64,000 nt of DNA from a virus, in the IMG/VR virus record IMGVR_UViG_3300020457_000004, positions 1 to 64,000 of that record; one strand, 5' to 3'. The notes under the pieces were generated by a model. That model saw nothing but the letters and a program-made list of their open reading frames with translations. It was not told the DNA's origin and did no database searches. Below are positions 1-64,000 of this stretch, piece after piece (position 1 is the stretch's first letter; every line of letters starts with the position of its first letter). The translations under genes were made by a program, and so were the position numbers.

Positions 1-16
1 CAAATGTCAAGCAGAA

Positions 17-469
17 TTATGAGTTAAGTAAGAGTTGAAAAAACTCCATATTGCCTATTAAAAAGCCTAAAACAGCGGCACCACCCATCATCATCCATTG
101 TCTCTTTTCTAGTGACCTTATCCTATCGTCATGATGTTGAGCGTGTTCTCCCACTAATTCTCGTAATTCCATCACCGCATCCATGACTTTATCGCCATGG
201 GATTTTAGGTCTTTTGCAAGTTCTCTATTGGTTGTAGATATACGCGAATGTAATTGTTCGTACTTTTCCTCAAAAGTATCGTATGTTCTTTCTATGTCCA
301 CTTCTGTGGCTGATATTCTTTGTTCATGCACCGCTAAAACTTCTTTTATGGTAGTATTTAATTCTGTTATTTTCTCTATGGATGTGTCAAGTCTACCAAA
401 CAAACCTGTCATTTGTTTAATATCTGATTCCATAACTGCGATTTTTGTTTGTAGGTTAGCTTCTACCAT
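17..469 (-). CDS. Hypothetical coiled-coil protein with C-terminal transmembrane segment
   Basis: 150-aa ORF; heptad-rich body and hydrophobic tail WMMMGGAAVLGFLIG; overlaps the upstream gene. Confidence 0.6.
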   Translation of the reverse strand: MVEANLQTKIAVMESDIKQMTGLFGRLDTSIEKITELNTTIKEVLAVHEQRISATEVDIERTYDTFEEKYEQLHSRISTTNRELAKDLKSHGDKVMDAVMELRELVGEHAQHHDDRIRSLEKRQWMMMGGAAVLGFLIGNMEFFQLLLNS

Positions 470-1001
470 TACTCTGCCTCTTCTTTTTTCTTCTCTGAAG
501 AGGCATCAGACTAGGGTTTCTGCCTGGCTCTCCTTGAGCTCCAGTCCCTATTCCAGCAATTGCGCCACCGCCCATTGGGCCTGCTACATTTGCAATCTCC
601 TCATCCAAAGCGAAATAGGTGAACGGTGTCCTACCCATCTCTAACATTTTTGATTCTTTGATTACATTCTCATCCTCTGAATACAAATCAATCAATGCCT
701 CAAATTCACCATCTTCCATGTCATCTACATTTTGGTTTTCTCGTAGAAGTGCAATAGCGGCAGCAAATGTAAGAAGTCTCCTAGCAGTTCTATCTGGTGA
801 CTTCAGTAACGCTCTTTTTATTTTAAAAGCAAGTCGGTCTAGTAGAGTATAAGCATCCATCTCAGTAGCACCAGATGGTTCTTTTAACTTATTACCGTCT
901 TTGTCAACAATTCCCATCTGATATGCTGGATGTTTCGTAATAGGTTGTGAGAACATCCTAAGTATCCGATATGCGATAAGACTGTCAACAATTCTAGACA
1001 T
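456..1001 (-). CDS. Conserved hypothetical protein of marine T4-like phages
   Basis: 181-aa ORF; AYQMGIVDKDG motif recalled from cyanophage-type late genes; coupled to neighbours. Confidence 0.6.
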   Translation of the reverse strand: MSRIVDSLIAYRILRMFSQPITKHPAYQMGIVDKDGNKLKEPSGATEMDAYTLLDRLAFKIKRALLKSPDRTARRLLTFAAAIALLRENQNVDDMEDGEFEALIDLYSEDENVIKESKMLEMGRTPFTYFALDEEIANVAGPMGGGAIAGIGTGAQGEPGRNPSLMPLQRRKKKRQSNGRS

Positions 1002-1378
1002 TAAATTTCCCTTAATATTTTTATTACTTTCATGTCAAGTTGGATATCATCCCCCCTAACACCACCAGTAACAATTTGTTCCATTGGCATCCTGTTTAGA
1101 AATACCAAAAATGTTTTTAGTATAGACCAATGTTCTTTGTCTATTTTATAAAACAACAAAGGCGTTGCAGCCTTGTCAAAAACATTATACAAAACTATAA
1201 GATGATTAAGGATAAGTCTATCGTTTAAGACTTCTGTTCTTTCATACCTACGAAAAAGTCTCTTTAAGTACTTGAACCGTTTTACATCCTCTTCAAAATC
1301 ATCCATTCCAGAACACTCTGGACTATTATAATTTCTCAATGCATATACTAAATAATTATCTTCATTCAATTCAATCAT
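1001..1378 (-). CDS. Conserved hypothetical protein of T4-like phages
   Basis: 125-aa ORF with FEEDVKRFKYLKRL and RLILNHLIVLYNVF motifs. Confidence 0.65.
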   Translation of the reverse strand: MIELNEDNYLVYALRNYNSPECSGMDDFEEDVKRFKYLKRLFRRYERTEVLNDRLILNHLIVLYNVFDKAATPLLFYKIDKEHWSILKTFLVFLNRMPMEQIVTGGVRGDDIQLDMKVIKILREI

Positions 1379-1398
1379 TCATAAAATCTTTTTATTAT

Positions 1399-1845
1399 CT
1401 AATTGGCGACTGTGGCTGTCCCCCCTATCATCCACCACTTACTATTAGTATATAGTAGGGTTGCCGTATCGCCTGCATTATTGAATGTAATGGTATCATG
1501 ACCTAAGTCTGAATCGTCTAGTGTCAGAGTTACCGCACTAGAATTGCCATCCATAACAATAATTTTCAATTGACCCTCTGTACCAGCACCAATGGTTAAT
1601 GTACCACCTGTGCCTGGGTTTGTCAATCTAGTCACATTCGTTGCGACTGAGATTGCGCCTGGCCCTGTTACTGTATCCGCGTCTGCGATTGATACCTTAT
1701 CTGAAAAAGATACAGGTGTCGCCACATCAGCGAATAGATTTGCAGCTGTCACACCTTTACTAGTAGAACTTTGTACTAGATAAAAGGTATCTGCGGCTGC
1801 TACAGATGTAGCAGCCGTTAATTCTGAAAGTTTACTATCAGCCAT
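1399..1845 (-). CDS. Putative virion structural or fibre-like protein
   Basis: MADSKLSELTAATS start typical of phage fibre proteins; T/A/G-rich beta composition. Confidence 0.55.
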   Translation of the reverse strand: MADSKLSELTAATSVAAADTFYLVQSSTSKGVTAANLFADVATPVSFSDKVSIADADTVTGPGAISVATNVTRLTNPGTGGTLTIGAGTEGQLKIIVMDGNSSAVTLTLDDSDLGHDTITFNNAGDTATLLYTNSKWWMIGGTATVAN

Positions 1846-1895
1846 TAGTTACACTCTGGGCATGTACATGTACAACACTTGCAACATTTACACAT
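1845..1895 (-). CDS. 16-aa Cys-rich peptide MCKCCKCCTCTCPECN (not in ORF track)
   Basis: AAGGAG SD 7 nt before ATG; stop overlaps next start (TAATG); fills the gap between two genes. Confidence 0.65.
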   Translation of the reverse strand: MCKCCKCCTCTCPECN

Positions 1896-1906
1896 GCTTT
1901 ATCTCC

Positions 1907-2497
1907 TTATGCAGTTGCGGTAATTGTTCCACCAGCGGTTGCTTGTGCAGCTGAGATTGCTCTCTCCGCATTTCCACCACCGATTGCGTCTACCATTGTA
2001 GAACCGTTGAGGTCAATCGATTGAGCTGCGAATGAAAGTACATCGTCTGCAACAATTGTTGAGCCACCAGCACCTATCGTAGCACTAAATGTAAGTTTTT
2101 CACCAGTAAACGGTAAACTTCCATCCATTGTTAATGTAACACTAGATGCTGAACCGCCACCTGCTTGGTTGTTCGCTACATACATTAGAGGTGAAGCACC
2201 AGCGACTGTGATTTCCTCATTATAGTGAACATTAATTTTAAGTGTTCCACCATCGGATACATCAAAAGCTGTGCTTTCCCAATCTACAGCATCAATAGTT
2301 GCTTGTCCTAGTGAAGTTGCAAGTGAACCAAGTGCAACTAAAACTTCTGGAGTGGCACTTGTATTGCCATTTCCTGTCATAGTTGACCCAGCTTTTACAA
2401 CCCAACCACTAGAGTTAGCAAAGACATCTTCTTTCTGGTCTGCTGTTAACCACTTTGGTTTTGATTCGTCTGAATCATTTGCTCCCCATCCACTCAT
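1907..2497 (-). CDS. Putative virion structural protein (Ig-like beta sandwich)
   Basis: 196 aa; MSGWG...KPKWL N-terminus; G/A/T/S-rich; SD AGGAGAG. Confidence 0.55.
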   Translation of the reverse strand: MSGWGANDSDESKPKWLTADQKEDVFANSSGWVVKAGSTMTGNGNTSATPEVLVALGSLATSLGQATIDAVDWESTAFDVSDGGTLKINVHYNEEITVAGASPLMYVANNQAGGGSASSVTLTMDGSLPFTGEKLTFSATIGAGGSTIVADDVLSFAAQSIDLNGSTMVDAIGGGNAERAISAAQATAGGTITATA

Positions 2498-2530
2498 TTT
2501 TTCTCTCCTATGTGTTTTTGGTTATTAAAA

Positions 2531-4660
2531 CTATTTTGCATGATTCATGAAGTCCTTATGACTTGCATGGGCCTGCGATTGCATTTTTTCTTTATCAGCG
2601 GGTTTGCTACTCATGTATTTATTCAAGAATTTAGCGGCGTGTGCTTTGGAAACTGTGTGATGTTTACCATCTTTGAATTGCACTTTTTTGCCTACTGATA
2701 TTGCCTTCCTCATTTGAGGTACGATATGTTCGATTTCTTTGGCGTTCTTCGCGTCTGATACTTTAGGTGCATCCTTCTTCAATGGTGCAAGACCTCTCTT
2801 GTCATCCGCTTTGAAGTCCCTAGCAGCATCTCTAAATGCTTTGTTCTCATTTACTGCATCGTGAGCGCCATCTACTTTGTTAAAGAATTTCTTCTTCTCT
2901 TCTGGTGACATATTAGCAAGAGATTTACCTGTCTTCTTCAACATAGAATTAAACTTTTCTTTGTAAGACATCTCAATAATTTCATTGAAATCTTCTACAC
3001 CATCAAACAAGTCCAACCACTCCTCTTTCATGTTCTCTTCGTTTGCTTTTCTTAATGCTTTAGAAGCAACAGGATGGTCGGATAAACCTTTCTTGATTTT
3101 CTCCATTGCCTTAGCAGCACCTGTCATGTTACCACCTTTGTATCTCTTATCAAACGCGATACCTTTAGCCTGTCTAAGTTCCTTGTCGGTGTAGTTGTTT
3201 TTAAGAACTGATTGATATCCCTCTGCCATTTCGATATCCATTGCATCTAACTCTGGTAGTCCTTCTAGTTCTTCCTTGAGTTTTGCGTTGGCTTTGGTAA
3301 CCGCCTTGTCCATTTGTTTACTTATGGACTTGAGGGTTTTCTTACCCTTAGCATCCGCGTGTGCCTGATAGATGTCAAGAGTATTCTTAGCGACACCCTC
3401 TTTCATGAGTTCATCATGGTTCTTTTTAGCATATGCGTTTGCTTCTTTTTCAGTTTCAAAAGTTGCGACTTTTTTACCTTTCATGTTATACACACAAAAC
3501 TTGTTATCGCCTTCTTTTTTAACATGACTAGTAGGATTCATATTGTGTTCTTTGTCGGGATTATACCCATCACCCTTTTCTGCTTTCATCATGCCATACG
3601 CTTCTTTCATGCCTGGGTCAGTTTCTTTTTCTTCTCTGCCCTTCTTATCAGAAAGTCTTTTAGCTTTTTTCTCTGCCTTTAGTCTTTCCTCTTCGGACTG
3701 CCTAGTAGCCATGTCTTTGAATTTTCCTTCAGCCATGGCTTTTGCTTGAGCGAAAGGATTTTTTGTCCAATCAATATCCATTTTTTGTTCCCCTTGATTA
3801 ACTTCATCCGTCATGAAACCTTTCATAGGCCCTTTCTGGATGGTGTTCTTTTTGATTATATTTGATAACTTGTCGCGTTTCTCTGCACTCTTTTTCTTTG
3901 CTCTTTCTTTAGCAGCAGCCGCGTCTTTGTTTGAAATTCTAAATCCGCCAGTATTGTGTGATGCTTTATCACTTGACATTGCACCGTACTCGTCTAGTTG
4001 TTCTTCTTCTTGCACACCTTTAGGTCTTAATTTATTCTTTGCCTTCATTTTTTGTTTTATTTTGGCGGTGTCTTCTGGAGATTTTTCTGGGGGTCTGTTA
4101 AATTCATTACCATTATCGGAATCCAGAATTTTTTTAGACATGATTGAACCATACTCGTCCAATTGCTCTTCGCTCATGAGGTCATCGTGATTCTTTTTAG
4201 CATACTCATTTGCTTCTTTTTCTGTCTCAAAAGTAGCAACTTTCTTACCTTTAGTATTGTATACGCAGAACTTGTTGTCACCTTCTTTCTTGACATGACT
4301 AGTAGGATCCATATTATGTTTATTATCAGAATCAGAATCGTTACCCTTTTCTTCTTCTTCTGTTTGATATCTTTTCTGTTGTACAGAAGTTCTTGCTCTA
4401 TTGAACACAGTATCGTCACCCAATACGATGAACATCATACCGTTCAATAGTGTATTGACCGCGTTTCTTTCATTCGGCGCAGGCACTTTACCTTGGTTGA
4501 ATTTATCTAAACCGCGTTTTAAAATGGGTAATTGTGATGCAGGCATTAGTCCCTGTCTCACTAACATATCAAGGCGTCTTGACATATCTGCTTCTAATAA
4601 GGGAAAGCTTTCTCCTTGTGTAAGAACTTCCCTAATTACTCTATCTAGTCTGCTGGACAT
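2531..4660 (-). CDS. Large K/E-rich modular protein, probable capsid-internal polyprotein
   Basis: 709 aa; late promoter at 4695; repeated EEQLDE and L-x-E sites; duplicated 48-aa module. Confidence 0.6.
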   Translation of the reverse strand: MSSRLDRVIREVLTQGESFPLLEADMSRRLDMLVRQGLMPASQLPILKRGLDKFNQGKVPAPNERNAVNTLLNGMMFIVLGDDTVFNRARTSVQQKRYQTEEEEKGNDSDSDNKHNMDPTSHVKKEGDNKFCVYNTKGKKVATFETEKEANEYAKKNHDDLMSEEQLDEYGSIMSKKILDSDNGNEFNRPPEKSPEDTAKIKQKMKAKNKLRPKGVQEEEQLDEYGAMSSDKASHNTGGFRISNKDAAAAKERAKKKSAEKRDKLSNIIKKNTIQKGPMKGFMTDEVNQGEQKMDIDWTKNPFAQAKAMAEGKFKDMATRQSEEERLKAEKKAKRLSDKKGREEKETDPGMKEAYGMMKAEKGDGYNPDKEHNMNPTSHVKKEGDNKFCVYNMKGKKVATFETEKEANAYAKKNHDELMKEGVAKNTLDIYQAHADAKGKKTLKSISKQMDKAVTKANAKLKEELEGLPELDAMDIEMAEGYQSVLKNNYTDKELRQAKGIAFDKRYKGGNMTGAAKAMEKIKKGLSDHPVASKALRKANEENMKEEWLDLFDGVEDFNEIIEMSYKEKFNSMLKKTGKSLANMSPEEKKKFFNKVDGAHDAVNENKAFRDAARDFKADDKRGLAPLKKDAPKVSDAKNAKEIEHIVPQMRKAISVGKKVQFKDGKHHTVSKAHAAKFLNKYMSSKPADKEKMQSQAHASHKDFMNHAK
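3404..3547 (-). repeat. Copy 2 of 144-bp internal repeat (HNMNPTSHVKKEGDNKFCVYN...NHDELM)
   Basis: Near-identical at protein level to 4175-4318. Confidence 0.9.
4175..4318 (-). repeat. Copy 1 of 144-bp internal repeat (HNMDPTSHVKKEGDNKFCVYN...NHDDLM)
   Basis: Near-identical at protein level to 3404-3547. Confidence 0.9.
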
Positions 4661-4694
4661 TTGGTATCTCCAATATAAATTTGTTTATTGGTAT

Positions 4695-4702
4695 TATTTA
4701 TA
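4695..4702 (-). promoter_or_regulatory. T4-type late promoter TATAAATA
   Basis: Exact gp55 consensus upstream of 2531-4660. Confidence 0.8.
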
Positions 4703-4745
4703 AAGTTCAAGTGCTAGGGTTCTTAATAATCACAAGAACATAATG

Positions 4746-4955
4746 TTAAACTAAGTAATCTATGGTGTGTGAGTTAGTAACTGTTTGTTTATTACCATTA
4801 ACATCATAAATTGTTGTGTTGTAAATATCTTGTTTTACTTGAACTTGTCCATTTTCACCAGACAACACCTTAGTCACAACTTGCCTATCTGTCCAAGAGT
4901 GCATAGTAGTCGATGTTGGAGCAATTGGTGTTATGTGTATATTTGTTCCGTCCAT
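4746..4955 (-). CDS. Hypothetical protein
   Basis: 69-aa ORF coupled to upstream gene. Confidence 0.5.
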   Translation of the reverse strand: MDGTNIHITPIAPTSTTMHSWTDRQVVTKVLSGENGQVQVKQDIYNTTIYDVNGNKQTVTNSHTIDYLV

Positions 4956-5188
4956 TAGTAAATCTTTTTAATTTGGTAGTCAAAGGGTTCAGTAGTTCTT
5001 ATTTCAATCTGATTGTTATCTATATCTATACCTCTAAAATGGGTTTGTTTTTTGGTTTGTATTTTTTTCATAAAAAATACCTTTTTGCTTCTTACTTTCT
5101 CATCAGCAAATGGATTCAGTTTTTCTTTATTAAACCAAATAGTAACTTCGTATTCCTCTAACCAGAGTCTTTTCAACCACTCTATCAT
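4955..5188 (-). CDS. Hypothetical protein
   Basis: 77-aa ORF in the operon with AGGA SD. Confidence 0.55.
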   Translation of the reverse strand: MIEWLKRLWLEEYEVTIWFNKEKLNPFADEKVRSKKVFFMKKIQTKKQTHFRGIDIDNNQIEIRTTEPFDYQIKKIY

Positions 5189-5189
5189 A

Positions 5190-5666
5190 TCAGTCCTCTA
5201 CTTTTGAACCAGCCCTCCATTGCTTACAACTCCAGTATCTTGCTTTCCAGCGCGGGCCTGGATTGTCGCAATTGTGCCTTGCTCGAAATGACTTCCTTCT
5301 CTCTGGGTCATCTCGTTTAATCTCCATGTTAGGGTCACCAAAGGATACTTTTACAACATTTCCTTTGTCGTTCTTAACATGCACAAAAAATTTCTTACTA
5401 CCGCCTCTCTGGACTTTACCTAATTTGACTTTTTTCTTTTCACCCTCTTCTGTAATGATAGTGATTTCTTCGCCAGTCTCTTCAGATAAAGATTCAGATA
5501 CAGTCTTCCATCCACCACCAGCAGCTTTATACTTCTTAGCAGCCCACCCATTAGCATATGCTGATGGATAGACATCGAACTTCGCCTTTGCCTGTGATTT
5601 AAATTTAGACCATAACTTTGGATTGGTCGGTACATTTTTTTCTATTAGTTGTTTGAATGTAATCAT
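5190..5666 (-). CDS. Two-module basic protein with capsid-targeting-like N-terminus
   Basis: MITFKQLIE resembles T4 CTS MKTYQEFIAE; modules YPSAYANGW and SFGDPNM...SFRARHNC...YWSC joined by acidic linker. Confidence 0.65.
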   Translation of the reverse strand: MITFKQLIEKNVPTNPKLWSKFKSQAKAKFDVYPSAYANGWAAKKYKAAGGGWKTVSESLSEETGEEITIITEEGEKKKVKLGKVQRGGSKKFFVHVKNDKGNVVKVSFGDPNMEIKRDDPERRKSFRARHNCDNPGPRWKARYWSCKQWRAGSKVED

Positions 5667-7948
5667 TTCGTTTTCTTCGCCGCCTTTGGTTTGCTTGCTA
5701 ATTTTGGTTTAGCAAATGTTTTTTTACTTGCCTTAAACTTTTTACCCTTCTGTTTTGAAGCAGAAGCCAATGCTTTCTTTGGATTATACTTCTTCGCCTT
5801 CTGGGATTTCTGTCTTGAACCAGATTTTAATCTCTTCATTTCGTTCTTACGAACAATAGGTATCATCCTCTGAGCAATCCTAGATACTAATCCAGAAAAT
5901 CTCATGACCATACCTTCGATACGAGCTTTTTCAGCGGGTGGTAAAGAACCTATGTCTCTCCCTCTCGCAATTCTAGCTTTCAACATATTCCTCGCACCAC
6001 GAGTAGCACGCCTCTTCAACCTAGTTGGGTCAGCTGCCCTTCTCGCGGCTCTCATACGAGCAACTTTAAGTTTTTGTCTATTTCTCCTAGCAGCGAATCG
6101 TCTTTTCATTCTACCTTGAATGGATAGAACCTCTGTTATTTGTACTTCATCGTGCCAATCGTTGTCTTGGTCTATTTCTTCAAAATCTTCCATTTCATCT
6201 TCGTCATACATCCCAAGAGCTACCATATCTTCAAATGAGAGTTCATCAACTTCTCTCTCAAGTTCTTCTATTTCTTGTTCTTGAAATATTGCAGACCAAT
6301 CGTTATCAAGGGTAATAATTCCCTCAAAATCCATATCTTGTTCTTCTTTTACTGCCTTGTAGTGGTTATTGTTTCCATTAGACCTATTCTTTTTAGTGGT
6401 CTTACCAGGCTCGCCAGGCGTCAACGCTTTCATATATGCAGTTGCCTCTGGAGTGCCCCATTCATATTTGTATTCCTCATCCACATCGGTTTTAACCATA
6501 ATTGGTTTTCCACCCTTACCTTTCCTGTCTGCAACTGGGTCTTTTCTGCGTTTCCTTCTGGCAGATGTTGCTCTGTCATCTTTGGACATACTATGAGCTT
6601 TTGAACGAGGCATACACTTTGGTTTACCTTCGCCAGGCTCTCTTGCACAATCTCCTTTGATTTCACCATCTGTACCCACGCGAACCCAATCACCTTTTGG
6701 GCCTTTACCAAACCACTTGCGTAAATCTTCCATTGCCATTTGAGCTCTTTCTTCATTAGATAGTTTTGGGAATCCTTGTGGGGCAGTAGATTTTCCGTAT
6801 ACTGGTTTACCACCCTTAGTACCCAATTTTACTTTTGTGGTTTTAGACTTAGTTCTGTTGAAAGAGTTTGATTTGGAATCCCTGTCAAAAACTCCTTCAG
6901 TAGAAAGTTTAGCGGCAATCGCCATCTCTCTGCGTTTCTTTTTAGATTTACCTTTAAACTGAGGTGCATCACTCTTGTAAAAATCTTTGATGACATCACC
7001 CATATCCATCTTCTTGATATCTTCGGTTGGGCCATATCCCTTTGGTGTTACATCTCTGATAGTGGTCTTGATTTTTGGTTGTTTCTTATCTGGACTCCAC
7101 TTACCATCTTTCCATGTACCCTTGATTACATTTCCTTTCTTATCGAAATGTCTTTTTAAATGCGGTGGTAATTCTTCTTTGATTCTTTGTTTTAGTTCTT
7201 TTTTACCATATGTGATACAAGGGTCTTGTCCACACCCACAATTCTTTTTTTCTTCTTTAATGTTGCGTTGTTGTTTCTGGTCTTTAATCCATGCTTTCGC
7301 CCGTCTGTCTTGTGGTGGTCTCCTTGACCAAGACATAAGACTTCTATATACAGACATCGCACCGCTTTTAAAGTCTGCGCCATCTGAGTTATCTACAATA
7401 AACATATTTTGTTTGAAGAGGTTTGAAAATCTACCTATATTTTTTTGTACTGACTGCCACATTGGAGTAATTGCAGCTGGGCCCAATGTTCTAGTTCTTG
7501 CTTGGTCTCTAGCAACAGCAGTATCTAGGTCTGTATTAACCATTATCATGGCAGTCTCATAACCCAGTTTTTCCAAATCTTTTTTCTGTTTTGATATCTT
7601 GTCGTACTCTCTACCAGTACCGTCAATAACTAATCCAAGTCTTCCGTTTAGATAACTGTCTTGTCTTTTCTGTGTTAAAAACTTAGCGCGGTCTCTGAGA
7701 GATTGACCTTTTGTTGAGAATATATCCGCTGCTTTCATAGATAAACCAGCGTTTTTTAATGCGAGTTCAAATTGTGTGTCAGAGTTGACTACTTTGAAAC
7801 CTAGTGAATTTAGACCTGTTTGACCAACCATAAAAGACTTACCAGACCCAGGCCCGCCGGCAAGGAAAACTGCTTTGAAGATAGCAGGGTCATTAACTCC
7901 CTCTTCAAGCTCGGGTATGTCTACAAAGGCTGCAAAGGTCTTTTCCAT
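5663..7948 (-). CDS. P-loop kinase (zeta/AAA_33-like) fused to many small modules; probable internal polyprotein
   Basis: Walker A GGPGSGKS and LVIDGT; N-terminus MEKTFAAF...LEE; Arg-rich C-terminal module; late promoter at 7957. Confidence 0.7.
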   Translation of the reverse strand: MEKTFAAFVDIPELEEGVNDPAIFKAVFLAGGPGSGKSFMVGQTGLNSLGFKVVNSDTQFELALKNAGLSMKAADIFSTKGQSLRDRAKFLTQKRQDSYLNGRLGLVIDGTGREYDKISKQKKDLEKLGYETAMIMVNTDLDTAVARDQARTRTLGPAAITPMWQSVQKNIGRFSNLFKQNMFIVDNSDGADFKSGAMSVYRSLMSWSRRPPQDRRAKAWIKDQKQQRNIKEEKKNCGCGQDPCITYGKKELKQRIKEELPPHLKRHFDKKGNVIKGTWKDGKWSPDKKQPKIKTTIRDVTPKGYGPTEDIKKMDMGDVIKDFYKSDAPQFKGKSKKKRREMAIAAKLSTEGVFDRDSKSNSFNRTKSKTTKVKLGTKGGKPVYGKSTAPQGFPKLSNEERAQMAMEDLRKWFGKGPKGDWVRVGTDGEIKGDCAREPGEGKPKCMPRSKAHSMSKDDRATSARRKRRKDPVADRKGKGGKPIMVKTDVDEEYKYEWGTPEATAYMKALTPGEPGKTTKKNRSNGNNNHYKAVKEEQDMDFEGIITLDNDWSAIFQEQEIEELEREVDELSFEDMVALGMYDEDEMEDFEEIDQDNDWHDEVQITEVLSIQGRMKRRFAARRNRQKLKVARMRAARRAADPTRLKRRATRGARNMLKARIARGRDIGSLPPAEKARIEGMVMRFSGLVSRIAQRMIPIVRKNEMKRLKSGSRQKSQKAKKYNPKKALASASKQKGKKFKASKKTFAKPKLASKPKAAKKTK

Positions 7949-7956
7949 AGTAACAC

Positions 7957-7964
7957 TATTTATA
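7957..7964 (-). promoter_or_regulatory. T4-type late promoter TATAAATA
   Basis: Exact consensus just upstream of the ATG at 7948. Confidence 0.75.
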
Positions 7965-8184
7965 ATATTTTGATTAGTGTCGAAAGGTGCGTTACTATCA
8001 TTTCAGCAAATACTTTAAGTTTTTCTTCCTTAATATCTGCTTTTATTGCCTCTACATCTGTAAAATCTTCAACGAGTTCTTTATACTCATCTGGGGACAA
8101 CATTCCTTCATCTACTAAATGATTTAACTCTTTTAACTTTTGTTCATAGTGTTCTAAGAGTTTCCCCTGTGTTAGTTCTGACAT
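7960..8184 (-). CDS. Hypothetical protein
   Basis: 74-aa helical ORF, coupled to upstream gene. Confidence 0.5.
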   Translation of the reverse strand: MSELTQGKLLEHYEQKLKELNHLVDEGMLSPDEYKELVEDFTDVEAIKADIKEEKLKVFAEMIVTHLSTLIKIL

Positions 8185-8564
8185 TATTTTCTCCTACTAC
8201 CACTCAATTCAAGAGCGCGGTCTGTTACTTCATTTATATTTCGCCATTTCAAATTGCAGTAAGCATCGGATGGCGATTCCCTTTCATGCAATTCACCAAC
8301 CAAGTCATAGATTTGGTGGTAAATTTCAGCATTATTTCCATTTAATGTATGTTCCGCGTATTTAGATAGAAATGCAGACTTCTCATGCGCCTCGTGAATG
8401 TCTTCTTTTGAACAATCAGTAGATTCTGATATCAAATTTAAACGAACCAATTCACTAAACTCTGTACTGTCAAATTTATCTGGTAATCCACCAGTTATAG
8501 CACTACATCCCATAACAAATAATACCATAATAGATGGTAACCACATATACATAAAATTCCTCAT
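8184..8564 (-). CDS. Putative lipoprotein
   Basis: Hydrophobic leader ending in lipobox-like VMGC. Confidence 0.55.
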   Translation of the reverse strand: MRNFMYMWLPSIMVLFVMGCSAITGGLPDKFDSTEFSELVRLNLISESTDCSKEDIHEAHEKSAFLSKYAEHTLNGNNAEIYHQIYDLVGELHERESPSDAYCNLKWRNINEVTDRALELSGSRRK

Positions 8565-9169
8565 TAGATTTCCTCTAATTTACTCATTAATCTTTCTGCT
8601 CTATTGGTAACTTGGTCATACCATTTAGAGTCGCGTCCCTCGACAGCAGCTTGTTTCCAATCTTGTTTTTCTAATGCCTTATGCATATTTTTAAACTTCA
8701 TAAGTCTCGGCAATCCCATGTTAAATATCATATTGATATTGATATTTTGGACTTCTTCGGGCCACTCACAAAATCCAGACCAGCCGTATAAATTAACGGC
8801 GTCTCGGCAGGCAATTCCGATATCTTGTCTAAAGAGTTCGATAACTCTTTCTTCTGAGACTTCATCTCCGACTTCGTATTCTGATTCCTCGTCCTCTTCT
8901 TTAATGAGATGGCCGATTCCACAGGTGGGATACCCAAGGTGGTCAAGATAGACTTCATATTTTACTCCTTCATCCTCTTTTAGTTGTTCAAGAAGTTCTT
9001 CTCTATCTGCTACTTCTTCATAATATTCATCTGGTAAATCAGTTGGGTCAGAAATGCCTGGCCCGTTTTCTTTGAATCCGTACACACCCCATTTACCATC
9101 ATGCGGTGCCTCTGTTTCATCGAATTCTAATCCTGTTGTGGGAAGTAATCCCTCTAAATGTTTAGACAT
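8564..9169 (-). CDS. Phage lysozyme (GH24, T4 e-like) with acidic N-terminal extension
   Basis: Catalytic E-x8-D-x5-T (EGVKYEVYLDHLGYPT), GIGH, NMIFNMG, SKWYDQVTNRAERL. Confidence 0.85.
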   Translation of the reverse strand: MSKHLEGLLPTTGLEFDETEAPHDGKWGVYGFKENGPGISDPTDLPDEYYEEVADREELLEQLKEDEGVKYEVYLDHLGYPTCGIGHLIKEEDEESEYEVGDEVSEERVIELFRQDIGIACRDAVNLYGWSGFCEWPEEVQNININMIFNMGLPRLMKFKNMHKALEKQDWKQAAVEGRDSKWYDQVTNRAERLMSKLEEI

Positions 9170-9172
9170 GTT

Positions 9173-9760
9173 TTATCCTCTTAAAAATTGTGAAAAAGTG
9201 TGATGTGTATTTTCTTTTAACTCCATTCCCTTTTTCACATCTTTGAATAAAGCTTGAGACCCACTATAACCAGCAGGCAACCCTCTTTTGAATGAGTTAA
9301 AATCGTTATTTTTTGCAAATAGTCTCATTTTACTAGCACTTATACCTGTTACGCCTTCCGCGTCTGGGTCTCTTTGTCCAGCAGATATTACATCTATTTG
9401 GTCAAACTTGAAATCTTTTCCGTTGTATCTATCCAGTATTCTCTGGAACTCTTGAACCCTATCTGAACCAGCAACCATAATAACCTTGTCGTACTTCCCT
9501 GTAATCAATCCTAGTTGTTTTATAAAGTTTGGATTAACTCTATCAGATGCTTTAAATTTAGTTTGCGGAAACATCTTTTTAAGATGGGCAACTTTTTTCT
9601 GTGGGGTCAATGGATTCTTATGTTTATCTTGACTATGACTAACTACAATAAGATGGTCTGCCCTTTCTCTTTGAGCAAGTTGTTTTACCTTCTGGACAAG
9701 TTTTCCATGCCCAGCTGTGGGTGGATTCATCCTACCAAATGCATATACTAATGTTTTCAT
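9173..9760 (-). CDS. HIGH-family nucleotidyltransferase (phage cytidyltransferase-like)
   Basis: FGRMNPPTAGH (TxGH), MVAGSDR, RDPDAEGVTGISASKMR. Confidence 0.8.
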   Translation of the reverse strand: MKTLVYAFGRMNPPTAGHGKLVQKVKQLAQRERADHLIVVSHSQDKHKNPLTPQKKVAHLKKMFPQTKFKASDRVNPNFIKQLGLITGKYDKVIMVAGSDRVQEFQRILDRYNGKDFKFDQIDVISAGQRDPDAEGVTGISASKMRLFAKNNDFNSFKRGLPAGYSGSQALFKDVKKGMELKENTHHTFSQFLRG

Positions 9761-11010
9761 CTATCCCACGCCTTAATTGCTGTAAAGTTATTATAACTGA
9801 ATTCCATTCTATCTACTAGTTTAACAGCGTTACCCGAAACTCTATCTATGGCAACATATCCCTCTGGATTTGTAACCTTGAATCCCTGTTTGGTTCTAAC
9901 AAAAGTATCCATTAACTGTTTTACTCTATTTAATTTACCAACAATTATCATCTTCGCCTCTACCATAGAGTTCTGGAAATTGATAACATTGGTAAGAAGA
10001 GCAGTATACTGACTTAGTTCTCTTAGGGTTTCTGTTTTTCTTTTCTCTAGTTGACTCTTAGATTTCTCTGTCTTTAACTTATTTATCTCCGAATCAAATT
10101 TGTCTTCTACCCATTTCGCGTATCCAGAAACATGTCCAGATACATTAGATATCTTCGCACCCACTTTTACTTTTGAATTATTGTAGGTTTTGATATTGGC
10201 GCCAACCATTTTACCAGTAAACCCATTTTGGAATTTTAAGAATCTGCCTAATTGTGCTGAATTTATTTGTTTGAATATTCTACCACATTGCGATAGTTTT
10301 GTAGTCACGGCAGCTGTTTCTGTTTTTGTAAATGTAGAAGTACCACTAGTATCTCTATAACTAGCATCGTCCATCCATACATTTTTTGACTTTCTGAGAC
10401 CACTAATGTTTACACCAAATGATGCCTTCATACTTTCCAATGTGTTACCTGTATATGAAGTATGCCATACCACACCGATTTTAGCCGCTTTAATTTTCTG
10501 TTCCAGTTCTGACATTTTGGGAACAGCATAGACTATGGTATTTGGTTGGAATGTGGTGAATCTTTCACCATTAATGGTCTCGGATTCAAGTGAACCAGAA
10601 GTGAACATTAAGTCACCCTGTAATACACCCTTGATTCCGAGTTTGCTGAATTCTTGTAATGCGATTGTAAAGGCGGGTTTTAGTGCTTGTGGTAATTTAC
10701 TATCTTTGTTTATCTCTTGCGTGGACTTATATAATAGTGGTGTTTTATTGAATACACCCTTTTTAGCAACAAAGAATTTACCATCGCTGGGGTCTGTACC
10801 AGCAAATATAGCGGGAGCACCATCCCACTTGACTGTCATGTTTACAGATGAACGAGAACTTCCCGACAGCATATCTCTTAATGACTGTAGGAAATTAATT
10901 GCACCACGAGCACCACCTATCCCGAAATTAAGAATTTCGTCTTCTAGGTGTTCAAGATGAAGGTTCTTGCCTTGTGCATCTTCGTTTAGATATGATAAAA
11001 ATCCGACCAT
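9757..11010 (-). CDS. Conserved marine T4-like protein (DUF6267-type) with ligase-superfamily motifs
   Basis: KNLHLEHLED start; TVKWDG, LQGDLMF, EGYV and VKLVDR resemble ligase motifs I, III, IV and V. Confidence 0.65.
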   Translation of the reverse strand: MVGFLSYLNEDAQGKNLHLEHLEDEILNFGIGGARGAINFLQSLRDMLSGSSRSSVNMTVKWDGAPAIFAGTDPSDGKFFVAKKGVFNKTPLLYKSTQEINKDSKLPQALKPAFTIALQEFSKLGIKGVLQGDLMFTSGSLESETINGERFTTFQPNTIVYAVPKMSELEQKIKAAKIGVVWHTSYTGNTLESMKASFGVNISGLRKSKNVWMDDASYRDTSGTSTFTKTETAAVTTKLSQCGRIFKQINSAQLGRFLKFQNGFTGKMVGANIKTYNNSKVKVGAKISNVSGHVSGYAKWVEDKFDSEINKLKTEKSKSQLEKRKTETLRELSQYTALLTNVINFQNSMVEAKMIIVGKLNRVKQLMDTFVRTKQGFKVTNPEGYVAIDRVSGNAVKLVDRMEFSYNNFTAIKAWDR

Positions 11011-11044
11011 TAATTACTTCTTCCATAAACATTGTGTTTCTCAC

Positions 11045-11052
11045 TATTTATA
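11045..11052 (-). promoter_or_regulatory. T4-type late promoter TATAAATA
   Basis: Exact consensus upstream of 11010. Confidence 0.8.
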
Positions 11053-11061
11053 AAAAACCAG

Positions 11062-11535
11062 CTAGGCGTTTTCTGGCTCGGATTTATTTTTATCGCTTTT
11101 TGCTTTAGAAAGGCCTTTAGGTTTTTTGAGGGCCCTTAACTCAGCACGAACTGTTTTGAGTTCTTCCTTGACTTTTAATTTTTCTTTTATCTCGTGGTCT
11201 AGGCCAATCTTTTTTTCTTCATAGTTCTTTAAAAGTATCTGTACATTAGCATTCGCTTTAACCAACTGGTCACGCAAGGCGACTCTTGCCGCTTCAGCAA
11301 CTGCAAAGTTTCTTTCTAGTAGTTTCATTTGAGCAAAGACTTTCCATTTTTCAATGTAATCTAACTCTAATGCGTGGGATAATGCTTTGACTGTTTCAGC
11401 ATCGATATCTTCATCATATAAGTTATCAAATTCATCCATTAATTTTGGATTTACAACTTGCTCTTTTAAGTTTAATTCTTCGGGTGGTTTAACTACGAAT
11501 TCCGCACCGTCAAGAATCTTTTTTATTTCCGTCAT
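11062..11535 (-). CDS. Hypothetical coiled-coil protein
   Basis: 157 aa; GAGG SD. Confidence 0.55.
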   Translation of the reverse strand: MTEIKKILDGAEFVVKPPEELNLKEQVVNPKLMDEFDNLYDEDIDAETVKALSHALELDYIEKWKVFAQMKLLERNFAVAEAARVALRDQLVKANANVQILLKNYEEKKIGLDHEIKEKLKVKEELKTVRAELRALKKPKGLSKAKSDKNKSEPENA

Positions 11536-11551
11536 AATTTACCTCATAATT

Positions 11552-11574
11552 AAAAAAGGGGACTCATCGTCCCC
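11552..11574 (-). terminator. Intrinsic terminator
   Basis: GGGGAC-GATGA-GTCCCC followed by T6 on minus strand. Confidence 0.75.
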
Positions 11575-11576
11575 AT

Positions 11577-11584
11577 TATTTATA
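11577..11584 (-). promoter_or_regulatory. T4-type late promoter TATAAATA
   Basis: Exact consensus abutting the terminator hairpin. Confidence 0.6.
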
Positions 11585-11598
11585 CAACTTTTATGTAA

Positions 11599-12483
11599 CT
11601 ATTCGCAATTGAATACTCCATTGCCGTCATTATTACATGTAATAGGGGTTCCTAAATCAGTTCCAAATTGCTTGATTGTTGCGTTAAAATCTGCAAGAAT
11701 CTGAGCAAAGTTAGTATCACTACCAGCAGTATAAGTTAACCAATCTTCATTGGTTTCATGAATACTTACCATACCTTGAATACCTAAAGTTTCAGCTGCA
11801 TCAACACCATACTGACCCATAGTGAGTATATTATTCATGCCAACTGTAGAAACAGTACCAACGGTAGTTAATCCTGTGGTAGCAATACTATCAACTGTAG
11901 TAAAACCAGTTGTAGCAATACTATCAGCAGTATCTAACCCAGCGAGACCAAGTGTAACAGTTTGGTTACCAGCGGTATTCAATGCACCAAATCCAGCGAG
12001 AGCAACATCAACTGTTGCCTGTCCACCAGCAGCTGCAACATCAGCCCATTGTCCACCCATGTTACTAATCATGGTTTGTTGACCTAATTGGATATCCGCG
12101 TTTGCCTGCATGGAAGCCATTTGAACTTCAGCAGCCTTGTTAGCAGCGTTCTTAGCAACATTTGCTTGAACAATACCCAACCCCAGAGTTCCGATAGTTG
12201 GTGTCAAAACTTGCGCCCATTTAAGAGCAGAAGATTCGACATATTGCGGAACTATTGTGTCTTCATTTGATAGTGCGATTGCCATAACAGCTGCGGATGC
12301 AGCCTGACCATCACCACTAGATGCGACTTGAGCGAGAGCTCGATATCGTGCTTCAGACACTTTCGCTTTCGCTTCTGCTGCCCTTTGCACGGCTTCATAG
12401 TAATTACCACCAGAGGCTGAAGCACACCCTACATTTACTACTGAAATCAAAAAGATTGCAGTAATCATTTTATACCATTTCAT
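11599..12483 (-). CDS. Putative lipoprotein with 11-residue repeats
   Basis: Start MKWYK at 12483 follows AGAGGA; signal ending VNVGC; GxxTxDSIATT repeats. Confidence 0.6.
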   Translation of the reverse strand: MKWYKMITAIFLISVVNVGCASASGGNYYEAVQRAAEAKAKVSEARYRALAQVASSGDGQAASAAVMAIALSNEDTIVPQYVESSALKWAQVLTPTIGTLGLGIVQANVAKNAANKAAEVQMASMQANADIQLGQQTMISNMGGQWADVAAAGGQATVDVALAGFGALNTAGNQTVTLGLAGLDTADSIATTGFTTVDSIATTGLTTVGTVSTVGMNNILTMGQYGVDAAETLGIQGMVSIHETNEDWLTYTAGSDTNFAQILADFNATIKQFGTDLGTPITCNNDGNGVFNCE

Positions 12484-12579
12484 AACAATGTCCTCTTTTC
12501 GGTTATGAATTGAGCGTGTCATATTGACACTTACATATTTATGTTGAAATAGCAATGCGTAGAGTGGTAATATTCACAA

Positions 12580-12900
12580 TTAGGAACCGTCTGTGATAGA
12601 ACCTAATTTCTTTTTGACTCGTTTCATACTGTCACGGACAGCGACAGACTTCTTGTCCTTCTTTCCATAGTCATCGGCAAGTTTAGATGTTGGATTAGCA
12701 TCAGCAATTTTAGATAAGACATCCTTGAATCCACCATCGGGTTTCACCCTGTCACCAACCCCACCAAAATTTAAAGCTGGTGCGGATGGTACTTGTCTGA
12801 AATGAGGATTCTTTTCCATCATCTTTTCTTTGGCATCTATCTTCATCATGACTTCAAAGATTTCGCCTGTTTCTGTATTTTCTATTTCGTAAATTGGCAC
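12580..12900 (-). CDS. FmdB-like small protein (Cys-less phage variant)
   Basis: MPIYEIENTETGEIFE start; KPDGGFKDVL motif. Confidence 0.6.
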   Translation of the reverse strand: MPIYEIENTETGEIFEVMMKIDAKEKMMEKNPHFRQVPSAPALNFGGVGDRVKPDGGFKDVLSKIADANPTSKLADDYGKKDKKSVAVRDSMKRVKKKLGSITDGS

Positions 12901-13271
12901 TAAAAACCTCCTCTATAATGGGTCAATAAACCTATGAGAAGAAGTGCGGTACTGATAACATTCATGATGATAATCGCTCTATCTTTCCATAGTATTCCAA
13001 CATATGTCCAACCAATCATACCAACAAACCCAAACCACATATCATATATGCGTGGATAATCTGCAGCTCTAATTGTAAGTGCTATTAGTATTAATATAGA
13101 TGAAAACCATTTAATATACCAACTAAGGTCATATTTTGGTGTAGCAGATTTAAATATGCGATTAGAGTTTTCAAGTTCTTCAGGCGCAAACTTGGGATTC
13201 GTCAACTCATCCTCCTCTTTCTGTTCTCCTAGAAAAAGTTCTAGTTGTCTATATTCTCGTTCATCACTCAT
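12900..13271 (-). CDS. Small membrane protein
   Basis: Three hydrophobic segments; WYIKW and WKDRA motifs. Confidence 0.6.
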   Translation of the reverse strand: MSDEREYRQLELFLGEQKEEDELTNPKFAPEELENSNRIFKSATPKYDLSWYIKWFSSILILIALTIRAADYPRIYDMWFGFVGMIGWTYVGILWKDRAIIIMNVISTALLLIGLLTHYRGGF

Positions 13272-13488
13272 CTTTGGGCATATATAATTGTTGTTCTACT
13301 TTGGGCATACCAAGAACTTCTCTTGCACAGTCCCTTACTTCTGCTGTGACCGCGAAGCCAAATCCTTCTGGGTCTAACAATCTATATATGAACTTATAGG
13401 CATCCAATATGTTTTGAGCCATAGGTTCTTTATCATCCGACCAACTACTTATCTCTTCTGAAATTTCTTTCAGTATTGTATCACTCAT
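13264..13488 (-). CDS. Hypothetical protein
   Basis: 74 aa; LLDPEGFGFAVTAEVRD motif. Confidence 0.55.
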   Translation of the reverse strand: MSDTILKEISEEISSWSDDKEPMAQNILDAYKFIYRLLDPEGFGFAVTAEVRDCAREVLGMPKVEQQLYMPKDE

Positions 13489-13505
13489 AAATTCATCCTG
13501 TATAT

Positions 13506-13536
13506 AAAAAAGTTGAGGGGCGTTTTCATTCCCCTC
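13506..13536 (-). terminator. Intrinsic terminator within structured intergenic region
   Basis: GAGGGG...CCCCTC stem followed by AAC-T6. Confidence 0.6.
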
Positions 13537-13596
13537 GCGGATGTTCGGTCATCAACCTATACAGACTTTAGCAGGCATCCTGTATTCGCCTTAAAA

Positions 13597-14004
13597 CTAT
13601 GAAGCGTTTTTAAGTTTTTCCTCTTCCCACTCCAAGTCATCAAGTTCATACTCAAAATCATCTTTCTTATTTTCAGCATCCCTTTTCATGTCTTCAAATG
13701 GTTCTACCAAATTGTACATGGCAGATTCCAGATTGTTAACTGCCTCACGAACTTCGTTGATTTTCCATTCAAGGTCTTTTTTCAGTTCTTGACTTTTTTC
13801 AAGACTCAACTTCAGTCCCAAGTCATCGGCAATCCCTTCAACAGTAAGATAAATGTTACTAGGAACATCATTGTACTTGATAACTTTTGTTTCTTCATTC
13901 ACCTTGCGAACAGCAGAATCAATATTATCTACAATCTCTTCCCATTTATTTATCTGGGTTTTAAGGAAACCTTTTTCAGCAATTATATCACCAATCATTC
14001 TCAT
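13597..14004 (-). CDS. Hypothetical acidic coiled-coil early protein
   Basis: 135 aa; AGGAG SD. Confidence 0.55.
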   Translation of the reverse strand: MRMIGDIIAEKGFLKTQINKWEEIVDNIDSAVRKVNEETKVIKYNDVPSNIYLTVEGIADDLGLKLSLEKSQELKKDLEWKINEVREAVNNLESAMYNLVEPFEDMKRDAENKKDDFEYELDDLEWEEEKLKNAS

Positions 14005-14008
14005 TCTC

Positions 14009-14371
14009 CTACCGTAAGTACTGAGGGCCAGTCCATCTTACCCAACCAGTTCCTTTGCCTTCCATCATGGCAAACACATTGCCTCTAGGTTTGTTCCTAG
14101 CGGGGGCAGCCCAACCAGCGGGTTTTAAAACATCACCCTTTTGAAATAATTTATCATTGTCACCCTTGACAATGAATCCCCAAACTGAATTGTCTGAAAT
14201 AATCTTGATGTATTTCTGACCTTCTTTGACAACCAGTTTATCAGCGAACTCAGCAATGCGAGCATCTCGCCTCTCTTCTCCGCCAAAATCATTGACTTCA
14301 AAAGAACGAGTAGACCACCTCGCGTAGTCTTCGTTGATTAAGGTTAGTAGGTTTTCGATTTCTTTTTGCAT
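14009..14371 (-). CDS. Conserved hypothetical early protein
   Basis: KYIKI...SVWGFI...GDVLKPAGWAAPARNKPRGNV motif; start set at MQKE after the GA-rich leader. Confidence 0.65.
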   Translation of the reverse strand: MQKEIENLLTLINEDYARWSTRSFEVNDFGGEERRDARIAEFADKLVVKEGQKYIKIISDNSVWGFIVKGDNDKLFQKGDVLKPAGWAAPARNKPRGNVFAMMEGKGTGWVRWTGPQYLR

Positions 14372-14398
14372 ATTTTCTCTCACTTCTCTCATTTATAC

Positions 14399-14483
14399 GA
14401 TCATGATCCCATATTTTGACCCAAATGTCAAGGGCCAAAGCGAAAAAAAGTGAAATTAAATATCCTTCTAAATCAACAACTTA
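14399..14483 (-). promoter_or_regulatory. Early promoter A: IHF-like site, TTGACA-17-GATCAT with extended TG
   Basis: -35 at 14431-14426, -10 at 14408-14403, AATCAACAACTTA at 14471-14483. Confidence 0.7.
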
Positions 14484-14484
14484 C

Positions 14485-14703
14485 CTATAATCTTGCTCTG
14501 GGTGAGTTTAAAAACTGGTTTACCCTGTTTATAGCCTCCCCTTTTTGCATCCTCTGACACTTTTTATGACTGCTGGCACCTATGGTTTCGCAGTATATGA
14601 GAGTATCATCTGTATTGTTCTTGAATGTGGGTGGTGGTTTACCCTGTCCGCTAGCACATCCCGCTAGCAAAATAATCGTTGCGAGACCAACCGCAATTTT
14701 CAC
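14485..14703 (-). CDS. Small lipoprotein
   Basis: Lipobox LAGC; AGGAG SD; GTG start. Confidence 0.6.
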   Translation of the reverse strand: MKIAVGLATIILLAGCASGQGKPPPTFKNNTDDTLIYCETIGASSHKKCQRMQKGEAINRVNQFLNSPRARL

Positions 14704-14730
14704 TAGTTTTATTCTCCTTATATCTAGGGG

Positions 14731-15123
14731 TTATTGTTTACTGAATGCCTTACCAGCTTCTGCAATCCCGAAAGCACCCAATGTGACTACCACAAATGAA
14801 GTGTAGATTGTATCCGATATAGTTATATCTTGTCCCCAAAATCCTGTTACTAGGTCAACAATACCAAACGCAAGCATCATGATAAATGATGCAAATCCTA
14901 TAATGGATTTCTCGTTGATATCGTTCTCGTCCCTAAACAAAGCACCAAATGAAAATTTTGTACTTGGTGTAGCGGCTTTGGTTGTCATCTTCAACTCTTT
15001 TGTGATTTTTTCCATTTCCCTAATCTTGTCTTGAGCTTCGTCAAGTTTCAAAATTAAGTCGGTGTATCTATCTAAATCAACATCTACTTTATTAGTTCCT
15101 GTGTCAATCGTTTCCTTTGCCAT
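14731..15123 (-). CDS. Membrane protein, possible holin
   Basis: Two C-terminal transmembrane segments; directly follows spanin-like pair. Confidence 0.4.
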   Translation of the reverse strand: MAKETIDTGTNKVDVDLDRYTDLILKLDEAQDKIREMEKITKELKMTTKAATPSTKFSFGALFRDENDINEKSIIGFASFIMMLAFGIVDLVTGFWGQDITISDTIYTSFVVVTLGAFGIAEAGKAFSKQ

Positions 15124-15523
15124 CTGATTCTTCTCCTAATGGTTCTTCATCATCTGACATAACAGTTCTATAATACACAATCACTTCTTTAGTTTCTTTC
15201 ACGAATCGTTTAATCTCTTGCAGATTATACGCCATGAGCTCATAGTCTGGAACAGACATGGCCATAAAGACCATCTTTCCAGATTCCTTTTCTATCTTAG
15301 TAAGAAATTCGTCTAAATTTTTATCAGATACGACATACCACTTAGGTTCTTTCATATCGATGGGTCTAGGATACACAGGATGCTGTATAGGTATACGCAC
15401 CTCTACGGTTTTGATTTCTACCTCACGCGGTTGTTTTGGTATTAAAGAACAACCACTAATTATCAGCATCAAACTCAAAACTGGAATCAGTTTCGAGGCT
15501 GTCAAATACTTCTTTTGTTGCAT
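15104..15523 (-). CDS. Putative o-spanin (lipoprotein)
   Basis: Lipobox ISGC then Pro-rich segment; overlaps the i-spanin-like gene; exact start uncertain. Confidence 0.55.
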   Translation of the reverse strand: MQQKKYLTASKLIPVLSLMLIISGCSLIPKQPREVEIKTVEVRIPIQHPVYPRPIDMKEPKWYVVSDKNLDEFLTKIEKESGKMVFMAMSVPDYELMAYNLQEIKRFVKETKEVIVYYRTVMSDDEEPLGEESDGKGND

Positions 15524-15839
15524 TATTCACCCTTGGTTCAATTAGGCCTGGTTTAGCAGCTGCAAGTTTACTAAGGTCATGTCTGCGGAAAATATCAAGG
15601 TATCTTGACATCTCTGCTTCAATAACAGCATTCTTTGAAGTCAACTCACCAAGCGCTTTAGCTTGTGTTTCGTATTGTTTAGACATCTTATCAATGGTTT
15701 CATTTTGTGTAGCAACTTGTAATTCCATTGCCATATTATATTCACGAAGCTCGATGAGTTCTGCCTGAGTATTTGTGTAATACAAGTACCCGACAAGACC
15801 ACCAGCTAAAATGACACCAAATAATACTTTACTAATCAT
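15456..15839 (-). CDS. Putative i-spanin
   Basis: N-terminal TM, coiled coil, AAAKPGLIE motif; late promoter immediately upstream. Confidence 0.6.
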   Translation of the reverse strand: MISKVLFGVILAGGLVGYLYYTNTQAELIELREYNMAMELQVATQNETIDKMSKQYETQAKALGELTSKNAVIEAEMSRYLDIFRRHDLSKLAAAKPGLIEPRVNNATKEVFDSLETDSSFEFDADN

Positions 15840-15844
15840 ATTAC

Positions 15845-15852
15845 TATTTATA
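15845..15852 (-). promoter_or_regulatory. T4-type late promoter TATAAATA
   Basis: Exact consensus overlapping the gp41 stop. Confidence 0.7.
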
Positions 15853-17227
15853 CTTTTATCTGACTCAAGTTCATACGAGAACCAAAATTTCCTTTATCAA
15901 ATACTGGTTGGTCATCTTCCTGTCCAGAGTCTACCAGATTTTGTTGGGCATCTTCTAAATCATATAATCTCATCTTCGCCCTATCAACACCAATCATAAA
16001 TCGTTTGTTTCTTGTAGGGTCACTATATCTGTTCTTCAATTGTTTGACCATCATATGACCTTGTTGTTCTAGTTCTTCTGTACTGATAAGGGCAAACATC
16101 AAATCAGCGGTTGCAGGCAGTCCAAAACTTTCTGAGGTATCTGTCAAATCCACATCACTATTGTTGAATCCACCTCGCGTGGTCTGTGTTGCGGATACTA
16201 TTGGTAGGTCATACTCTACTGCTAGTCCCCTTAGTTCCTCAGCGATTGCCTTGACTATAGTATATGAGTTTGCACCAGCATTGTTTCTTAGTCTTTGACT
16301 TACACAAATATTTAGATAATCGATAAAAATTATGTCTGGATAAAAATTTTGTTTGAGTTTCAACTCTTCAAGAAGTGCTCTAAAATGTCCAGCATGAGCA
16401 GTTGCAGTAGGATACTCTTTAACAATTAATCTACCATCAACTTTGTTTTGAATTTTTTGAATACGGTCTGTGTACATAGACTTGGATAGGTCTCTCAAAT
16501 CTTGCATGGAAACATCCATCATGTTTGCATCGATTCTTTCAGCGATTCTTTCCTCTGCCATTTCTAATGTAATGTACAGAACATTCTTACCTTGGGCAAT
16601 CATAGAAGCACCCACATGACACATGAAAAGAGATTTACCCACACCTGTACCAGCAAGAGCAATATTAAGTGTCTTGTTTATCAATCCACCTTCAGTAATC
16701 TTGTTGAAATATTCTAAATCAAATGGTAATTTTTCTTCGTGTCTGTGATAAAAATCAAATCGTGCTTCCGCATCACCAACATAATCGTGACCAATGTTAT
16801 TATCAAACCCAACACTAAGAGCATCGGATAATATAGAAGGCAGAGCATCTACTGAATGGGTTTTATCCTGTCCATCGATAATCTGAATAGATTGCATGAT
16901 AGCATTGTAAACTGCCTTGTCCTTACAGAATTTTTCTGTTTGGTCAATCAACCATCTTTCATCTTCATTGGTCGGACTGAGACTATTGATAAGTTCTTCA
17001 CACTTACCATAAAGGTCTTCAGTAATTTTTCTATTATCTTGTAGTGCGATTTTGATTGCACTTTTTTGTGGTGGAGAATTGTATGCGGTAACATAATCAC
17101 GCACACACTTAAATACCTCACGATACTCTGCATCTAAAAAATAAGATGCTTTTATATGTGCAATTGATTGTCTGACATAATCTTCGTTATGTATCAGATT
17201 CGATAGTATTGTCTGTTCTAATCTCAT
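15848..17227 (-). CDS. 41: Replicative DNA helicase gp41
   Basis: AGTGVGKS, YITLEMAEERI, IDYLNI, SATQTTR, SESFGLPATAD. Confidence 0.97.
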   Translation of the reverse strand: MRLEQTILSNLIHNEDYVRQSIAHIKASYFLDAEYREVFKCVRDYVTAYNSPPQKSAIKIALQDNRKITEDLYGKCEELINSLSPTNEDERWLIDQTEKFCKDKAVYNAIMQSIQIIDGQDKTHSVDALPSILSDALSVGFDNNIGHDYVGDAEARFDFYHRHEEKLPFDLEYFNKITEGGLINKTLNIALAGTGVGKSLFMCHVGASMIAQGKNVLYITLEMAEERIAERIDANMMDVSMQDLRDLSKSMYTDRIQKIQNKVDGRLIVKEYPTATAHAGHFRALLEELKLKQNFYPDIIFIDYLNICVSQRLRNNAGANSYTIVKAIAEELRGLAVEYDLPIVSATQTTRGGFNNSDVDLTDTSESFGLPATADLMFALISTEELEQQGHMMVKQLKNRYSDPTRNKRFMIGVDRAKMRLYDLEDAQQNLVDSGQEDDQPVFDKGNFGSRMNLSQIKV

Positions 17228-17363
17228 TATAAAAATCTTCCTTCACAATTTCGACACACTCCTCACAGAGATATGCTTCTCCAGAGTCATGTCGAAAACA
17301 AATACAAGCATCGTTCTCTAAGTCAATGCTCTTTTCACACCTATCACACTTCGGAGTAGGCAT
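17187..17363 (-). CDS. Small zinc-finger protein
   Basis: CDRC...CEEC; bridges uvsX and gp41. Confidence 0.5.
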   Translation of the reverse strand: MPTPKCDRCEKSIDLENDACICFRHDSGEAYLCEECVEIVKEDFYNEIRTDNTIESDT

Positions 17364-18408
17364 CCTTAATATCCTCTTCACTAACTTCTGACTGCATGAT
17401 ACTGTCAGCAGACATTAAGTATCTGTCTTCAATCCACTTGATGAAAGTTTTGTCACTAAGGATTGGAATCCAGAATTCTTTGTTGTATGTATCTTTAATT
17501 CTGACCTTCTTTGCATCATCGTCACCAGATTTCGCATACCATCCATTTGAAGGTTTGACCACATGACCAGACTCAAGAGCCATATCAAGGAGACCAGACC
17601 ACTTGCTGATGCCACCTTCCCAAGTGACCTCGATGGGTATCCGTGACTTCTCGCGTACAAATCTTGACTTCTCGACATTAATAATAAAGTTGTATCCTAC
17701 AACTTCCTTCCCTTCTTTTTCTTGTTGTCTACCAATGATAAAGATATTGTCAGCACTATAATATACACCAGTTCCCCCAGACACTACATCTTTGGGAAAC
17801 AAGCCGATTTCTTTATAAGTGTGGTTTACAACCACCGCTGGAATATCTTTGATTGTTAGGTGAGGAGTCACCATACGAAACAGGGATTTCATTTGTTTTG
17901 CACGAGTCATATCGGCAACCGATTTACCATCAAGCGCATCATCAACTTCTTTACGCGAGGCAAGGTTACCTACTGAGTCCACAATAATAATTACTCGGTC
18001 ACCTCTTTCGATACCTTGGAGTTGGGACATCACATCGTGCTTGAGTTGTTCTATGTCTGTGACAGGCGTGTGAACAACCCTATCTGTATCTATGCCGAAA
18101 CTGTCGAAATATCCTTGAGGAGCGCCGAACTCTGAGTCATAAAATAACACCACTCCATCATCATATTTATCCAAATAAGATTTTGACAATAACATGGCAA
18201 AAGCAGTCTTGAAATGTTTGGATGGGCCAGCAAAAACTGTTAGACCTGTACTCAATCCACCATCCAACTTACCACTCAATGCCACATTCAAGGCGGGTAC
18301 AGTTGTCTGAACCACATCTTTGTTGTTCAGAAATTTACTCTTGGATAAAACTTCAGTTTGTTTTATCGTTGAGTTCTTTTTTAATTTATCTAATGTACTC
18401 ATATTCAC
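17344..18408 (-). CDS. uvsX: RecA-like recombinase UvsX
   Basis: AGPSKHFKT, FYDSEFG, DSVGNLAS, DMTRAK. Confidence 0.97.
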   Translation of the reverse strand: MNMSTLDKLKKNSTIKQTEVLSKSKFLNNKDVVQTTVPALNVALSGKLDGGLSTGLTVFAGPSKHFKTAFAMLLSKSYLDKYDDGVVLFYDSEFGAPQGYFDSFGIDTDRVVHTPVTDIEQLKHDVMSQLQGIERGDRVIIIVDSVGNLASRKEVDDALDGKSVADMTRAKQMKSLFRMVTPHLTIKDIPAVVVNHTYKEIGLFPKDVVSGGTGVYYSADNIFIIGRQQEKEGKEVVGYNFIINVEKSRFVREKSRIPIEVTWEGGISKWSGLLDMALESGHVVKPSNGWYAKSGDDDAKKVRIKDTYNKEFWIPILSDKTFIKWIEDRYLMSADSIMQSEVSEEDIKDAYSEV

Positions 18409-18410
18409 TC

Positions 18411-20915
18411 CTAAAATAACGACTCCAATGTTGCTACTGGTCTAGTCTTCCAATCCAAACTGGTGACTATAGTAGTCAATGGGTCAATAAATGCTTTCTC
18501 AAACATTGTTTCATAATCAATGTAACGATGCAAATCAAACTCTTTCGGCATAAGACCATTCATCGCCACGGTATTTTCTCTCACATGATTAGGTTCTTTC
18601 AGATAGAGAAATTTAATCTTGTCACCATCTTGAATGGTTTGATACTTCTTCTCTAGTTTCTGAGTCCTAATCAAGTGATTGTAAACTAAGGCACCCCGAA
18701 CATGCATCGGTGTTCCTTTAGTATAAACTGTTTCTCTTGAGGCATACTTATCAATGTTGTTACATCCGCGTGGGAAGGCAATTTCTTCTGGAGACATCTT
18801 AGAAAATGCCTGCCATGTATCCTCAACAAAATCCTGTAATTCTTTTTCATCCTTGTTCAAACATAACTCAACTGCCTTTTTGAGACTTGAACGAACTGGT
18901 GCTGGTGTAGAAGACCTTACAATCTCCAGACCCATCACCTTCAGTTTGGGTTCTTTGTATCGAACACCTTCATTGTCCCATACATTCAATGCGTATCTTT
19001 TCTTTGCAACCCAGATACCAGTATCCGCAATCGCCTCGCGTTTGAAGAATATCTTGGGTTGGAATACATTCATGTACTCACCAAGTTCAACCATTCTACC
19101 ATTGATTGCTGGTTCTAGTTTGTTCTCGACAAAGTTGTCAAGTATGTTGATAATCTCATCACGAGATTTACCCTGTAGATGTTCTTCCACCATCTTATCA
19201 AGAGTCACATAACAACTATCAGTATCAGTATAGAAAGAATACTCAACATCCTCTGTACCAAGAAACTTGTTTAGAAACTCATCAACTGCCTTACCAGTAT
19301 CACGAATGATTAACTGACCAGTTAGTGTGATTGCCTCTGCGATGCGTTCATCAAAATATCTGAACCACTTGTTACCTATCGCACCAAAAAGAGAGTTCAA
19401 TTGAATCTTTCTTGCCATCTGGAAGTTGTTGAACTTCGCAATATCTTTCTTGAGTTCTGGATTCTTGGTATCCTCAAAATCTTGTTCTGCTTTCTTCATC
19501 AGTTTTTTGTACTTCTGTCTGTCATCAAAAAACTTCTGAGTAATTTCTGCCATGAATCCTTGCGTGTTTCTAGCAAACATATAACCGTTGGCTGCCATGG
19601 ATAAGTCTGCTTCCTTCAATCTCTTGAGAACATGTTTCCTTTCCAGAATACTATCAACCGTACAGTCCAGAGGTCTGTGTCCCTCTGCCAACATCTCTGG
19701 CGATAGATTGTGTTGCATGATGATAGATGGATACAGAGAAGTCGCATCAACTGATACAACCCACTTGTACTTACCCACCTTCGGGTCTTGCACATAACCA
19801 CCAGCAAATCCCTTAGAGAAGTGTTCCTTCTTCTGAGGAATCATAATGTTCTTTTCAAGTAGATGATTGAATAACAAACAATCCCAAGTTCTCACAGATG
19901 AAAAGATATCATTGTAATTACATTTACAGTCATATCCCATTGTGATAATCAGTTCCAAGAATTTCATCTTGTCATCAAGTTCGTCAACCAGAACAGTATC
20001 GATGATGTTGTAGTCAATGAATCGATTCCAATCATTCTCATAGAACTCGCGGAATGTTTCATATCCACTTTCCAATTTCTTCTTACCAAGTTCTACCTCG
20101 GCAATGTAATCAAGTCGATAACTTTCTTGGAAAGTATAAGTAAACTTTTTGTACAAATCCATGTAGTCAAGTTGAATGATACCCTTCATATCAACCTTCA
20201 ACAATTCACGATTGTTGTGACCCTTGATGACTTTCTTCCTAGTCATCCCATATGGACTGAGATTATTCTTCGCGTTGTTACCAAACATCCTGTCAATTCT
20301 ACCAACCAAATATGGCATATCAAATAGTTCTAGGTTCCATCCAGTAACTACATCGGGATAATCTTGTGCCCACCATGTCATGAATTTTTCCAATAAGTCA
20401 TACTCATCGGAACAATAAGTGTAATTGACATTGAGGTCTTTTGTTTCTTCGCCAGGCTTCCACTCACCAGAACCCCAAGTAAATATTTCTTTGGTGTAAT
20501 TGTCTACGAGTGTGATAAGAAGAACCTCTTCGATAGGATTCTCTGTATCTGGGAAACCATGTTCGGCAGTTGTCTCAATATCAATTGAGAAAATCCGCAT
20601 TTTACTGAGGTCAAACTCAATATCTTGCGGATACATAGAAGACAAATACTGATAGGTCAAATCAGTTTGACCATAGATAGGATAATTATCTACCTTAGAA
20701 TATTTGTCTAGGAATTCTTTGCAGTCGCCATTATCTCCAAACTGAATTGGTTTTAGATAGTGACCATCAATGTTAGTAAATTCAGAAGGTTCATTACTTC
20801 TGACATACAAGGTTGGCTGGAAAGGATGTTTTTCAGTAAAACGCTCCCCATTCCTTACTCCACGAGTAAGAATAGAATTTCCATATTGCCACGCATAAGT
20901 GTAAAAGTTAGACAT
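18411..20915 (-). CDS. 43: Family B DNA polymerase gp43
   Basis: DIET exonuclease motif, DATSLYPS, KIQLNSLFG, YTDTDS, KKRY. Confidence 0.98.
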   Translation of the reverse strand: MSNFYTYAWQYGNSILTRGVRNGERFTEKHPFQPTLYVRSNEPSEFTNIDGHYLKPIQFGDNGDCKEFLDKYSKVDNYPIYGQTDLTYQYLSSMYPQDIEFDLSKMRIFSIDIETTAEHGFPDTENPIEEVLLITLVDNYTKEIFTWGSGEWKPGEETKDLNVNYTYCSDEYDLLEKFMTWWAQDYPDVVTGWNLELFDMPYLVGRIDRMFGNNAKNNLSPYGMTRKKVIKGHNNRELLKVDMKGIIQLDYMDLYKKFTYTFQESYRLDYIAEVELGKKKLESGYETFREFYENDWNRFIDYNIIDTVLVDELDDKMKFLELIITMGYDCKCNYNDIFSSVRTWDCLLFNHLLEKNIMIPQKKEHFSKGFAGGYVQDPKVGKYKWVVSVDATSLYPSIIMQHNLSPEMLAEGHRPLDCTVDSILERKHVLKRLKEADLSMAANGYMFARNTQGFMAEITQKFFDDRQKYKKLMKKAEQDFEDTKNPELKKDIAKFNNFQMARKIQLNSLFGAIGNKWFRYFDERIAEAITLTGQLIIRDTGKAVDEFLNKFLGTEDVEYSFYTDTDSCYVTLDKMVEEHLQGKSRDEIINILDNFVENKLEPAINGRMVELGEYMNVFQPKIFFKREAIADTGIWVAKKRYALNVWDNEGVRYKEPKLKVMGLEIVRSSTPAPVRSSLKKAVELCLNKDEKELQDFVEDTWQAFSKMSPEEIAFPRGCNNIDKYASRETVYTKGTPMHVRGALVYNHLIRTQKLEKKYQTIQDGDKIKFLYLKEPNHVRENTVAMNGLMPKEFDLHRYIDYETMFEKAFIDPLTTIVTSLDWKTRPVATLESLF

Positions 20916-20943
20916 AATAAAACCGATTTTTCATTTAGAGGAT

Positions 20944-20972
20944 AGTATACACGATTGTGTATCAGAAGTCAA
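20944..20972 (-). promoter_or_regulatory. sigma70-type promoter for gp43
   Basis: TTGACT-17-TATACT. Confidence 0.7.
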
Positions 20973-20977
20973 GCAAA

Positions 20978-21385
20978 TTATCCTGTAAATTTCGGTTTTG
21001 TTTTCATCTCTGTAGATTGCGTGTGAGTAAATTTATTCAACCATTCCTTTATCAAATCTTCCTTGGGGTCATAAATGTATTCCAATTGACCATATGGTAC
21101 AAATAGGATACCTTTACTAGCAGGAGATTGTGGAACAAATGCAATTTTGAATTGTCCTTGTTTCCCCTCTGTAGGAAGATATTTGATGTTTGCTGGATTG
21201 GTAATAATATATCTACTACCTTGGTCATCCTTTTGTAGATAACAAATCATCTCTTCAGCACCAGAAATTTTAATGCCACATATTTGCTGAGGACTATCTT
21301 CAGACTCCTCGCGTGTCATTTCCTCTGGTGGAATATCTAATTTGACTTCTTCTACAACCTTTTTTTCACTTTTCTTTTTTGCCAT
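20978..21385 (-). CDS. Hypothetical protein (hsp20-gp43 linker gene)
   Basis: 135 aa; conserved position in marine T4-like phages. Confidence 0.55.
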   Translation of the reverse strand: MAKKKSEKKVVEEVKLDIPPEEMTREESEDSPQQICGIKISGAEEMICYLQKDDQGSRYIITNPANIKYLPTEGKQGQFKIAFVPQSPASKGILFVPYGQLEYIYDPKEDLIKEWLNKFTHTQSTEMKTKPKFTG

Positions 21386-21401
21386 TATTTCCTCTTGATA
21401 A

Positions 21402-21503
21402 TTATATAAGTTGACCTAAGCTATATATCATGGTTGCAAAAGTAACCAATGATATAAGATAGATTCCGTATGTATTTGATTTACGGAATACTTCCTTTTT
21501 CAT
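21402..21503 (-). CDS. 33-aa membrane peptide (not in ORF track)
   Basis: MKKEVFRKSNTYGIYLISLVTFATMIYSLGQLI after AGGAG SD. Confidence 0.5.
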   Translation of the reverse strand: MKKEVFRKSNTYGIYLISLVTFATMIYSLGQLI

Positions 21504-21524
21504 ATCTCTCCTTCTTGAGTAGGT

Positions 21525-21542
21525 GGGGGGCTCATGCCCCCC
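21525..21542 (-). terminator. GC hairpin after hsp20
   Basis: GGGGGG...CCCCCC inverted repeat; weak U tract. Confidence 0.4.
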
Positions 21543-21548
21543 TGTTAT

Positions 21549-21998
21549 TTACTTGGTCTTAATCTTAATTGTTTGAGCTTTCTTTTCTTCTGGAATAACA
21601 TTCTTCAAAGAAACTCTAAGAATACCATCTGTCAATTTAGCACCCTCGACAACAACTGTGTCAGCGAGACTCCATGACTTTTTGAATTTTCTTTGAGCAA
21701 TACCTTGATGAATGAAATCAGATGTTTCTTCCGATTCTTGATTCCCCTCAACAGTAAGCGTACCGTCTTTCACTTCAATTGTTAAATCAGATTCTTTAAA
21801 TCCAGCGAGAGCCATTTGAATCTCGTAGTTTTCTTCATCTAATTTTTCGATGTTGAAAGGTGGGTATGAATTCACATTCAACTCAAAGTTCTGGTTGAGT
21901 AAATCAATTACTCTATCGAACCCTACGAATTGTCTGCGAATGTGTGGAAATGCAGAGACAAGATTGTCCCAATGCGCTTGTGTGCTTAATGTATTCAT
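21549..21998 (-). CDS. hsp20: Small heat-shock protein Hsp20 (IbpA-like)
   Basis: YPPFNI, MALAGF, HQGIAQRKF, DGILRV, IPEEKK. Confidence 0.95.
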   Translation of the reverse strand: MNTLSTQAHWDNLVSAFPHIRRQFVGFDRVIDLLNQNFELNVNSYPPFNIEKLDEENYEIQMALAGFKESDLTIEVKDGTLTVEGNQESEETSDFIHQGIAQRKFKKSWSLADTVVVEGAKLTDGILRVSLKNVIPEEKKAQTIKIKTK

Positions 21999-22052
21999 GT
22001 TTTCCTCCTTATTAAGCGAGTTAAAAGTGTAGACCTCACCCGAGCATCTACT
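21999..22052 (-). promoter_or_regulatory. ROSE-like RNA thermometer leader
   Basis: CUC-G-CUU/AAG-GAG hairpin with bulged G sequesters the SD; upstream hairpin GUAGAU...GUCUAC. Confidence 0.6.
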
Positions 22053-22056
22053 ACTA

Positions 22057-22094
22057 TATTTATATGATCTGGGGACTTTTTTTCCAAAGTCAAG
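22057..22094 (-). promoter_or_regulatory. sigma32-like promoter plus late promoter
   Basis: CTTGAC-14-CCCCAGAT followed by TATAAATA. Confidence 0.55.
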
Positions 22095-22103
22095 CGAAAA
22101 AAA

Positions 22104-22403
22104 TTATAAACCAGCAATCATCATGATTTCTGATTCTGTCTCCCTATCAATTAAAGTTACACGACCAGATGGTTTGTCCAAAATACAAGTAACATATTTT
22201 GCACCTATAGAACCTCTGACCCTGTATTTGGCCACCGCGTTGGTACGATTAAAATCCATACCCTTTAGGATTGGCCGACCTTGAAGATTTGTACTGATTG
22301 CAGATTTACATGCCATATGTAATTCTTCATTGGGGCCTGCAACGCCCTCTATGGGTAGTAACATAGCGAAAATGACAGCAGCAACTGTCAACACTTTTTT
22401 CAT
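22104..22403 (-). CDS. Secreted hypothetical protein
   Basis: Start MKKVLTVAAV after AGGAG; signal peptide; two Cys. Confidence 0.55.
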   Translation of the reverse strand: MKKVLTVAAVIFAMLLPIEGVAGPNEELHMACKSAISTNLQGRPILKGMDFNRTNAVAKYRVRGSIGAKYVTCILDKPSGRVTLIDRETESEIMMIAGL

Positions 22404-22426
22404 TAAAGTTCTCCTTTTATTCAAGG

Positions 22427-22843
22427 TTATCGTTTTCGCCCGATATTGTATTTCGTAACGAGCGTCCATTCATCCTTCTCTTTGAAGGACAAAATCTTTA
22501 TCTGACTCATAGGAGCCACTTCTTCTTCAATAGATTCATCAAGAAGCTTAACTAGACCCCAATCACTTAACAATTTAGCAATTGCGTTTCGTCTTTTTAA
22601 ATCGTTCTCAGTCAAGTCTGCTTCTTTACCATCTAAAGCAAAAAGTTCCTTGAAGTGAGTTATAAAATACCTACCTTGTTTATGGAGAATATGGCAAGAC
22701 TGATACAATGTCCTGTCCTTTTTAGATGCCACCCCAATACGCGACAAAGTTTCCCTAACCTTTAAAAAATCATCCTCTTTTTCTAAAACTATTTCTACTG
22801 GTTTGTAGTCGGGGAAATCAATGTCAAAAAAATCATCCACCAT
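22427..22843 (-). CDS. regA: Translational repressor RegA
   Basis: DDFLKVRETLSRIG, LYQSCHILHKQGRY, HFKELFALDG. Confidence 0.97.
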   Translation of the reverse strand: MVDDFFDIDFPDYKPVEIVLEKEDDFLKVRETLSRIGVASKKDRTLYQSCHILHKQGRYFITHFKELFALDGKEADLTENDLKRRNAIAKLLSDWGLVKLLDESIEEEVAPMSQIKILSFKEKDEWTLVTKYNIGRKR

Positions 22844-22894
22844 GATAATACCTTCATAATTTTGTTAATTAATATGAAAGTATTTATGGTTTTA

Positions 22895-23338
22895 CTATTT
22901 TCCACCCTTCTTCAATAAGCCTTTTATCGCCTCGATATCTGCCTCACTCAATAATCTGAGTGCTTCTTGGGCCCGAACATTACTGTAACCAAAATATTCT
23001 TTTACAATTTCTAGATGTTCTTCTTTCTCTGGTTTTAACCACTTGTTAAATCTTTTTTTCTTACGAACAAAACCACGCAAAAAATCATACTGCATTTTTG
23101 CATCCAAGTGTGGTCTAGAATTCATTTCATTAGATGCCACAACCGTATCGATTCCATGAGACAATGACTTGTTCACGATAAAAGGATTGTATTGTTTCTC
23201 AGACCAATCATCTACAATCAAATTTTCTTTGGTGTAGTTGATACTGTTAGCAAAGTCAAAAGGACTAATTGCTTTTTTCTTTACCTTGAACTCTTCAGCA
23301 TCATAGGTCTTTACTGGTTCACCTAATCCTTCAATCAT
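22895..23338 (-). CDS. 62: Clamp loader small subunit gp62
   Basis: YNPFIVNKSLS, RKKKRFNKW, VKEYFGYS; synteny. Confidence 0.92.
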   Translation of the reverse strand: MIEGLGEPVKTYDAEEFKVKKKAISPFDFANSINYTKENLIVDDWSEKQYNPFIVNKSLSHGIDTVVASNEMNSRPHLDAKMQYDFLRGFVRKKKRFNKWLKPEKEEHLEIVKEYFGYSNVRAQEALRLLSEADIEAIKGLLKKGGK

Positions 23339-24264
23339 TTAAATTCAACACTCGCCATGATATCAGTTAGACACGCGGTCAAGTTAATCTCTTGGTCTGC
23401 CACAAATGCACTCTTGTACTGGTAGTCAGCAATCAATAGTACCAAGTGGGGTACTTGTTTTACCTTATCGATAAGAGAGTCATAGACCTTCCTGTAAACA
23501 CCTTGTGGGTCATTGTCAACATTATTGACTACCCATTGTCTCATCTTCTTCCAATCCTTATCCTTGAGACTGTCAATCAATCCCTTGGTGTTTATCTCAG
23601 CAATGTTACTTAGAATACCACTATCGATAGAACCACTCCTAGAATATCTCTGAAGTTCATTAATAACCCTACGATAGTCTGGGAAGTGTTTCATCAATAG
23701 TTCCGCGAGAACATTCTGTTCGTATGGAATACCTTCTTGTATTAGGATTTTTTGCATCCTTCCCATGAACTTCTGTGCCATCTCTGGTCTATCTTTCTTA
23801 TCAATCTTAAAATCGACAACAGATGTTCTACTGTGAAGAGGTTCGATAATTCGATTCTTGAAATTGCATGTGAAAATAAATCTGCAATTGCCAGAAAACT
23901 CCTCAATAAAAGCTCTAAGTGCTGGTTGTGTTGAGTTAGGATTTAGATAGTCTGCCTCGTCTAGGATAACAACCTTCGCCTTACTTTCAAAACTAACTGT
24001 ACTCGCAAAGTCTCTTATCTTAGTACGCAATACATCGATACCACTTTCATCAGAACCGTTGATAACAATGTAGTCACAACCAAGTTCATTACAAAGTGCT
24101 CTCGCCACCGTGGTTTTACCTGTACCAGCAGTCCCACACAAAAGCATATTGGATATTTCACCAGCATCAACATACTCTTGGAAAGTTTTTTTCAAACCAT
24201 CTGGTAAAATACAATCGGAAATAGTTTGGGGTCTATACTTCTCTACCCATAGAAACTCATTCAT
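23335..24264 (-). CDS. 44: Clamp loader large subunit gp44
   Basis: LWVEKYRP, GTAGTGKT, ILDEAD, HSR. Confidence 0.97.
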   Translation of the reverse strand: MNEFLWVEKYRPQTISDCILPDGLKKTFQEYVDAGEISNMLLCGTAGTGKTTVARALCNELGCDYIVINGSDESGIDVLRTKIRDFASTVSFESKAKVVILDEADYLNPNSTQPALRAFIEEFSGNCRFIFTCNFKNRIIEPLHSRTSVVDFKIDKKDRPEMAQKFMGRMQKILIQEGIPYEQNVLAELLMKHFPDYRRVINELQRYSRSGSIDSGILSNIAEINTKGLIDSLKDKDWKKMRQWVVNNVDNDPQGVYRKVYDSLIDKVKQVPHLVLLIADYQYKSAFVADQEINLTACLTDIMASVEFK

Positions 24265-24455
24265 CCTTGCACCCTTTTTTCTAATACCTCAATCTGGTAT
24301 TCACGATTCTTGTTCCAAGTTTCCTCAGAACGGTCTACCATAACAGGTTTGCCTTTGACAAACTTGCCAGACTTTACCTGTTTGGGAGTAAACTTTGCTT
24401 TCAGCAAGTTACCCAATGCTACCTTTCTTCTTTCTTTCACATTCTTTTTTCTCAA
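24261..24455 (-). CDS. Hypothetical basic protein
   Basis: 64 aa; overlapping start and stop coupling. Confidence 0.45.
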   Translation of the reverse strand: MRKKNVKERRKVALGNLLKAKFTPKQVKSGKFVKGKPVMVDRSEETWNKNREYQIEVLEKRVQG

Positions 24456-25219
24456 TGTACTATCTCCTGTCTTTCTATGTCATCTTCTTCAACATAAGAA
24501 CCATGTTGTATTTCAATTATCTTTAGGGGTTCATTACCCACATTTGTTATTTGATGCCATTCGTAGGGTATTATACTGAAGTTCTGACCAGAAGTCAAGT
24601 ACTCATAAGTATAATTTTCTGGTTTACCTTTACTGGTTTTAATCATTGCCATACCATTTACGACATGCCAAATTTCCCCACGATAAAAGTGTCTTTGGTA
24701 ACTAATGCTTTTATTAATGTCAATGTTTAGTATTTTTACTTTAGCAGTTTGTTCCGCGTGAATAACTTTATAGTCACCCCATGCTCTTTCTACATTGTTT
24801 ACCGAACTACTAGAATAAGTTTTATCTCCACCAACACCAAAAACAAACTCTAAATGAGCCATGGAAAATTTTTCTCTTAGTTCCATCTCTGGTATGTTTT
24901 CTTCTGTCCTGTCACCACCATTAGCAAATATAAACTTGTGGTCTATTCCATGACTAGCAATTGCTCTTTCAATAAAGTCTTTAGCAGTATCGTCATCATC
25001 ATTGAAAGGAACTACATGGTCAACACATTCTAGGTTCATCAATATATCCATCCTGTCAAATGCTGACATAAAGGGTGACCCCTTCTTTCTGGTCAACCAC
25101 TCATCACTATTCAAACCAACTGATAGATGGTCACCCAACTTTCTTGCCTCTTGTAGTAGGTTAAGATGACCTTTATGTAGTGGGTCAAAACCACCAGATA
25201 CTAAAACAATTGTACTCAT
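24452..25219 (-). CDS. Cytidylyltransferase-like domain fused to cupin (type II MPI-like)
   Basis: SGGFDPLHKGH, ANGGDR; RAWG...SYQRH..RGEIW...IIEIQHG cupin. Confidence 0.85.
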   Translation of the reverse strand: MSTIVLVSGGFDPLHKGHLNLLQEARKLGDHLSVGLNSDEWLTRKKGSPFMSAFDRMDILMNLECVDHVVPFNDDDDTAKDFIERAIASHGIDHKFIFANGGDRTEENIPEMELREKFSMAHLEFVFGVGGDKTYSSSSVNNVERAWGDYKVIHAEQTAKVKILNIDINKSISYQRHFYRGEIWHVVNGMAMIKTSKGKPENYTYEYLTSGQNFSIIPYEWHQITNVGNEPLKIIEIQHGSYVEEDDIERQEIVH

Positions 25220-26037
25220 AATATTCCTCTTAAAGATGCCCCACCACCAGATATATTCCTCGCGTTATGGAGAACTTCATCATATGTGAAGTGAGGTTGT
25301 TCGATTTCAAATTTTGGATTGGATGTTTTATCAAACCATTTTAGGTCATGGTCTTTTGGATAAGTTCTAGTCCATTCCATATTTGATTTTTTCAATAATT
25401 TTTTTGCTTTCTTATTCAGCGGAAAGATATATCTAAACATATACCCTTCTATTTTTTTGATTCCCTTCTCTTGCATAAAATCTGAAGTCAACCAAAAAAC
25501 TCTCTCTTTGCCAGAGAACTTTGCGTTCTCCTCACATAACTTTCTTGTTGCTCTTGGGTGAACCTTCTCACCATTTATTTCATATACTTGAGTGAAGTAT
25601 TGTCCACCGTATAAAAAATTACTTGCCTGATATACATATCCACACTTACCCATGATACCATCTGCCATTGTATAAAGAAACAATACATCTGGACAATTAT
25701 CTTTTATCCATCTCACAGTTTTCTTTATCATTTGTGATTCGGAATTGGTTGGCATTTCATCCGTCATGCACATCTTACCAATCTCCCAGTAATGCTTTGA
25801 CTCCAGACCTGTAAACATTTTATTGATTGTTTGTCTAGGTTGTGTTCCCCATCCCAGAGTCAAAACGCCTACTAATTCACCTTCCAAGAAACACCCCAAA
25901 TAGTGTTTCGTAAGTTTAGGCATCATAGGTGAATAATGATGCGTTTGTATAAAATCTATTGCGAGTTCTTTTGATAAAGGTTTTAAATCGTAATCAACTT
26001 TATGCAAACTGTTCTTCTGTTCCCAATCCATCTTCAA
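25216..26037 (-). CDS. Mom-like DNA base-modification GNAT protein
   Basis: FIQTHHYS, LVGVLTLG, NSES, YTMADG, GYVYQASNFLYGG. Confidence 0.7.
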   Translation of the reverse strand: MKMDWEQKNSLHKVDYDLKPLSKELAIDFIQTHHYSPMMPKLTKHYLGCFLEGELVGVLTLGWGTQPRQTINKMFTGLESKHYWEIGKMCMTDEMPTNSESQMIKKTVRWIKDNCPDVLFLYTMADGIMGKCGYVYQASNFLYGGQYFTQVYEINGEKVHPRATRKLCEENAKFSGKERVFWLTSDFMQEKGIKKIEGYMFRYIFPLNKKAKKLLKKSNMEWTRTYPKDHDLKWFDKTSNPKFEIEQPHFTYDEVLHNARNISGGGASLRGIL

Positions 26038-26614
26038 GATTTAATTCGTGCTGTCTACCTACTGGACTAACAGTTTGAATATACTCCATCATAGTTAAGG
26101 GGTCAGACACTTCATATGGGTCTGTTGGACAATCGTCACCACATCCATCTTCGACAAATGCGACTTCAACTACTCCATCATTTGCGAGTAAAGAATATCT
26201 CCATGACCTAGCGCCAAATCCTAGATTGTCTTTCCTTACCAATGCACCCATTTGCTCAGTAAAATAAGCACTACCATCTGGAATTAATTTGACATTATCG
26301 ATGTCCAACCAATCACCCCACTTGTTCATAACAAAACTATCATTAACAGATAGACAATACACTTCATCAATACCATTTGCTTTGAACAATTCGTAATTAT
26401 TGTCATAGTCTGGTAGTTGATAAGTAGAACATGTTGGAGTAAAAGCGCCTGGCAAAGAAAAAAGAACTACCCTTTTATCCTTGAACAAGTCAGTTGAATT
26501 AACCATCTGCCAAATGTATGGGTTATCATCACCCTGTGCCACCATATTTTCATCCCTCACCCTCATGTGAAAAGTGATATCTTGTGGCAGTTTTTGACCA
26601 ACTTCGATTTTCAT
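26000..26614 (-). CDS. Peroxiredoxin (Prx5 type)
   Basis: LPGAFTPTCS, SVNDSFVM, GARSWRYS. Confidence 0.93.
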   Translation of the reverse strand: MKIEVGQKLPQDITFHMRVRDENMVAQGDDNPYIWQMVNSTDLFKDKRVVLFSLPGAFTPTCSTYQLPDYDNNYELFKANGIDEVYCLSVNDSFVMNKWGDWLDIDNVKLIPDGSAYFTEQMGALVRKDNLGFGARSWRYSLLANDGVVEVAFVEDGCGDDCPTDPYEVSDPLTMMEYIQTVSPVGRQHELNLEDGLGTEEQFA

Positions 26615-26779
26615 TTATTTCTCCTTCAACTTTTCTTTGTCATGTGCTAACCAATTGTATATTTTTTTGGTTACCCATAACTGAAATCTTCTTATAAAAT
26701 TACCTCTAGGCATTAACCAGCCGGCCATGAAAGATAATATCATTCCATAAACGGCAATCATTCCTTCAACCCAAGCCAT
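26615..26779 (-). CDS. 54-aa membrane protein (not in ORF track)
   Basis: MAWVEGMIAVYGMILSFMAGWL...; TAATG coupling to gp45; ends directly before the prx ATG. Confidence 0.55.
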   Translation of the reverse strand: MAWVEGMIAVYGMILSFMAGWLMPRGNFIRRFQLWVTKKIYNWLAHDKEKLKEK

Positions 26780-27429
26780 TAAATATTTGAACTCGGTTCT
26801 AGTGCCAAGAAATAGGTTCTCTTCGCGTTAGAAAATTTGAATACTTTCTTCTGGGAAACAGTAACCTCATAATCATCCGCGATTACTTTTAGGTTTTCAA
26901 TTCCTAGTCTAGCATCAAACTCTACATTAGCATTACCAATGTCGGTAGTGAATGAATTACTCTTAGGAGTATTCGGGTCACCCACACTAAGAACTACATT
27001 GCCACCATTGGCGACAACACTAAGAGTAGGAGCAGAGATTACACTCGCTGCCCTGTAGATAGTGTTGAGTTGTTCTTTGGTAATATTGAATTGATAGAAA
27101 GCATCAATTTCAATTTCTTTATCTGGAGCTGCCACGATAATAGATGGTTCCGCGTAATAAAACTTGAACCTTCCAGCATCGGACTTACATGTCAGATAAT
27201 CATCGGAAAAATCAATCTCAGTATCCTCACTCATTGTGACCAAAGATAGAAATTGATTTAAGTCATAGATTGCGAACTCCTGTGGGAAGCTCTCTTCGAT
27301 TGTGCCCTTTGCAAAAATAGACTTAGAAGCGGACACAGTTGATAAACTACTACCAGACTTAACCAATAAATTGGTATTAATCGTAGCAAAGTTTTTCAAC
27401 AACTCCAAAGTACTTTTGGATAGTTTCAT
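26779..27429 (-). CDS. 45: Sliding clamp gp45
   Basis: MKLSKSTLELLKNFATIN, FAIYDLNQFL, YFLALE. Confidence 0.96.
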   Translation of the reverse strand: MKLSKSTLELLKNFATINTNLLVKSGSSLSTVSASKSIFAKGTIEESFPQEFAIYDLNQFLSLVTMSEDTEIDFSDDYLTCKSDAGRFKFYYAEPSIIVAAPDKEIEIDAFYQFNITKEQLNTIYRAASVISAPTLSVVANGGNVVLSVGDPNTPKSNSFTTDIGNANVEFDARLGIENLKVIADDYEVTVSQKKVFKFSNAKRTYFLALEPSSNI

Positions 27430-27496
27430 AATATACCTCAATCAAATTAAACATCATATACTAACATTTGTTAGGGGCAAATGTCAACCCCATTTT

Positions 27497-27847
27497 TTAT
27501 ACTTCGCCAGTAGTAATCTCTTCTGTCATACCATTAGCAGTCAAGTAATCTTTATAAGAAGTCTCTGATAAGTGACCAGTTCCATTGTAAGGTGCAGCCG
27601 CAAATAAGGCATCCCTGTCCACTATATACGCATTGTAAGCGTCTTCATCAGCGAAATCTAAATCCCATTTAAAAGAAAGATTGTCTTCAGCAATAGTCAA
27701 TGTTACTGTAACATCTGACCTCGCGTCAAGCCAATTCCTAAAATGTGTACCGTTTGTCTCGAAATCAGAACTAGCGTCCTCGGCAAAAAAATACCAATTG
27801 GCTGAAGTATCTGGTCGAGTACTTGTATAAGTTAATCTATATGCCAT
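27497..27847 (-). CDS. Hypothetical late protein
   Basis: 116 aa; late promoter at 27880-27887; AGAGGA SD. Confidence 0.55.
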   Translation of the reverse strand: MAYRLTYTSTRPDTSANWYFFAEDASSDFETNGTHFRNWLDARSDVTVTLTIAEDNLSFKWDLDFADEDAYNAYIVDRDALFAAAPYNGTGHLSETSYKDYLTANGMTEEITTGEV

Positions 27848-27879
27848 TGTTCATTCCTCTAATAAAATTCTTACTCTCT

Positions 27880-27887
27880 TATTTATA
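27880..27887 (-). promoter_or_regulatory. T4-type late promoter TATAAATA
   Basis: Exact consensus. Confidence 0.75.
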
Positions 27888-27889
27888 AT

Positions 27890-27967
27890 AAAAGTGTCGG
27901 GAACTTGATACTTCTTGTGAGAGAGTAAGAGAGAGGCGTACCAAGTCCCGACTGCCCGCTGGGGGCA
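27890..27967 (-). ncRNA. Candidate structured RNA: 15-bp hairpin with 26-nt CU-rich loop plus small 5' hairpin
   Basis: GUCGGGACUUGGUAC pairs with GUAUCAAGUUCCCGAC (one bulge; G-U pair only on the minus strand); followed by ACUUUU. Confidence 0.55.
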
Positions 27968-27972
27968 AACTG

Positions 27973-28338
27973 TTAAAAGGGTATATCGTCTTCAGCTGAA
28001 GTCTCTTCAGCGATATGTCCCTCAAACTGTGCGTACTGGCGAACTTGCTCACTCTCTGCTTCTTGCTCACCAATGTCATGTACATGCAATGCGATAATAG
28101 CATAGTGCAGTACCTTTAATAAATCTTTACGGTTAGTACCGTCTTTTTTTCCATACCTCTGGGCATACTTCAAAATGTTTCCAATACAAAATCCCATCCC
28201 ATGACCACCGTCAATAATAAATTCGGTTGCCTGATATTTGTTCTGGGAATAATGTTGCCCATAAGTTTCATCTATATAAGATTGGAGCTCTTGAATAAGA
28301 GCCCCTTCATTATATTTGTAGTCTGGACTAGAAGTCAT
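27973..28338 (-). CDS. DUF3310-like protein
   Basis: TYGQHYS, GFCIGNILKYAQRYGKK, DLLKVLHY; start MTSS at 28338. Confidence 0.8.
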   Translation of the reverse strand: MTSSPDYKYNEGALIQELQSYIDETYGQHYSQNKYQATEFIIDGGHGMGFCIGNILKYAQRYGKKDGTNRKDLLKVLHYAIIALHVHDIGEQEAESEQVRQYAQFEGHIAEETSAEDDIPF

Positions 28339-29566
28339 AACTATCATTCTCCTCAGCAGCAGCTTTTTCACCTTCTTCGGCAGGACTGTCCATGATATCT
28401 TCAACCGTGGCACCAGCATCCACCTTAGTGTAAAGGTCAATGAAGGCAGACTTAGTGTCGGTATCAAACCTATTGACACACAACTGAATTGCCTTGAGTC
28501 TATCAGAGAACATGGCGTATGCCTTGACAATGTGTTCCAACCTTCTAGTGGAAACCAACTCATCGATTCCACCTTCGTAGAAAGTCTTTCTGATTATGTC
28601 AGCCCACATGACCAACTTGTCAGCAAAGTCTTCATCGACACACTCAGCAACACCCATTTTGTTCATGACAATTTTCTTCTCTTGAACACTAGAAGGATAT
28701 TCCTGTTCAACCGTGATAGCGAACCTTTCTAGGAACGCCTCATCCAGAACTTGAGCACCCATGAACTTACCGTCATCGGAACCTCTACCTTTTGTATTCG
28801 CGGTAGCAATCACATTGAAACCTTTAGCAGGCGTGACAACCTCACCAGACTTCTTATTGAAGTAAGGTTTCCCTTCAAGGATTGCCTGAAGGCACATCAA
28901 CTTGTTAGAACCCCTATCAATCTCATCCAGAATGAGAATCGCACCTCTCTTCATGGCAGTCAGCACAGGGCCTTCCCTGTAAACCACATTACCATCTACG
29001 AGAGTGTTACCACCAATCAAGTCATCCTCATCGGTTTCGATAGAGATGTTAACCCTAATGGCTTCTTTCTTGAGTTTGGCGCAAACCTGTTCCACCATCA
29101 TAGTCTTACCGTTACCAGAAAGACCACAAATGAAAGTCGGATAGAACATACCAGACTTGATGATGTTCACCAAATCTTTATGAAACCCAAATGGGACATA
29201 AGTACTATCTGAATCTGGAATTAAATTCTCGATTTCCACCGCAAGTTTAGCCTGTTTTACAATCTTGGCATCCAATGATTGAGACTGAATTGTCTCAATT
29301 GGTTCCAAGGTAGATACCGACTCTTCAAGGGCAGGCGCCTCAGCGGCGACAGGTTTGAGAGCAGTATTACCTACAGTCATTAGAGTTGCCATGTTTGGCG
29401 AAAATTGGTTCCTACCAACTTTACACTCTTTGAAAAACCACATGGGATTTTTCAGTCCATTCGATTTTGCAATCTGCATTGCCTCCGCCTTGGAGAACAC
29501 AGCAGACGCGGAATTGTTCACATCGGCAAGGGCCTGAAGGAACTGTTCTTTCTGTTTTACACTCAT
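28328..29566 (-). CDS. CobS-like/MoxR AAA+ ATPase
   Basis: GLSGNGKT, ILDEID, TANTKG, LDEAFLERF, STRRL. Confidence 0.92.
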   Translation of the reverse strand: MSVKQKEQFLQALADVNNSASAVFSKAEAMQIAKSNGLKNPMWFFKECKVGRNQFSPNMATLMTVGNTALKPVAAEAPALEESVSTLEPIETIQSQSLDAKIVKQAKLAVEIENLIPDSDSTYVPFGFHKDLVNIIKSGMFYPTFICGLSGNGKTMMVEQVCAKLKKEAIRVNISIETDEDDLIGGNTLVDGNVVYREGPVLTAMKRGAILILDEIDRGSNKLMCLQAILEGKPYFNKKSGEVVTPAKGFNVIATANTKGRGSDDGKFMGAQVLDEAFLERFAITVEQEYPSSVQEKKIVMNKMGVAECVDEDFADKLVMWADIIRKTFYEGGIDELVSTRRLEHIVKAYAMFSDRLKAIQLCVNRFDTDTKSAFIDLYTKVDAGATVEDIMDSPAEEGEKAAAEENDSYDF

Positions 29567-29596
29567 AATTTACCTCTCACTTTTTCTCAATTACTT

Positions 29597-29681
29597 GATC
29601 ATGATCCCATATTTGGGGGCAGAAGTCAAGGGCCAAAATGAATTTTTTTTCATTTTCTTTCCCTGTAAAATCAACCACTTA
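29597..29681 (-). promoter_or_regulatory. Early promoter B: IHF-like site, TTGACT-17-GATCAT
   Basis: -35 at 29629-29624, -10 at 29606-29601, AATCAACCACTTA at 29669-29681. Confidence 0.7.
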
Positions 29682-32108
29682 CGCGACCTCATCAATAAAT
29701 CTGTTCAAGAACTGTCTGGAATTGGACTTGCCTTTCTGGAAATTCTTGAACCCTCTCAAAATGTCAGCCTTCTTATCAGACTTGACTTCAAACTCTGCCT
29801 CTTCATTAAGAGACTTAGCACCTTTCAGAATGAAAGTAGCATCACTTCCCAACCTAGACTCGCAAGCCATGAAGTTATTGTTTTTCCAATTAGTTGACTT
29901 TTCTTTATCAAAGTTTTCATCATACTCGGCATACTGACCTGTCATATCAGTCCATGCCTGTCTCGCTTCTCTAATGTTGTTATCAACTAGGAAGAAGTGA
30001 ACTATTCTGGAACCGACAAACTTTTTGTAGTAGTCGAAAGTAACAGCAGTAGCACTTTCATAAGAGACCCTACCGTAGTTTGTTCCATACATTCCCTTGA
30101 TGTTAGTGGTGACTGACAAACCGTTGCCTTTCAATTGGAACTTACCAATCTCGGTTCTCTCTTCACCGTATCCATAACCAAACTCTTTTGAGATGGCATT
30201 TTCATATCTGAACCTACCACTCTCTTCATACTTACCTTCAGAGATTACTTCCAAGTCAGAAGTGTTTCCACCATCGGAAAGAACAATTGTATTCATAACT
30301 TCAATTCTGTTTCTTTCTTTGAACTCTTTAGCAATCTTAGCACCAACTATCATACAACTTGACAGCGGAGTAGAACCAAGATAAAGATGGTAAGGAACAT
30401 TATATCTTTCCAGCCTTGGTTTCATATCTCTCCACTCAAATGAAGTTTTGTAACCAAGTAACTTTTTGAAACATCTATTGTACTCACTCTGAGGCAATTC
30501 AGAAGATATCAACTGAAGCAATCCGAAACCACCAGACTCAATAAACAACTCACCATCATTAGCAGATTGGAAAGCAGAAGCCCTAGAGGCATTCCCGAAC
30601 TTCTCACTCTGGAGTGAGTTAGCACAGTTTGAAAAACCGTACACATCAAATGGGATACCAACTTTTTTACAGAAGGCAACTTGAATTAGTGTCTGTTCAA
30701 TAGTACCAGCCATGTGTCTACCCATTGAACCAGAGAAGTCTACAAACATCATCATGCCATGGTTCTGACCATCTGGCACAGTAGTACTTGATAGGAACAA
30801 GTCTTCAGTCAACTTGTATGCCCACAACTTATCTTCATTCAACTTACCAGTTTTGTTGACTTGAGCCTTCCTCAATAGGGTGGCTTTTTTCTTCATCTCA
30901 AACTGCATGACTAGTTGATTAATTGAACCCTTGTTTCTTTGCATGAATTCATCAAGCAAAGTTTTCTCTACATCCTTAGCAGAACCAGCAGGAATGTCAT
31001 CATACCTTCCACCGCAAACATACTCAAAATCTTGAGCAGGCCAAACATCGGTAGTTGGGAAAATAAAGTACTTAGACTTGAACTTAGGCATAGTAGCAGT
31101 AACAACACCATTGGTCTTGCCAGATTCTACTAGGTTTTGTTCAGCATCTCTAAACGCTTCATCGGTAAATGACTTAGGTTCCGCGTCATCAAACTCATAT
31201 GGATTAGCACCATCAGTATTATCAGAACCTTCCATGATATCGCCATCTTCTGGGTCACCAGACTCAGAAGAATCTTCAGTATTTTTTGACTCTTCTCTAG
31301 AAGGAGTAGTATCTTCAGTCTCTTCTTCAGTCTCTTCACCTTCACCAGACTCAGAACCACTCTCTTCACCTTCTTCAGTTTCTTCACCAGACTCGGACTC
31401 GCCTTCACCTTCATTCTCATCCGATTCTTGTTCACCGTATGGTGATTCTGACCATTCGCCATTCTCATCTTGAGCGAAGTCATCTTCATCTTCATCTTCA
31501 CCGAACTGGGGCATACCCATTTGTTCATCTAAAAGATCTTGCATCGCGTCTTCAGTCTTAGAGAAGTCATACAACTCCTCAGCAATGGCGACAACCTCAT
31601 CCCAAGTCTCAGCAGCGAAACACTTGTCAAGCATGACCTGTTCCTCAGCGGTGAATTGTAGAGTAAGGAAAGCACCAACCTTAGCGTGAAGATTGATTCT
31701 ATCAATTAGTGGTAATTCTTGGGGAGTCTTTTGTAATTTTGAAAGACCGAAAAAGTCTTTCTTGTAAAGCATTTGATATCCTTTATAGAATGACTTGACC
31801 AAGCCTGGATATCTGATTTTAACTAGTCTCTCATTCCTAACATCTTCTACAACATTCAAGAATGATTTGAAATTTGCACCCTTACTAGAAGAGGCAGAGT
31901 GCCAACCTTCAGCGGGAGTTACGAGAGCGTGACCAACTTCATGACCAATCAATAAATCATACAAGAAATCAGGCATGTCCTTCCAATTGGGAAGTACAAT
32001 TTTCCTAGACTTCAAATCGAAGTACGCGGTAGGTACATTCCTATGTTCAATCGAAACATCCTCAGTAGCGAGGAGTTTCGCAAGGTATGATTTAGAAGTT
32101 ATGTCCAT
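29679..32108 (-). CDS. Metallopeptidase-motif plus VWA protein (partner of the AAA ATPase)
   Basis: HEVGH and NVVEDVR; acidic linker; MIDAS DFSGS...TP...LSDG. Confidence 0.85.
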   Translation of the reverse strand: MDITSKSYLAKLLATEDVSIEHRNVPTAYFDLKSRKIVLPNWKDMPDFLYDLLIGHEVGHALVTPAEGWHSASSSKGANFKSFLNVVEDVRNERLVKIRYPGLVKSFYKGYQMLYKKDFFGLSKLQKTPQELPLIDRINLHAKVGAFLTLQFTAEEQVMLDKCFAAETWDEVVAIAEELYDFSKTEDAMQDLLDEQMGMPQFGEDEDEDDFAQDENGEWSESPYGEQESDENEGEGESESGEETEEGEESGSESGEGEETEEETEDTTPSREESKNTEDSSESGDPEDGDIMEGSDNTDGANPYEFDDAEPKSFTDEAFRDAEQNLVESGKTNGVVTATMPKFKSKYFIFPTTDVWPAQDFEYVCGGRYDDIPAGSAKDVEKTLLDEFMQRNKGSINQLVMQFEMKKKATLLRKAQVNKTGKLNEDKLWAYKLTEDLFLSSTTVPDGQNHGMMMFVDFSGSMGRHMAGTIEQTLIQVAFCKKVGIPFDVYGFSNCANSLQSEKFGNASRASAFQSANDGELFIESGGFGLLQLISSELPQSEYNRCFKKLLGYKTSFEWRDMKPRLERYNVPYHLYLGSTPLSSCMIVGAKIAKEFKERNRIEVMNTIVLSDGGNTSDLEVISEGKYEESGRFRYENAISKEFGYGYGEERTEIGKFQLKGNGLSVTTNIKGMYGTNYGRVSYESATAVTFDYYKKFVGSRIVHFFLVDNNIREARQAWTDMTGQYAEYDENFDKEKSTNWKNNNFMACESRLGSDATFILKGAKSLNEEAEFEVKSDKKADILRGFKNFQKGKSNSRQFLNRFIDEVA

Positions 32109-32135
32109 ATGTCTCTCACTCTCAATTACAGTACT

Positions 32136-32193
32136 ATGATCGCATATCCCATAGCAGATGTCAAGTAAAAGCTGCCTCTCTAAGTCATTGATT
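32136..32193 (-). promoter_or_regulatory. Early promoter C: inverted IHF-like site, TTGACA-17-GATCAT
   Basis: -35 at 32164-32159, -10 at 32141-32136, AATCAATGACTTA at 32193-32181. Confidence 0.7.
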
Positions 32194-32228
32194 TACAAGG
32201 AAAAACAAAAAAAGTTTAATTTTTTTCG

Positions 32229-32384
32229 CTAAAATTGTTCAGAAATCCACTTATCTACCGCTTCCATTTGCGCTTTTATCGCTTCTGCTTGGTCTACTAT
32301 CGACTTTTTTTGGAATTTTAACTTATTTTTCTGGTGTTCTGTCATATCTTCTTGAGATATCATTTCCTCTTCTTGTTCGGCCAT
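32229..32384 (-). CDS. Small hypothetical protein
   Basis: MAEQEEE start after AGGAG. Confidence 0.5.
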   Translation of the reverse strand: MAEQEEEMISQEDMTEHQKNKLKFQKKSIVDQAEAIKAQMEAVDKWISEQF

Positions 32385-32410
32385 GCGTTTTCTCCTATAA
32401 AATTTACCCA

Positions 32411-32776
32411 CTATATACGCTCAAAGTATCTTGTTACTGCCTGTATCTTTTCGATTTGTTTATCTATGATTACATCCCTGTTTGGCCAATGAATATAGTC
32501 TTTTTCTGGATTCCTTTTTAAATTCTTTAACAATGGTAGTATCAAGTCTTCTGCATCGCGTAGTTTATTAGCGACATCACTTTCTACCAAAGCTCTGTGT
32601 TCATTTATCATACCAGAATTATCTGCTGATAAAATCCTAGACTCTAACTGTTCTAGTTTGTCCATTATCTTATCTATTTGGTCTGTAGGTATTTCCGCCT
32701 GTACAGGAACTTCTTGTCTTTCTCCTGCTGGTATATCGTCTACTGCGGTAAACCCAAAATCAAAATCATCTGCCAT
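32411..32776 (-). CDS. Conserved hypothetical protein
   Basis: MADDFDFGFT and LLKNLKRNPEKDYIHWPNR motifs. Confidence 0.7.
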   Translation of the reverse strand: MADDFDFGFTAVDDIPAGERQEVPVQAEIPTDQIDKIMDKLEQLESRILSADNSGMINEHRALVESDVANKLRDAEDLILPLLKNLKRNPEKDYIHWPNRDVIIDKQIEKIQAVTRYFERI

Positions 32777-32785
32777 GTTTCTCTC

Positions 32786-32935
32786 CTAAAATGAATGGAT
32801 ATATAACATCCAATCAATTAATAATATTAACCCAGCCTGTATTGTTACTGCCCCTAAAACTATGCATGATGGTAATACGGCATTGGCTAGAATGGGATTA
32901 TCTTTGACCCATTGTTCAAGTTCGTTTTCGTTAAT
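32786..32935 (-). CDS. 49-aa membrane peptide with apparent ATT start
   Basis: AGGAG-N6-ATT; open to TAG; in-frame stop just upstream; hydrophobic C-terminal half. Confidence 0.4.
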   Translation of the reverse strand: MNENELEQWVKDNPILANAVLPSCIVLGAVTIQAGLILLIDWMLYIHSF

Positions 32936-32944
32936 TGTTTACTC

Positions 32945-33268
32945 CTATATTGCCGATGCGAATTGTATGCTTTCTCCGCACCCACAAGCACTTACTTCAT
33001 TTGGATTGGTTACTTGAATGTGAGACCCGCCTAGGTCTTTTTCAAATACTATTTCACTACCGTGTAAAAACATTTCCGCGTAGTCATCTACAACCAATAT
33101 ATCTTCTATCAGTACACCACGCTCAGAATTATCAGTATACTCCCATGTATAACTAAATCCGGCACAACCGCCACCCTTGACGCCAAGTCGTACATACTTA
33201 GCACTAGGTTTCTCATCTAAAAGTTTTTTCCAATATTTTTTTGCATCGTCAGTTAATGTTATCTGCAT
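32945..33268 (-). CDS. iscA: A-type Fe-S carrier (IscA/HesB)
   Basis: GGGCAGFSY and NPN...CGCGES. Confidence 0.92.
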   Translation of the reverse strand: MQITLTDDAKKYWKKLLDEKPSAKYVRLGVKGGGCAGFSYTWEYTDNSERGVLIEDILVVDDYAEMFLHGSEIVFEKDLGGSHIQVTNPNEVSACGCGESIQFASAI

Positions 33269-33719
33269 GTGGTTCCTCTTTGGGCATGGTCATTTGTTCT
33301 AACCATGTAGTATTACGACCAGCTTTCTTCTCAGCCCAATCTTGTATCGCTCTTTTGATACTATCTTCTGCAAGCACCGAGCAATGTATCTTGATAGGCG
33401 GAAGTGCTAGGGCATCAGCGATGTCTTTATCTTTAATCATTTTCGCATCTTCGATGTGTAATCCTTTCAGCATTTCAACAAACATACTAGATGATGCGAT
33501 AGCTGAACCACAACCATATGTCTTAAACTTAACATCCTGTATAATATCTGTTTCGGGGTCAAGTTTAAGGTCTAATTTCATGACATCACCACATGCCGGC
33601 GCGCCTGTCATCCCTGTTGCTACATTGGGGTCATTGGGGTCAAATCTACCCACCCCATGAGCTTGGGGGTTATTTGTTACTTCTTCAAATCTTTTTATTA
33701 CTTCTTTACTATATGCCAT
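33249..33719 (-). CDS. iscU: Fe-S scaffold IscU
   Basis: GAPACGDVM, FKTYGCGSAIAS, LPPIKIHCS. Confidence 0.95.
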   Translation of the reverse strand: MAYSKEVIKRFEEVTNNPQAHGVGRFDPNDPNVATGMTGAPACGDVMKLDLKLDPETDIIQDVKFKTYGCGSAIASSSMFVEMLKGLHIEDAKMIKDKDIADALALPPIKIHCSVLAEDSIKRAIQDWAEKKAGRNTTWLEQMTMPKEEPHADNIN

Positions 33720-33746
33720 AGTTACGGTCTCTATTCATATGTGATA

Positions 33747-34280
33747 CTATTTATTATTTTCAATAGCTCTTTTTAATTTTTTGTGAAATTTTTTCGCCTT
33801 CTTTATCGCTCTGTCTAGTTTTACTTTAGATACCCTTTGAGTAAAATTTTGACCTAACATGTGGTCATACTCATGTAAGGCAACCCTTGCCCATAAACCC
33901 TCAAATTCTTCGATTACAACCTCATTTTCTTCGTTCTTATATGACATTGTACACTTAATAGGTCTACGCACCATCAGCGTGATGCCTGGCGCCGAGAGAC
34001 ACCCTTCTTCCATAGTATCAGTTTCTTCACTATATGTAGTTAACTCTGGGTTAAATAAAACTCTTTTAAAGTTATAGTCTGGGCCTTTATCTACACCCAT
34101 CGTAAACATTCTCGCGTTTCTTCCTACTTGGTTCGCTGATAGTCCTACACCACCTAGTTCCCTCTGTCTATTCCAAATCAGTTCAGCAAATTCTTTTGCA
34201 TCCTGTTTATCAAAATCAAACTCAGTTGGCGGAACCTTCAACATTGGATGGTTCAATGGTAATAATTCTAAATCGTTCAT
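33747..34280 (-). CDS. def: Peptide deformylase
   Basis: GVGLSANQ, EGCLS, HEYDH. Confidence 0.95.
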   Translation of the reverse strand: MNDLELLPLNHPMLKVPPTEFDFDKQDAKEFAELIWNRQRELGGVGLSANQVGRNARMFTMGVDKGPDYNFKRVLFNPELTTYSEETDTMEEGCLSAPGITLMVRRPIKCTMSYKNEENEVVIEEFEGLWARVALHEYDHMLGQNFTQRVSKVKLDRAIKKAKKFHKKLKRAIENNK

Positions 34281-35947
34281 GACATCACACTATAGTTTCT
34301 TATCTTTTCAAATTTAATCTGATTTCTAAATTTATCAAACAACTGGTCACCCTTGTGAGAAATCACAAACACATTGGTTTCCTCTCCTATGGTATTCAAT
34401 AGGTTCATTACATAGTCAACCCCATTGTTATCCAAGGAACTGTCAAATACTTCATCTAGTAATAACAGGTTGGTACTCGCACTATTTTTCATTTTAGCAA
34501 TTGTACGCCATGTAAATAATAATGCCAAGTCTATTCTTTGTTTCTCACCCTCACTAAAACTGGAGTAAGAAAACTTATCTCTATGTCTGGACTTTATTGT
34601 TTCATTGAACTTTTCATCTAAATCAAAGTGAACAAAGAAATCCATAGCAGCCAAATATTTATTCACCAACTGATTGATGATTGGTAGATACTGTCTTATA
34701 ACTCTAGTCTTAATTCCTGTGTCTTTAAGCAGACTAGCAGCGGCAGTATTATAATGTTGTTCTTCACCCTTACTAGTTTTTTCTTTGTTTTTATTTGTTA
34801 GGTCAACAGCCATTTCTTTAAGTCTGTTTCTCTCATCATCTATATCAGCAACATTAGTTTCTGCTTCATTTAGTTCCAAAGTTAATCTATTCTTGTATCT
34901 TTCTTGAGTTATAAGTTCACTTTGAATCTCTGTTATGTCAGTCACAATCTGGTCATACTTTTCTATTGCATCGTGGACAGAACTATACTCTGCATCCATA
35001 TCGTGTAAACCAGTTTCTAACTCTTGTATTCTTTCTGATTTTTCTTTTTGTTTTTCTTCTTTGAACTCATGGGTTAATCCTTGTTTACAGGTAGGGCATT
35101 CTTCTGTGTCGTGGTAGAAGTCAAGTTCTTTTCTTGCTTTTCTGAGGTTAGAGTTGAGTTTGTCTTTGAGAGCATCCAGTTTGCGTTTCCGTTCTTTCGG
35201 GTCATCATGACTCTCCTTCTCTGCTGTTGTCTCTGCAAGTTTTGTCTCAAGTTCAGTAGTCGCCTCGATGAGCTCATCAATTTTCTCCTTAATTTTATCA
35301 ACTTTAATTTTCTTGTCCTTTTCCAACTGTTCAATATACTTTCTTTGAACCGTTGCTTTGGATTTTGCTACTTCCACTTCTGATTCCACATCTCTAATTT
35401 CATCTCTAAGGACGGCAATCTTCTCGCGTAACACTTGATTCATAGTCGTAAATATTTCGATATCAAGTATGTCCTCGATAATTTCTCGGCGAGATGCTGT
35501 AGGCAACTGCATAAATGGCGTAAAGGAAGCACTTCCCAGTATTACTATTTGAGTAAACGATTTGAAGTTCATCTTCAATATACTTTCTTCAAGGTATTTC
35601 TGTGTATCTCTTACAGCAGCATCTTGGTCTAACATCTGCCCGTTACAATATACCTCAAAGATACTTGGTTTAACACCGCGAATAACTTTAAACTCTTTAC
35701 CGCCTATTCTAAACTCTATTTCAACAATCATCTTTTTATTGTTGATTGAGTTTATCAACTGAGTTTTACTAATCTTACGGAATGGTTTATTAAATAAAGA
35801 AAAACATACAGCATCAAGCATTGTGGATTTACCACTACCATTCTCACCTACCACTAGAGTGCTAGGACTTCGATTAAACTCTATCTCTGTAAAACTATTT
35901 CCTGTAGACAAGAAATTTTTCCATCTTATTTTTTCAAATGTAATCAT
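34277..35947 (-). CDS. 46: Recombination endonuclease subunit gp46 (SbcC/Rad50-like)
   Basis: GENGSGKS, CPTC hook, FSEGE, LLDEVFD. Confidence 0.97.
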   Translation of the reverse strand: MITFEKIRWKNFLSTGNSFTEIEFNRSPSTLVVGENGSGKSTMLDAVCFSLFNKPFRKISKTQLINSINNKKMIVEIEFRIGGKEFKVIRGVKPSIFEVYCNGQMLDQDAAVRDTQKYLEESILKMNFKSFTQIVILGSASFTPFMQLPTASRREIIEDILDIEIFTTMNQVLREKIAVLRDEIRDVESEVEVAKSKATVQRKYIEQLEKDKKIKVDKIKEKIDELIEATTELETKLAETTAEKESHDDPKERKRKLDALKDKLNSNLRKARKELDFYHDTEECPTCKQGLTHEFKEEKQKEKSERIQELETGLHDMDAEYSSVHDAIEKYDQIVTDITEIQSELITQERYKNRLTLELNEAETNVADIDDERNRLKEMAVDLTNKNKEKTSKGEEQHYNTAAASLLKDTGIKTRVIRQYLPIINQLVNKYLAAMDFFVHFDLDEKFNETIKSRHRDKFSYSSFSEGEKQRIDLALLFTWRTIAKMKNSASTNLLLLDEVFDSSLDNNGVDYVMNLLNTIGEETNVFVISHKGDQLFDKFRNQIKFEKIRNYSVMS

Positions 35948-36816
35948 AAATTTTTGATAAAAGGTACTACCATCTCCTCTGCATATTTTTTATGTTGTAT
36001 CACCGTGGGGTGCATAATGTTATTTTTCCTGTCCCAACCCAATCTAGTTTCTTCTACGAATTTAGTTTTAGTGTTTTCATAACACCACTCAAATTCACCA
36101 CTAGGTATAAAGTTTTCCCAATTAATTAAATTACTAATCCAAGATATCTCTGGGTCTTGGTAAACTTCACTCTGTTCACTAAAACAATTTTCGGCATATC
36201 TATGAAAAAAATATTTTATGTTTCTATTGATTAGAAACTCCTGTGTTCCCATGACGCATTGCAAACTGTGTATGATTCTTTGTACTTCATTCGCCCAAGT
36301 TTTAAAATAAATAGACCTTCCTATTTCAACATACTCTCTTGCTTTTGGATTAAATTTTACAAACGGTGTTTTTGAGTTGAGTTGTTCCTCTATGAAATAT
36401 ACGGTGGCTGGATTAAAAGGAATCCATTCTCCGTTACAATCTTTAATTGGTCTTCTTGGGTGGAATGGTACACCTTTAGCACCTATTTTTGGTTCCGAAT
36501 CATGTTTATAAATTTCAGTTCTATCATAACTAGACCACATAACACCAACCGTTATTGCCGATGTTGGGTATCCCATTTCAAACATCCTAGAAAGTGTATA
36601 CAACACTTGTCTCATAATCATGTTATTACCAACACCAGCAAAAGCAGCATTGATACAAACCATATCTAATTCGTCAGCAGTATGTTCTCCCCATGAATTA
36701 CTAGTGCCATCATTGGGAAGATTATTTTCTGGCCATTGATTAGTTGGTGCGGTAAACGAACATCCAGAAACTACCAGATATTTTTTACCTTCTTCATACT
36801 CTGGTATGTGTAACAT
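35944..36816 (-). CDS. SGNH-hydrolase-like protein
   Basis: VSGCSFT, NAAFAGVGN, HPT..QH. Confidence 0.55.
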   Translation of the reverse strand: MLHIPEYEEGKKYLVVSGCSFTAPTNQWPENNLPNDGTSNSWGEHTADELDMVCINAAFAGVGNNMIMRQVLYTLSRMFEMGYPTSAITVGVMWSSYDRTEIYKHDSEPKIGAKGVPFHPRRPIKDCNGEWIPFNPATVYFIEEQLNSKTPFVKFNPKAREYVEIGRSIYFKTWANEVQRIIHSLQCVMGTQEFLINRNIKYFFHRYAENCFSEQSEVYQDPEISWISNLINWENFIPSGEFEWCYENTKTKFVEETRLGWDRKNNIMHPTVIQHKKYAEEMVVPFIKNL

Positions 36817-37869
36817 CTAAACCTCTATGTGTTGTGCTTCTACATATAAGGATTGCAATACACTCTTTAATCTTTCTTTGTCTAAATCTGTTACGGTATT
36901 ATCAACATAATCATTTAACAATGTAATTGTATCATCAAGTTTCAAATCCATTTCTCCTACCGCGTTATCCTCAAACTCTGAAAAGTCTTCTATAATCTTT
37001 AACTCCACTAGATTACAACTGTATAATGAGTCAATCAGTTTGTCAAACTTAGCAAAGTTTTCTTTCTTTACAACAATAACTTTTACACATCCGCCAACTA
37101 AATTAGTCAAATCATATTCTACATCATCATCAACATCATTATAGAATATCTTATGAAACATTCTAAATGGATTTTGCATGAATTCTAATTCATTAGTTTG
37201 CGTATCATAGATATTGAACCCTCTATTATCGTTGAAATCAGACCATGTAATTTCATAAGGGTTACCAAGATACACCACATTATCCCTAGCAGAACGGTGA
37301 TGGTAATGACCACTACAAACCAAATCGAAGCGCTCAAAGGCATTATGATCCATTCCATGCTCATTTGGCAGACCTTTATACATTTGGAACCCAGCGAATT
37401 CAAAGTGGCCGAAACATACTTCTGCGTCAGTTCTTTTGACCATTTCCATAGTAGACTCATAATTATCGCTACATATCCAAGGAACAAATAAAATTTTTCT
37501 CCCATCAAATTCTAACTCTGTAATTTCTGGATATACGATGACATTATCATACTCTTGTAATAGTAATTCTGGTGCATTGACATCATTGGTGTTTTTGAAA
37601 TAAGTATCGTGGTTGCCTGGCACCACATGCATATCTATATTTAGGTCTTTTGCTTGGTTGAAGAAATACTCTTTACAACTCTTGAGTGTGTTGTAATTCA
37701 TATACTTTCTTCTATCAAAGATATCACCCAAATGCATAATTGTTTTTATCTCTCTTTCCGCTAGTGCTGGAAAGAAGAACTCATCATAGAATTTTCTGAA
37801 ATACGAATCAAACGGCAAACTGTCTGACCTCGCACCAAAGTGTGTATCGTTAACTAACGCTATCTTCAT
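36817..37869 (-). CDS. 47: Recombination endonuclease subunit gp47 (SbcD/Mre11-like)
   Basis: DTHFG, LGDIFD, GNHD, SGHYH. Confidence 0.96.
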   Translation of the reverse strand: MKIALVNDTHFGARSDSLPFDSYFRKFYDEFFFPALAEREIKTIMHLGDIFDRRKYMNYNTLKSCKEYFFNQAKDLNIDMHVVPGNHDTYFKNTNDVNAPELLLQEYDNVIVYPEITELEFDGRKILFVPWICSDNYESTMEMVKRTDAEVCFGHFEFAGFQMYKGLPNEHGMDHNAFERFDLVCSGHYHHRSARDNVVYLGNPYEITWSDFNDNRGFNIYDTQTNELEFMQNPFRMFHKIFYNDVDDDVEYDLTNLVGGCVKVIVVKKENFAKFDKLIDSLYSCNLVELKIIEDFSEFEDNAVGEMDLKLDDTITLLNDYVDNTVTDLDKERLKSVLQSLYVEAQHIEV

Positions 37870-38851
37870 TCAATACCCCATTCATTTTATGAGAGAATAT
37901 CTCATAGTATCCCTCAAGAGTTAATAGTTTCTTACCATAGTTCATTCTATACTCTTCAAGTTTTTTATCTAACAAACTTTCATCCCTCAACTCCATGACC
38001 TTAGATTTCAAATCATCAAAGTCTTCTATTCTTTGCCAAGGGTCTATGTTATATGTGTTGTTCTTGTCGTACTGTTTCCACACAAAAGGTATCATTCCTA
38101 TTGCGAGTGCCTCCACATATCTAGATGTAGTAGCAGTCTCATCCTTCCAGTTAAAACATAATGTCCATCTGCATGGTTCTAACATAGGATATAATTGATT
38201 CCAATCTTTTATCCACGAAGCCTGTCTTTGAATACCAGATGGAAATCCACCAATCAAACATGTGCTTAAGTCTGGGTCACGATAAATCTTTCTAATAATC
38301 TTATCGCGGTTACACCCTGTCTTCATGCGTCCCCAATATCCAAAGTCGGTTCTCTTTGCCGTAGTGAATAGTGGGTTGCCAAATTTGTTTCTTATAAAGT
38401 GATACTTCATTCCGTGTATGTTACCAGAGAAATCAATCTCATCAATCTCTGTGTAAGATTTGATTGGCACATTCTGTAGTGTTTCTTCTCTGTATAACTT
38501 TTCGTCATCACCTCTATCACTTCTCATGACAATAACATGTTTGTCTTTAAAGAATGGTATGATGTTATCCATGTGGGCCTGTGACTTCGCCAAGTCTTTT
38601 GGATTCATTTGTAACTCACCATGATATCTAAACTCACTATCACTAGGGATTACTATCGCGTCAGCCCATTCTATTGACTCTGGTGTTCTCTTGGGTCTAG
38701 TACCATCAAATGATATGTTATAGGTTCCGTACTGGTGTTGGGGGTTTGCCCTCATCCACTTCACATAGTTCTCTAAAAAACTATCTAGTACCGTTTGTAG
38801 TGGGCCTTCATACTTTACATTAGACCGCAATCTAGCACATGTTATCTTCAT
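37850..38851 (-). CDS. GT-B glycosyltransferase resembling T4 DNA beta-glucosyltransferase
   Basis: DAIVIPSDSEFRYHG and TSRYVEALA...YD recall BGT segments; occupies the gp55-gp47 interval where T4 keeps alpha-gt. Confidence 0.5.
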   Translation of the reverse strand: MKITCARLRSNVKYEGPLQTVLDSFLENYVKWMRANPQHQYGTYNISFDGTRPKRTPESIEWADAIVIPSDSEFRYHGELQMNPKDLAKSQAHMDNIIPFFKDKHVIVMRSDRGDDEKLYREETLQNVPIKSYTEIDEIDFSGNIHGMKYHFIRNKFGNPLFTTAKRTDFGYWGRMKTGCNRDKIIRKIYRDPDLSTCLIGGFPSGIQRQASWIKDWNQLYPMLEPCRWTLCFNWKDETATTSRYVEALAIGMIPFVWKQYDKNNTYNIDPWQRIEDFDDLKSKVMELRDESLLDKKLEEYRMNYGKKLLTLEGYYEIFSHKMNGVLNEDSVS

Positions 38852-39180
38852 ACTTTTCTCTTTCCGTCAAACACACAAATGAAATATAAATCATTGTCAT
38901 CTGAACTATTATAAACTTTGTGAAAGACACCATCTTGAATTGGTACTATATCGCCAGCCTTAACATTGGTGTATAACGAATCTAATTCTATGATACCTTC
39001 ACCTTCAATAAAAAAATATACCTCTTCTTGACCATCGTGTTCATGTCCAGTAGTTTCCTGTCCACCACGCAATCGCGTACTACTAATTACTAATGTGTTA
39101 CCAAAAGGATTATCCTTGACAATATATCTATCGTCTTCCTTAGCAACATATCCACCAATGTCATTTTGGTTTAGGAGCAT
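38848..39180 (-). CDS. Cupin protein
   Basis: GHEHDGQEEVYFF and GVFHKVYN. Confidence 0.85.
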   Translation of the reverse strand: MLLNQNDIGGYVAKEDDRYIVKDNPFGNTLVISSTRLRGGQETTGHEHDGQEEVYFFIEGEGIIELDSLYTNVKAGDIVPIQDGVFHKVYNSSDDNDLYFICVFDGKRKV

Positions 39181-39568
39181 TCCTCACTCGTTTTCTTAAA
39201 TCTGTAGAAGAGAAAGTGTGTGCTCTACTGGTATAGTAAACCTCTATGGGTAAATGACTCCCTGTAAACATCTCATCTTTATACTCTTCACCGACAAATC
39301 TTATGTCAATTCGTTTCGTATTGAGTATATCCATCAAACAACTTTCCCTGTCGTATGGGATAACCTCATCAACATATCTGAGACCATACAACTGAATGTA
39401 TCGCTCGTATATACTTTGTACTGGTTTGTTTTTATTTGACCTGTCTAGTGTGGGGTCTGTTTGTAATCCCACCATAAGAAAGTCACAATTATCTTTTGCC
39501 TCTTCAAGCATAACTACATGACCAGCGTGTAGTAAATCAAATGCACCACAAGTAAATCCTACTTTCAT
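39161..39568 (-). CDS. TagD-like cytidylyltransferase
   Basis: CGAFDLLHAGH, RAHTFSST. Confidence 0.88.
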   Translation of the reverse strand: MKVGFTCGAFDLLHAGHVVMLEEAKDNCDFLMVGLQTDPTLDRSNKNKPVQSIYERYIQLYGLRYVDEVIPYDRESCLMDILNTKRIDIRFVGEEYKDEMFTGSHLPIEVYYTSRAHTFSSTDLRKRVRNAPKPK

Positions 39569-39978
39569 TTTATTATCCTTGTAAAATTATCTAAGTCAAC
39601 AAAGTGTGGAGTGAAACTATAAATGTCACCAATCTCTTTACAATGACTCAAAACACTTCTACTTATTTTATGACTGCCTGTTATAATATAAACCTCGTCA
39701 TATTGATACTGTTTATAATACTTCCAAATTTTATGTGGTAGTTTTTCTTCTACACTACCCCCAACATTTTGATTTGTACAATCAGCATAAAATATTTGTT
39801 CGTCCTTGGTAATAATGAAATCAATTTCTCTCGCACCAGATTTAGCTCTTGTATATCCAATAGAGTTTTGCTTACAAAACTTTTCAACCAATAGTTCTAG
39901 TCTCTTACCAGAGTTTTCTGGTCTTCCTAGTATTGGTTCGTCTATATCCTCTACAACTAAACCAAGGGAGTTTTTCAT
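39565..39978 (-). CDS. PD-(D/E)xK nuclease-fold protein
   Basis: IDF...ADCTNQNVGGSVEEKL. Confidence 0.55.
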   Translation of the reverse strand: MKNSLGLVVEDIDEPILGRPENSGKRLELLVEKFCKQNSIGYTRAKSGAREIDFIITKDEQIFYADCTNQNVGGSVEEKLPHKIWKYYKQYQYDEVYIITGSHKISRSVLSHCKEIGDIYSFTPHFVDLDNFTRIIK

Positions 39979-40226
39979 TGTCTGTCAGCCCACCACTCCA
40001 TTTTTTCAAAGTCATTGAAACCACCAATCAGTTCACCGTCCACAAATATCTGTGGGAATGTTCTGGCGTGAGGTGATTTTTCAAGCAGTTCATCAAATGT
40101 AAAATCTTCATCTAACATTTTTTTCTCATACTTGATATGTGTTGTTTCTTGTACTATTTGTTGTGCAATATGCACAGCCCTGTCACAGAAGGGGCAATCT
40201 GGTTTTGAATAAATTTCTATGTTCAT
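39975..40226 (-). CDS. Glutaredoxin
   Basis: CPFC, TFPQIF, IGG. Confidence 0.93.
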   Translation of the reverse strand: MNIEIYSKPDCPFCDRAVHIAQQIVQETTHIKYEKKMLDEDFTFDELLEKSPHARTFPQIFVDGELIGGFNDFEKMEWWADRQ

Positions 40227-41335
40227 CTTATTATATCTATTTTGTTAATTGTTTCAGAATTCCAGACTTCCAAATCTTTTCTTATTCTTCCATCTGAGAC
40301 CAAGTTGCTATATCTTTTGACGGCTTTCTTTTTCCACCAATCAATAACATTTTCTAGTTCAAACCTATCAAAGTTTTCTGCCTTCTCTAGTGTATTTGTT
40401 TTACCAAGAAGAACATCGCGTACATTCTTATATCCATACTCTGACATATAAAATCTTTTTTGTGTAGTCACATCGGTTGACTTCTTGATTACATCATCAA
40501 ACAACTCATATGCTTTCACATCATGTTCTTTTAGGTTTGCCTTGAGAACTTGAATCATCTTTGTTTGGTATTTAAGTTTTCTACTAGATGCACCCTTGTG
40601 AATAAGAACTTCACCACCATTCTTTTCTTCAAACCAATCGCGTAAATGAAAATAAATTTCTTCACCCATAGTTAGTAAGAATGATGACATGGTATCTCCT
40701 TTATATCTTAGGAACGGTCTCATACCATCGTACATACTAGCACCCTTTATGTTACCATATAAAGATGTAGTTTCAAACAAACAAAACTCTGTATTGTATT
40801 TCTTGTTCAACATCCTTCGTACTTCATGCGAACAACAAATGGCAGCCAATAACTTACCACCTAGATAATTAAATCCAAATGGTTGTACTGGAACTATATT
40901 AAACCCCATGATTGCCCTCTTGTTAAAGATAGGCAAGTCGGGGACACCACCAAGAAAATCATTCCTTGGTTTGGAGTTTATTAACGGTGACCCCAACTTG
41001 ATAAAACCAACTGCTGTGTTTGTATTCGTTTCTTTCACAATCAGTTTTAATTCTTTGCCTGGCGCTTGGTCTGGTGAAAAAGATGCAGTCATCTCTAGCA
41101 TCTGGTCAAACACCTCATTGTTCATTTGAACAACTGAAAAATTCATTTCTTCTGGATGCATATCCCAACTCTGAAACATATCATCCTCTACACTCATACC
41201 AAAGAGAGGCGGAGGCAATGCCTTCACTCTTTCGATTTTTCTCGCACGAAAGTAATCGTCAATCCTTTCAAACTTTGAAAAGTAATCAACAACTATCTTG
41301 CTAGCATATATGGTATCTTCTTTTGATAATATCAT
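40223..41335 (-). CDS. DruA/DUF4338-like GNAT-fold protein
   Basis: VPVQPFG..YLGGKLLA, ETTSLYG...SMYDG. Confidence 0.6.
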   Translation of the reverse strand: MILSKEDTIYASKIVVDYFSKFERIDDYFRARKIERVKALPPPLFGMSVEDDMFQSWDMHPEEMNFSVVQMNNEVFDQMLEMTASFSPDQAPGKELKLIVKETNTNTAVGFIKLGSPLINSKPRNDFLGGVPDLPIFNKRAIMGFNIVPVQPFGFNYLGGKLLAAICCSHEVRRMLNKKYNTEFCLFETTSLYGNIKGASMYDGMRPFLRYKGDTMSSFLLTMGEEIYFHLRDWFEEKNGGEVLIHKGASSRKLKYQTKMIQVLKANLKEHDVKAYELFDDVIKKSTDVTTQKRFYMSEYGYKNVRDVLLGKTNTLEKAENFDRFELENVIDWWKKKAVKRYSNLVSDGRIRKDLEVWNSETINKIDIIR

Positions 41336-41871
41336 GCGACATTCATAAACTCTGGTACATCGCGGTTAGTCCATTTAGCGAAACCTTTTTTCTCTTCTCT
41401 GTAATAGGTTCTGTATCCATCAAGAGCGTTGGACTGTTTACAATAATCTGGCATACATTGTGGTGGTTCATTCCAAGAACCATGTGGTATATTCTTTGGT
41501 GACTCAGATAACAATTCACGCAACTTGGAATCGGTCATGTGTATTCTACCATACCTGTATGTGTACTCATCACAAAGATTAGTAAACATGTTGTACATGT
41601 ATTGATACTGAGAATTGTTTTCACGAACCCATATAGCAGATGGGTGATTGATGTGTGACGCTTTGTATAAGACACCATCCATATTAGAATTGTCTAGTCG
41701 CCACCGTTTGATTTTCCTACCACTAGATGCGTCAATCCATTGTGTACCATCCAACATTCTGTGGGCGGTAGACAATAACTGAGCATACTCAATAACCATC
41801 TTCACGACATGTTTGTCGCAATGCATTTTTACTGATATGGTAGGGGTTTTATGTAAATAAAATATGTTCAT
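41332..41871 (-). CDS. Pyrimidine-dimer DNA glycosylase-like protein (DenV family)
   Basis: MNIFYL...HCDKHVVKM..EYAQLLSTAH, HINHPSAIW. Confidence 0.8.
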   Translation of the reverse strand: MNIFYLHKTPTISVKMHCDKHVVKMVIEYAQLLSTAHRMLDGTQWIDASSGRKIKRWRLDNSNMDGVLYKASHINHPSAIWVRENNSQYQYMYNMFTNLCDEYTYRYGRIHMTDSKLRELLSESPKNIPHGSWNEPPQCMPDYCKQSNALDGYRTYYREEKKGFAKWTNRDVPEFMNVA

Positions 41872-41909
41872 AATAAAGAAAACTCCAATTAAACTTTATA
41901 TAACTACAC

Positions 41910-41938
41910 ATTATACGCTATCTGCGGGCAAAAGTCAA
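41910..41938 (-). promoter_or_regulatory. sigma70-type promoter
   Basis: TTGACT-17-TATAAT. Confidence 0.75.
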
Positions 41939-42552
41939 GTACTTTTTTCTGCATCTTTCAACTCTGGTATTTTCTCCTTTGCCATCTTCATTGCTTCCTT
42001 GTCATCCAGATATTTCGGACGCCTTTTAGGAACCTTCTTATCTTGTTCTGCGTACTGAGCATTATGTTTTTCCGCTTCATCGATTTGTTTTTTCATATAC
42101 TCTACGAATTCAGCAGAACCCCCATGACCTTCTTCGCCATCTATGATAGATTGCATGTCAATGTTCTGGATGTACTTGTACTTAGTGTCAAGTTGTTTCT
42201 TTTCTTTTTGTATCCTTCTTAGAAAAGCATAGTATGTAATCTGCGTGAAGTACGCAAATGGATTCTTTGACTTTTCTGGATTGAAGTTATCAATGTATGT
42301 GATACAGTTTTCTATACCATCCAAAATCATTTCTTCTCTGAATGTATAGTTTACGAAATTTGATTTGTATGCGAGGTGGTTTGCAATTTTTACAAAACAC
42401 TCTCCGATATACTCTGTGACACGCGGTTTATCTTTTCCTTTCTCTGCGGCCTCCAATACCGATTCTCGGTATGCAGTCATAGCAACAAGGAATTCTTTGT
42501 TGTTCACATAGTGTCGATTAGTTTCTGATTTCTTATTCATAATGTTGTCCAT
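41935..42552 (-). CDS. 55: Late-transcription sigma factor gp55 (start may be 42540)
   Basis: HYVNNKEF, NFVNYTFREEMILDG, NPFAYFTQI. Confidence 0.97.
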   Translation of the reverse strand: MDNIMNKKSETNRHYVNNKEFLVAMTAYRESVLEAAEKGKDKPRVTEYIGECFVKIANHLAYKSNFVNYTFREEMILDGIENCITYIDNFNPEKSKNPFAYFTQITYYAFLRRIQKEKKQLDTKYKYIQNIDMQSIIDGEEGHGGSAEFVEYMKKQIDEAEKHNAQYAEQDKKVPKRRPKYLDDKEAMKMAKEKIPELKDAEKST

Positions 42553-42579
42553 TCTATAATAAAGTTACGCAAAAGTCAA
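42551..42579 (-). promoter_or_regulatory. sigma70-type promoter of gp55
   Basis: TTGACT-17-TAGAAT. Confidence 0.65.
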
Positions 42580-42601
42580 GCAAAAAAATAAAATATTTTT
42601 C

Positions 42602-42631
42602 TTGACAACTGCCCAAGGTTTCATGTATAAT
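42602..42631 (+). promoter_or_regulatory. Consensus sigma70 promoter facing antisense into the uvsW operon
   Basis: TTGACA-18-TATAAT with upstream A/T tract; no plus-strand ORF follows. Confidence 0.55.
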
Positions 42632-42657
42632 GAGTTGTCGTTTAAGGATAGCTATAT

Positions 42658-43068
42658 CTAATGTAGTATCCTTTTCTTTTTACCTATCAATTCGTCCACC
42701 ATTTCTTTAAGTGTTTCGTGGTCGAACATATCTTCTTCCTCATCATTTTCAAACTCCTCATCAATTGGTGGCGGGAGGTCGATTGGGTTGTTGAAATACC
42801 CATCTTTTAAATTTTCATATCCAGCGTGATACCCTTCACTTAGGGGCGCGATTGCGACTATATTATTTGTATTCACTTCAAAAACAGTTTCGTTAGAAAA
42901 TGACATCCACGGTCTTATTGAATAAGCTTCAGTTGTCATAGATACTGGCAATCTTAAAATTTCCATAGGATAGTGTAATGTTATCTTACCCAAAATTTCG
43001 GATTCTTCAACACTCGCTACTATCTGTAGCCCACTATCAAATACAATTATTTTTGGTTCGTTTGTCAT
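42658..43068 (-). CDS. Hypothetical protein (uvsW-gp55 linker gene)
   Basis: 136 aa; conserved position; RPWMSFS motif. Confidence 0.6.
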   Translation of the reverse strand: MTNEPKIIVFDSGLQIVASVEESEILGKITLHYPMEILRLPVSMTTEAYSIRPWMSFSNETVFEVNTNNIVAIAPLSEGYHAGYENLKDGYFNNPIDLPPPIDEEFENDEEEDMFDHETLKEMVDELIGKKKRILH

Positions 43069-44549
43069 ATCTTTCCTTGTGAGTCTAGCTTCACTACTTT
43101 GTAATCAAAGGATTCTTCATTATACATTTTAATTCTTTCTAACAGGTGGTTCAGAGTATAATTTTTTCTCTGTTTCCATGAAAGGTCATCACCAATATCA
43201 AACAAATTACATTTTGTTTTTATTTCACTTTTCCGAAGTCCTCTTCCAATCGACTGTAGATTTCTAATTCTACTCTTACTTGGAGAGGCAAACACAATAT
43301 TATTAAGGTTCCTTATATTTATACCTGTAGAAAAGGTTCCGTAACTGGCAATGATGATTGTATTATCAGATTTTTCTGTTAATGACCTAATTTTTTCTCT
43401 TTGGTCTGTTTCTGTGCCACCAAATACAAAATGAACTGGGCGGTCTGTCATTTTAGATATTATATCATATAGTTTCTGACCATGTTTTTCTACATACTGA
43501 TATAATAAAAGAGTATTTCCCTTCTGTGCTACAGTTAGTTTACTTATAATATTATTTCTGCCCGCGTGTCCGACTATAAAATCCATCTCTTCTTTGTAAG
43601 GCATCTTAGATACAAGTTTTCTTTCCTCATCTGGATACTCCAACAACATACAGACAATTTTTAAGTCTGCAAGTTCTTTCTTATCCATTAGTTTTTTGGT
43701 ACTAGTAACCTTATATACCTTACCAAACACACCCTCTAAGACTAATCTATGCGTTTGTGTACCATCTAATGTACCAGTAGTACCTATTCTAAATCTGGCG
43801 TTCGTGCATTTATCCATGAGAGTCATCAAAGACTTTGCTTTGAATAGGTGTGCCTCGTCACCGTACACTACATCAAATTCTTCAAACCATTTCTTTGGAT
43901 ACTTGTAGATAGATTGCCATGTTGATATAACAATGTCCGCTTTGTTTGTTTTTTCTTTACCACCGTATATCCTATGACAGTACTTTGATACATCAAAACC
44001 ATTGTGTGTGGAGTAATCAGCGAAGTCTCCGTACATTTGTTCTACTAAACTGGTAGTAGGGACTACAATAAGTTGTTTTCGTCCTAAGGCGTGATGATAT
44101 CGCGCCAGATTGTATATTATGAGGGACTTACCACTAGCGGTAGGGGAAAGTAAAAGAGTCCTGCCACCGTTGATTGCATCGAATACAGCGTCTTGTTGAT
44201 AGTCTCTTATCTGAATAGGTTTCCAGTTACTATGAAGTTTTAATTTACTGGCGAATTCTTTGACCTCATCGCGTGACATCTCCTCGCCAATCTCACCCAT
44301 CTCCAACTTGACTTCATACTCAAGTTGTTTTGCAAATTCTAATAGGTAAGGCAAAAGACCAACATATAGTTCTCGTCTGGATAGATTGTATAAACGAATC
44401 TTCCCATCCCAATGTCGGTTCCTATATGAAGGCATAAATGAGGCGCCAGGCACCTCAAAGGTAAAGAAATCTGATATCTCTTTTGTTATACCCTCATCGG
44501 AAGCTTCCACATACATATGCACATGGTCTTTCTGTTTGACAAATATCAT
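43065..44549 (-). CDS. uvsW: UvsW helicase
   Basis: PTASGKS, DEAH, TTGT, QSIGRGLR; ATGA overlap with uvsY. Confidence 0.97.
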   Translation of the reverse strand: MIFVKQKDHVHMYVEASDEGITKEISDFFTFEVPGASFMPSYRNRHWDGKIRLYNLSRRELYVGLLPYLLEFAKQLEYEVKLEMGEIGEEMSRDEVKEFASKLKLHSNWKPIQIRDYQQDAVFDAINGGRTLLLSPTASGKSLIIYNLARYHHALGRKQLIVVPTTSLVEQMYGDFADYSTHNGFDVSKYCHRIYGGKEKTNKADIVISTWQSIYKYPKKWFEEFDVVYGDEAHLFKAKSLMTLMDKCTNARFRIGTTGTLDGTQTHRLVLEGVFGKVYKVTSTKKLMDKKELADLKIVCMLLEYPDEERKLVSKMPYKEEMDFIVGHAGRNNIISKLTVAQKGNTLLLYQYVEKHGQKLYDIISKMTDRPVHFVFGGTETDQREKIRSLTEKSDNTIIIASYGTFSTGINIRNLNNIVFASPSKSRIRNLQSIGRGLRKSEIKTKCNLFDIGDDLSWKQRKNYTLNHLLERIKMYNEESFDYKVVKLDSQGKI

Positions 44550-44989
44550 AGTAGGCCAGATTGTGTCTTGTTCCATTCAACAGCATTTTTGATGTCCCAA
44601 GTCCTCGAATTTAAACTACGCAATACCCTGTCCAAAAAATCTACTGTTGTTTCTAAGTACCAAATTTTATCTTGTTGTTTTATAATATCCCCATCTCCAT
44701 CTAGTACTGCTCTCATGTCAGATTTGAGTACGGAATTTTTATACCAAGGTTCCCAACCAAGTTGGTCAAGTTCCTCTTTGGATAATTCTCCACGAAAGTA
44801 TTCTGACTTAACTCTTTCAAGTCTTGCCAAGTCCGCCTGTGCTTTTCTTAATTGTAATTTAAAGTTAGCAAGGTGAGTTACATATTTTGCGTGAAGATTT
44901 GGTGTACCTATAGATTCGGCACCAAGGTCAAGTTCATCGATTTTACAATCTTCAGCCCACATATCTTGAAGTTCGTTCAATGTAGCCAT
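44546..44989 (-). CDS. uvsY: Recombination mediator UvsY
   Basis: LHAKY...RTWDIKNAVEW; synteny. Confidence 0.9.
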   Translation of the reverse strand: MATLNELQDMWAEDCKIDELDLGAESIGTPNLHAKYVTHLANFKLQLRKAQADLARLERVKSEYFRGELSKEELDQLGWEPWYKNSVLKSDMRAVLDGDGDIIKQQDKIWYLETTVDFLDRVLRSLNSRTWDIKNAVEWNKTQSGLL

Positions 44990-45005
44990 AATATATCCTT
45001 CAATG

Positions 45006-45593
45006 TTAAGTTACAGATTTAATATTAAATATCCTATATTTAAAAGATGCAAGTCCAACAAAGTATGGTGAGTCTCCACCAGATATGTCAAAGTCTAATC
45101 CACTCAATGCAATTGGAAAAGCATCTTTGAATAAAATTTCTTGATTTGGATTATTGTTAGAGTCGAGTACAAACAAACTCGCGTCACTAACTTGTCCAAT
45201 TGATTCTTGTTTAGCTGTTCTTTGTCCACCAGTTCTCCATTGTTGAGACTTAACAAACTCAGTAAACTGAGAATGTTTCTCTGGGAACCCTAGTCCAACT
45301 AACCAGTTATACAGTTCGATATAGTTTGTCATATCTTCTTGTATTAGGAATCTTATATTTAGGTCACCAAAAGTAATCTTATCGCCTGGAAATGGTATAT
45401 CCTGTAGCGGTGTAGTTTGTACTGGGAAACCAATAGTCATGTCTGGAATATTTGCACCTTGACAAAAGAACGCGACATTAGGAAGATTATGGACTTGGAA
45501 CTTAAACCCATTGGGTCTAAGATAGTCAAGTTCCGTCCCCGATTGAGCGGCGAAATTACCTTCTGATACATTTGGTGTTACTGTAAATGCCAT
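45006..45593 (-). CDS. 3: Tail tube terminator gp3
   Basis: FFCQGANIP, PGDKITFGDL, FKDAFP. Confidence 0.88.
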   Translation of the reverse strand: MAFTVTPNVSEGNFAAQSGTELDYLRPNGFKFQVHNLPNVAFFCQGANIPDMTIGFPVQTTPLQDIPFPGDKITFGDLNIRFLIQEDMTNYIELYNWLVGLGFPEKHSQFTEFVKSQQWRTGGQRTAKQESIGQVSDASLFVLDSNNNPNQEILFKDAFPIALSGLDFDISGGDSPYFVGLASFKYRIFNIKSVT

Positions 45594-45617
45594 GGTTTTA
45601 AACCTAAAATGATTAAT

Positions 45618-45646
45618 ATTATACTGCTATTTATAACAAATGTCAA
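45618..45646 (-). promoter_or_regulatory. sigma70 promoter with nested late promoter
   Basis: TTGACA-17-TATAAT with TATAAATA (45628-45635) inside the spacer. Confidence 0.75.
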
Positions 45647-45649
45647 GCG

Positions 45650-45676
45650 AAAAAAAAGGGAGTCTTGCGACTCCCT
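45650..45676 (-). terminator. Terminator after gp23
   Basis: AGGGAGTC-GCAA-GACTCCCT plus T tract. Confidence 0.9.
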
Positions 45677-45720
45677 CTAAAACTGTTGTTTTTACTGGTT
45701 GGTTGTCCCAACTCTTATTG

Positions 45721-46986
45721 TTACATAAGGTTAGTAACTTTAACAGACCTGTAGTACTGGTTTCTATCAGCAGTAAATGTGTCTGCATCTGTAGTACCGT
45801 CAGATTGTGTTACATATGGGTTAGCAATCATACCATATCTAGTTTTGAAACCGATTTTCGGTTGGAAAGTAGATGGGTCAATCGCACGAACCATTTGTAA
45901 AGGTACATACGGACAGTAGAACAGACCAGCGTCATAAGGTGAAGTTCCTTTATAACCGGCAACATAGAACTGAGAAGCAGCACCTGTGTTAGCAGAATAA
46001 GGGTCAACATACACTCTGTAGCGTCCGTTAAGAACACCAGCGAAAGTGTTACCTGTGTCATCGACATTAAGATTAGTGTCAAGAGCAGGAGCGTAATCTA
46101 ATACACCAGCCATTGAAAGTGCAGAGGCAACATCTGAAGAACAGATGATGAAGTTACCTTTTCCTCTACGAGTATCTTGAGCGATAACATTAGCATCTCG
46201 TTCAATGTTGAACAAGAGACCCTTGAACCTTTCTACAGACCAACGACCATTTGAATCAACATCAAGGTCGAAAGTACCAGCAGATGCAGTCGAAGCAGCA
46301 CCTGTCTTAGCAACTTTGTAGATAGTTCTAATTACTTCTCGGTTAATCTCAGCGAGAATTTCCTGTGACAGAATGTTTGATAATTCTGACTCAGCGTCAA
46401 GACCGTGAACTGCTTTAAGGTCTTGAGCAAGTTCCACAGTATATTCTGCTTTTAATGCCCTTGACTTAGCGGTTACAGTTGTCTTCTCGATTGAGAATGC
46501 CATTTGGTTCAAAGTAACTGTGTCACCGAACAATTCTGCATTGTCTCTAGTTACACCAGTACCAGTTGTGTATGAACCGTCAACTGGATTCGACCCAGCG
46601 TGAGTACCTGTACCAGCAAAGTCAGTATCAGCCTCATTGTACAGAGCTTCTGTACCTGTTTGAGAGGTGTAGTGTGACTTCATGGCAAAGATAAGACCTG
46701 TTGGGCCTGTCATAGGTTGAACACCACAGACATCATACGCCATCAAATTAGGAAGAGCTCGTCTTACTAATGAGATAAGGATGGGGTCATAAGTGTCAAT
46801 CGCAGATGACATATTATTTGCGTGAACTGCTTCAGAGATTATTGATTTCTCTTCTTGCAATGCCTTTTCTTGGTTTTCAAGAATTACAGCAGTTACCGCT
46901 TTACGATAACTATCCTTGATTTCGCCAAGGTCGGGGTGATCCAATACTGGACTCCACTTTTTTTGGATTTCTTCTGAAAGATACAT
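45721..46986 (-). CDS. 23: Major capsid protein gp23
   Basis: GVQPMTGPTGLIFAM, LKAEYTVELAQDLKAVHG, YCPYVPL, FKTRYG. Confidence 0.99.
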   Translation of the reverse strand: MYLSEEIQKKWSPVLDHPDLGEIKDSYRKAVTAVILENQEKALQEEKSIISEAVHANNMSSAIDTYDPILISLVRRALPNLMAYDVCGVQPMTGPTGLIFAMKSHYTSQTGTEALYNEADTDFAGTGTHAGSNPVDGSYTTGTGVTRDNAELFGDTVTLNQMAFSIEKTTVTAKSRALKAEYTVELAQDLKAVHGLDAESELSNILSQEILAEINREVIRTIYKVAKTGAASTASAGTFDLDVDSNGRWSVERFKGLLFNIERDANVIAQDTRRGKGNFIICSSDVASALSMAGVLDYAPALDTNLNVDDTGNTFAGVLNGRYRVYVDPYSANTGAASQFYVAGYKGTSPYDAGLFYCPYVPLQMVRAIDPSTFQPKIGFKTRYGMIANPYVTQSDGTTDADTFTADRNQYYRSVKVTNLM

Positions 46987-47028
46987 TGTAGTCTCCTATT
47001 TTCTTTCTGGTTATTTACCTATTGGTAT

Positions 47029-47036
47029 TATTTATA
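47029..47036 (-). promoter_or_regulatory. T4-type late promoter TATAAATA
   Basis: Upstream of gp23. Confidence 0.85.
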
Positions 47037-47042
47037 ATAAAC

Positions 47043-48305
47043 TTATTTTTTAAGTTGTCTGGAAATCGCCTGAGCGTACTTGTTAACTGTACTACCTTCG
47101 TCAAGCATTGCCTCTGGAACTGTGTCAGTCATCGGTTCTGGTGACTCTTCAGTTAAGGTTTCTTGTTTAGGAAAGTAATTCTCTTTAACGACTGATACTT
47201 TTTCAGCGAACATCTCCGCACTTCCAAAGTCAACATCCTCAACTAGAGATGTAAGTTTCTCTTGTTCAGTAAGTGTTAAATCTTCGGAAATCTCACCAAT
47301 GATTTTAGAACGCATTAGCGATTCCCTATCAGTAGTAAGATTAATTTGTGCTTCCACAGACTCATTGAGTTTCTTTTTGAGTTCCTCAATTTCGTCTTGC
47401 ATTTCGCCAAGTACATCGTACTTGTCTTGTGGAACTTCGATGTAATGTTCAGCGAAAACTTGTTTCAGAGACTTAATAAAGTCTTCTGTAATTTCAGTCC
47501 TAAGACCACGCTCAATAGCAAGCTCGTTCTCTTTCATCCAGTTTTCAGCAACATAGTTAAGATATTGGTCAATTTTACCAACCATCTCTTCCTTGAAAGT
47601 TTCTCTTTCAATATTAGACTGTTCTTCTAGTTCTTTCTGAATGGTTTCCATTTCATTAGCGAGTCTTGCGGTGACTACTGTTTCAAATAATTCAGCAGCC
47701 TTTACTTTAAACTCTTCTGAGAGGTGTTCCTCATCAGCGAAAAGGTTTTGAATGTCATTTTCAAACAAAGTTTCTTCTTGTTCTTCTGTTTCTGACACTT
47801 CTGTGTCCTCCTCTTCTTCTGATTCGACTTCTTCTACTTCAGACTCAGAGACAACTTCTTCTTCGTTATCTACTTCATCTTCAGCGATTACTTCATCCTC
47901 TTCTATCTCTTCTTCTTCTGAAACTTTCTGGTTACGAATACCTTCAGAAGATTTCTGAGCAACTACAGATGCGGTGTCTTCACCACCTTCGTAGTTTGGT
48001 GCCTGACCAGCGCCTGAGTTAGCAGGCCTTGGTGAATCACCTATTTTTGATGCGGAAGCGGGGCCAATAGCAGATGTTAAACCACCATGCTTGTCTCCAG
48101 TTCCACTAAGGTCTTGAATTTCTGGATTAGGATTTGAGTTCCCTTGAGTTGGATTTACTTTATGCCCATCTGTTGCATTTGGCCTCAGATTGTTAGCAAC
48201 TCCACCCCTAGACTCCTCGTCCAGTTCTTGAGTCTCCTCGTTAAGAGCGGATTCTACTTCCTTACCCTTAGCGAGCATTTCTCTTATTTTGCTTTCTACG
48301 CCCAT
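47043..48305 (-). CDS. 22: Prohead core scaffold gp22
   Basis: LSEEFKVKA, YLNYVAENW, HYIEVP; acidic. Confidence 0.93.
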   Translation of the reverse strand: MGVESKIREMLAKGKEVESALNEETQELDEESRGGVANNLRPNATDGHKVNPTQGNSNPNPEIQDLSGTGDKHGGLTSAIGPASASKIGDSPRPANSGAGQAPNYEGGEDTASVVAQKSSEGIRNQKVSEEEEIEEDEVIAEDEVDNEEEVVSESEVEEVESEEEEDTEVSETEEQEETLFENDIQNLFADEEHLSEEFKVKAAELFETVVTARLANEMETIQKELEEQSNIERETFKEEMVGKIDQYLNYVAENWMKENELAIERGLRTEITEDFIKSLKQVFAEHYIEVPQDKYDVLGEMQDEIEELKKKLNESVEAQINLTTDRESLMRSKIIGEISEDLTLTEQEKLTSLVEDVDFGSAEMFAEKVSVVKENYFPKQETLTEESPEPMTDTVPEAMLDEGSTVNKYAQAISRQLKK

Positions 48306-48342
48306 GTTAATTTCTCCTTTGAGATTTGCGTTATACTGTATT

Positions 48343-48350
48343 TATTTATA
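48343..48350 (-). promoter_or_regulatory. T4-type late promoter TATAAATA
   Basis: Upstream of gp22. Confidence 0.85.
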
Positions 48351-48355
48351 AATCT

Positions 48356-49009
48356 TTAGATTTTTGACAACTTATCCATGAATGAACTGAACACTTCCAT
48401 CTTCGCTTCCTCTAGTTCACGAGAACCAGCCTTCTTAATTCGCCTTACAGCCAAGTCTATGTCCTGTTCCATCCATGTTCCTTCAACCATTACCCACTCT
48501 TTGTGTTCCATAATACCCCTTACAAAGGCATCTGGAGCGGATGGGTCTGCGACTATATCAGCAGCAGTTGAAAGTACAAAGTCATCTTGAACCTCGTTTA
48601 TGCCATTCTTTTCTTTTAAAGTTCCGAGTCCTCTGGAACTCACACCAAGGGAGGCACCTTCGTCAATAAGGTTCTTTACGATATTTCCCATAGGTGTATC
48701 AAGAATTTTTGCTTTTCCAATATAATTGGAACCATCTTCTTTCAAAGAAGTTATCATGTGCGATACACGATCTAAATTGATTGTAGGGCCATCTGGATGT
48801 CCTAACTCACCCATCGCCCTTTTCTTCTTAATGCTTTCTTTAACATAACGGTTTACTTCCCTTTGCATAATTTCGCGTGGGTATACTCTACCGTTCCTGT
48901 TTTTAAGGTCAGATTGGAGAAAGACACCTTCAATAAAAAGGTTTGTCTTACCGTTACTTTCTTCTTTGATATATTGAATATCTTCTGTTGTTTCTGTTAT
49001 AAGTTTCAT
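48356..49009 (-). CDS. 21: Prohead protease gp21
   Basis: NRNGRVYP, GELGHP, GVSSRG, DIVADPSAPDA. Confidence 0.97.
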   Translation of the reverse strand: MKLITETTEDIQYIKEESNGKTNLFIEGVFLQSDLKNRNGRVYPREIMQREVNRYVKESIKKKRAMGELGHPDGPTINLDRVSHMITSLKEDGSNYIGKAKILDTPMGNIVKNLIDEGASLGVSSRGLGTLKEKNGINEVQDDFVLSTAADIVADPSAPDAFVRGIMEHKEWVMVEGTWMEQDIDLAVRRIKKAGSRELEEAKMEVFSSFMDKLSKI

Positions 49010-49010
49010 A

Positions 49011-49400
49011 TTATCCTAAGCTCCCATCTGCGCCTTGGTGTTGTTGTGAACCATATCCACTAACCTTAGCAGTCTCTACTATTACTGTTCCCCCAGCACC
49101 ACCAGCAATAACGACATCTATATCTTGGTCATTCTGGTGATTGTCATTGAACCCATAAAAATCTAGTGAACCACTCTCCATCAATTCATAGAGAACATCA
49201 CTATTCCTTTGTATTTTAGCACTTGCACCACTTGATAATGTCCAATGAATTGCTTTAATATCTGCCTTTGGTGAACTCTGTGTCTCTGTACTCTTCTTCA
49301 GAGTGGTTGCGAGAGCAATGGTGCCTGTCGCAGCTGTCCCACGAACGGCACAAACTCCTTGGACTTGAGTAAGTTTTAAAACATCGACTACGACTGCCAT
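49011..49400 (-). CDS. Hypothetical protein in the head gene block
   Basis: 129 aa; AGGAG SD; beta-rich. Confidence 0.55.
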   Translation of the reverse strand: MAVVVDVLKLTQVQGVCAVRGTAATGTIALATTLKKSTETQSSPKADIKAIHWTLSSGASAKIQRNSDVLYELMESGSLDFYGFNDNHQNDQDIDVVIAGGAGGTVIVETAKVSGYGSQQHQGADGSLG

Positions 49401-49413
49401 TTAGTTTCTCCTG

Positions 49414-49764
49414 TTAATTCTTTTTCTTGGAGTGGTTACCATGTGGGCCTTCTGCTAAAATTTCTAGAGCATAAGTCTCACACATTTCAACTCCGTGTTC
49501 AAACATAACCCGATACCAAGCAACTTCACCATCTTTATTTGGTTCAGCATGCTCACCTACTATGGGGCTTCCCTCTCCGAATTTGGGATGGACTACCTTA
49601 GTTGCACACATATGTGTTAATTTAGGGTCTTCCGAACTTCCCTGTTTTGGGGGAGTGACATGACCTTCCGCGCCGTCTTCGGTAGGCAGATTTGCAGTAG
49701 GTTGTTCCTTCTTAGGTTTTTCTACAGCCTGCGCTTCCTCGCGTAGTTCTTTAAATGTCTTCAT
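49414..49764 (-). CDS. Putative internal head protein with capsid-targeting-like N-terminus
   Basis: MKTFKELREE; HMCATKVVHPKFGEG...VMFEHG module. Confidence 0.6.
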   Translation of the reverse strand: MKTFKELREEAQAVEKPKKEQPTANLPTEDGAEGHVTPPKQGSSEDPKLTHMCATKVVHPKFGEGSPIVGEHAEPNKDGEVAWYRVMFEHGVEMCETYALEILAEGPHGNHSKKKN

Positions 49765-50041
49765 CTGTTTCCCCTGTATCGGTTTCTGTTTGTTCTATTT
49801 CTTCCTCTGGTGCAGCCTCAAGTCCCATTTTCTGTAGTTCTGGGTCATTAAATATCGCATTAGATATTTCTTCCTTCCTCGCGGAAATTAATTCATCCGC
49901 CCTTGTACCCATTGCCTTTGCAAACTCATCGTTTGCTCCAGTATAGTCACCATCTGCCCACTTATCCATCATATTTCTGACAGCATCTTGTGGTGTTACT
50001 TCATCGGCAACTTCTACTTCTACATTATCTGTTTCACTCAT
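49751..50041 (-). CDS. 67: Prohead core protein gp67-like
   Basis: Small acidic protein directly after the portal gene. Confidence 0.65.
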   Translation of the reverse strand: MSETDNVEVEVADEVTPQDAVRNMMDKWADGDYTGANDEFAKAMGTRADELISARKEEISNAIFNDPELQKMGLEAAPEEEIEQTETDTGETDEDI

Positions 50042-51554
50042 TATCTTCTCCATTAGTTATTTGAGGTTCTTCACCCCCTTCTTCTTGACCAGCTGCAATT
50101 TGCTCGTCCATAATATCAATCTCTTCATCCGAAAAACGCATAATGTTTTTCTGGACATATTCTTTACTAAACAACTGACCTATAAATGGTACTACACCGT
50201 TTAGTATTTCTAACCTACTTCTAAGAATCTCTTGTTCCTTAGACTCAGTATAATAAGCATCTTGTGCAAACATATACTGTAGGTCATTCCTAATCTCTGG
50301 CCATTCCTCTTCGTTAATGACCCCTTTTAAAACTAGTTGAGTTTTTAGTAGGTCATCAAATATCCCACTAAATCTATTTCTCAACTTTGAAATGAACTTT
50401 GTAAATTTAAGTTCATCTCTAGTAATCTCAGCAGACCGTCCAAAATTTAGACCTGTCTGTTGTTCCAGACGCGAAATCGGAACATTAAGTGATTGATATA
50501 GTTTCTTTTGGAAGTAAACTACATCTTCAATCTCACCTAAGTTCGCACCGCCTGGCAATGTTTGAATCTCTGTACCTCTACCACCTTCTTTTCGTGGTAA
50601 CCAGAAGTCTTCAAGCATTGACATAAACTTCTTGTCATCTCTTATCTCACCAGTATCACTATCATAAACAAGTTTGTTTCTGTAGCGACTCATCACATCT
50701 TTTAGATATTGTTCTGCTTTTCCTGTGGGCAGATTCCCAACATCTATATAAAAAATTCTTCTTTCGGGAGCCCGTGTGATACGATAAATCACCACCGCGT
50801 TCTCCATCATTCTCAATTGGTTAGCAGGGCGTATCGCTTTATGTAAATAAGATAGTGGTATATTCCTATCTTGGTCAACTAATCCAGATGTACAATATGT
50901 AACTGAGTCTTTGCTAACCTTAATTGCCTTATCATTAACTACATCTGTCTTGTATGACATTTGAGAGTTAGTGGCAATTCCCTTCTCATCAAATACAAAA
51001 TATTCTTGTACATCTTTTACGAGAGTTACTTGAGATTTTTTATCTTTCTCTTTCTTAATCTCTCTGACCTTTCGGATTTTCCTTGGGTCTACATAACGAA
51101 CATCTTTTATACCTTCTTTTTTCTTTTCAGTATCGATGACCTTGTGGAAAAAAATTCTTCCATCAATGTACCATCGTCTAAAATAATCTTGTGCCCGAAC
51201 ATTAAAGTCTAACATTCTAAGAACACCATCAAACTCTTGGATGATTGCCCTTTTAACGGTGGCAGATTGTTGAACCTTGTCAAGATTTAACTTGACTGGT
51301 TTCTCATCGTCCAAGTTTGCGATGGCATCATTGACAACATCCTCGATGGCTGCGTCAACATCTCCCATCATTGATATATCTCTATACCTTTTGATAAGTT
51401 GGGTTTCACTATTAGCAGTTCCTTCTATGTCGAAGTAAGTGCCGTAGTATCCACCCGCCCTTATACTTTCTAAAGACCCATCGTCATGAGGCGGAACGAA
51501 TGATTTTTCCGTCTTAGACTTGGATCTTGATATTTCAAATCCAAATAATTCCAT
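50034..51554 (-). CDS. 20: Portal protein gp20
   Basis: RAPERRIFYIDVGN, EDFWLPR, TRDELKF. Confidence 0.98.
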   Translation of the reverse strand: MELFGFEISRSKSKTEKSFVPPHDDGSLESIRAGGYYGTYFDIEGTANSETQLIKRYRDISMMGDVDAAIEDVVNDAIANLDDEKPVKLNLDKVQQSATVKRAIIQEFDGVLRMLDFNVRAQDYFRRWYIDGRIFFHKVIDTEKKKEGIKDVRYVDPRKIRKVREIKKEKDKKSQVTLVKDVQEYFVFDEKGIATNSQMSYKTDVVNDKAIKVSKDSVTYCTSGLVDQDRNIPLSYLHKAIRPANQLRMMENAVVIYRITRAPERRIFYIDVGNLPTGKAEQYLKDVMSRYRNKLVYDSDTGEIRDDKKFMSMLEDFWLPRKEGGRGTEIQTLPGGANLGEIEDVVYFQKKLYQSLNVPISRLEQQTGLNFGRSAEITRDELKFTKFISKLRNRFSGIFDDLLKTQLVLKGVINEEEWPEIRNDLQYMFAQDAYYTESKEQEILRSRLEILNGVVPFIGQLFSKEYVQKNIMRFSDEEIDIMDEQIAAGQEEGGEEPQITNGEDNE

Positions 51555-51580
51555 AATTTATACCTTCTTCAACTCGTAGA

Positions 51581-52099
51581 TTATTCTACATCATAATGCG
51601 TATATTGCCATGTCACAGTAAATTCTTCAAAGATGTCATTCTGTGCATAGTTCAACGCAATTTCTGACATCTGAATAGGAAATGCATTTCTTAAAGTGTA
51701 TGTACCATTAGGTAATACTGCATCATTCCTATCTAAATGTTCTACAATTATATCACTCTGGTAACCAGAAGGTGTCAAAGTGATAGCTTCGTTGGATTCA
51801 CGGTCATTCATACCATTCATCCATGCTTCAAACGGCGCTCGTAAACTAAAATCTGAGTCATTAACTACTGTAATAGTCCAAGGGTCGAATATCCTTTCGC
51901 CTGCAAGTTTAATCTCCCTACCTCTATATTGTATAATGGCAGGGTTTACATTGGAAGCGGGAAGGGCGGCCCCAGTTACGAGCAGACTGTAAGATGGGTC
52001 AACACCAGTAACATAAGAAGGGAAAGCAAGCTTAACCCTAAACTGATTAGGTCTTGCTCCACCAGCACCTAGTCTGGCCTTAAACTCTTCAATATTCAT
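51581..52099 (-). CDS. 19: Tail tube gp19
   Basis: GGARPNQF, GERIFDPWTITV, EEFTVTW. Confidence 0.96.
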   Translation of the reverse strand: MNIEEFKARLGAGGARPNQFRVKLAFPSYVTGVDPSYSLLVTGAALPASNVNPAIIQYRGREIKLAGERIFDPWTITVVNDSDFSLRAPFEAWMNGMNDRESNEAITLTPSGYQSDIIVEHLDRNDAVLPNGTYTLRNAFPIQMSEIALNYAQNDIFEEFTVTWQYTHYDVE

Positions 52100-52135
52100 C
52101 TGTTTTTTCTCCTAACTTTATTTTATTTATCTCTA

Positions 52136-54073
52136 TTAACCGCCAAGTTCTTCAAAAGATATTCCGCTTCTTGTCGCAACAAATGTTAGCGTTATGAAGT
52201 TAATAGACTTAGCAGGTTTGACAAATATGTCAGCCTTAAATTCGTTTGCGTCTATAACTTGCGGTGTATTGTTTGTTTCGTCACAAACAACGCGGAAATC
52301 AAAGATACCCCTTCTTCCTTGTACATCTCGCAAGAAAGGTTCTACTAGAGCAACAAACTGTGCCCTTGTAAATGCATCGTTGAACTCGAATAATTGGAAT
52401 TTAGCAGCAGTTGCAATTGCCTTTTCAAGGACAATAAACAATCTACGGACATTAATCCTGTTAAATGCACTTGGTGAATCAAGCATTGTCTTGTCTCCAA
52501 ACAATACAATACCAGAGCCAGGCGTTGAAATTACTGGGTTAACACCTTTAGCATAAAGTGTATCCCTCTGTGCCTTGGTAGGTGACCATGCGAGTTTGAT
52601 TGCATTTTTAATCTGTCCCCTATTAAGACCGCCAGGCGAGAACCAAGGGTCATCTGATTTATCTGTAACAACACAAGTACCAGCGACATCTCCGTTCAAA
52701 GGAACATAGACATATCTGTCATTGTACTTGTCGTACATGTATTTCCAACCAGAATCATATACTGCATAAGATGAACGAGTATATGCATTTAGGTCAGAGG
52801 TTGTAATAATTGATGTTGATTCTGAACCTTCGTTGTTTACTACGGCACTTCTCTGTGGAGAAATAAATACCATAGCATCTTTACGGATTTCAGCAACATT
52901 GTCGATAACATAATCACCTACAGCAGTTGGGTGAGCAGAAGTAAGAATTAAACTTACATCTACTAATTCGTCATTTGCGAATAGTTGATATCCTGCCTGT
53001 AAATCAGAATTAGCAGGAGAAGCATCAACACCACTTGCAAGTGAAGTTGAAACATCACTATCTGAAGAACCATTCAAGCAGGCAAAAACTGTTCCGCCAG
53101 CAGATGATGTTCCCCAGTTAGAACCATTTGTAGGATGATCCATCCAGTATATCCATTCTGAACGGTCATTGATTACATTCTTGTAAAAGTTTGTTTGGTT
53201 GATGTCATCTTTAGCATCGGATGCCTTAGATAATCCAGCAAATTTTTCTAGGACTGTTCCAGCAGTTCCAGTAATTTCTCCAGTTTCATCAATGACAATA
53301 ACATGAACCATGTCGCGTGAAGCACCATTGTTTTTTGCCCATGTAGTTGTGGTTGGTGTAAAATCAAACTGACTAGCATATGTCCATGCAGTTTGCAATG
53401 TAGATGTAGCAGTTGCAGATGAACCGTCACCACCAATAGTCACAGCAGGAGCGGATGAATATCCATAGCCTGGATGTGTAATTGTGATTGCGGAAACAGC
53501 ACCACCAGATATAGTTGCAGTTCCAGTAGCAGTAATACCACCTTGAGCGGGGGTAATTCCTGTTGGGTCAGCAAATGTGACTGTTGCGGATGTGTATCCA
53601 GAACCACCAGCGGTTACTGTTGCAGAACCTACTGACAATCCAGATGCAGATGCAATATCAGCGATTTCTACTTGAAGAGCATTACCTCGTGTGCCTGGGT
53701 ATTTTGCAGCCCATGGCCCTACAGAACCTTCTCCGTTGGAGTATGATTCTTGATATTGCTCTAGATTTTTAATTTGAACAGCAGTTCCAGTTGAGACTGC
53801 GTTTCTAGCAGCAGCTCCAACTTCTCTCACGGTTAATAAGTTTGAACCATAAGAAAGGAAACTTGATGCCACCATGTGGTCATAAAATATACTCAATGTG
53901 GGTTTACCGAACCTCTCAACAAGATTGTTCTCAGATTGTACTGAGATTATCTCATGAGCTGGGCCCCATTGAAAGTCTCCCACGATTCCACCAATAGTGG
54001 TGGCAACAGCGGGGACAACATTTGTGAGGTCTTTTTCTTGTACTAAGACGCCAGGCGATAATTGGAAAGCCAT
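52136..54073 (-). CDS. 18: Tail sheath gp18
   Basis: LSPGV, PWFSPGG, FGDKT, RINVRRLF. Confidence 0.98.
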   Translation of the reverse strand: MAFQLSPGVLVQEKDLTNVVPAVATTIGGIVGDFQWGPAHEIISVQSENNLVERFGKPTLSIFYDHMVASSFLSYGSNLLTVREVGAAARNAVSTGTAVQIKNLEQYQESYSNGEGSVGPWAAKYPGTRGNALQVEIADIASASGLSVGSATVTAGGSGYTSATVTFADPTGITPAQGGITATGTATISGGAVSAITITHPGYGYSSAPAVTIGGDGSSATATSTLQTAWTYASQFDFTPTTTTWAKNNGASRDMVHVIVIDETGEITGTAGTVLEKFAGLSKASDAKDDINQTNFYKNVINDRSEWIYWMDHPTNGSNWGTSSAGGTVFACLNGSSDSDVSTSLASGVDASPANSDLQAGYQLFANDELVDVSLILTSAHPTAVGDYVIDNVAEIRKDAMVFISPQRSAVVNNEGSESTSIITTSDLNAYTRSSYAVYDSGWKYMYDKYNDRYVYVPLNGDVAGTCVVTDKSDDPWFSPGGLNRGQIKNAIKLAWSPTKAQRDTLYAKGVNPVISTPGSGIVLFGDKTMLDSPSAFNRINVRRLFIVLEKAIATAAKFQLFEFNDAFTRAQFVALVEPFLRDVQGRRGIFDFRVVCDETNNTPQVIDANEFKADIFVKPAKSINFITLTFVATRSGISFEELGG

Positions 54074-54133
54074 TTTGTTCTCCTTCGTATTTCGTTTTTA
54101 ATCTATCTTGACTAAATAGTTATTCCTAGCAAT

Positions 54134-54141
54134 TATTTATA
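54134..54141 (-). promoter_or_regulatory. T4-type late promoter TATAAATA
   Basis: Upstream of gp18. Confidence 0.8.
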
Positions 54142-55765
54142 AAAATTTTTCTTTCTCATCAGCCCATATCCAATAGTCACCATCCATAACTTGTGCTTCT
54201 GGTTCATGTCCGTCTACAACAAGCCCAAACGGTGTCAAATCATTTTCTATCATTCTCATCTGTGAATTGTATAGATTGTCACGAATATCTACATTAGTCA
54301 AATCCTTAAAAAATGTATTAGTTGATAACCAAGCAAATAGTACCATACACATTGCAAGGTCATCGTGGTATCCTTCATCAGCAGCAAATGTACCACTCCT
54401 TTCAACAAAAGTTGACAGTTCACTTATACATTCAGCATCAAATAATAAGAACTTCTGTTCTTCAATCAAACTTTTTAGTGCCAAACACCCCTGTCTTTTA
54501 ACTGCCTTTGATGTTCGTACACCTAGAGTACTTTGTTTTCCGAAGCCAGGCGAAACATATTGTTTGTTTTTTTCCTGTACACAACTAAAAATGTTCTCAT
54601 ACTCTAGTTCTTGGTGTAGTATATCGACTACCTGTTGTCCTATATCATTTGTTTCAAGTAAAACATACGCATCATTATAATCCTTTGCTACTTTTCCTAT
54701 AAAGTCTGGATATAACAATGGAGAAACTTTGTTATCTCTATACTTACCTACAACCTTAAACGGCATTTCTGTGATATCAACCACAATGAAAGCCGAAAAA
54801 TCTCCACCTATACCTCTAGCGGTATCTGCCGAGATTACATAGTATTTATCGTCTTGGGGTTCTTCATATATCTCTAGTCCATCCTTCCTATAAATTGGGT
54901 CGGTAGATGACATATTAGAAAGAGCTTTACCACTAATCAAAGTATTCGTTGACCCCAAGAAATCACACAATACTTCTTGGTTAAACTTCACTTCCCCTAA
55001 CAAATCAAACTGTTCTTGTGTCCACTTGTCATCGCGGCCTGGGATTTCAGTATGCGGTATAAACATATTCTCAAACCCATTAGTACCTTTCTCTGCCTCA
55101 TTCCAGAATTTCCAGAAATGATTATATCCCAAAGGCGTGGATGTCAATAGAATCTTTGTGGTCTCACCAGCAGAGATAGTAGGATATACAGATGCAAAAA
55201 ACTCATCTGCTATATTGTTTGGTATAATTGCAGCCTCATCAATGTACAACCAGTTAACTGATTTACCCCGAATACCAGATGATGTGGTTGCAGATGTAAA
55301 CACGCGAGAACCATTCTCTAAGTCCACATCCCCCTTGTTCCATGTCTTGACTCCCTGTTGCATCCATATAGGAAGATGTTCATACATAGTCTGATATCTT
55401 GACAACACCTCTCTGGCAGCCGCGGTCTTGTTAGCCATTATAGCGATGTTCTTGTCTGCATTGAATATAGAGTAATGTAATATACACGCGGCCGCTGTCA
55501 CCGTCTTGCCTTGCTGTCTACCTTCCATTAGAATAGTCTTTCGATTATTCATGATGAAATCTACTTTCCTTTTCTGACAGTCGTATAGCTTGAAAGGTTG
55601 TAGACCTTTATCCAAGGTTACTATTTGACAGTAATTCTCAATAAAATATATTGGGTCTTGTTCACACTTTACAAATTCTTCAAACTCCGTTTTTGTAAAA
55701 TCGTGTTGATACCCAATTGATTTTAGATTGGGGTTACCGTGATATGATGCTTCAGTTCCAGCCAT
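54137..55765 (-). CDS. 17: Terminase large subunit gp17
   Basis: RQQGKT, YIDEAA, STPLG, DDLAM. Confidence 0.98.
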   Translation of the reverse strand: MAGTEASYHGNPNLKSIGYQHDFTKTEFEEFVKCEQDPIYFIENYCQIVTLDKGLQPFKLYDCQKRKVDFIMNNRKTILMEGRQQGKTVTAAACILHYSIFNADKNIAIMANKTAAAREVLSRYQTMYEHLPIWMQQGVKTWNKGDVDLENGSRVFTSATTSSGIRGKSVNWLYIDEAAIIPNNIADEFFASVYPTISAGETTKILLTSTPLGYNHFWKFWNEAEKGTNGFENMFIPHTEIPGRDDKWTQEQFDLLGEVKFNQEVLCDFLGSTNTLISGKALSNMSSTDPIYRKDGLEIYEEPQDDKYYVISADTARGIGGDFSAFIVVDITEMPFKVVGKYRDNKVSPLLYPDFIGKVAKDYNDAYVLLETNDIGQQVVDILHQELEYENIFSCVQEKNKQYVSPGFGKQSTLGVRTSKAVKRQGCLALKSLIEEQKFLLFDAECISELSTFVERSGTFAADEGYHDDLAMCMVLFAWLSTNTFFKDLTNVDIRDNLYNSQMRMIENDLTPFGLVVDGHEPEAQVMDGDYWIWADEKEKFL

Positions 55766-56789
55766 TTACTTCCCCATGTGCTTGTTGTTTGATGTAATGA
55801 AAGAAGTCTGGTTCCTCTATATCTGGTAATCTGGGTATGTCTTCTGTCTCTAATATCATTTCAAAACATCTTCTGCGATTGTGTTCTCTCGCTAACTCTG
55901 TACCCCTTACTATTTCTTTCAAGGGATACTGTAATAAATTTGTAAATTGTTTGTAGAACTCTTTAAATCTTTCCCCTTCATCCTGTATATCATCAAACTG
56001 ATAGTCTACAAACCCATCATATAACATGAACCCCATTGATTTGAGTTCTTTATACATTCCTTGTCCACCAAACCCCATACATAATTTTCTATGCAAAAGA
56101 GGTTTAAAAGTTTTCTCAGTAAACCTAATGTGACTAGTCCTAGTCTCAACAAACAAATCTATGAGTATTTTGTCATAGAATTCTGCTGGACTCTGTGTTA
56201 CTGCCCATCCACCTTTCTTATGCAAAGGATGAGCTTGGTAAGAAAAATCCCAATTCTTTGACCAATCTAACATGAACTTCCTTTTAATATCAGTATATAC
56301 TCCTTGACGCAAGTTGGAACAATACTTATTGATTAAATTATCCTTTTCTAATAACTCCCACAACTTTTGTCTATATGGTCTCATAGAATGATTTAAACAA
56401 CAAAAGTGTGTATCTTCACTACCAGAGTAGTTTTTTATATTAGTTCTTTTTAGTTCGTCATCCCAATATGAACCATGTCCAATTACTTGCCACAAAAAAT
56501 ATAATCCATATGGTTTATGCACGGCATTTCTTGGTAATAATTTACTAGAGTCTATGTATGAACTATCGATAACAGTAAAACTTAAAGAAGGGAACTCTGA
56601 AAACAAATCTAACTTTATCAGTTCTTTCTTGGGTAAGAAGGGATTTAATATTTCCTCTTTTAAATTATGAACCACTAACCTATTTATCTTGTTTTCAGAT
56701 AGGTGTTCTTCTAACTTGGGAACGGTAAGGGCTTTCCTAAAATGTTCCATACACCAGTATTCAGCTGGATTCTGGGTCATCTGGGTCAT
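55752..56789 (-). CDS. Hypothetical protein, possible GT-B glycosyltransferase-like, between the terminase genes
   Basis: LN...RPYR, VET...FTEKTFKP, GF...YQFD motifs. Confidence 0.5.
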   Translation of the reverse strand: MTQMTQNPAEYWCMEHFRKALTVPKLEEHLSENKINRLVVHNLKEEILNPFLPKKELIKLDLFSEFPSLSFTVIDSSYIDSSKLLPRNAVHKPYGLYFLWQVIGHGSYWDDELKRTNIKNYSGSEDTHFCCLNHSMRPYRQKLWELLEKDNLINKYCSNLRQGVYTDIKRKFMLDWSKNWDFSYQAHPLHKKGGWAVTQSPAEFYDKILIDLFVETRTSHIRFTEKTFKPLLHRKLCMGFGGQGMYKELKSMGFMLYDGFVDYQFDDIQDEGERFKEFYKQFTNLLQYPLKEIVRGTELAREHNRRRCFEMILETEDIPRLPDIEEPDFFHYIKQQAHGEVNGWN

Positions 56790-57219
56790 GGTCTATAATT
56801 TTTTCATTCTCTTTCTTTAGTGCTTTCAACATATCAGAAGTTGTACCAGTAAAAACTAGGTTGTTTGTTGTTTTACTAATAGTTCTTGGTTCATCTGAAT
56901 TCTTTTGAATTCGATGTTTCTTCTCTTGGACTTCCATCATATCCTTGGCTTGTTCACCCATAGTCTTAATGATTTGTCCAGCAACTTCATAAGCACGAGG
57001 ATTGTCACTATTTGTAGCAACATTCAAAATACCTTGAGCGGCTTCCTCCGCGTACTCGGCTGAGCGTTTCAAAAGATTCCTTGCTTCCTCAAAATCTTTA
57101 TCTAGTTTCTCATCTTCTTTTTCAGGCACAGCGGGAACGCCACCCTTTTTCTCAGCAAGTTCTGTAGTTACGGTGTTGAATGTTTTATCAAGTGCATCAA
57201 ATACTTTATTTTTTGGCAT
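56761..57219 (-). CDS. 16: Terminase small subunit gp16
   Basis: DFEEARNLL, NPRAYEVAG, NNLVFTGTTSDML. Confidence 0.92.
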   Translation of the reverse strand: MPKNKVFDALDKTFNTVTTELAEKKGGVPAVPEKEDEKLDKDFEEARNLLKRSAEYAEEAAQGILNVATNSDNPRAYEVAGQIIKTMGEQAKDMMEVQEKKHRIQKNSDEPRTISKTTNNLVFTGTTSDMLKALKKENEKIIDHDPDDPESS

Positions 57220-57221
57220 AA

Positions 57222-58217
57222 TTATACATAAGTTTGGTCAAACTCCTCCACAAACCTATAGGGGTCATCCTTATAGGGATTTGCATTATGATTAGGTGGT
57301 TCCTCAAATGTTACGGTAGGTGCATCTGAATAACCACTCCCAGCGTCATCTATAACAATTTTAGTTACTACTCCATCCGTTAACTCAGCATGTGCTCTCG
57401 CGTTACCAGTAAGAGTAATATTGGGTGGACTAGTATATCCTGCTCCACCGTATGTTATAGTAAATCCTGTAACCGAACCACCACTTATTGTTGCGGTTGC
57501 GGTTGGTAGTGTATTCCGTACTTCAAATGACTGTGTGACTCTCGGCCCACCAAATTCTGAATTCTCATATGTTTCTGCTATTGCTTTTTTGATAAACGAC
57601 TGATTACTTACAAAACCATAATAATTTAATTTCATGGTAAAGTTAAGTGTCCAGTTAATACTTTGTCTATCTGCAAATGCACCCTCAAATGTATCTTCGT
57701 AACTAACACTATCCAAAGTTATTTTTATATCTCTTTTAATACCTAACTCAGGCAAATCATTTATTGTCACATTGAAGTCTGGGTTAAAGTATGGGAAAAT
57801 CTGTTCTACTATCTGCAATGCATCTTCTTGATTTTTTGCAAACACATATAAAGATATGTTCATATCATATGGTGTAGATACAAAACTTGTTCTATATGAA
57901 TTTGTTTCCGCACCAGATGTAGTTATGTTCTTTTGTACAGGCGAAACCTTTCTTGATGGGTCATATTGAAACCCAACAATCTCAAATCCCATGCGAGGCA
58001 AACTAATTGCAACTTCTCCACGAGATTCGGTGTCTGGTATCGCCTCAATTCTAGTTAAAAACTTTTGTTTTGTAGAGTATGAAAGAGGTACACGAATCAC
58101 TTGTTCAGTAACCCCACCAGCATTTGACCTGTTTATTTGGATATTATTAAAAATAGTACCAAATGCAATTATGGCCTTGCGTGTGTGTTGATTATAAAAT
58201 TGTTTATTTTTAAACAT
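57222..58217 (-). CDS. 15: Tail sheath stabiliser gp15 with C-terminal beta-domain insertion
   Basis: AFGTIFNNI, LPRMGFEI, EQIFPYFNP. Confidence 0.93.
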   Translation of the reverse strand: MFKNKQFYNQHTRKAIIAFGTIFNNIQINRSNAGGVTEQVIRVPLSYSTKQKFLTRIEAIPDTESRGEVAISLPRMGFEIVGFQYDPSRKVSPVQKNITTSGAETNSYRTSFVSTPYDMNISLYVFAKNQEDALQIVEQIFPYFNPDFNVTINDLPELGIKRDIKITLDSVSYEDTFEGAFADRQSINWTLNFTMKLNYYGFVSNQSFIKKAIAETYENSEFGGPRVTQSFEVRNTLPTATATISGGSVTGFTITYGGAGYTSPPNITLTGNARAHAELTDGVVTKIVIDDAGSGYSDAPTVTFEEPPNHNANPYKDDPYRFVEEFDQTYV

Positions 58218-58969
58218 TATATTTCACCAAATGGATTCTTCTCTGTAAAGTCTAATATGTTAGATGCGGATTGTAATGAATCAAAGTCCTCGTTGTCCAC
58301 GCCAACATTTCCTCTACTGGTTTGGAAACTCTCTAGTATCAGAGTAGATTGGTCTTCTAGTCTTAACAAGTCGCCATTCTCCAACTGGAACTGGAACTGT
58401 AGAATATCAAGACTTTGCAAGTCTTCGATTCCATCGATATCACTATCACCAGTATCAAGTCTTTCTGAACTGTACTCAAAGAGTTCGCATTGAAGTCTGA
58501 ATGTATAAATTTTTCCTAACTGATAAAAAGGATTCTGAAACTCTACCAGTTTAATTTCAAACAAAGATTTTGTTTTTGGAAAGTATAACAAGTCACCTTC
58601 AGCGGGTCTTGCCGTTAACTGGAATGTACCACCAGCATCTTCTTCTCTATCAACCATCTGTTCCCACCTTCTCTTGGAAAGAACAAATGTTGCTTGGTCT
58701 CTAATTTCTATTCCAAACCTAGTGAATAGTTCTCCTTCGCCCTCATACCCTTCTACATTTTCCAAGTACATTTCGAGTGGATATTGTTGCGTGAACTTAG
58801 ACAATTCATCTTCATCAAAGATAGTGTCCCTGTTTACCAAAGTCCTAGGCATATAGTGAACATCATGTCCATATATCTTTAGACTTTCAATAACCAAGTC
58901 TTCTACTAATCGTTGTTCGTTAGCAGTTCCACTTGTATTGCCAGATTGGAAGTAAACATTGGTTGCCAT
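58217..58969 (-). CDS. 14: Neck protein gp14
   Basis: ESLKIYG, PAEGDLLYFP, FYQLGK, NPFG. Confidence 0.95.
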   Translation of the reverse strand: MATNVYFQSGNTSGTANEQRLVEDLVIESLKIYGHDVHYMPRTLVNRDTIFDEDELSKFTQQYPLEMYLENVEGYEGEGELFTRFGIEIRDQATFVLSKRRWEQMVDREEDAGGTFQLTARPAEGDLLYFPKTKSLFEIKLVEFQNPFYQLGKIYTFRLQCELFEYSSERLDTGDSDIDGIEDLQSLDILQFQFQLENGDLLRLEDQSTLILESFQTSRGNVGVDNEDFDSLQSASNILDFTEKNPFGEI

Positions 58970-58973
58970 TTAT

Positions 58974-59930
58974 TTACCCTGTCATCATCATTGGGGGTAA
59001 CTCATACTTCATTTGCATTTCATCTTCTATTATAGAAATTTCTTGAATTGCTTCTCCGTATATTTGGTCACCATTGAGTGTTACTCCGCCTGGCAACGCG
59101 ATTCCCCCGAACTTTTTCATGTTCTCACCCCATTGTCTTTTGATAAGAGCAGTAGCATATCTTTTCAAGAACATATCATCATAAACCTCTGTGAATGTAT
59201 CTGGGTCTATTATAGCATATGCTTCCGCGACAATATAATTATCTATATCAAAAGTTGCATCCATGTCCGTATCTAGATACATTCTGTTTGTTTTTCTGTT
59301 AAACCTAATAGCTCTTTCATTACTGAATATACTTTCTAATACATTCAAATGGGTCTTAACCATTGAGTAGTATGTGATATCAGCAGAAAGTAGATTGTAT
59401 AAGTCATTCAATGCAAACTGATAATCTACATCAAACAGTCCATCTGATTTACTACCCACGAGAGCACCGAACTTAAACGCTCTTATTATATTCAAAATAT
59501 TATTACCTATAGGGATATATCCATTTTCTATATCACCCTTCGATATACTTTGAATAGTTGCAGTAGTACCAGAGTCCGAACCTGTAATTACTTCACCTAC
59601 TTCAAATGCTGAAGCGGTAACTGATTTTTCATATATTACTGAAGTACCAGAACTTGACTCATGTATTGTTGATTTCGCACCAGATGTTCCACCAATGAAT
59701 GTTTCCCCTGCTGTGAATGTAGCACTACCTGTCAAAGTTATGGTAGACCCAGTTAACTTGTGTTTGATAAACGACCTCTCGACACCATCAAAATGGTATT
59801 CATTCCAATGTTGAAAGGCATCATCTATTCTATCTGATATTTGGTCTTCATCGACATTGATTTCGATGACAGGAGCTCCCAATCTTCGCAAACAATAGTC
59901 AATGAGTCCTTGTCTTGTGGATAACGCCAT
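58974..59930 (-). CDS. 13: Neck protein gp13
   Basis: YCLRRLGAPVIEINV, KRQWGENMKKF, LPGGVTLNG. Confidence 0.96.
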   Translation of the reverse strand: MALSTRQGLIDYCLRRLGAPVIEINVDEDQISDRIDDAFQHWNEYHFDGVERSFIKHKLTGSTITLTGSATFTAGETFIGGTSGAKSTIHESSSGTSVIYEKSVTASAFEVGEVITGSDSGTTATIQSISKGDIENGYIPIGNNILNIIRAFKFGALVGSKSDGLFDVDYQFALNDLYNLLSADITYYSMVKTHLNVLESIFSNERAIRFNRKTNRMYLDTDMDATFDIDNYIVAEAYAIIDPDTFTEVYDDMFLKRYATALIKRQWGENMKKFGGIALPGGVTLNGDQIYGEAIQEISIIEDEMQMKYELPPMMMTG

Positions 59931-59964
59931 GTGGACTCCTAAAAATAATTTTAATTTCTTCGAC

Positions 59965-59972
59965 TATTTATA
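59965..59972 (-). promoter_or_regulatory. T4-type late promoter TATAAATA
   Basis: Upstream of gp13. Confidence 0.85.
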
Positions 59973-59976
59973 AGAC

Positions 59977-61470
59977 TTAGGATTGGTCGTATGCGTATAG
60001 TAAGGCTTTGAGGGCGTCAATCTCTTGTTTTACAAACGCTGTAGTGGCAATTTGTGTTGTATTTGTCCCAGTTGACGCTGTTGGAGCGGTTGGTGTTCCT
60101 GTTAAAGCTGCACTAGCAAGAGGTGCCTTGGTAGCAATATTATTTGTTACTGTAGTAGAAAAGTTCTCATCATCTCCCAAAGCAGCTGCAAGTTCATTTA
60201 AAGTGTTTAAAGTTGATGGCGCAGAGTCAACAAGATTTGCAGTAGCTGTTTCAACATAGGCAGTTGTAGCAATCTTTGTACTATTATCACTCGCAGATTG
60301 TGTTGGCGCAGTAGGATTACCAGTAAGTGCTGGACTAGCAAGTGTTGCATACGCGCTTAAGTCTGGTGGTGTGTATGTAAATACACCAGTAGAATTATTA
60401 TATGAAATGCCACCGTCACCAGATGCAGATGCTTCACTACCCACAGACAATCCACTAAGGGTCACAAAACTACCAGATTGTTGAGCGTCAATTAATGTTC
60501 TAATCTCAGCTGCGGTTACACCAGTTGCAAGTGCTGGAGTTCCAGAGTTATCCAGTATTGCAGCTTGGTCACCAGAATCAATTGCAACTCCTTCCCACTT
60601 CTTAGTGGAAGAACTATATCGTAGGAACCTACCATCTGTTGTAGCAGATGAACGGTCAATATCATCTAAGAATTCTAGTCGAACTTCACCACCGCCACCG
60701 ATACCTTGCATAGCAAGAATCATTTGTCGGATATTTGTATTGATAGAGTCTATTTGTTTTTGAACACTAGCAGTCTCATCAACCTGTTCTTGTACAGATT
60801 CTTTTCTTTCCGCGAGATATTGAACTGCGAGTTCTTGTAATTGTCTTTCGTCCTTGTTCTTCTTCTCTACTGGTTTGAGATTAAGAATATCCATGACAGT
60901 ACTGTAAGCATCTTTAGTTACATTAAATGACTCTGGTTGCGCTTCTTCTGTTATCTCTTCTGTTTCTTGTACCGCACCAGCATATTTCATTTCTAACTTA
61001 TTAACCTTTGCTTCTAAGGCAGAAATATCTGGGTCTAATTTTCCTGTTGTATTTGGTTCTGGGGGTGGTAATTCTTCAGGCCACTCTTTATCCATATCTT
61101 CTGACATTTGACTTACTGGGCGAATGTCAAACTCTGAAGCCATTTTCTCTGGATTGATACCAGCAAAGAAATCGGGAGTTTCTTTTACTATCTTTTCTTC
61201 TGGTTCTTCATATATTAATGGAGTTACATCCTTAAACTCATCTCTAATTTCTTGTAACTTTTCTAATTTGTTTTTATTTTGTTCTTCAACTTCCGAAAGT
61301 TTTTTTAACTCGCTCTTAAATACTCCCCAGAAATCCTCTTGGACTTTTTTACTGTGGGACTTTTTCTTCTGAGATTTTTCTACTTCTTTGAGAATTTCTT
61401 CTTTTTGCAGTTGCTGGTTTCTAGTTTTTTCTTTTGCAATTGCCTCAAAGAGTTTTTTTAACTCATCCAT
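59977..61470 (-). CDS. Fibre-like protein: acidic coiled-coil N half, tail-fibre repeats in C half
   Basis: Two LTGxPTAPT...IATTA(Y/F)V repeats and TLNELAAALG; GGGEVRLEFLDD hinge. Confidence 0.65.
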   Translation of the reverse strand: MDELKKLFEAIAKEKTRNQQLQKEEILKEVEKSQKKKSHSKKVQEDFWGVFKSELKKLSEVEEQNKNKLEKLQEIRDEFKDVTPLIYEEPEEKIVKETPDFFAGINPEKMASEFDIRPVSQMSEDMDKEWPEELPPPEPNTTGKLDPDISALEAKVNKLEMKYAGAVQETEEITEEAQPESFNVTKDAYSTVMDILNLKPVEKKNKDERQLQELAVQYLAERKESVQEQVDETASVQKQIDSINTNIRQMILAMQGIGGGGEVRLEFLDDIDRSSATTDGRFLRYSSSTKKWEGVAIDSGDQAAILDNSGTPALATGVTAAEIRTLIDAQQSGSFVTLSGLSVGSEASASGDGGISYNNSTGVFTYTPPDLSAYATLASPALTGNPTAPTQSASDNSTKIATTAYVETATANLVDSAPSTLNTLNELAAALGDDENFSTTVTNNIATKAPLASAALTGTPTAPTASTGTNTTQIATTAFVKQEIDALKALLYAYDQS

Positions 61471-61640
61471 TACTCTTTCCTTTTTTCTTTCGGTTTCTCG
61501 AAATCTACCGTAACTCCAGAATCATTCCAAGACTTCTTTTCTTCTATGCTGTAGTCCTCGCCATACCTACCTCTATCACGGTTACCATCTCCGTTCAATT
61601 CGGTTAGGTCTTGTTGTGTTTCTTTAAAATTTTTTGCCAC
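61470..61640 (-). CDS. 56-aa protein with GTG start (not in ORF track)
   Basis: VAKNFKETQQDLTELNGDGNRDRGRYGE...; TAATG coupling to the next gene. Confidence 0.5.
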   Translation of the reverse strand: MAKNFKETQQDLTELNGDGNRDRGRYGEDYSIEEKKSWNDSGVTVDFEKPKEKRKE

Positions 61641-61651
61641 TTTTCATTTCC

Positions 61652-61987
61652 TTATGATTTAGTTACTTGTGGTGTTACCGTTATTATGCCTTCCTGTACC
61701 CTCAATACTTCTGGTGCGTTTGTAATTTCAACATCATAAACATATCTACCAGACTTCAACGCGGCTGTTTGTGTTGCTGTCAAAGACAAAGTTATAACAC
61801 CAGTAGCATCAACTTGAGCGGTTGTAAAACTATTATAAGTAGTACTGTCATAGCTTTTTCGGAACTGTGATTCTGTCGTATAGCCTGTAAGGTTTTTAGC
61901 GGTTGACCCATCTGTAGTTACTGTTAGGGTCTCACTAAAAGTAGTACCTTGGTCTATCGTTATATTTTTAATTACTTTTTTTGCCAT
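61652..61987 (-). CDS. Conserved virion structural protein
   Basis: IDQGTTF, LTGYT, GRYVYDV, EGIITVTP. Confidence 0.7.
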   Translation of the reverse strand: MAKKVIKNITIDQGTTFSETLTVTTDGSTAKNLTGYTTESQFRKSYDSTTYNSFTTAQVDATGVITLSLTATQTAALKSGRYVYDVEITNAPEVLRVQEGIITVTPQVTKS

Positions 61988-62006
61988 GGAAAATACCTTT
62001 TAAATT

Positions 62007-62660
62007 ATGAGAACAATTGTCACCCTCAAATACGGAAACAAATACTCTGCCGATGATGTAAACACTATTTATAATATGTGTAAACCATATCTATTCGGTG
62101 GCAACTTTTGGTGTCGAACCGATGACCCAAAAGGATTAAAACAAGGAATACTTACACAGAAGTATACTGGTCTAGGCAACTGGGAAAAAATCTTACTTCT
62201 TGGTAAAAATTTTGGTGGCCGAACCATATATTTAGACCTCGATGTTATAGTTCAAGGTAACCTTACCCCTTTATTTGACCTTTGCGATGAACCTACCATA
62301 TGCGAAACATACTGGAAAGACTTTGGTGGCGCGTGGAACTCTAGTGTTATGGCATGGAAATGTGATAATGCCGCCTATATAACAGAAGCATTTTTCAAAA
62401 ACTTTGATTTAAACTTGCATAAATACGATGGTAAGGATGATAATTTTTTATATGATGGAAGGTTCTTTAAACGAACATTCCCAAAAGGATTGATATATTC
62501 GTTCCTTGCTGGGGTAGACATGGAAACAGATACCTCACCAAGAGCTCATCAAATAAAACCAGATTATCCAATTGTCTTGTTAAACGGACAAAATGAAGTC
62601 AATTACAATTTGAGACAAAAATATTATGATGCACTTTCTTTGCATGAAATGGGGGAATAA
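62007..62660 (+). CDS. GT-A glycosyltransferase-like protein
   Basis: KYGNKY, YLDLDV (DxD), NSSVM. Confidence 0.7.
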   Translation: MRTIVTLKYGNKYSADDVNTIYNMCKPYLFGGNFWCRTDDPKGLKQGILTQKYTGLGNWEKILLLGKNFGGRTIYLDLDVIVQGNLTPLFDLCDEPTICETYWKDFGGAWNSSVMAWKCDNAAYITEAFFKNFDLNLHKYDGKDDNFLYDGRFFKRTFPKGLIYSFLAGVDMETDTSPRAHQIKPDYPIVLLNGQNEVNYNLRQKYYDALSLHEMGE

Positions 62661-64000
62661 GTACTCTCCAGAATATGTAAATAATCTATACAGAATGGTT
62701 CAGCAGAACTACACCAAAAGGTTTAAGTTCATATGCTACACAGACGAACCAGAAGATATACACAAGGATATTAAGATTCGGTCTATACCCAATGTAGACC
62801 CTCTCCATCCACGGCATTGGTTTGGTCAAGAAAACTTCTGTTGGGATAGAGCAAAGTTTCTTGTTCTCAATTCCCACCATTGGTTAAAAACCAAAGGGCC
62901 TTTCTGTTATCTGGATTTAGATGTCATAATTCAAAACAACATCGATGACATATTTGAACTATCGAAAACTCCGCACATGATTTATTCCAATTGGGAAAAT
63001 CCAAAAGTTCTCAATGACAGAAGATTTACAGACATGCGTGGCACATTATACAACTCTAGTGTCATGTTATGGTGTACTGACCAAGGGGAAAAGATTTACA
63101 ATGATGTAATGAAACACAAGGACACGGTGTTTAAAACCTTTTGGAAAGGAACCGATAACTACTACCCATACAGAGAACATCAAGCAGTAGGCGATAACTA
63201 TTGGTCGTTCTTACCTAGTGATTGGGTATACTCCTACAATAGAGGGAGACAACATCCCAATGATGTCACGCAACACCTGTATAGAGAAGGTGCAAAATTC
63301 TGTATCTTTGAAGCATCCGTTGGTGGTAGAAACAAAAACAATCTCAAACCACACGAGTTAAGAGATTACAATCTACTCACACATTGGCACGGCAAAACAG
63401 AATTTGAAAGATTGTGGTTACCCAAGTTTCCAGATAACTTCTTTGATAAAAATAAACATACCAATAAGATATCTCAGTTATTGCGTACTAAAGACTACGA
63501 TACACTAGAAGAAAAATTCTTCAAAGACTTACCACAACTAAAACAAGATTGGGAACAATATTCAAAAGAGTTTGAAACACTACGCGAGTGGATTGGATTT
63601 GAATCTTTAACAGATAGTATGCTACAAGAAAACTATATGGACAAGGATACAATATCAGACATAAAAGAACTTATTGAAACAAATGATTTGCAATCCCTTT
63701 CAGAAAAAATGATTAATGACTTCCCAGAGTTGGAAGAATATTTTAAAGGTACAATTTCTGAAGTGAAGGTACATGTACCAGAATTAGAAAGAGAGATATC
63801 TGACCTTATTTTTATACGACAAATAGAACCGCACCACAAGGATATTATCAAAGAACTATATGATTCTGGTGATATGATTTCAATGCATAAAAAGTTTCTC
63901 GCTGACTATCCAGATGACCCTGTACTGTTACAGGGTGATGAGTCTTTGTATTGGAACAAAGATGCAAATGAGATATATGACTTTTACAAACAGAGGTACA
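62626..64000 (+). CDS. GT-A glycosyltransferase-like protein with long C-terminal extension (truncated by window edge)
   Basis: Translated by hand: MMHFLCMKWGNKYSPEYV...YLDLDV...YNSSVM; no stop before 64000. Confidence 0.75.
   Translation, partial: MMHFLCMKWGNKYSPEYVNNLYRMVQQNYTKRFKFICYTDEPEDIHKDIKIRSIPNVDPLHPRHWFGQENFCWDRAKFLVLNSHHWLKTKGPFCYLDLDVIIQNNIDDIFELSKTPHMIYSNWENPKVLNDRRFTDMRGTLYNSSVMLWCTDQGEKIYNDVMKHKDTVFKTFWKGTDNYYPYREHQAVGDNYWSFLPSDWVYSYNRGRQHPNDVTQHLYREGAKFCIFEASVGGRNKNNLKPHELRDYNLLTHWHGKTEFERLWLPKFPDNFFDKNKHTNKISQLLRTKDYDTLEEKFFKDLPQLKQDWEQYSKEFETLREWIGFESLTDSMLQENYMDKDTISDIKELIETNDLQSLSEKMINDFPELEEYFKGTISEVKVHVPELEREISDLIFIRQIEPHHKDIIKELYDSGDMISMHKKFLADYPDDPVLLQGDESLYWNKDANEIYDFYKQRY

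Follow-up and report, generated by a model that had tools for sequence, protein, structure and literature searches.

The 64,000-nucleotide window analysed here belongs to an uncultured marine T4-like myovirus, and the locus under study lies on its minus strand, where an early operon is followed by a late promoter and a presumed late gene. The early operon ends with a gene (27973..28347) that encodes a DUF3310 protein (Pfam PF11753, E 8.9e-11), whose translation shows MIVMTSSPDYKYNEG and whose stop codon TAA was read from the sequence at 27975-27973. An upstream GTG (28572) was disfavoured as its start codon; the likely start is the ATG at 28347, the proteins of relatives being 94-103 aa long, with genes that overlap the preceding AAA gene. 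Downstream of the operon, the following features were identified: a T4-type late promoter box TATAAATA (27880..27887), read from the sequence; a GA-rich stretch, AGAGAGUAAGA (27869..27879), hereafter site 1; the Shine-Dalgarno (SD) sequence AGAGG (27856..27860); and an open reading frame of 116 aa (27497..27847), the MAYR ORF, which is the presumed late gene under the element described below. The MAYR ORF has no Pfam or PHROG family and no match in the phages collection, and in the Atlas it falls only into hypothetical viral clusters. Further upstream, an 809-aa protein had been labelled VWA in an earlier sequence-only reading of this DNA; this label was not recovered with Pfam or NCBIfam, PHROG 459 being the sole match. 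The phage also encodes the RNA-binding translational regulator RegA (PF01818, E 5e-45), and its best gp45 match, 42.5% identical, is to a marine single-cell-derived virus record and cyanomyophages.

Between the DUF3310 stop codon and the late promoter, two tandem hairpins are encoded on the minus strand. Hairpin 1 (27954..27966) has the composition GCCC / CCAGC / GGGC. Hairpin 2 (27896..27952; dG -20.7 kcal/mol), whose 15-bp stem and exposed loop at the operon 3' end had been described in the sequence-only reading and are indeed present, has its 5' arm at 27952-27938 and its 3' arm at 27911-27896; the stem includes one G-U pair, and one U is bulged. Its stem closes a CU-rich loop of 26 nt, GCCUCUCUCUUACUCUCUCACAAGAA (27912..27937), which is nearly a pyrimidine mirror repeat and is predicted to be mostly open (mean P(unpaired) 0.86), and is followed by a U-rich tail, ACUUUUAUUA (27886..27895). 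A 136-nt stretch with both hairpins folds at -37.2 kcal/mol (z = -3.83), a stability reached by 0 of 200 shuffles. In the same 64-kb window, no tRNA genes were found and Rfam 15 gave no match at gathering threshold; the six weak matches in 27700-28100 all have E >= 1.1, the best reaching 18.2 bits (E 1.2) against a gathering score of 61.7. No description of the hairpin element was found in the literature searched, which does not by itself prove that it is unpublished.

This element is present in 39 IMG/VR loci representing 9 lineages, with one copy per genome. Compensatory changes were counted in all 19 stem pairs, with 99.2% of cells paired and no equal among 500 shuffles, on a model-based alignment that is itself fitted to the structure; they affect 4/4 pairs of hairpin 1 (95.9% of cells paired) and 15/15 pairs of hairpin 2 (100%). 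MAFFT followed by RNAalifold on an unstructured alignment misaligned the stems and recovered only 6 loop-to-site-1 pairs, a result to which little weight was given. The G-U pairs of the stems form on the minus strand only; at three stem positions, for example, they are found in 6, 4 and 3 distinct sequences. Hairpin stability ranges from -20 to -27.6 kcal/mol across 20 distinct sequences, and 5-8 T are found in the first 9 nt past the stem in 20/20 distinct sequences, while the opposite strand of hairpin 2 has no T-run, the U-run being one-sided. The CU loop is near-identical in the 9 lineages despite unrelated stem sequences, so that the conservation expected of it in the sequence-only reading is borne out; its core is unchanged in 11/11 distinct sequences of the window lineage, it reads CTCTCTC-A-CTCTCTC, a mirror repeat, in 7 lineages, and it measures 20-27 nt with P(unpaired) of 0.81-1.00. 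The structure and its conservation are established on these grounds and, judged from the sequences of its relatives, the AAA-DUF3310 operon ends in a 3'-UTR whose RNA is both conserved and structured.

Several searches bear on the range of the element. Since the pattern searches demanded a TATAAATA box downstream of the hairpin, the conservation of this box among the loci found holds by construction. A scan with the bare loop core gave at least 120 matches, mostly unrelated low-complexity sequences, the element accounting for 9 among the matches listed; a covariance model run on 99 other loop-core loci gave no convincing hairpin, with 3 weak matches (E 0.066-0.69). A second pattern designed for diverged loops returned 38 stretches, of which 35 were already known and 3 were unrelated. 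The covariance model had no match in the relatives L019, L020, L022, L023, L026 and L059. In L019 and L020, gp45 directly follows the DUF3310 gene, and both the MAYR ORF and the hairpin are absent; more generally, the examined relatives without the MAYR ORF are also without the hairpin, and the MAYR ORF follows the hairpin in all lineages that have it.

Intrinsic terminators typically have an apical loop of 3-8 nt. Hairpin 2 has the stable GC-rich stem and the U-run of such terminators but not the short loop; in a crude scan of the genome G000, its loop was the largest apical loop of 233 terminator-like hairpins, and it is missing from a consensus terminator scan because that scan accepts loops of 3-8 nt only. 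The compensatory stem changes, the G-U pairs and the U-run therefore indicate that the element is an intrinsic terminator whose loop is exceptionally large and nearly invariant. We infer that the element, whose anatomy is terminator-like, acts as the Rho-independent terminator of the CobS-like AAA / DUF3310 operon.

It could be supposed that the element is nothing but a terminator, its loop and the GA-rich complements of this loop being functionless products of low-complexity drift. GA-rich coding stretches throughout the genome do pair with the loop as well as leaders do, and shuffled CU loops perform alike in most lineages. However, stems, spacers and promoter -10 boxes have been replaced altogether around a constant loop and site 1, and a loop of 20-27 nt, the largest of 233 candidates, would be atypical and costly for a terminator, which makes this explanation improbable. 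Another possibility would be an element acting as DNA, in which the (CT)n mirror repeat and the inverted repeat adopt an H-DNA or cruciform structure with effects on the neighbouring late promoter, on replication or on recombination. The loop is indeed a near-perfect homopyrimidine mirror repeat and the late promoter lies directly downstream, but the U-run is on one side only and the G-U pairs of the stem are A-C mismatches on the other strand, which speaks for an RNA with the minus-strand sequence and renders a DNA-level role very improbable.

The loop is perfectly complementary, over 11 bp (loop nt 8-18), to site 1, as had been noted in the sequence-only reading for 27879-27869. Site 1 sits 45 nt downstream in every lineage; it is unchanged in 11/11 sequences of the window lineage, in which the adjacent spacer of 7-9 nt has 6 variants. 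A GAGAG run is found after only one of 29 TATAAATA sites, namely the hairpin-associated one. The optimal predicted duplex between the loop and the downstream leader is bipartite: in addition to site 1, the SD of the MAYR ORF pairs with loop nt 2-6. This duplex reaches the SD zone (5-7 nt) in 7/9 lineages, stopping short of it in L149 and L198, and its net energy is -11 to -19 kcal/mol after the cost of opening the leader. In the window lineage, 0/500 shuffled loops paired as well as the real one with the downstream target (2/1000 reached the observed energy in a larger run), as did 0/500 in L185; in the other 7 of the 9 lineages, 36 to 406 of 500 dinucleotide-shuffled loops reached the observed energy. 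Pairing within a lineage is barely better than pairing across lineages (-18.0 vs -16.9 kcal/mol). With regard to covariation between the loop and site 1 (UUAC:GUAA vs UCAC:GUGA), agreement is seen in 2 + 2 lineages and disagreement in 1, the other 4 being uninformative. The complementarity itself being established, the most specific predicted partner of the loop is GA site 1 past the late promoter, together with the SD of the downstream gene. Site 1 had been proposed to be a built-in cis decoy; it is the one partner whose complementarity is both invariant and sequence-specific, and the role of main cis target, in combination with the SD of the next gene, suits it better.

On this basis, the element is tentatively proposed, at somewhat less than an even chance, to combine a terminator with a device, in the style of T4 gene e, that silences the late gene behind it when RNA reads through. 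In brief, the early operon would end in the two tandem hairpins, the second of which would display a single-stranded, anti-Shine-Dalgarno-like CU-repeat loop; in read-through RNA, the two CUCUC halves of this loop would pair with site 1 and with the SD of the MAYR ORF, and the resulting pseudoknot would hide the ribosome-binding site. Transcripts initiated at TATAAATA would start between both partners, without the loop and most of site 1, and would be translated; because they lack the loop, it is proposed that the 116-aa ORF would be made only late. As site 1 lies ~9-20 nt upstream of the SD, sequestration would rely on the weaker second helix of 5-7 bp. The same loop could also pair, in a secondary role, with the GA leaders of the operon that it ends. 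The model assumes that read-through occurs, that the strands pair in vivo and that translation is thereby affected; under it, the loop probably controls translation through the purine-rich leaders, with their ribosome-binding sites, of genes nearby. If termination were efficient, little read-through RNA would remain to be silenced. Silencing of the MAYR ORF also leaves unexplained that leaders B and C of the operon itself, described below, are the best-matching 5'UTRs in the genomes G006, G007 and G008.

The sequence-only reading had assigned the loop another function, namely that of an antisense sequence to the leaders of all three early promoters. This count does not hold: many more sigma70-like promoters are present, GA leaders being confined to a GATCAT-type promoter subclass (A, B, C and a fourth, E, outside the window at G000:136286), and at least 9 other sigma70-like promoters are without them. 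The four cassettes A, B, C and E, each an early promoter with its leader, are homologous repeats. Within the window, all on the minus strand, GA leader A, UGAGAGAAGUGAGAGA (14376..14391), precedes a 120-aa gene without family; GA leader B, UUGAGAAAAAGUGAGAGG (29573..29590), downstream of a TTGACT-17-GATCAT promoter, precedes the CobS-like AAA gene; and GA leader C, GAGAGUGAGAGA (32112..32123), precedes the 809-aa gene. No informative family was found for genes A and E. RNAduplex reproduced the pairings that had been claimed, with 15 bp and one bulge for leader A (-21.8 kcal/mol), 12 contiguous bp including one G-U for leader C (-20.1 kcal/mol) and, for leader B, 14 bp in three segments (-19.5 kcal/mol). 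The leaders of nine other promoters and the gp45 leader gave +1.2 to -12.7 kcal/mol against the same loop.

These pairings are not unique at the genome scale. When the 137-kb genome was scanned on both strands, GA-rich coding sequences proved equally good partners of the loop; leader A ranks 7th, leader C and the downstream site rank ~24th-25th, and leader B is outside the top 30 collapsed sites. A ranking limited to 5'UTRs was consequently adopted, in which the pairings noted earlier rank 3rd to 6th of 149 in G000 (B and C being 4th-5th); leaders B and C rank 1st-2nd of 193 in G006 and 1st and 4th of 78 in G007, and leader B ranks 1st of 62 in G008. Only 0-5 of 1000 dinucleotide-shuffled leaders reach the observed loop-leader energy. 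When the loop was shuffled instead, 25-96 of 1000 dinucleotide-shuffled loops reached it in the window lineage; in other lineages, as many as 335 of 500 did so. The pairings thus stand out among 5'UTRs and against shuffled leaders, but not genome-wide or against shuffled loops, which are nearly equal. The covariation of loop and leaders anticipated in relatives was not found either, energies within and across lineages being alike (-21.5 vs -21.0 kcal/mol for B, -18.2 vs -17.8 kcal/mol for C). Loop-leader complementarity is therefore a property of sequence classes, a CU repeat facing a GA repeat, and is not lineage-specific. Of the 3'-UTR RNA that had been postulated, a conserved structure and a loop complementary to GA-rich initiation regions remain, but a sequence-specific match to the early leaders does not.

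These leaders are nevertheless the substance of a second explanation, according to which a terminated 3' end of ~85 nt (hairpin 1, hairpin 2 and the U tail) would act through its loop on leaders A, B, C and E and limit early translation, either as a stable trans-acting sRNA or by fold-back of the mRNA onto its own 5' leader. The high ranks of leaders B and C among the 5'UTRs of G000, G006 and G007, and of B in G008, are consistent with it, as are predicted duplexes of -19.5 to -21.8 kcal/mol that cover the SD and beat shuffled leaders. In addition, no single partner comes near the loop in conservation, which is what a multi-target seed would show, the two GC-rich 3' hairpins would shield such a fragment, and OxyS, cited in PMC11979758, offers a precedent in which a terminator loop kisses a translation initiation region (TIR). 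A conserved and accessible seed, as a 3'-UTR sRNA should have, is found in the loop of the 9 lineages, but complementarity beyond composition and co-variation with targets are not. Furthermore, shuffled CU loops are nearly as good, loop and leaders do not covary, GA leaders occur where the hairpin is absent (in L022 and, in part, in L059), and the invariant site 1 is left unexplained. A general early shut-off is excluded, because at least 9 other early-type promoters have non-GA leaders. Control of the four GA leaders by the terminated 3' end is accordingly regarded as possible but doubtful.

The two actions could also be united, the loop being an anti-SD-like seed of a small regulon. The mRNA would fold back on its own GA leader, a nuclease-resistant RNA of ~85 nt would then shut off A, B, C and E in trans, and the neighbouring late gene would be silenced on read-through. 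As the loop is a pyrimidine mirror repeat, a triplex clamp on the GAGAG strand would also be conceivable. Such a regulon appears unlikely; if real, it would give the lytic T4-like phages their first described base-pairing regulatory RNA, with a terminator loop as seed.

Alternatively, the loop could be a determinant of RNA stability or a binding site, with its pyrimidine tract, for a host or phage protein, its complementarity to GA leaders being incidental. The loop sequence is conserved and no RNA partner co-varies measurably with it; the phage also has RegA. The RegA sites of T4 are A/U-rich, and no candidate protein with a known preference for CU repeats is at hand. This explanation also leaves unaccounted for the invariant GA site 1 located 45 nt downstream in every lineage; recognition by a protein is thus rather unlikely. 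Terminator loops without direct target pairing are reported for SdsR, RseX and ArrS (PMC11979758), which would be in keeping with it.

The proposed silencing of the MAYR ORF on read-through RNA resembles known arrangements of T4, in which genes e, soc, 49 and I-TevI have TIR-sequestering structures on early transcripts (Uzan & Miller 2010, PMC3014915, section 29). Here as in T4, a late gene lies downstream of earlier transcription, a segment of the long transcript can pair with the SD region, and the TATAAATA late promoter is placed so that late transcripts miss the inhibitory strand; a late-gene SD complementary to an upstream segment absent from late transcripts, which characterizes this type, is found here by prediction. 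Unlike in T4, the apical loop of a terminator would serve as the inhibitory strand, in a predicted pseudoknot or kissing topology and not a simple stem; the predicted pairing has two parts (site 1 and SD), the late promoter lies between the partners and not inside the 5' strand, and the phage element is known from sequence alone.

Small RNAs derived from 3'-UTRs exist, CpxQ being an example. With these and with the OxyS-fhlA pair (cited in PMC11979758), the element shares its position at the 3' end of an mRNA, its terminator hairpin followed by a U tail, and a conserved exposed sequence complementary to ribosome-binding regions; it differs in that the seed is in a 26-nt terminator loop, in a lytic T4-like phage, and that its pairing is predicted from sequence. 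A passage of the T4 review (PMC3014915) indicates that none of this kind had been characterized in that phage. The hairpin also recalls the PeSL cassettes of T4-like phages, multi-copy units of a terminator and an early promoter (PMC2839356, PMC4122927): cassettes A, B, C and E resemble mobile regulatory cassettes and the hairpin stands at a gene-module boundary. Unlike PeSLs, it is single-copy, is followed by a late and not an early promoter and has a large conserved loop, so that it does not have the make-up of a PeSL.

Two systems offer looser parallels. In the hok mRNA, the fold-back inhibition (fbi) element at the 3' end is complementary to the 5' translation region of the same mRNA, in a toxin-antitoxin plasmid system activated by 3' processing. 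The phage mRNA likewise has a 3' end complementary to its own 5' translation region and could close and silence the full-length mRNA, but there is no sequence relationship and fold-back is here a possibility. In staphylococci, C-rich or CU-rich loops of RNAIII and of the Rsa RNAs, which are dedicated sRNAs with short loops, pair with SD sequences; a pyrimidine-rich hairpin loop acting as an anti-SD mimic would be common to both, the organisms and sequences being unrelated.

What is known of post-transcriptional timing in T4-like phages comes mainly from coliphage T4, with the proteins RegA and RegB and local hairpins hiding ribosome-binding sites. A widespread uncultured marine T4-like clade has kept a different device, a terminator with a long anti-SD-like loop together with purine boxes in nearby leaders, although the sequence around it has turned over completely. 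Were the late gene silenced in cis, the gene-e paradigm would extend to a pseudoknot built on a terminator; were the loop to act in trans or by fold-back, the phage would encode an RNA that regulates early translation. Under either model, the element is a clean RNA motif with strong covariation that is absent from Rfam, and simple reporters would suffice for its study, even though phage and host are uncultured.

Metatranscriptomic data were also considered. Of 16 listed runs, 11 are recorded as RNA, and none contains half of the sampled words. RNA-library contigs were available from 4 runs of one study; being assembled, they carry no information on RNA ends, strand or level, and they favour no model and disfavour none. 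None of them lies on 27436-27803. Contigs from these libraries match the relatives' copies of gp45, of the DUF3310 gene, of the AAA gene and of the 809-aa gene. Finally, one low-depth contig of a relative, which like the others carries no end or abundance information, spans the hairpin (27804-27987).

The element lies in the genome of an uncultured marine T4-like myovirus (IMG/VR record of 137,116 bp, G000, estimated completeness 83%, with the window as its first 64 kb), whose gp45 sliding clamp (26779-27441, minus strand) is only about 40% identical to that of its closest cultured or named relatives. On the minus strand, the stop codon TAA of the DUF3310 gene (27975-27973) and a hairpin of 4 bp (hairpin 1, 27966-27954), both read from the sequence, are followed by hairpin 2, which consists of a 5' arm (27952-27938), a CU-rich loop of 26 nt, GCCUCUCUCUUACUCUCUCACAAGAA (27937-27912), and a 3' arm (27911-27896). 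Next come a tail ACUUUUAUUA (27895-27886), a T4-type late box TATAAATA (27887-27880), a GA-rich site, AGAGAGUAAGA (site 1, 27879-27869), a Shine-Dalgarno (SD) sequence AGAGG (27860-27856) and the ATG (27847) of a 116-aa ORF whose product begins MAYR, the MAYR ORF. The stem of hairpin 2 counts 15 bp, including one G-U pair, and contains a single bulge; the folding energy of the 136-nt stretch is -37.2 kcal/mol (z = -3.83; equally good shuffles, 0/200). Minus-strand reading, folding and RNAduplex thus bore out the sequence-only reading in its description of the hairpin, the loop and the pairings. Across distinct sequences, the hairpin has energies of -20 to -27.6 kcal/mol and a loop predicted to be 81-100% unpaired, and 5-8 T are found in the 9 nt after the stem (20/20 distinct sequences). 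Judged by its sequence, the element has the anatomy of an intrinsic terminator, yet with an abnormally large loop; when the genome was crudely scanned for terminator-like hairpins, its loop was the largest of the 233 candidates. Nothing resembling it was found in Rfam.

A search anchored on proteins detected the element 3' of DUF3310 in 16 close loci; it is absent from more distant relatives, in which gp45 directly follows DUF3310. Furthermore, a scan of IMG/VR with a DNA pattern (loop core, gap, TATAAATA) returned 42 stretches, 39 of them with the element, giving 24 distinct sequences, including that of the window, in 9 lineages. The stems are unrelated in sequence between lineages (e.g. GTCGGGACTTGGTAC, CGGGGCAGGCGG, CCGGACACTGGTGG and GACCCTCGGGGCT) and the loop stays CCUCUCUC(U)(U/C)ACUCUCUCUCAA-like in all of them. 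A covariance model built from the window lineage recovered the other lineages and detected exactly one copy in each of G000 and the related genomes G006 (complete, 165.6 kb), G007 and G008. Compensatory changes occur at 19/19 pairs and 99.2% of cells are paired, in a model-based alignment that is itself fitted to the structure; this stem covariation was approached by 0/500 shuffles and by no slid register. Several stem pairs are G-U in some sequences and would be A-C mismatches on the opposite strand, which assigns the structure to the minus-strand transcript. The same G-U pairs argue against a role at the DNA level, as H-DNA or a cruciform, which is very improbable. The element is a new RNA motif, absent from Rfam, with strong covariation, and is confined to a single clade of uncultured marine T4-like phages, where it occupies one locus. 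That it has no function at all is improbable.

Pairing of the loop with the GA-rich leaders was reproduced by RNAduplex, namely with leader A of a 120-aa gene (15 bp, one bulge, -21.8 kcal/mol), leader C of the 809-aa gene (12 contiguous bp, -20.1 kcal/mol), leader B of the AAA gene (14 bp in three segments, -19.5 kcal/mol) and site 1 (11 perfect bp). When 5'UTRs only are ranked, the targets come 3rd to 6th of 149 in G000, and in each of four genomes the best loop-complementary 5'UTRs include the operon's own leaders. Indeed, leader B, leader C and the MAYR leader rank 5, 4 and 3 in G000 (149 5'UTRs scored), 1, 2 and 11 in G006 (193) and 1, 4 and 8 in G007 (78), and in G008 (62) leader B ranks 1 and the MAYR leader 2, leader C not being called. 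The pairings are not unique: GA-rich coding stretches score equally well genome-wide, and dinucleotide-shuffled loops of the window lineage match the observed energy in 47 (A), 25 (B), 43 (C) and 96 (E, a fourth GA leader) of 1000 cases. For the MAYR leader only 2/1000 do so; with this leader, the real loop stands out in just two lineages, that of the window and that of the relatives' locus L185 (0/500 each), and in the others any alternating CU loop pairs about as well.

Covariation of loop and leaders, suggested as a check, did not appear, own-lineage duplexes being only marginally better than cross-lineage ones for the MAYR leader (-18.0 versus -16.9 kcal/mol), leader B (-21.5 versus -21.0) and leader C (-18.2 versus -17.8). 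In addition, AAA-gene GA leaders are present without the hairpin, clearly in one relative's locus (L022) and partially in another (L059). From the own/cross and shuffle tests and these hairpin-less leaders, the complementarity is a trait of two conserved low-complexity classes and not a co-varying helix, with one sequence-specific match, loop UCUUAC with site 1 GUAAGA. A trans-acting sRNA, or an operon mRNA folding back onto its own leader, is consistent with the operon's own leaders being the best 5'UTR matches, with a loop more conserved than any single partner and with OxyS, in which a terminator loop kisses a translation initiation region (TIR), as cited in PMC11979758; loop and leaders do not covary, and this reading is plausible but less likely than not. 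A self-limiting early mRNA combined with a phage sRNA seeded by the terminator loop is unlikely, as is a protein-binding or stability role of the loop. None of the metatranscriptome runs contained half of the sampled sequence words; contigs from four marine runs of one study cover the neighbouring genes as they occur in relatives, and the hairpin itself is spanned by one contig of low depth, such contigs being unable to show ends, strand or level.

Across the 11 distinct sequences of the window lineage, no change occurs in site 1, in the SD or in a 24-nt core of the loop, and variants are seen in the 7-9 nt that separate site 1 from the SD (6 variants), the U-run (4) and the SD-ATG spacer (4). 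The invariance of site 1 beside a variable spacer is evidence, at the sequence level, of selection on site 1. Among the 29 genomic TATAAATA sites, the one at this locus alone has a GAGAG run after it. In 7/9 lineages, the best duplex between loop and leader is predicted to be bipartite, with the loop 3' half on site 1 and the 5' half on the SD, at net energies of -11 to -19 kcal/mol including the cost of opening the leader.

As in T4, late transcripts would start a few nt after TATAAATA. In the best-supported reading, which still falls short of an even chance, the element is the intrinsic terminator of the early AAA-DUF3310 operon and, on read-through RNA, a cis device hiding the ribosome-binding site of the next gene. 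The element would end the early operon transcript; on read-through RNA, the loop would pair with the MAYR leader and mask its ribosome-binding site; late transcripts would carry neither the loop nor the greater part of site 1 and would therefore be translated. T4 genes e, soc, 49 and I-TevI are known to follow the same logic (PMC3014915, in its section 29); here it would be built as a pseudoknot on the terminator loop. Mechanistically, a variation on terminator plus TIR sequestration, or on a 3'-UTR regulator, is most likely.

The operon's own leaders carry two purine boxes (UGAGAG...GUGAGAG), the second being the SD, and the MAYR leader shares this design with site 1 and its SD. The loop had been described as antisense to the leaders of "all three early promoters", which is incorrect: A, B, C and a fourth, E (G000:136286), form one homologous subclass, TTGAC(A/T)-17-GATCAT with a GA leader, among numerous further sigma70-like promoters whose leaders are ordinary. 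Duplexes of the loop with nine non-GA promoter leaders and with the leader of gp45 scored between +1.2 and -12.7 kcal/mol. The cassettes (window 14399-14432, 29597-29630 and 32136-32165; G000:136250-136286; all minus strand) have GATCAT in place of TATAAT as -10 box, and those of A, B and E contain a palindrome GATCATGATC with two GATC sites; six GATCAT-type promoters are retained in G001 and four in G002, both close relatives. They may be methylation-sensitive promoters or PeSL-like mobile cassettes. In gene A, an in-frame ATG lies within the GA leader (14369-14392, minus; ATGAGAGAAGTGAGAGAAAATATG); the upstream ATG reads ATT in G001 and G002, so translation probably starts at the downstream ATG, 14371. 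Another early-type promoter (G000:127594-127611) has CCTCTCTCAC in its spacer, and the plus strand reads GTGAGAGAGGAAGTCAAG, probably coincidental low complexity.

Synteny is conserved in four genomes: early promoter C, the 765-809-aa gene, early promoter B, the AAA gene, DUF3310, the two hairpins, the late promoter, the MAYR ORF, gp45's own early promoter and gp45. This sigma70-like promoter (27442-27496, minus) lies right after the MAYR stop, as in every lineage examined (equivalents in loci L140, L149, L178, L185 and L198), which leaves the MAYR ORF as a single late gene with early units on both sides. In G006 (L244 region), a second small ORF of 122 aa, starting MYKLEYVLKRPTLST, overlaps the MAYR ORF end and precedes gp45, perhaps as a tandem paralogue. 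The CobS-like AAA ATPase (28328-29566) and the 809-aa protein (29679-32108) are encoded on the minus strand. The latter, previously called VWA, matches nothing in Pfam, even at E up to 10, or in NCBIfam, its only match being PHROG 459, annotated 'peptidase' (E 4.7e-168). The mechanical 199-aa GTG ORF for DUF3310 (27973-28572, minus) appears too long: the family match begins near residue 76-105 and relatives have 94-103 aa; ATG 28347 is probably the start, with an overlap of about 18 nt with the AAA gene end. Also near the element on the minus strand are genes for the clamp loader (gp44 and gp62, the latter, its A subunit, at 22895-23338), a Mom-like protein and a peroxiredoxin. A homologue of the translational repressor RegA (22427-22843, minus; PF01818, E 5e-45) occupies the T4-like position after gp62, giving the phage a protein-based means of repressing early translation as well. 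Finally, a 183-nt direct repeat (3403-3585 and 4174-4356; 80% identity, spacing 771 nt) lies inside a coding region.
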